Made by a program: the position numbers and the translations under genes
The notes under the pieces: model-generated
The model's input: only the letters and a program-made list of their open reading frames with translations
Database searches by the model: none
What the model was told of the DNA's origin: nothing
DNA from: a virus
Lineage: Duplodnaviria > Heunggongvirae > Uroviricota > Caudoviricetes
Virus record (IMG/VR): IMGVR_UViG_3300014510_000013
Reading direction: 5' to 3' (one strand)
Length of the DNA stretch: 4,243 nt
Shown here: piece after piece, positions 1 to 4,243 of the stretch
Layout of the letters: each line of letters starts with the position of its first letter
How positions within the stretch are numbered: position 1 is the stretch's first letter

Positions 1-349
1 GCGCCGCCTCAATTGCAGATAATCTTTGTCTTAATTCTGCGTTTTCTTCTTCCAGTGCTGTTATTCTGTCGTCTGACTCTCTGGCTACCTGAACAAGCAA
101 GCCAGTAACACCAGAATAATCTACTGTGTAATAACGTTCACCTTCTTCACCTTCCGATCCGCTCGCACCGTCCTGATATTTCATTGCGGAACCTACAACT
201 TCTGGGATTGCTTCCAGAGCTTCCTGTGCAATGACACCAGCATAGGGCATACCGTTTTCTTTAAGCGTGTATGTATAGCCGTTCATTTTACGGATGCGGT
301 CGGTTGCATTATCGATCACCTGAATGTTGTCTTTCAGATCCCGGTCGGA
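1..349 (-). other. Region encoding the intramolecular chaperone auto-processing domain (predicted cleavage before Ser227, codon 349..347; Lys232 codon 334..332)
   Basis: HSDRDLK motif with Ser/Lys spacing identical to the catalytic dyad of S74 chaperone domains; downstream conserved blocks as listed for the parent CDS. Confidence 0.65.
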
Positions 350-1027
350 ATGCTGGTTAAATGCGGTGGCATGACATGCACCATTAACGCTTAACATATA
401 GGTGTTATCGGTATTTTTCTGCGCATAGAACATATAAGCGCCACCATCAACACCGACTTCATAAACAACCGGACGGCTAGAGTTGCCCCACAATTTAGCA
501 GTAACACCAGCATAAGCGGTTCCCTGTGTGGTTAATGTCATGGTTGACCCGTGATTAGCATATTTGATCTGTAATGAGTCTGTATTATCAAACTTAATAA
601 GCGCGTTACTTCCCCGCACACCATACGACATGAGACAGTTCCCCATCTTAAGGTAACCATCACTGCCTGGAAAAATTAAAGTTCCTCCGTTAAGATCACT
701 AAAGTCCCAAAAGATACCTTTTGTCCCGTTATGTGTGACGATCCTCGTCATTGTATCTTTAGTACCATCAATATTTTTTCTGGTATATATGTCACTATAA
801 GCGTTTTCCGTTTCACCAGTCTTATTTGACAAATGCAGCTTACCGCTGAATATAGTTCCAGTTGTTGGCAATGTTTTTTGATCATAGATTACTTTGCAAT
901 AACCATTCCATGTTGTTTTATTGTCTACATAAGATTTTGTTGCGTAGCTTCCTTGATCGTTTTTTAATTTGCTAACGTCGGATTTTAGCGTTTTGATGTC
1001 ATCAGGAATTACTGTTTTTGTAACCAT
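1..1027 (-). CDS. Tail fibre / tailspike-like protein with C-terminal intramolecular chaperone (peptidase S74-like) domain; partial, C-terminus runs off the window start
   Basis: Minus-strand reading frame open from ATG at 1027..1025 to the window edge (342 codons, no stop); not in the ORF track because it is partial. GGAG at 1038..1035, 7 nt upstream of the ATG. My hand translation begins MVTKTVIPDDIKTLKSDVSKLKNDQGSYATKSYVDNKTTWNGY. Residues 227-342 (nt 349..2) read SDRDLKDNIQVIDNATDRIRKMNGYTYTLKENGMPYAGVIAQEALEAIPEVV...ERYYTVDYSGVTGLLVQVARESDDRITALEEENAELRQRLSAIEAA, which matches the conserved pattern of the endosialidase/T5 L-shaped-fibre chaperone domain (Ser then Lys at i+5, G-x-IAQE, DYS..L..L, terminal helix). 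Family assignment is from memory, not a search. Confidence 0.75.
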   Translation of the reverse strand, partial: MVTKTVIPDDIKTLKSDVSKLKNDQGSYATKSYVDNKTTWNGYCKVIYDQKTLPTTGTIFSGKLHLSNKTGETENAYSDIYTRKNIDGTKDTMTRIVTHNGTKGIFWDFSDLNGGTLIFPGSDGYLKMGNCLMSYGVRGSNALIKFDNTDSLQIKYANHGSTMTLTTQGTAYAGVTAKLWGNSSRPVVYEVGVDGGAYMFYAQKNTDNTYMLSVNGACHATAFNQHSDRDLKDNIQVIDNATDRIRKMNGYTYTLKENGMPYAGVIAQEALEAIPEVVGSAMKYQDGASGSEGEEGERYYTVDYSGVTGLLVQVARESDDRITALEEENAELRQRLSAIEAA

Positions 1028-1039
1028 TGTCTTACTCCA

Positions 1040-1309
1040 TTAAGCCCATGTCCTTACATGCTGATCTGTCGTAATGAAAGGCATTAAAGAAGATATGTTT
1101 TTACTGCTATCAACAATCCTCATGTTTACGAAAAAACCACCGCGATCAATGCCTGTACATCTTTCGTTTTCTGGCTCCTCGTAATCAATAATGCAGCCAA
1201 TAACATCAACAAGAACCCCATTTTCTTCTTCAAGACTGAACAGGCCACTGTCATATACAATTGCGTTAAACTGTTCTCTGTTATCGAATCGTAATGTTAT
1301 ATCCCGCAT
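1040..1309 (-). CDS. Hypothetical small acidic protein (89 aa), translationally coupled to stf; function unknown, possibly a fibre assembly or adaptor factor
   Basis: ORF from the track. ATG at 1309..1307 shares one nucleotide with the stf stop TAA (1311..1309), giving a TAATG overlap. AAGGAA lies 8 nt upstream inside the stf 3' end. Stop TAA at 1042..1040. About 16 Asp+Glu versus 8 Lys+Arg; no transmembrane-length hydrophobic segment. I recognise no similarity to lambda Tfa / T4 gp38. Confidence 0.6.
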   Translation of the reverse strand: MRDITLRFDNREQFNAIVYDSGLFSLEEENGVLVDVIGCIIDYEEPENERCTGIDRGGFFVNMRIVDSSKNISSLMPFITTDQHVRTWA

Positions 1310-3672
1310 TATACGTATTCCTTAAGCTGCGTATCTGACAATGCTCTGTTCCAGAAACGGAGGTTTTTTATATGACCATTAAGGTGTCGTAATCCTGTCG
1401 TCGTTTGCCCCCCGATTCGAATCACGGCTGCTTCACGAATATATTTCCATACTGTTTTGGTTTCAGTGCTTATATGCTTATTTGCAAATGAGCATGTCAT
1501 GCCGTCAGCCTTAACCCTGAATCCCATAACGAGATCTCTTACTCCGCATGACTCATATACACGCCGGTTAGCCCCGCCTATATCGCAATACGAATAACCA
1601 TCCTGACTGATAGTTCCAGAAGAACCAAACCCCATAATAAATAGGCCTCCGGACTGGTGATTTTCTGAATCAATGACACGCGGTGCAGCATTATGAGAAA
1701 TAAACCAGTTTTTATGGACTTCCACCATGAACGTAAAAGGCATGGTATACATATTTTTCATCAGCGGAAACTTACATAAATCTGATGCACGAGTCGCTGG
1801 CTCTGTTGTCGTTATGATAAAGGAAGTTGCACAAGCACCATACTCAAATTGCGGGGTGGTTACTTCTATCCAGTCACCTGTTGCAAAAGACCCCACAGCT
1901 CTGTCGGCTGCAATTTGCAACTGCGTACCAACCATTCCCCATTCTGGCAGACATTTCAGGGTTGCCTGAAAATATATCCATCCACTACCTGGATCGATTT
2001 CAAAGTTTGCTGTTAATAGCTGGGCATTATCACCCGTAATTTGTAGTTCATGGGTCTGTAATGACAAATAGGCGTCACAAAGGAAAGTGTATCCTTCCGA
2101 GTTATACCGTTCAAAACGGATACGTGCGCGAACATTGAGATCACTTCTTACCCTGAACGACGCGGTAACATACGGACCTTTACTGTACTGATCATCGCCA
2201 GTCACATCTATGCCTCTATTACCAGCAACTGTGCATATATTTCTCCCTGTTGTCGTTCCTGCTATGTCGCTTCCTACTGTGAAACGTCCATATTTAAACT
2301 CAAATTCATCTGTTGATGATGTTACAGATATACCACCGCTTTTATTCCACGCATCAGGATTAAAACTATTTACGAACATGTTTGTTCGCTGATTCTCTAT
2401 CAGCAAACCATATTTTTCAAAACGAGGAACGTTATTCCCTGCCACGGTAATATGCCCGGACTTATCAATATACGTTGCAGATGAAGCCCGGCTAAATTGG
2501 CATATGCCATTAACTGGCACAGTAATTTCATCGCTGCCGATGGTTATTGTTTTATACCCCGGCGCATACCCTGTTATCGCTTCCAGAGAATCATTCAAGG
2601 GTAGCCAGATATCAGGAAGCGGAGGGACAGAAGCAGGATCAGCGGCATCTTCTGCAATCCTGGCTGCATTCTCTGCTCTTGTTGCGGCTGACGTTGCTTC
2701 TGTCTCGCTGGCTGCTGCTTTTGTTTCGCTCGCCTTTGCGTTAGTTTCACTGGTTTTTGCAGCTTTTTGGCTATTAGCTGCCGCTGTTGCAGAACCGGCT
2801 GCAGCACTCTCGCTTTCGGCTGCTGCATCCTGACTGCTTTTCGCCGCAGTTTCGCTGGCTTTGGCATTCGTTTCGCTGGTCTTTGCTGCCGTCTGGCTGG
2901 ACTTTGCGTTAGTTTCACTCGTCTTTNNNNNNNNNNNNNNNNNNNNNNNNNNNNNNNNNNNNNNNNNNNNNNNNNNNNNNNNNNNNNNNNNNNNNNNNNN
3001 NNNNNNNNNNNNNNNNNNNNNNNNNNNNNNNNNNTTTTTTGCCGCAGTTTCACTGGCTTTGGCATTCGTTTCGCTGGTCTTCGCTGCCGTCTGGCTGGAC
3101 TTTGCGTTGGTTTCGCTCGTCTTTGCGGCTGTCTCGCTGTTTTTTGCGTTGGTTTCTGATTTTTTGGCTGCTGTCGCGGAGTTTGCCGATGCAGTCTGCG
3201 AGGTCGCTGCCGCCTGTGCGCTGTTAGCTGCATTCGTTTCTGAGGTTTTCGCCGCGTTCTTCGATGATGCCGCTGCAGTTTCGGATTTCTTTGCCGCCGC
3301 TGCGCTCTGAGAGGCGGCTTCAGCGTTGCGTGCCGCTTCTTCCACCATTTCCTCAAAACGACGCAATGCCTCCGGCATGACATCATCTTCCGTCATGGCG
3401 CCGAGAAAATCATTCAGCGTACCTGGTCTGGAACCTTCATAGACGGTAATGGTCCCGGCATGTGAAGGCGGAAAACCTTCAACCAGCAGGATGACGCTGT
3501 ACTGGCCATACTCAACATCCAGGCTGTACCGTCCGTCTTCATCCGGATTTTCAGAGGCCACCGTGTTCACCAGTACCGTGGTGCTGTTACGCTTTGCCTT
3601 CAGTTGAATAGTGCAGTTCTGTATTGGTTTTCCCGCACCATCTTTCAGCACACCTGAAATCTGTACTGCCAT
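1309..3672 (-). CDS. stf: Side tail fibre protein: lambda Stf-like N-terminal domain, Ala/Ser/Thr-rich heptad-repeat shaft, divergent distal domain
   Basis: Long minus-strand ORF; the track starts at GTG 3678, but the in-frame ATG at 3672..3670 has GGAG at 3681..3678 and gives MAVQISGVLKDGAGKPIQNCTIQLKAKRNSTTV, which I recall as the conserved N-terminus of lambda-family Stf proteins (not searched). Central K-x-S-E-T-[N/A]-A heptads. C-terminus ends GHIKNLRFWNRALSDTQLKEYV, stop TAA 1311..1309. The ORF stays in frame across the 108-N run. Confidence 0.88.
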   Translation of the reverse strand: MAVQISGVLKDGAGKPIQNCTIQLKAKRNSTTVLVNTVASENPDEDGRYSLDVEYGQYSVILLVEGFPPSHAGTITVYEGSRPGTLNDFLGAMTEDDVMPEALRRFEEMVEEAARNAEAASQSAAAAKKSETAAASSKNAAKTSETNAANSAQAAATSQTASANSATAAKKSETNAKNSETAAKTSETNAKSSQTAAKTSETNAKASETAAKXXXXXXXXXXXXXXXXXXXXXXXXXXXXXXXXXXXXXKTSETNAKSSQTAAKTSETNAKASETAAKSSQDAAAESESAAAGSATAAANSQKAAKTSETNAKASETKAAASETEATSAATRAENAARIAEDAADPASVPPLPDIWLPLNDSLEAITGYAPGYKTITIGSDEITVPVNGICQFSRASSATYIDKSGHITVAGNNVPRFEKYGLLIENQRTNMFVNSFNPDAWNKSGGISVTSSTDEFEFKYGRFTVGSDIAGTTTGRNICTVAGNRGIDVTGDDQYSKGPYVTASFRVRSDLNVRARIRFERYNSEGYTFLCDAYLSLQTHELQITGDNAQLLTANFEIDPGSGWIYFQATLKCLPEWGMVGTQLQIAADRAVGSFATGDWIEVTTPQFEYGACATSFIITTTEPATRASDLCKFPLMKNMYTMPFTFMVEVHKNWFISHNAAPRVIDSENHQSGGLFIMGFGSSGTISQDGYSYCDIGGANRRVYESCGVRDLVMGFRVKADGMTCSFANKHISTETKTVWKYIREAAVIRIGGQTTTGLRHLNGHIKNLRFWNRALSDTQLKEYV
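2632..3330 (-). repeat. Tandem 21-nt (heptad-coding) repeat array inside stf, with higher-order units of about 198 nt
   Basis: Protein reads KKSETNA KNSETAA KTSETNA KSSQTAA KTSETNA KASETAA on both sides of the gap. On the + strand 2843..2926 and 3041..3124 are 84-nt copies with 4 mismatches, offset 198 nt. Confidence 0.8.
2927..3034. other. Run of 108 N (masked or unresolved sequence) inside the stf repeat array
   Basis: Directly visible; the length is a multiple of 3, so the stf frame continues across it. Confidence 0.99.
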
Positions 3673-3683
3673 ACTCACTCCAC

Positions 3684-3711
3684 AAATAAAAAAGGCGCCA
3701 TTGCTGGCGCC
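3684..3711 (-). terminator. Rho-independent terminator-like hairpin plus U-tract between the upstream tail gene and stf
   Basis: The minus strand reads GGCGCCA-GCAA-TGGCGCC (perfect 7-bp GC-rich stem, 4-nt loop; + coords 3711..3694) followed immediately by TTTTTTATTT (3693..3684). It lies between the upstream ORF stop (TGA 3735..3733) and the stf RBS. Confidence 0.6.
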
Positions 3712-3732
3712 CGTATTGGGGTTATAAATATT

Positions 3733-4243
3733 TCAACGGATACTGATACCGGAAGCAGCTTTTTTGGTCACAATCACCGTACAGTCTGTGATGTTTCCTG
3801 CGCCCTGATTGCCTTTCTGGAAAATCTTAAACTCCAGAGTGACGTTACCACCACCACTCGGCATATCAATAACCGCACTGTAACTACCGGGAATGGCTCC
3901 TTTAGTTTCTCTGGATGCGATTAATACGCCATTTTTGCGAACTTCAAAACCATAACCCGTGTATCGCGTACCTCCCGGGTTATTACCGCTCCCCGGATCG
4001 TCATACGCCACACCGTTAAAAATAATGGGCGGAATAATGATTTGGCGGTCAAAGTTATGATCATCGTAAATGGTGACTGTAACCGTCCCGTTTGGTGTTT
4101 CCGTGTTACCCCACGTACCAGCCTTTTTCGGGAATGATTTGGATACAGTTTTAACGAAGTCACCTCTGACCTGGTTCGCCTCCAGCATGCCCTTAATCGT
4201 ACAGTTTTCATTTACCGTGACATTATTGAGCGTCCCGGAGTTC
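3733..4243 (-). CDS. C-terminal fragment of a phage tail structural protein (possibly central tail fibre / host-specificity J-like); 5' end lies outside the window
   Basis: The track ORF starts at Met 4188, but the frame stays open upstream to the window end (my translation of 4243..4189: NSGTLNNVTVNENCTIKG, no stop), so it is the end of a longer protein. Gly/Thr/Val-rich, beta-strand-like composition; stop TGA 3735..3733. Immediately upstream of stf, where lambdoid phages carry J (and sometimes lom). This is not Lom-like by my recollection of the Lom sequence. Identity is tentative. Confidence 0.55.
   Translation of the reverse strand, partial: NSGTLNNVTVNENCTIKGMLEANQVRGDFVKTVSKSFPKKAGTWGNTETPNGTVTVTIYDDHNFDRQIIIPPIIFNGVAYDDPGSGNNPGGTRYTGYGFEVRKNGVLIASRETKGAIPGSYSAVIDMPSGGGNVTLEFKIFQKGNQGAGNITDCTVIVTKKAASGISIR

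What the first reader, a model, noticed from the sequence alone, without database searches (positions are those of the whole stretch)
1..3672. Non-canonical receptor-binding module: stf, then a coupled 89-aa acidic ORF and a compact self-chaperoned fibre, where lambda has stf-tfa
In lambda-type phages stf is followed by tfa, a chaperone of about 190 aa homologous to T4 gp38. Here that slot holds an 89-aa acidic protein with no Tfa-like features I can recognise, followed 12 nt later by a roughly 350-aa protein carrying its own intramolecular chaperone. The three genes are packed like one translational unit. This suggests either a branched or dual-specificity fibre (the short protein docking on Stf) or a different assembly pathway for an Stf with a non-gp37-type distal domain.
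Basis: partly seen in the sequence, partly recalled or inferred. Interest (0 to 1): 0.6.

Follow-up and report, generated by a model that had tools for sequence, protein, structure and literature searches.

The report
Two-fibre cassette with non-Tfa partner protein
This lambda-like prophage carries a widespread, swappable three-gene host-recognition cassette: a side tail fibre with a lectin-like tip, an uncharacterised 89-residue partner protein in the place of the usual fibre chaperone Tfa, and a second short fibre. The two-fibre layout has been described in other phages, but nobody has studied the small protein.

Summary
All genes lie on the minus strand. stf (3672..1309) ends in TAATG, which starts an 89-aa acidic ORF (1309..1040, pI 4.4). 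Twelve nt later a fibre of 342+ aa begins (1027..1) and carries a Peptidase_S74 intramolecular chaperone. No Tfa is present.

The arrangement is not peculiar to this window. The same cassette occurs in lambdoid phages (PhiR11_1), T5-like phages (AKFV33, IrisVonRoten/Bas32), Queuovirinae (JenP1, VogelGryff), Drexlerviridae and Dhillonvirus. Phage 21, Vequintavirus and P2-like prophages carry it without the second fibre. The window's variant is in 132 of 5426 complete E. coli genomes.

The invariant core is a pair: a fibre distal module (conserved neck, variable beta-sandwich, LamG/galectin-like end) plus the ~90-aa protein (PHROG 1361, function unknown). That protein shows no sequence, profile or fold relation to Tfa. 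The second fibre is optional. When present it starts with T-x-T-x-IP-x-DI-x-x-LK whatever the phage type, and 76 of 77 such starts follow an orf89 homologue.

Best reading: orf89 is the distal module's dedicated assembly or partner protein, and fibre B docks on the cassette to give a fibre with two binding domains. A 2025 paper already models fibre B attached to fibre A in Bas32 but ignores the small protein. Interest is moderate.

The parts
3733..4243 (-). 3' end of gene J (central tail fibre; C-terminal receptor-binding domain). Partial: it runs off the window.
   Evidence: PF12421 Ig_GpJ_C, E 8e-27; phrog_2148 positions 757-900; annotated J in PhiR11_1.
3693..3712 (-). G+C-rich hairpin followed by a T-run between J and stf (terminator-like). 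No lom gene lies here.
   Evidence: The same position is annotated as a terminator in the phage 21 record.
1309..3672 (-). stf, the side tail fibre ('fibre A'), 787 aa counted from the ATG (789 from the upstream GTG).
   Evidence: phrog_1419 full length, E 0; 93% identical to PhiR11_1 Stf.
3280..3672 (-). Stf N-terminal lambda-type attachment (collar) domain.
   Evidence: PF08400, E 5e-67; 81% identical to lambda Stf residues 1-129. The collar function is taken from the Ur-lambda structure (PMC12617516).
2638..3330 (-). Ala/Ser/Thr-rich repeat shaft (AAKTSETNAK-type repeats). It includes the masked N run at 2927-3034.
   Evidence: Translations; strong AT skew.
2377..2637 (-). Conserved 'neck' of the distal module (PLPDIWLPLNDSL...YIDKSG...PRFE..GLLIE..RTN).
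   Evidence: Invariant columns in A3. Mean identity 0.71-0.80 and the highest correlation with orf89 identity (rho up to 0.70) over 106 pairs. Found in 215 phage records.
1786..2403 (-). Variable beta-sandwich domain, the presumed receptor-binding part.
   Evidence: NCBIfam GTA_spike_fiber, 47 bits against a cut-off of 36, residues 426-631. It is the only confidently modelled part of the AF2 model. Mean identity 0.40-0.53 across relatives.
1312..1785 (-). C-terminal LamG/galectin-like domain, ending ...GHIKNLRFWNRALSDTQLKEYV.
   Evidence: Laminin_G_3 hit below threshold (E 5e-4 to 9e-4; 10 of 18 relatives hit). Described as 'galectin-like domain' for Bas32 Gp22 in PMC11990801. The AF2 model is of low confidence here.
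1040..1309 (-). orf89: an acidic ~10-kDa alpha/beta protein, the cassette's conserved partner protein (PHROG 1361).
   Evidence: phrog_1361, E 1e-30; family of ~99 clusters, nearly all stand-alone proteins of 86-96 aa plus a few shorter fragments; AF2 pLDDT 82; always immediately downstream of the distal module.
1028..1039 (-). 12-nt spacer with a GGAG ribosome-binding site.
1..1027 (-). Fibre B: a short second tail fibre. Partial (342 of ~346 codons).
   Evidence: phrog_4563, E 9e-207; 90% identical to the PhiR11_1 346-aa protein; 83% identical to JenP1 gp25.
983..1027 (-). Fibre B N-terminal conserved peptide MVTKTVIPDDIKTLK, the putative docking peptide.
   Evidence: The motif is conserved in lambdoid, T5-like, Queuovirinae, Drexlerviridae and Dhillonvirus cassettes while the fibre bodies differ. 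76 of 77 true motif sites lie 12-22 nt after an orf89 homologue. It is kept through 5-7 synonymous codon changes.
194..349 (-). Peptidase_S74 intramolecular chaperone core of fibre B. The S-D-R-D-L-K motif starts at residue 227.
   Evidence: PF13884, 52.5 bits against a cut-off of 22; motif position.

Best explanation
The window holds a lambdoid-prophage copy of a horizontally mobile receptor-binding cassette with three parts.

1. **Fibre A (Stf).** It attaches to the tail through a lambda-type N-terminal collar domain. It carries a distal module that is not gp37-like: a conserved neck, a variable beta-sandwich and a LamG/galectin-like C-terminal head. It has no intramolecular chaperone.
2. 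**orf89.** This ~90-aa acidic alpha/beta protein is translationally coupled to fibre A. It is the distal module's obligate partner and takes the place that Tfa (lambda) or gpG (P2) holds in canonical fibres. It most likely acts as a dedicated assembly factor that works on the conserved parts of the fibre (the neck and the C-terminal end) rather than on the variable receptor-binding part.
3. **Fibre B.** This optional short fibre folds with its own C-terminal S74 chaperone. It docks non-covalently, through its conserved N-terminal peptide and short coiled coil, onto the conserved part of the cassette. The side fibre then presents two different receptor-binding domains, probably for glycans such as O-antigens.

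**Shown:** gene anatomy and coupling; homology and synteny across phage families; lack of any relation to Tfa; strict co-occurrence.

**Inferred:** that orf89 assists assembly; that fibre B docks on fibre A; the nature of the receptors.
For: **Anatomy and coupling**
- Searches give the gene anatomy and coupling.
- The stf/orf89 junction has the same 1-nt overlap as lambda stf/tfa.

**orf89 always follows the distal module, whatever the fibre's N-terminus**
- Lambda Stf type: the window, PhiR11_1 and phage 21.
- T5 Ltf type: AKFV33 and Bas32.
- Queuovirinae. Drexlerviridae and Dhillonvirus. Vequintavirus.
- P2 gpH type, where orf89 sits in the gpG slot and no Caudo_TAP protein is present.

**orf89 is kept where there is no fibre B**
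- Prophages ending in a terminator right after it, and phage 21. Its role therefore concerns fibre A.

**orf89 goes with the conserved parts of fibre A, not the receptor-binding part**
- One and the same orf89 sequence serves two divergent receptor-binding variants (L039 against L042).
- Across 106 pairs, orf89 identity tracks the conserved neck (rho 0.70). It does not track the nearer variable domains (rho 0.1-0.3).

**Fibre B docks on the shared cassette**
- Its N-terminal motif is constant across phage types whose fibre A N-termini differ.
- The motif was found only directly after orf89: 76 of 77 sites, with the last one cut by a contig end.
- It is maintained through synonymous changes.

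**Published support**
- An AlphaFold-Multimer model for the homologous Bas32 cassette attaches Gp24 to Gp22, and describes a C-terminal galectin-like domain on Gp22 (PMC11990801).
- AKFV33 fibre A is a virion protein by mass spectrometry (PMC3326045).
- Bas32 infects K-12 with restored O16 antigen (PMC8594841).
Against: - There is no direct evidence that orf89 binds or folds anything.
- LamG-type domains usually fold without help, so the need for a chaperone is not obvious.
- The correlation of orf89 with the neck could simply reflect both being conserved flanks, used as homology arms when the variable domain is swapped.
- Virion proteomics of phages with the cassette were too shallow to say whether orf89 is in the particle.
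- The LamG assignment is below Pfam's threshold, and the AF2 model of that region has pLDDT around 30.
- One locus (L037) has a fibre B with a different N-terminus.
Confidence: 0.55

Rival explanations
1. orf89 is a structural joint or adaptor that stays in the virion. It would bind the conserved neck or end of fibre A and form the socket for the N-terminal peptide of fibre B, much as T4 gp35 joins half-fibres or as adaptor proteins do in dual-tailspike phages.
For: - The fibre B motif is found only directly after orf89.
- orf89 is made in a coupled, near-stoichiometric way between the two fibre genes.
- It tracks conserved rather than variable parts of fibre A.
- DT57C-type and phiEco32-type two-fibre systems use a different docking N-terminus and have no small ORF, so orf89 goes with this particular docking standard.
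- It has a strictly conserved C-terminal R-x-W-(A/M/S) tail.
Against: - orf89 is retained, with the same invariant residues, in cassettes that have no fibre B: phage 21, P2-like prophages, Vequintavirus and many other prophages.
- The published text on the Bas32 model describes fibre B attaching to proximal fibre Gp22 and does not discuss the small protein.
- No virion detection has been reported, although those surveys were shallow.
Confidence: 0.25
2. Fibre B does not sit on Stf. It attaches elsewhere on the tail tip as an independent or alternative fibre, or it is a leftover of an earlier stf 3' end displaced by recombination.
For: - The fibre B tip plus chaperone is also found as the C-terminal end of long single-chain fibres in many phages (phrog_6578), as expected if tips move by recombination.
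- DT57C LtfA carries a fibre-B-like module fused in frame.
Against: - Fibre B has its own ribosome-binding site and start codon, and a PHROG of exactly its length.
- Its N-terminus has no PF08400 or other tail-attachment domain.
- That N-terminus is the same in lambdoid, T5-like, T1-like and Queuovirinae phages, whose tails and fibre A N-termini differ. It therefore cannot be adapted to each baseplate.
- It is conserved in virulent phages, where dead genes are rare.
- Selection acts on the peptide rather than on the DNA.
Confidence: 0.1
3. orf89 has nothing to do with the fibre. It would be a small cargo gene (moron), for example for anti-defence, exclusion or regulation, that hitch-hikes next to tail fibre genes.
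For: - The regions downstream of prophage tail fibres are known moron sites.
- The protein has no recognisable domain.
- A small membrane protein of unknown function also travels with some cassettes.
Against: - It has strict synteny and start/stop overlap with the fibre gene in virulent and temperate phages of at least seven groups.
- It lies between two structural genes inside late operons.
- It has no signal peptide or membrane segment, and no PADLOC hit.
- It replaces Tfa/gpG in the lambda-like and P2-like contexts.
Confidence: 0.05

Closest known systems
AKFV33 / IrisVonRoten (Bas32)-type lateral tail fibre locus of T5-like phages (ltpA-orf136-ltpB; Gp22-Gp23-Gp24)
   Same: All three genes are homologous. 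The fibre A distal ~480 aa are 31-46% identical, the small protein 31-33%, and fibre B has the same N-terminal motif and an S74 chaperone. The literature treats the two large proteins as one fibre, with Gp24 attached to proximal Gp22, which ends in a galectin-like domain (PMC3326045, PMC11990801).
   Different: Here the module is grafted on a lambda Stf N-terminus instead of the T5 Ltf N-terminus. Fibre B is a short 346-aa single-tip fibre, not the 557-586-aa 'T-shaped' dual-domain fibre. The small protein is not analysed in either paper.
Lambda stf-tfa (and P2 H-G, Mu S-U): a fibre plus a Tfa chaperone
   Same: The window's Stf N-terminal domain is 81% identical to lambda's. A small acidic protein is encoded immediately downstream with the same 1-nt stop/start overlap. 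In P2-like prophages the orf89 homologue occupies the gpG position.
   Different: There is no sequence, profile or fold similarity to Tfa. orf89 is half the size, and the fibre tip is LamG/galectin-like rather than gp37-like. orf89 follows the conserved part of the fibre rather than the specificity-determining tip.
DT57C LtfA/LtfB branched lateral tail fibres (and phiEco32 gp14/gp15)
   Same: Two adjacent fibre genes. Only the first has a tail-attachment N-terminus, and the second is proposed to hang on the first through a short conserved N-terminal region. The result is dual O-antigen specificity (PMC4728585).
   Different: DT57C has no small ORF between the genes. LtfA has its own S74 chaperone, and the LtfB N-terminus and the LtfA docking region are unrelated to those here.
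Anchor-branch dual depolymerase systems of Klebsiella KP32-like phages; T4 gp34-gp35-gp36-gp37
   Same: A second receptor-binding protein attaches non-covalently through a short conserved N-terminal peptide (own knowledge; PMC6872550 came up but was not read here), or small joint proteins link half-fibres (T4 gp35; own knowledge).
   Different: No sequence relationship was detected. These are functional analogies only.

Membership tests
Tfa / Caudo_TAP tail fibre assembly proteins (lambda Tfa, P2 gpG, Mu Tfa, T4 gp38) | Profile match to the Caudo_TAP / Tfa family | tested here: not met
   No hit for orf89 at E up to 0.1. None of 55 family members hits it at E up to 1. hhalign of the family profile against lambda Tfa gives probability 0.1%.
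Tfa / Caudo_TAP tail fibre assembly proteins (lambda Tfa, P2 gpG, Mu Tfa, T4 gp38) | Encoded immediately downstream of, and coupled to, the fibre gene | tested here: met
   TAATG overlap at 1309; the same geometry as lambda orf-314/orf-194.
Tfa / Caudo_TAP tail fibre assembly proteins (lambda Tfa, P2 gpG, Mu Tfa, T4 gp38) | Fold similar to solved fibre chaperones | tested here: not met
Tfa / Caudo_TAP tail fibre assembly proteins (lambda Tfa, P2 gpG, Mu Tfa, T4 gp38) | Required for trimerisation or folding of the fibre tip | not testable with these tools
   Needs co-expression or deletion experiments.
AKFV33/Bas32-type three-gene lateral fibre cassette | Fibre A distal module (neck + beta-sandwich + LamG-like end) homologous | tested here: met
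   31-46% identity over ~480-680 aa to AKFV33 orf137, Bas32 Gp22 and Bas25 Gp22.
AKFV33/Bas32-type three-gene lateral fibre cassette | ~90-aa protein of PHROG 1361 directly after fibre A | tested here: met
   phrog_1361, E 1e-30; tblastn and alignment.
AKFV33/Bas32-type three-gene lateral fibre cassette | Fibre B starting with T-x-T-x-IP-x-DI-x-x-LK and ending in an S74 chaperone | tested here: met
   MVTKTVIPDDIKTLK at residues 1-15; PF13884 at 52.5 bits.
DT57C LtfA/LtfB branched fibre | LtfB-type (phiEco32 gp15-like) N-terminus on the second fibre and a gp14-like docking region in the first | tested here: not met
   BLASTP finds no similarity of the LtfB N-terminus to fibre B, and only Ala-rich shaft similarity of LtfA to Stf.
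DT57C LtfA/LtfB branched fibre | Both fibres carry a C-terminal S74 chaperone | tested here: not met
   Stf has no PF13884 hit and ends in a LamG-like domain.
Lambda-type side tail fibre (Stf) | PF08400 N-terminal domain that forms the collar on the tail tip | tested here: met
   PF08400, 224 bits against a cut-off of 26.6; 81% identity to lambda Stf 1-129.
Lambda-type side tail fibre (Stf) | gp37-like distal domain with Tfa | tested here: not met
   No gp37 or Tfa signal. The distal module belongs to phrog_1419/5939 with GTA_spike_fiber and LamG-like hits.
Peptidase_S74 self-cleaving intramolecular chaperone fibres | PF13884 above the gathering score, with the conserved Ser-Asp-x-x-x-Lys site | tested here: met
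   52.5 bits against 22; SDRDLKDN at fibre B residue 227. The cleavage itself cannot be tested here.
Laminin_G_3 / concanavalin-A-like lectin domain (Stf C-terminus) | Pfam PF13385 above the gathering score | tested here: inconclusive
   20-21 bits against a cut-off of 27.6, covering only profile positions 103-150. 10 of 18 relatives hit at E up to 0.01. AF2 confidence is low in this region. 'Galectin-like' in a published model of Bas32 Gp22.

The most novel reading that the evidence does not exclude
The PHROG-1361 proteins are a new class of tail-fibre accessory protein, unrelated to Tfa, gp38, gp57A or S74 chaperones. They would stay at the neck of the fibre as a small joint and define a universal plug-and-socket standard. 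Any fibre carrying the neck module plus orf89 could then accept any second fibre that starts with T-x-T-x-IP-x-DI-x-x-LK, across siphophage and myophage families.
Probability: 0.25. Interest if true: 0.65.

Novelty: new variant of a known kind. Interest (0 to 1): 0.45.

Why it matters
Tail-fibre swapping is the main route to re-targeting phages and phage-derived delivery particles, and chimeric fibres fail when the cognate accessory protein is left out.

This cassette is common. It is in 215 sequenced phage records, and this one variant is in 2.4% of complete E. coli genomes. It spans lambda-like, T1-like, T5-like, Queuovirinae, Dhillonvirus, rV5-like and P2-like phages. Yet its small protein is annotated 'hypothetical' everywhere.

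If orf89 is the required assembly or joint factor, it must be included in any engineered fibre that uses these lectin-tipped modules. The conserved fibre B N-terminal peptide would then offer a ready-made way to add a second specificity.

It would also show that lambda-type and P2-type fibres can dispense with Tfa.

Tried and rejected
- **Single-sequence searches for orf89.** The word-indexed search returned only fragments. phmmer over 1.8 billion representatives returned 6 hits. Of these, P0007 and P0008 are repeat-protein false positives and P0005 is a frameshifted assembly. An alignment-based search was needed.
- **Genome-contig scan with the orf89 profile.** It found nothing, probably because the chosen peptide pattern was too narrow, and I did not repeat it.
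- **Fold searches for orf89.** The PDB gave only generic alpha+beta matches. BFVD gave only uncharacterised ~80-105-aa phage proteins. Neither gives a functional lead.
- **AF2 model of Stf 345-789.** Mean pLDDT was 51, and only residues 444-607 were confident. The Foldseek hits (best: Pa193 tail fibre, E 1.5e-3) are too weak to use.
- **PDB sequence searches.** They found nothing useful for the Stf distal part or for orf89.
- **Virion proteomics papers.** AKFV33 was analysed from 4 gel bands and mar004NP2 yielded 8 proteins. Both detect fibre A, but they are too shallow to judge orf89 or fibre B.
- **Group-specific residues in orf89.** I looked for positions that distinguish cassettes with and without fibre B and found none.
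- **Heteromeric structure prediction.** Co-folding fibre A, orf89 and fibre B was not possible with the tools and caps available.
- **Literature.** The Hf4s, Eligo base-editing, RBPseg, OSYSP, KanT1, BF23 and O-antigen shield review papers do not discuss the small protein.

Full report
**Observation**

The window encodes, all on the minus strand, four things in order:
- the 3' end of J (4243..3733; PF12421, E 8e-27);
- a strong hairpin followed by a T-run (3712..3693);
- stf (ATG at 3672, stop at 1309);
- an 89-codon ORF (1309..1040) and a further ORF that starts at 1027 and runs off the window after 342 codons.

The stf stop and the orf89 start share one base (TAATG). The orf89 stop and the next ATG are exactly 12 nt apart, with a GGAG between them. 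No promoter-like or terminator-like site lies at the gene junctions; the two weak sigma-70-like matches inside stf and fibre B are fewer than shuffled controls give.

orf89 is acidic (pI 4.38, 10.3 kDa). The last ORF carries a Peptidase_S74 intramolecular chaperone at residues 227-278 (52.5 bits against a cut-off of 22), and its closest full-length homologues are 346 aa. No ORF matches Tfa/Caudo_TAP. The stated coordinates and description are therefore correct.

A run of 108 N (2927-3034) masks part of the Ala/Ser/Thr-rich repeat shaft of stf.

**What the three proteins are**

*Stf.* Its first ~130 residues are a lambda-type attachment domain (PF08400, E 5e-67; 81% identical to lambda Stf 1-129). 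In Ur-lambda this domain forms the collar on the tail tip (PMC12617516). After the repeat shaft comes a distal module of about 440 residues that is not gp37-like. It has three parts:
- a highly conserved neck (residues ~348-434; many invariant columns);
- a variable beta-sandwich (NCBIfam GTA_spike_fiber, 47 bits against 36), which is the only part AF2 modelled confidently;
- a C-terminal region with a sub-threshold Laminin_G_3 match. A published model of the Bas32 homologue describes this as a protruding galectin-like domain (PMC11990801).

*orf89.* It belongs to PHROG 1361, 'unknown function' (E 1e-30). It has no Pfam, NCBIfam or PADLOC match.

*The third protein ('fibre B').* It belongs to PHROG 4563. 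Its tip and chaperone are shared at 41-60% identity with the C-terminal ends of tail fibres in many E. coli and Salmonella phages.

**orf89 is not a Tfa**

The family profile against lambda Tfa gives hhalign probability 0.1%. None of 55 diverse members hits Caudo_TAP even at E = 1.

The family comprises ~99 clusters at 90% identity. Nearly all are stand-alone proteins of 86-96 aa (a few clusters are shorter fragments), there are no fusions, and almost all are named 'hypothetical'. Invariant positions include M1, D3, F8, I37-G38, R64 and a C-terminal R-x-W-(A/M/S).

**The cassette is widespread and modular**

orf89 homologues sit in the same position, directly after a fibre with the same distal module, in many phage groups:

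| Phage group | Examples |
|---|---|
| Lambdoid | PhiR11_1, PhiR47_1, PhiR55_1 |
| T5-like | AKFV33, IrisVonRoten/Bas32, L6jm, FFH_1 and others |
| Queuovirinae | VogelGryff/Bas25, JenP1 |
| Drexlerviridae | SLUR29 |
| Dhillonvirus | KarlBarth/Bas17 |
| Classical lambdoid | phage 21 |
| Vequintavirus myophages | nomo (a divergent 110-aa member, E 9e-14) |
| T5-like Aeromonas phage | AhP_Mru1 |
| P2-like prophages | fibre has a gpH-type N-terminus (PF12571); the small protein occupies the gpG/Tfa slot |

The fibre N-termini differ by phage type, while the distal ~480 residues are homologous at 31-63% identity. The neck alone is found in 215 phage records, and every one I inspected has an orf89 homologue after it. 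The window's own junction variant occurs in 132 of 5426 complete E. coli genomes.

**Which partner does orf89 belong to?**

Many cassettes have no second fibre:
- a common E. coli prophage type, in which orf89 is followed by an intrinsic terminator and the prophage end;
- phage 21;
- the P2-like prophages;
- nomo.

The invariant unit is therefore fibre A's distal module plus orf89.

The identical orf89 sequence accompanies two fibres whose variable domains differ strongly (L039 against L042). Over 106 non-redundant pairs, orf89 identity correlates best with the conserved neck ~1.3 kb away (Spearman 0.70). It correlates poorly with the nearer variable regions (0.1-0.3).

So orf89 is not a specificity factor matched to the receptor-binding tip. 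It goes with the conserved scaffold. The correlation could partly arise because neck and orf89 are the conserved flanks between which variable domains are exchanged.

**Fibre B**

Whenever a second fibre follows orf89, it begins with M-x-T-x-T-x-I-P-x-D-I-x-x-L-K (one exception, L037). This holds whether the phage is lambdoid, T5-like, T1-like, Dhillonvirus or Queuovirinae. The rest of the protein ranges from 231 to 586 aa and always ends in an S74 chaperone.

A DNA pattern for the motif recovered 80 IMG/VR loci. Of these, 77 are true ORF starts, 76 of them lie 12-22 nt after an orf89 homologue, and the remaining one is cut by a contig end.

The motif is kept through 5-7 synonymous codon differences in 16 codons between distant cassettes, so the peptide is under selection rather than the DNA.

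Fibre A's N-terminus changes with the tail it must fit, whereas fibre B's N-terminus does not. Fibre B must therefore dock on something common to all cassettes: the conserved part of fibre A, orf89, or both.

This agrees with the AlphaFold-Multimer model published for Bas32, in which Gp24 attaches to proximal fibre Gp22 (PMC11990801). It also agrees with the older view of AKFV33 ORF137/ORF135 as one two-protein fibre (PMC3326045).

DT57C's branched LtfA/LtfB system uses an unrelated docking N-terminus and has no small ORF. It is an analogue, not the same family.

**Mechanism proposed**

Stf mounts on the tail through its lambda-type collar. orf89 is made in step with it and assists or completes assembly of the distal module, which has neither Tfa nor an intramolecular chaperone. 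Fibre B trimerises with its own chaperone, cleaves it off, and plugs its N-terminal peptide and coiled coil into the conserved part of the cassette. The side fibre then shows a lectin-like head and a second tip.

Glycan (O-antigen) receptors are likely by analogy: Bas32 infects O16-restored K-12 (PMC8594841), and AKFV33 is O157-specific.

The homology, synteny and co-occurrence are shown. The assembly role, the docking site and the receptors are inferred.

The main rival is that orf89 is a retained joint protein. It cannot be separated from the chaperone reading with these tools. Published virion proteomics are too shallow, and no heteromeric prediction could be run.

**Novelty and verdict**

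The second is half met. The three-gene layout exists in studied phages, and the attachment of the second fibre to the first has been proposed. The small protein, however, has not been analysed in any paper I could find.

The window is thus an ordinary member of a common cassette. Its middle component is a widespread, uncharacterised, non-Tfa fibre accessory protein. It is of moderate interest, mainly for fibre engineering and for understanding fibre assembly without Tfa.

Noticed in passing
window 2927-3034: A run of 108 N lies inside stf, within the AAKTSETNAK-type Ala/Ser/Thr-rich repeats. It looks like database masking or an assembly gap, so the true repeat number and Stf length are uncertain. 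Relatives are 784-791 aa.
   Followed up: partly
window 3693-3712 (minus strand): A strong G+C hairpin plus T-run lies between J and stf, and there is no lom gene (lambda has J-lom-stf). The phage 21 record annotates a terminator at the same place. The fibre genes must therefore be read through by antitermination or have their own start.
   Followed up: partly
L001 9000-9287; L034 5289-5585; L035; L165 5590-5883 (beyond the window's left end): A 95-98-aa membrane protein (MDI(T/S)P.LHALCAVAAQ..., 2 predicted TM segments) follows the cassette in PhiR11_1, phage 21 and the P2-like prophages, whether or not fibre B is present. It has no Pfam or PADLOC hit. It may be a further travelling companion of the cassette, possibly for exclusion or receptor modification.
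   Followed up: partly
L037 1014-6782: An exceptional cassette: a 1325-aa fibre A, then an 88-aa orf89 homologue, then a 500-aa S74 fibre whose N-terminus (MSITTEGKVTAEK...) lacks the usual docking motif. This suggests a second docking standard.
   Followed up: no
E. coli genomes H71-H73, H76: Several E. coli chromosomes carry this stf interrupted by IS5 or IS3 elements. RefSeq then annotates the 3' part as 'phage head spike fiber domain-containing protein'.
   Followed up: no
P0003: A 64-aa E. coli protein whose first 36 residues are identical to orf89 is named 'CP4-44 prophage; predicted disrupted hemin or colicin receptor'. This is apparently a truncated orf89 with a misleading inherited name.
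   Followed up: no
L168 5550-6429 (KarlBarth/Bas17); L032 (VSe12): Fibre B is split into two ORFs (98 + 196 aa) in KarlBarth. In VSe12 it lacks its N-terminal motif. These may be frameshifts, sequencing errors or decay of the second fibre in some phages.
   Followed up: no
L007 4189-7419 (DT57C LtfA residues 511-1073): DT57C LtfA contains, fused in frame, a module 45% identical to nearly the whole of Bas32/AKFV33 fibre B. The same distal fibre therefore exists both as a separate docking protein and as a covalent extension.
   Followed up: partly

What the first reader, a model, noticed from the sequence alone, without database searches (positions are those of the whole stretch)
1..1027. Short fibre with an intact Ser/Lys auto-cleavage dyad and only about 226 residues of mature protein
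The HSDRDLK motif (Ser227, Lys232) and downstream blocks (NI..I.N...RI, G-x-IAQE, DYS..L, terminal helix) match endosialidase-type chaperone domains, which excise themselves after folding a trimeric beta-rich tip. The mature part (residues 1-226) is unusually short for a fibre: a brief N-terminal segment that looks helical by composition (DIKTLKSDVSKLKND) and a compact Gly/Thr/Asn-rich domain. That argues for a tip or adaptor-mounted receptor-binding protein, not a free-standing fibre.
Basis: partly seen in the sequence, partly recalled or inferred. Interest (0 to 1): 0.55.

Follow-up and report, generated by a model that had tools for sequence, protein, structure and literature searches.

The report
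Short self-cleaving second tail-fibre subunit
This gene of a lambda-like E. coli prophage encodes a very short tail-fibre protein that most likely folds with a self-removing C-terminal chaperone and plugs onto the main side fibre through a conserved N-terminal peptide; it is a well-sampled, already annotated kind of protein, so it is ordinary rather than new.

Summary
The minus-strand ORF at 1-1027 gives 342 of 346 codons. HSDRDLK sits at residues 226-232 (Ser227, Lys232). Pfam Peptidase_S74 matches residues 227-278 at E=6e-14. The dyad is kept in 66/66 (Ser) and 65/66 (Lys) unique family members.

The mature part (226 aa, 24.8 kDa) has four pieces: a 16-residue N-terminal peptide, a short helix, a variable beta domain, and a domain homologous to the trimeric P3 beta-prism of T4 gp34. 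The released part would be 13.2 kDa.

The "mounted, not free-standing" reading is supported by comparison. The gene is the third of a triad: proximal fibre with a ConA/galectin-like C-terminus, a ~90-aa protein, then a second fibre. The triad recurs in lambda-like, T1-like, T5-like and 9g-like coliphages.

- The proximal fibre's N-terminal anchor differs among lambda/9g-like, T1-like and T5-like phages.
- Second-fibre alleles of 227-589 aa all start with M-x-T-x-T-x-IP-x-DI-x-x-LK.
- They swap independently of their neighbours.

The same module was modelled for T5-like phage IrisVonRoten (Humolli 2025). PHROGs and NCBI already call this family a tail fibre. Verdict: a real, correctly read, ordinary new member of a known kind. 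The docking partner, cleavage and receptor are untested.

The parts
1..1027 (-). Gene for the short S74 tail-fibre protein: 342 of 346 codons, with the C-terminal 4 codons and stop beyond the window edge
   Evidence: Translation. Full-length 346-aa relatives. phrog_4563 'tail fiber protein' matches full length, E=9e-207.
977..1027 (-). Residues 1-17: conserved N-terminal peptide MVTKTVIPDDIKTLKSD, the proposed docking peptide
   Evidence: M1, T5, I7, P8, D10, I11, L14 and K15 are invariant across nine alleles from lambda-like, T1-like and 9g-like phages and IMG/VR contigs of unassigned phage type. 12 of 17 residues are identical to T5-like IrisVonRoten Gp24. It is the most conserved part of the mature protein in the family.
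941..1003 (-). Residues 9-29: short amphipathic helix, a probable trimeric coiled-coil stalk
   Evidence: AlphaFold2 helix 9-29 at pLDDT 52-69. a/d hydrophobic pattern at I11, L14, V18, L21.
674..925 (-). Residues ~35-118: first beta-rich domain, the most variable part of the family and a candidate specificity determinant
   Evidence: AlphaFold2 strands 58-118 at pLDDT about 80-85. Lowest conservation, 0.56-0.77. The Tritos-type allele is only 55% identical over residues 1-129, against 81% overall.
362..577 (-). Residues ~151-222: second beta domain, homologous to the trimeric P3 beta-prism of T4 gp34; the tip that the chaperone would fold
   Evidence: Profile of A1 against PDB: 5nxf, 5nxh and 4uxe at E 7.5e-9 to 1.2e-8, aligning ~165-223 to gp34 958-1023. 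P3 description in PMC5537660. AlphaFold2 strands 151-214 at pLDDT ~90. W180, G181 and R185 are invariant.
332..352 (-). HSDRDLK (residues 226-232): predicted cleavage site before Ser227, with Lys232 as the general base
   Evidence: Start of the PF13884 match. Conservation. Mechanism by analogy with T5 pb1 Ser1264/Lys1269 (PMC4690869).
1..349 (-). Residues 227-342 (346 in full): intramolecular chaperone domain, including the C-terminal coiled-coil helix 304-341
1028..1039 (-). 12-nt spacer with a GGAG ribosome-binding site 8 nt before the ATG
   Evidence: Sequence read directly.
1040..1309 (-). 89-aa protein (phrog_1361, function unknown): constant companion of the ConA-like fibre end, either a chaperone or an adaptor. 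Its start overlaps the Stf stop (TAATG).
   Evidence: Found immediately upstream of every docking-motif fibre examined. Also present without a second fibre.
1309..3678 (-). Stf-type proximal side tail fibre (789 codons including a run of N): N-terminal tail anchor, Ala/Ser/Thr/Lys/Glu-rich repeat shaft, conserved junction, ConA/galectin-like C-terminal region
   Evidence: PF08400 E=5e-67 and a weak Laminin_G_3 match. NF048003. phrog_1419. Cross-family conservation peak at PhiR11_1 Stf residues 345-430.
3693..3712 (-). Terminator-like hairpin followed by a T-run, between J and stf
   Evidence: 8 pairs, 6 of them G-C.
3733..4243 (-). 3' end of the tail-tip gene J (receptor-binding C-terminal domain), open to the right window edge
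   Evidence: PF12421 E=8e-27. Open frame to the edge. Annotated as J in PhiR11_1.

Best explanation
The ORF encodes a short second (distal or branch) subunit of the phage's side tail fibre.

**Folding and cleavage.** Three chains are proposed to fold into a small trimer. A C-terminal S74 intramolecular chaperone nucleates that fold. Once the trimer is correct, Ser227, activated by Lys232, cuts the chain in front of itself. This releases a 13-kDa fragment and leaves a 226-residue (24.8 kDa) mature protein.

**Layout of the mature protein.** It consists of a conserved 16-residue N-terminal peptide, a short coiled coil, a variable beta domain and a gp34-P3-like beta-prism tip.

**Mounting.** It has no tail anchor of its own. 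It is carried by the Stf-type proximal fibre module through the N-terminal peptide. The partner is either the conserved junction and ConA-like end of Stf or the 89-aa protein encoded between the two genes. It behaves as an exchangeable receptor-binding cartridge.

**Shown:** the S74 domain and dyad, homology of the tip domain to a solved trimeric beta-prism, the conserved gene triad, the shared N-terminal peptide, and the independent swapping of alleles.

**Inferred:** trimerisation, actual cleavage, the docking partner, and receptor binding.
For: **S74 domain and dyad**
- PF13884 at 227-278, E=6e-14.
- Ser227 and Lys232 are present and conserved in 66/66 and 65/66 unique family members.
- The Ser/Lys +5 mechanism, and the requirement for a correct trimer before cleavage, are established for T5 pb1 (PMC4690869).

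**Tip domain**
- It is homologous to the T4 gp34 P3 trimeric beta-prism at E about 1e-8 (PMC5537660).

**Family assignment**
- phrog_4563 'tail fiber protein' matches full length.
- NCBI names relatives 'tail fiber domain-containing protein'.

**The triad (proximal fibre, ~90 aa, second fibre) recurs across phage groups**
- Lambda-like: PhiR11_1 and Tritos.
- 9g-like: JenP1 gp23-25.
- T1-like: Jahat_MG145 and L003.
- T5-like: mar004NP2 and IrisVonRoten.

**Anchor versus docking peptide**
- The proximal fibre has PF08400 in lambda-like and 9g-like phages only. Its N-terminus is replaced in T1-like and T5-like phages, while the rest stays 40-46% identical.
- Second-fibre alleles of 227, 231, 335, 340, 346, 351, 576 and 583 aa all begin with the same motif.
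- That N-terminus is 12/17 identical between this protein and T5-like Gp24, although the remainder is only 24% identical.

**Linkage and exchange**
- All 116 motif-bearing loci have the ~90-aa gene directly upstream.
- In a genome scan the 3 true hits had it and the 6 chance hits did not.
- The 346-aa type occurs with at least 3 types of 90-aa protein and at least 8 Stf C-terminal clusters. The window-type neighbours occur with either a 346-aa or a 227-aa fibre.

**Published precedent**
- AlphaFold-Multimer modelling places IrisVonRoten Gp24 on proximal fibre Gp22, which has a galectin-like C-terminal domain (PMC11990801).
Against: - No experiment or multimer model for this protein was available.
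- The monomer AlphaFold2 model is mediocre (pLDDT 68.5), with the chaperone domain poorly modelled.
- The 100% linkage with the ~90-aa gene comes mostly from closely related E. coli prophages, so those loci are not independent observations.
- The ~90-aa protein also occurs without any second fibre: 4 of 37 loci, and rV5-like naswa. It may therefore serve Stf rather than this protein.
- The most variable region is the first beta domain, not the tip next to the chaperone. Where a receptor would bind is therefore unclear.
Confidence: 0.7

Rival explanations
1. It is a free-standing short fibre. It binds directly to the tail tip or baseplate of the lambda-like tail, independently of Stf and the 89-aa protein.
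For: - It is a separate gene with its own ribosome-binding site.
- Some siphoviruses carry several independently anchored fibres (general knowledge).
Against: - It has no PF08400 or other anchor domain.
- The same N-terminal peptide occurs in phages with unrelated tail tips (lambda-, T1-, T5- and 9g-like), whereas the proximal fibre uses a different anchor in lambda/9g-like, T1-like and T5-like phages.
- In the loci examined it was always preceded by the ~90-aa gene.
Confidence: 0.1
2. It is a decaying remnant or moron. On this reading it is an N-terminally shortened leftover of a longer S74 fibre that is no longer built into particles.
For: - Longer fibres of 450-600 aa, and phrog_6578 (1210 aa), share residues ~115-342.
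- Truncated copies of 90, 189, 194 and 299 aa exist in some prophages.
Against: - 66 unique intact ~346-aa variants keep the frame, the dyad and the N-terminus.
- The same protein is present at 83% identity in the virulent phage JenP1, which cannot afford dead structural genes.
- The N-terminal 30 residues are more conserved than the body, which indicates function rather than decay.
Confidence: 0.05
3. It is mounted as proposed but is not a receptor-binding protein. It would instead be a structural cap or spacer of the fibre end, or its S74 domain would stay attached.
For: - Alleles in the same slot can have a mature part of only 108 residues, little more than docking peptide plus coiled coil. 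That is hard to picture as a receptor binder.
- Stf itself carries a lectin-like end that could be the real binding domain.
Against: - The slot shows allelic exchange, and the first beta domain shows sequence variability typical of host-range determinants.
- Homologous slots in T5-like phages hold fibres regarded as O-antigen binders (PMC11990801).
- T5 pb1 binds its receptor only after the chaperone is released (PMC4690869).
Confidence: 0.12

Closest known systems
Two-part lateral tail fibre of T5-like phage IrisVonRoten (Bas32): Gp22 proximal fibre with galectin-like end, Gp23 (92 aa), Gp24 distal fibre with chaperone domain (Humolli et al. 2025, PMC11990801)
   Same: - Same gene order and the same three families. 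The proximal fibre of the closely related T5-like phage mar004NP2 is 46% identical to Stf outside the anchor. IrisVonRoten's own proximal fibre was not compared directly.
- The ~90-aa homologue is ~32% identical (measured on mar004NP2).
- The second fibre starts with the same peptide (12/17 identical) and ends in an S74 domain.
   Different: - Gp24 is 574 aa and described as T-shaped with two binding domains. This protein is 346 aa and aligns only with Gp24's last ~300 residues at 24% identity.
- The anchor of the proximal fibre is T5-type there and lambda Stf-type here.
T5 L-shaped tail fibre pb1 C-terminal domain with intramolecular chaperone (PDB 4UW7/4UW8; Garcia-Doval 2015, PMC4690869)
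   Same: - C-terminal S74 chaperone with a Ser/Lys dyad at the same +5 spacing.
- A central coiled coil.
- Cleavage expected only after correct trimer folding.
   Different: - pb1 is a single ~1400-aa chain anchored directly to the tail.
- Its bullet-shaped tip was not retrieved by sequence or fold search with this protein.
T4 gp34 proximal long tail fibre, P3 beta-prism (PDB 5NXF/5NXH/4UXE)
   Same: Residues ~165-223 align to gp34 958-1023 at E about 1e-8, sharing the WG..R..V.EVG...FY.Q.N..G....VNG motif.
   Different: - gp34 has no S74 domain.
- In gp34 the prism is an internal bead of a long fibre. Here it is the last domain before the cleavage site.
Branched lateral tail fibre LtfA/LtfB of T5-like phages DT57C and DT571/2 (Golomidova 2016, PMC4728585; Ayala 2023, PMC10713586)
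   Same: A second S74-bearing fibre protein with no tail anchor is carried by the first fibre and extends host range.
   Different: - LtfB's docking N-terminus is of the phiEco32 gp15 type.
- No ~90-aa gene is described between ltfA and ltfB.
- LtfA itself ends in an S74 domain rather than a lectin-like domain.
Endosialidase (K1F) C-terminal chaperone and eukaryotic MyRF ICA domain (Peptidase S74 founders)
   Different: Those chaperones fold large enzymes or a transcription factor. Here the client is only 226 residues with no enzymatic domain detected.

Membership tests
Peptidase S74 / intramolecular chaperone of phage fibres and spikes (PF13884) | Significant match to the family profile above the curated threshold | tested here: met
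   E=6e-14, 52.5 bits against a cut-off of 22; residues 227-278 match profile positions 1-57 of 58.
Peptidase S74 / intramolecular chaperone of phage fibres and spikes (PF13884) | Catalytic Ser at the first position of the domain, with Lys five residues downstream | tested here: met
   Ser227 and Lys232, conserved in 66/66 and 65/66 members. T5 pb1 has the same spacing, Ser1264/Lys1269.
Peptidase S74 / intramolecular chaperone of phage fibres and spikes (PF13884) | Domain lies at the C-terminus, directly after a trimeric beta-structured client domain | tested here: inconclusive
   The position is C-terminal. The preceding ~60 residues are homologous to a solved trimeric beta-prism. Only a monomer could be modelled, and fold searches were not significant.
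Peptidase S74 / intramolecular chaperone of phage fibres and spikes (PF13884) | C-terminal helix forming the central trimeric coiled coil of the chaperone | tested here: inconclusive
   A long helix is modelled at 304-341, and the profile hits coiled-coil entries over that stretch. The oligomeric state was not modelled.
Peptidase S74 / intramolecular chaperone of phage fibres and spikes (PF13884) | Autoproteolytic release of the domain after folding | not testable with these tools
   This needs expression with wild-type and S227A/K232A forms. The expected fragments are 24.8 and 13.2 kDa.
Lambda Stf-type side tail fibre (anchored through PF08400) | N-terminal 'prophage tail fibre N-terminal' anchor domain | tested here: not met
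   S74 is the only Pfam hit. The neighbouring 789-aa protein has PF08400 at E=5e-67. This protein is therefore not an Stf.
Second (distal) subunit of the Stf/Gp22-type two-part lateral fibre module | Encoded directly after a ~90-aa phrog_1361 gene, which follows a fibre with a ConA/galectin-like C-terminal region | tested here: met
   Window gene order. The same order is found in JenP1, Tritos, Jahat_MG145, mar004NP2 and IrisVonRoten.
Second (distal) subunit of the Stf/Gp22-type two-part lateral fibre module | N-terminal motif M-x-T-x-T-x-IP-x-DI-x-x-LK | tested here: met
   MVTKTVIPDDIKTLK is present. Eight positions are invariant across nine alleles.
Second (distal) subunit of the Stf/Gp22-type two-part lateral fibre module | Physical attachment to the proximal fibre in the virion | not testable with these tools
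   Only a published AlphaFold-Multimer model exists, for the T5-like homologue. No multimer tool or virion data were available here.
T5 pb1-like 'bullet' receptor-binding tip | Fold similarity of the domain preceding the chaperone to PDB 4UW7 | tested here: inconclusive

The most novel reading that the evidence does not exclude
The 16-residue N-terminal peptide and the ~90-aa protein (phrog_1361) could form a universal plug-and-socket. It would let lambda-like, T1-like, T5-like, 9g-like and Dhillonvirus coliphages exchange distal receptor-binding cartridges freely. On this reading the S74 proteins in this slot, with mature parts of 226 or even 108 residues, are the smallest chaperone-dependent fibre units known. 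The ~90-aa protein would be a structural adaptor rather than a folding chaperone.
Probability: 0.3. Interest if true: 0.55.

Novelty: new member of a known kind. Interest (0 to 1): 0.3.

Why it matters
Side-fibre modules decide which E. coli strains a temperate phage or an engineered lambda particle can reach. If short S74 cartridges dock through a 16-residue peptide that is conserved across four or five coliphage families, the slot is a natural and compact handle for retargeting. One could swap a 1-kb gene instead of building Stf chimeras.

For annotation, the result says three things:
- The 'hypothetical protein' after stf in records such as PhiR11_1 is a fibre subunit.
- The ~90-aa gene belongs to the fibre module.
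- Lambda-like prophages of this type have a two-part, possibly branched, side fibre and no Tfa.

None of this overturns current understanding.

Tried and rejected
- **NCBIfam.** There was no hit for the target.
- **Idea that the 227-aa ORFs in the same slot are copies truncated at the cleavage site.** Rejected. They are a different allele with their own S74 domain at 109-165.
- **Idea that the DT57C LtfA/LtfB system is the same module.** Rejected. It uses a different docking N-terminus and a different proximal fibre end.
- **Eligo lambda-Stf engineering paper.** It contains nothing on this architecture.
- **Search for the PhiR phage publication.** It found only an unrelated use of PhiR47.
- **Alignment-based scan of genome contigs.** It was replaced by a degenerate DNA pattern, which gave 3 true and 6 chance hits.

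Full report
**What the window is.** All genes lie on the minus strand and form the tail-fibre end of a lambda-like E. coli prophage.
- 3733-4243: the 3' end of J (PF12421; open to the window edge).
- 3693-3712: a terminator-like hairpin.
- 1309-3678: a 789-codon Stf-type side tail fibre. It has PF08400 at the N-terminus, an Ala/Ser/Thr/Lys/Glu repeat shaft interrupted by a run of N, and a ConA-like C-terminal region (weak Laminin_G_3; NF048003).
- 1040-1309: an 89-aa ORF whose ATG overlaps the Stf stop (phrog_1361, function unknown).
- 1-1027: the target ORF, 12 nt further on, behind a GGAG site.

The best phage match is Escherichia phage PhiR11_1, at 94.6% over 1-3141, where the target is annotated 'hypothetical protein'. 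At least 80% of window 1-2920 is present in 86 of 5,426 complete E. coli genomes. There PGAP calls the target 'tail fiber domain-containing protein'.

**Checking the observation.**
- The ORF gives 342 residues and lacks only the last four (…LASK) and the stop.
- HSDRDLK is at 226-232, so Ser227 and Lys232 are as stated.
- Pfam Peptidase_S74 matches 227-278 at E=6e-14, well above the curated threshold.
- The PDB sequence search finds the phage S16 gp37 chain 6f45_A.
- In 66 unique ~346-aa family members, Ser227 is invariant and Lys232 is present in 65.
- The composition claim (Thr, Gly, Asn rich) and the ~13 kDa released fragment are also correct.

**Anatomy of the mature part.** The AlphaFold2 monomer model is mediocre overall (pLDDT 68.5). 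It gives a helix at 9-29, a confident beta domain at ~58-118, a poorly defined stretch at 120-150, a confident beta domain at 151-214, and a long C-terminal helix at 304-341.

A profile of 52 homologues matches T4 gp34 at E about 1e-8 over residues ~165-223, corresponding to gp34 958-1023. In the gp34 crystal structure that segment is the P3 domain. P3 is a trimeric prism of three five-stranded antiparallel sheets, flanked by triple beta-helix (PMC5537660).

The trimer itself could not be modelled, and fold searches with the monomer model were not significant.

Within the family the conservation pattern is as follows:
- The first 30 residues and the chaperone domain are the most conserved (0.88-0.97).
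- Residues 35-110 are the most variable (0.56-0.77).

**How it is mounted.** The protein has no anchor domain. A scan of viral contigs with an alignment of the ~90-aa protein returned 37 loci. The gene downstream of it varies:
- a 346-aa fibre of the target type;
- a quite different 227-234-aa protein with its own S74 domain at 109-165;
- a 330-340-aa fibre without a chaperone domain (PF21446);
- a 576-583-aa S74 fibre;
- in four loci, nothing.

Every one of these fibres begins with M-x-T-x-T-x-IP-x-DI-x-x-LK, with eight invariant positions.

A reciprocal scan with that N-terminus returned 80 loci. In all 116 motif-bearing loci examined, the ~90-aa gene lies directly upstream. This set is dominated by closely related E. 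coli prophages, so the loci are not independent observations. In a pattern scan of one genome per species, the three true hits had the ~90-aa gene and the six chance hits did not.

The stronger evidence is cross-family. The same triad is present in four phage groups:
- lambda-like phages;
- 9g-like JenP1 gp23-25, where gp25 is 83% identical to the target;
- T1-like Jahat_MG145 and L003;
- T5-like mar004NP2 and IrisVonRoten.

The proximal fibre keeps 40-46% identity over its shaft and C-terminal region. Its N-terminal anchor differs between phage groups: PF08400 is found only in lambda-like and 9g-like phages. The second fibre's N-terminal peptide stays the same across all four groups; it is 12/17 identical to T5-like Gp24 while the rest is 24% identical.

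Clustering shows that the 346-aa type occurs with at least three types of ~90-aa protein and at least eight Stf C-terminal clusters. The window's own neighbours occur with either the 346-aa or the 227-aa fibre.

This is the signature of a cartridge that docks onto a conserved part of the module, not onto the tail.

**Which partner?** This is unresolved. The most conserved stretch of the proximal fibre across the four groups is PhiR11_1 Stf residues 345-430, at the junction between the shaft and the ConA-like region.

The ~90-aa protein is always present when a second fibre is. It also occurs without one, both in four prophage loci and in rV5-like phage naswa. There it follows a 1479-aa fibre that shares the last ~420 residues with Stf. 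It is therefore tied first of all to the ConA-like fibre end. It may be that end's chaperone, a docking adaptor, or both. Its predicted fold gave no useful match.

**Mechanism.** This is by analogy with T5 pb1 (PMC4690869).
1. The chaperone domains trimerise and wrap the nascent tip.
2. Only a correctly folded trimer positions Ser227 next to Lys232.
3. The chain is cut before the serine and the chaperone leaves, exposing the tip.

These steps are inferred, not shown here.

**Comparison with what is known.** PHROGs already holds this family as phrog_4563, 'tail fiber protein'.
- Maffei 2021 notes that lateral fibres of small siphoviruses may be built from one polypeptide or from two or more (PMC8594841).
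- Humolli 2025 models IrisVonRoten's distal fibre Gp24 on proximal fibre Gp22, which has a galectin-like end. [quoted passage not shown]
- DT57C LtfA/LtfB is the genetic precedent for a second S74 fibre carried by the first, although it uses a different docking type (PMC4728585, PMC10713586).

The window therefore shows the lambda-like, unusually compact version of a known architecture.

**Verdict.** It is a new member of a known kind, of modest interest. What might repay further work is the generality of the docking peptide and the role of the ~90-aa protein. The extremely short alleles in the same slot, with 108 mature residues, may also be worth a look.

Noticed in passing
L010:6283-6966 (also L009, L014, L028-L030, L032, L033, L036; 231 aa in L045 and Jahat_MG145 L126:5001-5696): A different allele occupies the same slot. 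It is 227-234 aa long, with the same N-terminal peptide, a longer coiled coil and its own S74 domain at 109-165 (Ser109/Lys114). Its mature part would be only 108 residues, which is hard to picture as a receptor-binding domain. It might be a cap or a minimal stub.
   Followed up: partly
window 1040-1309 (-); L128:4001-4333: The ~90-aa protein family (phrog_1361, no Pfam or NCBIfam hit) accompanies ConA-like fibre ends in 206 phage records, including T5-, T1-, 9g-, Dhillonvirus-, lambda- and rV5-like phages. In rV5-like naswa it follows a 1479-aa fibre with no second fibre after it. One BASEL record (KarlJaspers) carries 'putative lateral tail fiber chaperone' among the feature names under the match. 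Its function is untested.
   Followed up: partly
window 2927-3034: A run of 108 N lies inside the Ala/Ser/Thr/Lys/Glu-rich repeat shaft of Stf. Tandem 21/42-nt repeats lie next to it at 3053-3175. This is probably a masked or unassembled repeat. Intact relatives are 784-801 aa.
   Followed up: partly
window 3693-3712 (-): A strong terminator-like hairpin (8 pairs, 6 G-C, then a T-run) sits between J and stf. Fibre-module expression would therefore depend on read-through. The window has no lom and no tfa gene.
   Followed up: no
L001:4657-4944 (-), just beyond the window's left edge: A 95-aa hydrophobic protein (phrog_1443, function unknown) follows the short fibre in PhiR11_1 and Tritos (98% identical). 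Where the second fibre is absent, a 97-102-aa homologue follows the ~90-aa gene directly (L035, L037, L043, L044). It is a possible membrane moron or exclusion protein.
   Followed up: no
L039:3961-4983 and L038:581-1573: Alleles of 330-340 aa in the same slot lack any S74 domain and carry PF21446 (Gp34_trimer), ending in …WYNVASV. The slot therefore accepts fibres that fold without an intramolecular chaperone.
   Followed up: no
L004:8001-9674 (P0063, 557 aa): A longer S74 fibre shares the target's tip and chaperone (about 51% identity over 117-337). It sits in a degraded Rac-like prophage between a ParB_N gene and an ABC-type metal-transporter operon (PF01297/PF00950). It also has a weak PF20691 match.
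   Followed up: no
L131 (JAGZNZ010000051.1, 2.8-kb contig): A contig binned into a Collinsella sp. MAG carries the ~90-aa gene plus a 234-aa second-fibre allele typical of E. coli phages. It is probably a mis-binned phage contig.
   Followed up: no
phrog_6578 (1210-aa profile): One PHROG family matches both the Stf N-terminal region (35-215 to profile 1-192) and the target's tip and chaperone (139-339 to profile 985-1197). In other phages a single long chain therefore combines what is split into two genes here.
   Followed up: no

What the first reader, a model, noticed from the sequence alone, without database searches (positions are those of the whole stretch)
1040..1309. Unrecognised acidic 89-aa protein in the tail-fibre assembly slot, coupled by a TAATG overlap
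The ATG shares a base with the stf stop and a Shine-Dalgarno (AAGGAA) is embedded in the stf 3' end, implying stoichiometric co-expression with the fibre. Net charge is about -8, with no obvious secretion or membrane features. Candidate roles are a minimal fibre chaperone, an adaptor between Stf and the downstream protein, or a small moron gene. I cannot assign it to a known family from sequence alone.
Basis: partly seen in the sequence, partly recalled or inferred. Interest (0 to 1): 0.5.

Follow-up and report, generated by a model that had tools for sequence, protein, structure and literature searches.

The report
Small partner protein of a tail-fibre tip
The 89-residue acidic protein is a real, conserved phage gene that always sits directly behind one particular sugar-binding-type tail-fibre tip domain, and it is most likely that tip's dedicated helper or cap protein, which matters to anyone swapping fibre tips to change phage host range.

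Summary
An 89-aa ORF lies at 1309..1040 on the minus strand. Its ATG overlaps the stf stop (TAATG), AAGGAA sits 8 nt upstream, and net charge is -8.

The ORF belongs to PHROG 1361 (unknown function). It has no Pfam, PDB or fold-library relative.

It is not a moron. In 82 of 82 interpretable loci chosen only for the stf distal domain, this gene follows immediately. That ~445-aa domain resembles the RcGTA head-spike fibre plus a LamG-like part. The loci come from lambdoid prophages, Drexlerviridae and Dhillonvirus. Loci chosen in other ways show the same adjacency in T5-like phages, Seuratvirus and Vequintavirus, and in distant metagenomic relatives.

The gene is kept, under purifying selection, where the downstream second fibre is absent (phage ev243, Vequintavirus, a 53-kb prophage type).

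In one Burkholderiales-like lineage the same domain forms the N-terminus of a protein whose C-terminus is DUF4376. DUF4376 is the conserved domain of experimentally shown tail-fibre chaperones or "caps".

Best reading: a stand-alone, fibre-binding chaperone or cap module for this tip domain. It may also help dock the second fibre, whose N-terminal peptide occurs only in these cassettes. Binding itself was not tested.

The parts
1040..1309 (-). Gene for the 89-aa acidic protein (stop codon at 1040-1042). Member of phrog_1361.
   Evidence: ORF list. PHROG match E 9.6e-31 over the full length. AlphaFold2 model with pLDDT 76.6: a small alpha/beta fold with a disordered acidic loop at about residues 40-57.
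1307..1311 (-). TAATG overlap between the stf stop (1311..1309) and the start of the small gene (1309..1307).
   Evidence: Sequence. Of the 111 related loci tabulated, 85 start 1 nt and 13 start 4 nt inside the fibre gene. The other 13 have the family's ATG 10 nt after the fibre stop (4 of the 111 start the base after it).
1318..1323 (-). Shine-Dalgarno-like AAGGAA, 8 nt upstream of the ATG and inside the stf 3' end.
   Evidence: Sequence. Relatives carry GGAG, GGGGGAG or AAGGAG at the same place.
1312..2649 (-). Distal ~445-aa domain of Stf ('StfC'). It combines an RcGTA head-spike-fibre-like part with a LamG-like part and is the proposed binding partner of the small protein.
   Evidence: NCBIfam GTA_spike_fiber E 4e-13. 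PDB 6TB9 head spike fibre Rcc01080 E 1.3e-14. Pfam Laminin_G_3 E 5e-4, below its cut-off. phrog_1419 E 3e-184. Conserved at 34-52% identity in five to six phage groups.
1309..3672 (-). Side tail fibre gene stf. It has a lambda-type N-terminus and a KTSETNAK repeat shaft containing a run of N at 2928-3034, followed by StfC. The likely start is the ATG at 3672; the ORF finder takes the GTG at 3678.
   Evidence: Relatives are annotated 'prophage tail fiber N-terminal domain-containing protein'.
1..1027 (-). Second fibre gene, which runs off the window. It starts 12 nt after the small gene's stop and carries a C-terminal Peptidase_S74 intramolecular chaperone.
   Evidence: Translation. Pfam PF13884 E 6e-14. 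phrog_4563 E 9e-207.
983..1027 (-). Conserved N-terminal peptide of the second fibre (MVTKTVIPDDIKTLK). It is the proposed docking element.
   Evidence: Invariant M, T, T, I, P, D, I, L, K across otherwise unrelated fibre bodies. Tblastn matches covering 80% or more of the 69-aa query, which is what includes its first 26 residues, come from 61 records. Every such record among the 60 rows shown is a T5-like or Seuratvirus record of the cassette-carrying kind.

Best explanation
The 89-aa protein is the dedicated partner of the distal domain of this side tail fibre, the domain built from an RcGTA-head-spike-fibre-like part and a LamG-like part.

It corresponds to the fibre-binding N-terminal domain of two-domain tail-fibre assembly chaperones, here encoded on its own without the conserved C-terminal DUF4376 domain.

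Proposed mechanism (inferred, not shown):
- It is translated by coupling straight after each Stf chain.
- It binds the conserved frame of the tip domain as that domain emerges.
- It keeps the tip soluble, or caps it, during fibre assembly.
- It either leaves or stays weakly bound, as described for DUF4376 chaperones and for TfaMu.

What is shown:
- The gene is real and under purifying selection.
- It is strictly adjacent to this fibre domain in many phage lineages.
- It is retained without the second fibre.
- Its domain is homologous to the N-terminus of DUF4376 proteins that sit behind a related fibre gene.
For: 1. Strict co-occurrence. 84 loci were fetched only by the fibre domain. Of these, 82 carry the small gene immediately after it. 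The two exceptions are a contig that ends 24 nt after the fibre stop (L066) and an IS3-family insertion inside the small gene (L052).

2. The same adjacency appears wherever the cassette was found:
- AKFV33 and IrisVonRoten (T5-like), VogelGryff (Seuratvirus), tunus (Drexlerviridae), KarlBarth (Dhillonvirus) and lambdoid phages.
- JeffSchatz (Vequintavirus myovirus), where the fibre domain scores E 9e-140 and the start is again a TAATG overlap.
- Escherichia ruysiae and Escherichia sp. prophages.
- Five distant metagenomic contexts.

3. Independence from the second fibre. The whole genome of phage ev243 has no ORF with the docking motif yet keeps the small gene. The same holds for the L006-L018 prophage type, for L025/L026 and for Vequintavirus. 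pN/pS in those types is 0.08-0.40.

4. Domain fusion. In L122 and L123 a 314-337-aa protein related to the fibre domain (E 7e-24 and 4e-30) is followed by a ~204-aa protein. Residues 1-81 of that protein match the small-protein family profile (E 1e-7 to 2.5e-11 with Z set to 1e6). Residues 90-195 are Pfam DUF4376 (E 4.9e-24).

5. What DUF4376 proteins do. They are experimentally shown fibre chaperones or 'caps' encoded downstream of fibre genes: V22 gp27 (PMC7289586), A5 gp9 (PMC10579305) and the CJIE1 prophage protein (PMC7882524). PMC7882524, citing North et al. 2019, describes their variable N-terminal domain as the part that binds the fibre's C-terminus.

6. Only 3 of the 120 DUF4376 proteins retrieved carry this N-domain. 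This fits the picture of a fibre-specific, exchangeable N-domain.

7. The fibre domain and the small gene diverge as one block. Between two cassette types they are 40-65% identical at the nucleotide level, and identity jumps to about 90% at the start of the next gene.

8. Lambdoid relatives carry truncated tfa remnants downstream. The canonical Tfa has therefore been displaced.
Against: - No direct evidence of binding or of chaperone activity.
- The window protein itself has no DUF4376 domain and no hit to Caudo_TAP or any other chaperone family.
- The fusion link rests on one lineage: three sequences at 69-100% identity.
- The RcGTA relative of the tip domain acts as a single subunit (PMC7296036). 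That paper does not mention a helper for it, so a folding chaperone may not be needed and 'cap' or 'adaptor' may describe the protein better.
- Whole-domain co-divergence with the fibre domain is weak (Mantel r 0.27, p 0.07). Only the first ~85 and last ~27 residues correlate, and genetic linkage could explain that.
- The nearly invariant C-terminal R-x-W-A end has no explanation.
Confidence: 0.6

Rival explanations
1. Permanent structural adaptor. The small protein stays on the mature fibre tip and forms, or completes, the socket that holds the conserved N-terminal peptide of the second, exchangeable fibre. The result would be a branched fibre.
For: The second fibre starts 9-12 nt after the small gene in most cassettes. 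Its N-terminus (M-x-T-x-T-x-I-P-x-D-I-x-x-L-K) is conserved on bodies of 227-586 aa. Tblastn matches that include that N-terminus come from 61 records, and all of those among the 60 rows shown are of the cassette-carrying kind. Residues 2-5 of the peptide co-segregate with the type of small protein and fibre domain (VTKT with the 89-aa type, ATST with the 93-aa types). Translational coupling to stf would give comparable amounts of the two proteins. The BASEL authors place the IrisVonRoten distal fibre Gp24 on a long proximal fibre (PMC11990801). Branched fibres are established for DT57C (PMC4728585).
Against: The small gene is intact and under purifying selection in ev243, Vequintavirus and other cassettes that have no second fibre. 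Distant relatives keep the family, including its R-V-W-A end, next to quite different downstream genes. DT57C-type branching works without any such protein. Co-segregation of the first few codons can be explained by linkage alone.
Confidence: 0.25
2. Distal adhesin. The small protein would sit at the fibre tip and itself contact the host receptor, as gp38 does in T2 and S16.
For: It is encoded directly after the fibre gene, like gp38. TfaMu has also been suggested to touch the receptor (quoted in PMC10579305).
Against: Receptor-contacting parts are usually the variable ones. Here the variable segment is the middle of the fibre tip domain (mean identity 0.37-0.50). The small protein keeps invariant residues across sipho- and myoviruses with different hosts. 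It has no hit to gp38 or any other adhesin family. It is strongly acidic, which fits poorly with binding an anionic cell surface.
Confidence: 0.04
3. Dispensable moron, or a host-directed or anti-defence gene, unrelated to the fibre.
For: It is small and acidic, has no annotated function, and lies near the prophage end where morons accumulate.
Against: It is never absent from interpretable cassettes. It is present in strictly virulent phages. There is no promoter or terminator of its own. It has no PADLOC hit. It is fused to a tail-fibre chaperone domain in one lineage.
Confidence: 0.03

Closest known systems
DUF4376-type tail-fibre chaperones or 'transient caps' (Alteromonas phages V22 gp27 and A5 gp9; the gene downstream of the Campylobacter CJIE1 H-fibre)
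   Same: They are encoded immediately downstream of the fibre gene and have a fibre-specific N-terminal domain. A homologue of the window protein forms exactly that N-terminal domain in three DUF4376 proteins that sit behind a related fibre gene.
   Different: The window protein lacks the DUF4376 domain entirely and is half the size. The partner fibre tip is a lectin-like globular domain, not the tips studied in V22 or A5.
Tfa proteins of lambda, P2 (gpG) and Mu (gpU) (Pfam Caudo_TAP)
   Same: It occupies the same slot after stf, is coupled to the fibre gene, and is presumed to bind the fibre's C-terminus. In the lambdoid relatives the canonical tfa survives only as a truncated remnant downstream of the cassette.
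   Different: No sequence match to Caudo_TAP at E up to 1. It is 89 aa against about 175-194 aa. No fold match was found.
Branched lateral tail fibres of T5-like phages DT57C and DT571/2 (LtfA and LtfB)
   Same: A proximal fibre carries a second, separately encoded fibre that ends in a Peptidase_S74 intramolecular chaperone. The AKFV33 and IrisVonRoten type of locus has the same overall logic.
   Different: No small ORF between ltfA and ltfB is mentioned in the two DT57C papers searched, and LtfA ends in its own S74 domain. Residues 27-69 of the second-fibre query match inside DT57C ltfA, but its first 26 residues do not.
RcGTA head spike fibre Rcc01080 (PDB 6TB9). This is the relative of the partner domain, not of the small protein.
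   Same: Residues ~53-298 of the Stf distal domain are homologous to it (E 1.3e-14). Rcc01080 binds capsule polysaccharide (PMC7296036), which suggests the Stf tip is a glycan-binding head.
   Different: Rcc01080 is a head decoration present as a single subunit. Here the domain ends a tail fibre. No small partner gene has been described for RcGTA, and I could not check for one.

Membership tests
PHROG phrog_1361 (unknown function; sister family phrog_18574) | Full-length match to the family profile | tested here: met
   E 9.6e-31 over residues 1-89 against profile positions 1-92 of 92. The Vequintavirus and metagenomic relatives match phrog_1361, phrog_18574 or both.
Tfa / Caudo_TAP (lambda Tfa, P2 gpG, Mu gpU) | Sequence match to Pfam PF02413 | tested here: not met
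   The Pfam scan at E up to 1 returned only a sub-threshold hit to an unrelated peptide family. NCBIfam returned nothing relevant.
Tfa / Caudo_TAP (lambda Tfa, P2 gpG, Mu gpU) | Gene immediately downstream of the fibre gene whose C-terminus it serves | tested here: met
   TAATG overlap with stf. The same adjacency holds in all 111 related loci where the gene was found.
DUF4376-type tail-fibre chaperones | C-terminal DUF4376 domain (PF14301) | tested here: not met
   The window protein has no PF14301 hit. The family normally ends at R-x-W-A at about residue 89-93.
DUF4376-type tail-fibre chaperones | Fibre-specific N-terminal domain preceding DUF4376 | tested here: met
DUF4376-type tail-fibre chaperones | Binds the fibre tip, and is needed for or modulates fibre function | not testable with these tools
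   This needs co-expression, pull-down or a multimer structure prediction.
gp38-type adhesins and gp57A-type general fibre chaperones (T4-like phages) | Sequence or fold similarity | tested here: not met
Peptidase_S74 intramolecular chaperone | PF13884 domain | tested here: not met
   The domain is present in the downstream second fibre (E 6e-14). It is absent from the small protein and from the Stf distal domain.
Anti-phage defence or moron genes | Match to a PADLOC model; patchy presence among otherwise identical cassettes | tested here: not met
   No PADLOC hit. The gene is present in 82 of 82 interpretable cassettes.

The most novel reading that the evidence does not exclude
The small protein stays on the mature fibre. 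Together with the lectin-like tip domain it would form a universal socket into which exchangeable second fibres plug through a ~15-25-residue N-terminal peptide. This would be a plug-and-play branching hub shared by lambdoid, T1-like, T5-like, Dhillonvirus and Seuratvirus siphoviruses. It would have been derived by stripping a Tfa-type chaperone down to its fibre-binding domain.
Probability: 0.2. Interest if true: 0.65.

Novelty: new variant of a known kind. Interest (0 to 1): 0.45.

Why it matters
This fibre tip module is common. The first 1.7 kb of the window matches in 787 of 5426 complete E. coli genomes. The tip domain is found in about 220 phage records spanning five to six phage groups.

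Host-range engineering by swapping Stf or LTF distal parts usually fails unless the cognate helper protein is moved as well. These results identify the 85-110-aa gene as the obligatory companion of this tip, and they show where the module boundaries lie.

The results also suggest that tail-fibre chaperones can be reduced to their fibre-binding domain alone. Finally, they give a concrete candidate for how a second fibre is attached in the AKFV33 and IrisVonRoten type of lateral fibre, a point on which the papers I searched say nothing.

Tried and rejected
1. Sequence searches. Pfam, NCBIfam, PADLOC and PDB-sequence searches with the single protein and with a 67-sequence profile gave no informative hit.

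2. Fold searches on the AlphaFold2 model (pLDDT 76.6).
- Foldseek against the PDB: best E 0.085.
- Foldseek against viral models: only uncharacterised small phage proteins, E 2e-3 or worse.
- The afdb50 library was not available.

3. Fused-chain prediction. I submitted a paired alignment of the fibre domain, a linker and the small protein, to look for an interface.

4. Hits to giant repeat proteins. The family profile hit PKD-like repeat proteins (P0085, P0087 and others). I judged these to be motif-level matches (Y-x-V-x-V-R-x-x-D-D-D-G-G) summed over repeats, not homology.

5. DT57C LtfA/LtfB as a direct model. Rejected, because neither paper mentions a small ORF there and LtfA has its own S74 domain.

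6. Virion proteomics for a cassette-carrying phage. Literature searches found nothing usable. The rV5 proteomics paper (PMC3606486) did not help, because rV5 itself did not appear among the hits for the small protein.

7. First genome-contig scan with the small-protein profile: no confirmed locus.

8. Whole-domain mirror-tree test between the fibre domain and the small protein: weak (r 0.27, p 0.07).

Full report
**Anatomy of the window**

All genes in the window read on the minus strand.

| Coordinates (minus strand) | Feature | Evidence |
|---|---|---|
| 4243..3733 | C-terminal receptor-binding domain of gpJ | Pfam Ig_GpJ_C, E 1e-26 |
| 3712..3693 | Terminator-like hairpin followed by a T run | |
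| 3672 (or GTG 3678)..1309 | stf, the side tail fibre gene | |
| 1309..1040 | The 89-aa ORF of the finding | |
| 1027..1 | A second fibre gene that runs off the window; it ends in a Peptidase_S74 intramolecular chaperone | PF13884, E 6e-14 |

stf has three parts: a lambda-type N-terminus, a KTSETNAK repeat shaft interrupted by a run of N at 2928-3034, and a ~445-aa distal domain.

- The stf stop and the ATG of the small ORF share base 1309 (TAATG).
- AAGGAA lies 8 nt upstream of the ATG.
- Net charge is -8.
- No promoter-like or terminator-like site separates the two genes on the coding strand.

**The gene is real and belongs to a family**

- The protein matches phrog_1361, a family of unknown function, over its whole length (E 9.6e-31).
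- Pfam, NCBIfam, PADLOC and PDB-sequence searches give nothing.
- Homologues of 85-110 aa at 22-40% identity are found in phages and metagenomes.
- M1, D3, F8, D35, G38, R64 and W88 are invariant. The C-terminal R-x-W-A end is nearly invariant.
- pN/pS within sequence types is 0.08-0.44.
- An AlphaFold2 model built on 67 sequences (pLDDT 76.6, pTM 0.67) shows a small three-stranded alpha/beta fold with a disordered acidic loop.
- No solved structure or viral model resembles it meaningfully.

**What it goes with**

The Stf distal domain (window 2649..1312) has two recognisable parts.

- The first half is homologous to the head spike fibre Rcc01080 of the Rhodobacter gene transfer agent (NCBIfam GTA_spike_fiber, E 4e-13; PDB 6TB9, E 1.3e-14). 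Rcc01080 is a capsule-polysaccharide-binding protein that acts as a single subunit (PMC7296036).
- The second half is LamG-like. The Pfam Laminin_G_3 hit is below its cut-off (E 5e-4).

The same domain, at 33-53% identity, ends the lateral or side tail fibres of several phage groups:

- T5-like phages (AKFV33, IrisVonRoten)
- Drexlerviridae (tunus)
- Dhillonvirus (KarlBarth)
- Seuratvirus (VogelGryff)
- many lambdoid phages
- the 1479-aa lateral fibre of the Vequintavirus myovirus JeffSchatz

These add up to about 220 phage records.

In every one of these groups a member of the small-protein family starts within a few bases of the fibre's stop codon.

I fetched 84 loci using the fibre domain alone. 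Of these, 82 carry the small gene. The two exceptions are a contig that ends 24 nt after the fibre stop and a copy interrupted by an IS3-family element.

That test was run, and the ORF was not absent.

The pairing also holds in:

- two Escherichia ruysiae prophages and one Escherichia sp. prophage
- five distant metagenomic contexts, where fibre genes ending in the same LamG-type motif are followed by family members

**Relation to the second fibre**

In most cassettes a further fibre gene starts 9-12 nt after the small gene.

- Its first ~15 residues are conserved (M-[VA]-T-x-T-[VN]-I-P-x-D-I-x-x-L-K).
- The rest varies from 227 to 586 aa.
- In a tblastn of phage records with a 69-aa second-fibre N-terminus, 61 records matched 80% or more of the query, which is what takes in its first 26 residues. 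All such records among the 60 rows shown are T5-like or Seuratvirus records of the cassette-carrying kind. Residues 27-69 are a widespread fibre motif.

So this peptide is a plausible docking element for the hub formed by the fibre tip domain and the small protein.

The small gene does not depend on the second fibre, however.

- Phage ev243 keeps it, yet its whole genome has no ORF with the docking motif.
- A 53-kb prophage type (L006-L018) keeps it with nothing following.
- L025 and L026 keep it without a second fibre.
- Vequintavirus has no second fibre of this kind.
- The gene remains under purifying selection in these types.

Between two cassette types, the fibre domain plus the small gene form one diverged block (40-65% nucleotide identity). 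Identity then jumps to about 90% at the first codons of the second fibre.

Divergence of the small protein correlates with two parts of the fibre domain:

- the last ~27 residues (r 0.62, p 0.0005)
- the first ~85 residues (r 0.43-0.44, p 0.0035 or lower)

It does not correlate with the variable middle. This fits binding to a conserved frame of the domain. Linkage and shared phage backbone could produce the same pattern.

**The link to known chaperones**

A scan of bacterial genomes with the fibre domain found a Noviherbaspirillum metagenome-assembled contig (L122). It carries a 337-aa relative of the fibre domain followed by a 204-aa protein.

- Residues 90-195 of that protein are Pfam DUF4376 (E 4.9e-24).
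- Residues 1-81 match a broadened profile of the small-protein family end to end (37.5 bits, E 1e-7 with Z set to one million).
- Two further variants at 69% and 77% identity match better (E 2.5e-11 and 1e-9).
- The other 117 DUF4376 proteins retrieved do not match at all.
- An independent contig (L123) shows the same gene pair inside a phage-like tail and lysis module.

DUF4376 is the conserved C-terminal domain of tail-fibre chaperones that have been tested experimentally:

- V22 gp27 is required for functional fibres (PMC7289586).
- A5 gp9 binds the fibre tip and has been proposed to be a transient cap (PMC10579305).
- The gene downstream of the CJIE1 H-fibre is required for receptor-binding function. 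That paper states that DUF4376 is homologous to the C-terminus of TfaMu. Citing North et al. 2019, it also states that the variable N-terminal domain of such proteins binds the fibre's C-terminal region (PMC7882524).

The window protein therefore corresponds to the fibre-binding half of such a chaperone, encoded alone.

**Interpretation**

The best-supported reading (confidence 0.6) is a dedicated accessory protein of this lectin-like fibre tip. It would be a minimal chaperone or cap made in step with Stf by translational coupling.

Whether it leaves the mature fibre is unknown.

The main rival (0.25) is not exclusive of the first. In it the protein stays bound and helps hold the N-terminal peptide of the second fibre, which would make a branched fibre.

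An adhesin role (0.04) fits the conservation pattern poorly. A moron role (0.03) is effectively excluded.

Nothing here demonstrates binding.

**Novelty**

- The gene family already exists in databases as 'hypothetical protein' (phrog_1361, VOG7707, FIG00639828).
- IrisVonRoten's copy is annotated 'tail fiber protein' without comment.
- None of the papers I could search discusses it.
- Its kind, a fibre-specific helper encoded after the fibre gene, is well known.
- The variant is new in three respects: it has a single domain, it lacks DUF4376 and Caudo_TAP, and it serves a globular tip of the GTA-head-fibre and LamG type.

Interest is moderate. The result is useful for fibre engineering and for understanding branched lateral fibres, but it would not surprise a specialist.

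Noticed in passing
window 2928-3034: A run of N lies inside stf, within its 21/42-nt repeat array that encodes KTSETNAK-type repeats. It is probably an assembly gap in the repeat region, so the true length of Stf here is unknown.
   Followed up: partly
window 3693-3712 (minus strand), between the gpJ stop (3733) and the stf start (3672): A strong terminator-like hairpin (8 pairs, 6 of them G-C) followed by a T run; none is expected by chance. This prophage has no lom gene between J and stf, unlike relative L001. Expression of stf and of the coupled small gene may therefore depend on read-through or antitermination.
   Followed up: partly
L005 6970-7263; L001 9756-10049; L031 5090-5383 (outside the window): A conserved 95-99-aa protein (M(KM)DITPFLHALCAVAAQ..., phrog_1443, unknown function, no Pfam or PADLOC hit) closes the cassette in lambdoid prophages. 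It is kept even where the second fibre is missing.
   Followed up: partly
L005 6283-6966; L029 5117-5854: Some 'second fibres' are only 227-245 aa. They consist of the docking N-terminus, a coiled coil and the Peptidase_S74 chaperone. The mature part would be about 110 residues with no obvious receptor-binding domain.
   Followed up: no
L052 about 4880 onward: In one prophage the small gene is interrupted after about codon 17 by an IS3-family element. In hits H22-H25 a similar IS3 insertion falls within the match to window 1-1700, which spans the stf end, the small gene and the second fibre.
   Followed up: partly
L001 10069-10179; L114 (ev243) 23309-23614: Truncated remnants of a canonical tail fibre assembly gene (tfa) lie downstream of the cassette in lambdoid relatives. 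This suggests the cassette replaced the original stf distal end together with the 5' part of tfa.
   Followed up: no
L120 4137-4364: In an alphaproteobacterial metagenome contig, a 76-aa ORF overlaps the end of a gene related to the fibre domain. It has family-like termini (MIDTYLKSK ... GTPIIGVWA-stop), but the profile E-value is only 0.09. It may be a very distant family member next to a GTA-type fibre.
   Followed up: partly
P0085, P0087, P0100, P0102, P0131 (hits from the representative-protein library): The family profile gives multi-stretch hits to giant proteins made of PKD-like repeats (VEIDWGDG...YTVxVRVxDDDGG). I judged these to be motif matches summed over repeats rather than homology.
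   Followed up: partly
L127 3724-4251 (P0156): One distant family member (175 aa) carries a different ~85-aa C-terminal extension after the R-T-W-A motif. The extension matches phrog_14311 and phrog_6034 (unknown function) and is not in Pfam. The gene sits behind a 422-aa fibre-domain relative and is followed, after one intervening gene, by a muramidase gene. This looks like a second, independent two-domain version of the family.
   Followed up: partly

What the first reader, a model, noticed from the sequence alone, without database searches (positions are those of the whole stretch)
1312..2631. Stf distal domain appears mosaic, with a concanavalin/LamG-like C-terminal signature where lambda has a gp37-like tip
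After the repeat shaft the protein has about 440 residues ending GHIKNLRFWNRALSDTQLKEYV. A G-x-I-x-N-[LV]-R-[FI]-[WY]-N-R-A-L-S-x-x-[QE]-[IL] ending is characteristic of LamG / concanavalin-like jelly-roll domains in phage adhesins. A lectin-type tip would not need a Tfa chaperone, which fits the missing tfa, and implies a carbohydrate receptor.
Basis: inference. Interest (0 to 1): 0.45.

Follow-up and report, generated by a model that had tools for sequence, protein, structure and literature searches.

The report
Chimeric side tail fibre, lectin-like head
This prophage side tail fibre keeps the lambda-type base and shaft, but its tip has been swapped for a widespread two-domain, lectin-like head that always travels with a small partner gene and here also with a second short fibre; the fold prediction was right, but the head belongs to an already catalogued family.

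Summary
Window 1312-2631 (minus strand) encodes the last 440 residues of a 787-aa Stf. Residues 1-349 match lambda Stf (52% identity); the rest has no similarity to lambda's tip.

tfa is absent from the window, and relatives keep only a 36-codon tfa scar. The "no chaperone needed" inference is not supported. An 89-aa acidic ORF (phrog_1361), overlapping the stf stop codon, followed the module in every phage and prophage locus examined. It is followed here by a second fibre whose N-terminal peptide (TxTxIPxDITxLK) is shared by otherwise unrelated fibres in the same cassette position, which suggests a branched fibre.

The most likely function is non-enzymatic glycan binding for primary adsorption; this is inferred, not shown. 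The family is already annotated, and a 99%-identical Stf exists in phage PhiR55_1. Verdict: new member of a known kind, moderate interest.

The parts
3280..3672 (-). Stf N-terminal tail-attachment domain (lambda Stf type)
   Evidence: PF08400 phage_tail_N at 224 bits, residues 3-133. 83% DNA identity to the start of lambda stf.
2632..3279 (-). Ala/Ser/Thr-rich repeat shaft, including the masked run of N at 2927-3034
   Evidence: Repeats of the AAKTSETNAKSS type align with the lambda orf-401 shaft. N run located.
2347..2631 (-). Conserved junction motif (PLPDxWxPxxDSL) and N-segment of the distal module. This is the most conserved part of the family.
   Evidence: Mean 64% identity across 16 diverse modules. 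P4 P6 D7 W9 P11 D14 L16 ... R70 F71 E72 G75 L76 L77 E79 T83 N84 are at least 80% conserved in 127 sequences. Similarity to lambda Stf ends here.
1846..2346 (-). Hypervariable core of the head-spike-fibre beta-sandwich domain; probable specificity determinant
   Evidence: NF048003 covers residues 77-282 of the 440. Profile match to RcGTA Rcc01080 at E=4e-41, and to E217 gp45, Pa193 gp46 and Sf11 gp17. pLDDT 80-97. Mean identity only 28%.
1750..1845 (-). Conserved junction strand (QFEYG...ATRASD) closing the first domain
   Evidence: Q261 E263 S270 I272 T274 T280 R281 A282 D284 are at least 80% conserved. 55% mean identity.
1312..1749 (-). C-terminal LamG / concanavalin-A-like jelly-roll domain ending GHIKNLRFWNRALSDTQLKEYV
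1040..1309 (-). 89-aa acidic partner protein (phrog_1361). Its start overlaps the stf stop (TAATG).
   Evidence: phrog_1361 at E=1e-30. Same family directly downstream of the module in AKFV33, EmilHeitz, rolling, Lambda_2G7a, KurtStettler, an Aeromonas prophage and a Mu-like prophage. 40 of 40 viral loci. pI 4.4. No similarity to lambda Tfa.
983..1027 (-). Conserved N-terminal peptide MVTKTVIPDDIKTLK of the second fibre (putative docking segment)
   Evidence: M1 T3 T5 I7 P8 D10 I11 L14 K15 are invariant among seven otherwise unrelated downstream fibres. 80 of 80 viral loci with this peptide have the small ORF and the module upstream, with a 9-12 nt gap.
2..1027 (-). Second, short tail fibre (342 of ~346 aa; runs off the window) with a C-terminal intramolecular-chaperone domain at about 194-349
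   Evidence: phrog_4563 at E=9e-207. PF13884 Peptidase_S74 at 52.5 bits, residues 227-278.

Best explanation
The gene encodes a chimeric side tail fibre. Its first ~349 residues are the lambda-type tail anchor and Ala-rich shaft. At a conserved Pro-rich junction (PLPDxWxPxxDSL) they are joined to a ~440-aa C-terminal head. The same head is found on the tail fibres of many unrelated phages: lambdoid, T5-like, Dhillonvirus, Seuratvirus, rV5-like and Mu-like.

The head consists of two beta-sandwich domains. The first is a head-spike-fibre domain with a hypervariable core. The second is a terminal LamG/ConA-like jelly roll.

The most likely function is non-enzymatic binding of a surface glycan (O-antigen, capsule or LPS core) for reversible primary adsorption, with the variable surfaces setting specificity.

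The head arrived by recombination as a cassette. The cassette replaced the lambda-type tip and most of tfa, and it brought its own partner: an 89-aa acidic protein encoded by an ORF whose start overlaps the stf stop. That protein is most likely a dedicated assembly factor or a tip-bound subunit. In this prophage the cassette also carries a second short fibre, which probably docks onto the head or its partner through its conserved N-terminal peptide, giving a branched fibre.

Shown: the domain architecture, the fold, the mosaic junctions, the gene linkage and the conserved peptide. Inferred: glycan binding, the role of the partner, and branching.
For: Architecture and fold.

Mosaic junctions: left at residue ~349; right as a scar of tfa codons 156-191, at 83-89% identity, downstream of the cassette in relatives; GC drop.

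Same head on different N-termini: 218 phage records and 2102 cluster representatives, always C-terminal.

Variable surfaces on a conserved frame: HSF core 28%, LamG 41%, N-segment 64% identity.

Glycan binding by a homologue: the RcGTA head fibre binds capsular polysaccharide (PMC10218006; PMC7296036). Top structural neighbours are non-catalytic binding domains (AbnA domain 4, BoNT Hc-N, sialidase lectin/CBM40 domains, pentraxins), and no GH16-type catalytic motif is present.

Partner gene. It associates with a LamG-sized C-terminal extension: 7 of 26 against 0 of 32, Fisher p=0.002.

Second fibre. The peptide is absent where the distal fibre is covalently fused (DT530 LtfAB). AKFV33, which has this cassette, is listed among the T5-like phages with two ltf genes in the paper that proposes branched lateral fibres (PMC4728585).
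Against: No ligand-binding experiment exists for any E. coli member that I could find.

The Pfam LamG score of this sequence is below the gathering threshold.

LamG/ConA-like domains can also bind proteins.

In the three solved virions that contain the homologous domain (E217 gp45, Pa193 gp46, Sf11 gp17), its function is not described, or is stated to be unknown (Sf11, PMC12724387). Those proteins act as docking sites for other fibres or spikes.

The model is a monomer. The oligomeric state of the head on a trimeric shaft was not modelled.

The co-variation test could not say which domain the small partner touches.

The samples behind 40/40 and 80/80 are dominated by close relatives of the window.
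Confidence: 0.6

Rival explanations
1. The head, together with the 89-aa protein, is mainly a structural branching socket. Its job would be to hold the second fibre, which is the real receptor binder, and the jelly rolls would be scaffolding.
For: Unrelated downstream fibres share the N-terminal peptide TxTxIPxDITxLK. That peptide always follows the small ORF plus the module. It is missing when the distal fibre is covalently fused. In E217 and Sf11, the proteins that carry the homologous domain are the docking sites for the fibre or spike (PMC10329688, PMC12724387). A branched LTF model exists for T5-like phages (PMC4728585).
Against: The module plus the small ORF occur with no second fibre in phage rolling, Lambda_2G7a, a Mu-like prophage and others. 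The HSF core is hypervariable, as receptor-binding surfaces are. In E217 and Sf11 the docking element is a loop or helix outside the homologous domain. This rival is not exclusive of the best explanation.
Confidence: 0.2
2. The head binds a protein receptor (an outer-membrane protein such as OmpC, as proposed for Ur-lambda Stf) rather than a carbohydrate.
For: LamG/LNS and botulinum-toxin Hc domains also mediate protein contacts; structural neighbours are listed. Ur-lambda side fibres were suggested to bind OmpC (cited in 10.1101/2024.09.12.612763).
Against: The only characterised homologue binds capsule polysaccharide (PMC10218006). The best structural neighbours are carbohydrate-binding modules. 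Lateral fibres of the phage groups carrying this head are generally assigned to glycan recognition (10.1101/2024.09.12.612763). The head is unrelated to the lambda tip.
Confidence: 0.12
3. The ConA-like domain is an enzyme (a glucanase, lyase or esterase of the ConA-like superfamily) that degrades the host glycan.
Confidence: 0.04
4. The distal region is a diverged gp37/lambda-type tip that still needs a Tfa encoded beyond the window.
For: The window ends inside the second fibre, so genes further downstream cannot be seen.
Against: No similarity to the lambda Stf tip (E=1.1). No fibre-tip or collar family in Pfam at E up to 1. The fold is a jelly roll. Relatives with more sequence have only a 36-codon tfa remnant, and PhiR55_1 has none before its integrase.
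Confidence: 0.01

Closest known systems
Rhodobacter capsulatus GTA head spike fibre Rcc01080 (GhsB; PDB 6TB9 chain F3; NCBIfam NF048003)
   Same: Homologous head-spike-fibre domain (phmmer E=3e-4; family profile E=4e-41), including the FxRASxATY...PRFE...GLLxExxxTN and TRAxD frame. It is a flexible peripheral appendage, and it binds capsular polysaccharide experimentally (PMC10218006).
   Different: It sits on the capsid, one chain per pentameric base. It has only a 44-aa tail after the domain, with no LamG-like domain and no small partner gene detected. Only residues 2-10 were resolved experimentally (PMC7296036).
Lambda / Ur-lambda side tail fibre Stf with Tfa
   Same: N-terminal anchor and Ala-rich shaft (52% identity over 349 aa; PF08400). 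Same genomic position after J.
   Different: The distal 440 aa are unrelated. tfa is replaced by an unrelated 89-aa gene plus a second fibre. lom is absent between J and stf in this window.
T5-like phage AKFV33 orf137-orf136-orf135 (two-ltf-gene locus), and the branched LtfA/LtfB fibres of DT57C and DT571/2
   Same: Same three-gene cassette: fibre ending in this head (33% identity), a phrog_1361 protein (31%), and a second fibre with the same N-terminal peptide. DT57C genetics support LtfB attaching through LtfA (PMC4728585).
   Different: The N-terminal anchor is T5 Ltf-type. DT57C LtfA itself ends in an S74 chaperone domain, not this head. In DT530 LtfAB the distal fibre is covalently fused and lacks the peptide. 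Branching has not been shown for the cassette type seen here.
E217 gp45 (8ENV), Pa193 gp46 (9B45) and Sf11 gp17 (9OCC): baseplate or distal-tail proteins with the homologous domain
   Different: The domain is an appendage of a baseplate or DTP subunit, not the end of a fibre. There is no LamG-like C-terminal domain in the matched range. The appendage's function is stated to be unknown for Sf11.
Laminin_G_3 (PF13385) / ConA-like lectin folds: pentraxins, botulinum toxin Hc-N, sialidase CBM40, AbnA domain 4
   Same: Fold and C-terminal strand motif of the last ~146 aa.
   Different: Sequence identity is 7-16%. This sequence scores below Pfam's threshold. No ligand or metal site could be assessed.

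Membership tests
Pfam PF13385 Laminin_G_3 (ConA-like lectin/glucanase superfamily) | Score at or above the curated gathering threshold (27.6 bits) | tested here: not met
   20.8 bits, E=4.6e-4, covering only profile positions 103-150 of 151. However, 30 of 58 homologues match at E<=1e-3, the best at 9.9e-11, and many have a precomputed PF13385 hit.
Pfam PF13385 Laminin_G_3 (ConA-like lectin/glucanase superfamily) | Two-sheet beta-sandwich jelly-roll fold | tested here: met
Pfam PF13385 Laminin_G_3 (ConA-like lectin/glucanase superfamily) | Carbohydrate (or Ca2+) binding site | not testable with these tools
   No ligand modelling was available, and no conserved acidic cluster was seen.
NCBIfam NF048003 phage head spike fibre domain | Score above the curated cut-off (36 bits) | tested here: met
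   50.3 bits, residues 77-282 of the 440, profile 1-181 of 182. Family profile against 6TB9_F3 gives E=4e-41.
Lambda-type side tail fibre (Stf) | N-terminal tail-attachment domain PF08400, located after J | tested here: met
   224.4 bits. 52% identity to lambda orf-401. The J C-terminal domain lies upstream (PF12421).
Lambda-type side tail fibre (Stf) | gp37/lambda-type distal tip, with the tfa (PF02413) chaperone gene downstream | tested here: not met
   No similarity to orf-314. No tip or collar family. The 89-aa ORF against Tfa gives no alignment. No tfa in the window, and only a 36-codon scar in relatives.
Branched lateral tail fibre (DT57C LtfA/LtfB type) | Two adjacent fibre genes, the second lacking a tail anchor of its own | tested here: met
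   The second fibre (2-1027) has no PF08400. It carries an S74 domain and the conserved N-terminal peptide.
Branched lateral tail fibre (DT57C LtfA/LtfB type) | Physical attachment of the second fibre to the first | not testable with these tools
   Needs complex modelling, pull-down or cryo-EM.

The most novel reading that the evidence does not exclude
The head-spike-fibre/LamG head and its phrog_1361 partner may form a universal plug-in socket for interchangeable second fibres. Any fibre that starts with the peptide TxTxIPxDITxLK could dock onto it non-covalently. If so, lambdoid, T5-like and Seuratvirus phages would share one modular system for building branched fibres and swapping host range. 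The recurring link between this domain and fibre-docking proteins (E217 gp45, Sf11 gp17) would then reflect a common docking role.
Probability: 0.25. Interest if true: 0.6.

Novelty: new member of a known kind. Interest (0 to 1): 0.35.

Why it matters
Side and lateral tail fibres decide which strains a phage can adsorb to. This head type is common in E. coli prophages and in lytic phages used as models or for therapy, including Dhillonvirus, T5-like and rV5-like phages. I found no receptor or structural study of it. Three facts give concrete handles for host-range prediction and fibre engineering: the head is a two-domain lectin-like module with a hypervariable first domain; it is exchanged as a cassette with fixed junctions; and it always comes with a small partner gene and often with a dockable second fibre. 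The result also shows that absence of tfa does not mean the fibre has no helper.

Tried and rejected
1. The first AlphaFold run used a shallow alignment (18 sequences, about 50% identity or more). The C-terminal 175 aa came out at pLDDT ~30. It was replaced by a 58-sequence alignment.

2. A homology search with the C-terminal 152 aa alone returned only fragments of the same family.

3. PDB 6TB9 gave no fold for the matching stretch, because only residues 2-10 of the GTA fibre were resolved.

4. A mirror-tree test asked which segment co-varies with the small protein. All segments gave rho 0.5-0.7, so it does not discriminate.

5. An HMM-based cross-table of LamG against the small partner across 58 distant bacterial loci showed no association: (LamG, small) counts were 0/0=38, 0/1=6, 1/0=13, 1/1=1. 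This was limited by sensitivity. The association appeared only when the length of the C-terminal extension was used instead.

6. A profile of the small protein against PDB sequences found nothing.

7. Protein comparison did not list the N-terminal alignment to lambda Stf. A local BLAST without composition adjustment showed it.

8. Literature searches for PhiR55_1-type phages, for LamG in tail fibres, and in the Gifsy-1 Stf and BASEL papers found no study of this head. The O16-binding Dhillonvirus fibres described have T5-like tips instead.

9. The afdb50 fold library was not available.

10. The enzymatic reading was rejected on motif and neighbour evidence. The gp37-type tip was rejected.
Full report
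**What is there.** All genes in the window lie on the minus strand. In order they are:
- the C-terminal receptor-binding domain of J (3733-4188; PF12421);
- a terminator-like hairpin (3693-3712);
- a 787-aa Stf-like ORF (ATG at 3672, stop at 1309-1311);
- an 89-aa ORF whose start overlaps the stf stop (1040-1309);
- a second fibre gene that runs off the window (2-1027).

The finding's coordinates, 1312-2631, are exactly the last 440 codons of Stf, and the quoted C-terminal sequence is correct. The ORF crosses 108 masked bases in the repeat shaft (2927-3034). A 99%-identical, uninterrupted 785-aa Stf exists in phage PhiR55_1.

**Mosaicism.** Stf residues 1-349 align to lambda Stf (orf-401) residues 1-353 at 52% identity (E=1e-102), and the first 367 nt are 83% identical at the DNA level. 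The similarity ends at the left edge of the finding. The distal 440 aa have no similarity to the lambda tip, orf-314 (best E=1.1). GC drops from 0.53-0.55 to 0.40-0.45.

The same 440-aa unit is the C-terminus of fibres with quite different N-termini. It occurs in 218 phage records: lambdoid, T5-like, Dhillonvirus, Seuratvirus and rV5-like. It also occurs in 2102 cluster representatives.

Relatives with more downstream sequence carry, after the cassette, only codons 156-191 of a lambda-type tfa at 83-89% identity. So the right-hand recombination junction lies inside tfa. The mosaic claim is confirmed, with both junctions located.

**Domain architecture.** The 440 aa are not one domain.
- NCBIfam NF048003 ("phage head spike fiber domain") matches residues 77-282 above its cut-off (50.3 against 36 bits).
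- A profile of 33 diverse family members matches the Rhodobacter GTA head spike fibre at E=4e-41, and E217 gp45, Pa193 gp46 and Sf11 gp17 at 1e-14 to 1e-16, all over profile positions 39-279.
- The same profile matches ConA-like proteins over positions ~268-411: 4QVS at 8e-6, C-reactive protein at 7e-5, botulinum toxin D Hc at 9e-3, and NanA CBM40 at 0.03.
- On this sequence alone, Pfam Laminin_G_3 reaches only 20.8 bits, below the gathering score of 27.6, and covers only the last 49 residues. However, 30 of 58 relatives match it, up to 1e-10.

**Structure.** A first AlphaFold model from a shallow alignment failed for the C-terminal third. A second, from 58 diverse sequences, is confident throughout (pLDDT 88.6, pTM 0.87).

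Foldseek agrees. Its long alignments to tandem-repeat galectins suggest two sandwiches in tandem. BFVD neighbours are tail fibres of phages rolling, EdH4 and NBEco002 (TM up to 0.92), followed by many proteins labelled ConA-like or LamG-like.

Neither occurred.

**Conservation pattern.** Across 127 family members the conserved residues sit in three places: the junction motif and N-segment, the QFEYG...TRASD strand, and the last strands (G407-Q435). The core of the first domain and the interior of the LamG-like domain vary.

Across 16 diverse modules, mean identity is 64% for the N-segment, 28% for the head-spike-fibre core, 55% for the junction and 41% for the LamG-like domain. A conserved frame carrying hypervariable surfaces is what receptor-binding modules look like. 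By this measure the first domain, not the LamG domain, is the more likely specificity determinant. This is inference.

**The "missing tfa".** The window has no tfa. The position of tfa is taken by an 89-aa acidic protein (pI 4.4) of family phrog_1361, whose start overlaps the stf stop (TAATG).

The same family lies directly downstream of the module, with overlapping or abutting stop and start codons, in AKFV33 (T5-like), EmilHeitz (rV5-like), rolling (Dhillonvirus), Lambda_2G7a and KurtStettler (Seuratvirus). A related small ORF is also there in an Aeromonas prophage and a Mu-like Atlantibacter prophage, whose fibres are only ~26-32% identical.

Starting from the small protein instead, 40 of 40 viral loci have the module at the C-terminus of the ORF that ends within 0-3 nt of its start.

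Among 58 distant bacterial loci seeded with the GTA fibre, the small partner was detected only next to proteins with a 135-180-aa C-terminal extension ending in the LamG-type motif: 7 of 26 against 0 of 32, Fisher p=0.002. The R. capsulatus fibre itself has neither.

The partner has no relative among solved structures, and its role is unknown. Its size, charge, overlapping start and strict linkage are typical of fibre-specific assembly factors or tip-bound subunits. The claim that a lectin tip needs no helper is therefore not supported.

**The third gene.** The window's second fibre is 342 of ~346 aa, belongs to phrog_4563, and has a Peptidase_S74 intramolecular chaperone domain. It begins MVTKTVIPDDIKTLK.

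Fibres in the same position in other cassettes have unrelated bodies (227, 330-346, 510 and 557-586 aa), yet all begin M-x-T-x-T-x-I-P-x-D-I-[TK]-x-L-K. In 80 of 80 viral loci with this peptide, the small ORF and the module lie immediately upstream, with a 9-12 nt gap. That sample is dominated by close relatives of the window.

In the DT530 LtfAB fusion protein, homology to AKFV33's second fibre begins only after this peptide, which is replaced by shaft repeats. The peptide therefore belongs to the versions in which the distal fibre is a separate protein, as expected of a non-covalent docking segment.

The paper that proposes branched lateral fibres for T5-like phages lists AKFV33 among the phages with two ltf genes (PMC4728585). 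In E217 and Sf11, the proteins that carry the homologous domain are the subunits onto which a trimeric fibre or spike docks (PMC10329688, PMC12724387). A branched side tail fibre is therefore plausible here, but it is not shown.

The module and its partner also occur without any second fibre. Docking therefore cannot be their only role.

**Function.** The only characterised homologue, the RcGTA head spike fibre, binds capsular polysaccharide (PMC7296036, PMC10218006). The best structural neighbours are non-catalytic carbohydrate-binding modules. There is no GH16-type motif and no conserved acidic residue in the LamG part.

I therefore favour non-enzymatic glycan binding for primary adsorption, with confidence about 0.6. 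The rivals are a mainly structural branching socket (0.2, and not exclusive of the main explanation), a protein receptor (0.12), an enzyme (0.04), and a diverged gp37-type tip (0.01).

**Novelty.** The head is catalogued: NCBIfam NF048003, PHROG 1419 at E=2e-183, and RefSeq names such as "phage head spike fiber domain-containing protein". A near-identical Stf is deposited. I found no experimental work on the E. coli versions.

The finding is a correct fold call on a new member of a known kind. The strict linkage to the small partner and the shared N-terminal peptide of the downstream fibres are the more interesting by-products.

Noticed in passing
window 2927-3034: A run of 108 N (36 codons, in frame) masks part of the Ala-rich repeat shaft of stf. 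ORF continuity there cannot be verified from the window itself.
   Followed up: partly
window 3679-3732: lom is absent. J is followed directly by stf, separated by a 54-nt spacer holding a strong terminator-like hairpin (3693-3712, 8 pairs, 6 G-C, then a T run). Relatives (L001, L002) have lom between J and stf.
   Followed up: partly
window 2-1027 (minus strand): A second, short tail fibre with a C-terminal Peptidase_S74 intramolecular chaperone domain. Its first 15 residues are shared with otherwise unrelated fibres in the same cassette position in T5-like, Seuratvirus and other lambdoid phages.
   Followed up: yes
L001:10053-10160; L016:4678-4785; L014:4290-4397 and others: A remnant of only the last 36 codons of lambda-type tfa (83-89% identity) lies downstream of the cassette in relatives. 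It is a recombination scar marking the right-hand junction.
   Followed up: yes
L002:7292-7585; L006:5051-5344; L039, L041, L050, L051 (ORF just downstream of the small-partner ORF): A conserved 97-102-aa hydrophobic ORF (MDITP.LHALCAVAAQ...NMPWWGGFDPR.WD) often ends the cassette. In some phages it directly follows the small partner in place of a second fibre. Its function is unknown; it may be a membrane protein.
   Followed up: no
L009/L010 4001-5728 (Aeromonas prophage): Here the module-bearing protein sits between head/adaptor genes (Phage_capsid_3, SU10_adaptor) and the tail genes. This raises the possibility that it is a head or neck fibre, as in the GTA. In a Mu-like prophage (L011/L012) it sits between the DNA-circularisation gene and the baseplate hub genes.
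   Followed up: no
P0234, P0251, P0279; L074, L083, L091, L116: Some distant proteins carry two or three tandem copies of the whole module, or three LamG-like domains after one head-spike-fibre domain.
   Followed up: no
one search hits H1-H3, H6; L001 6018-8375: In complete E. coli genomes only 34 of 5426 hold at least 80% of the window. Several copies are interrupted by IS elements (IS5 or IS3 family, by hit). In L001, stf is annotated as a partial pseudogene plus a separate "head spike fiber domain" CDS. These prophage fibre loci are often decayed or mis-assembled across the repeats.
   Followed up: no
window 3733-4188 (minus strand): The J C-terminal receptor-binding domain (PF12421) diverges from lambda's at the DNA level; only the first 67 nt of the window's reverse complement match lambda J. 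The central fibre probably also has a different receptor specificity.
   Followed up: no
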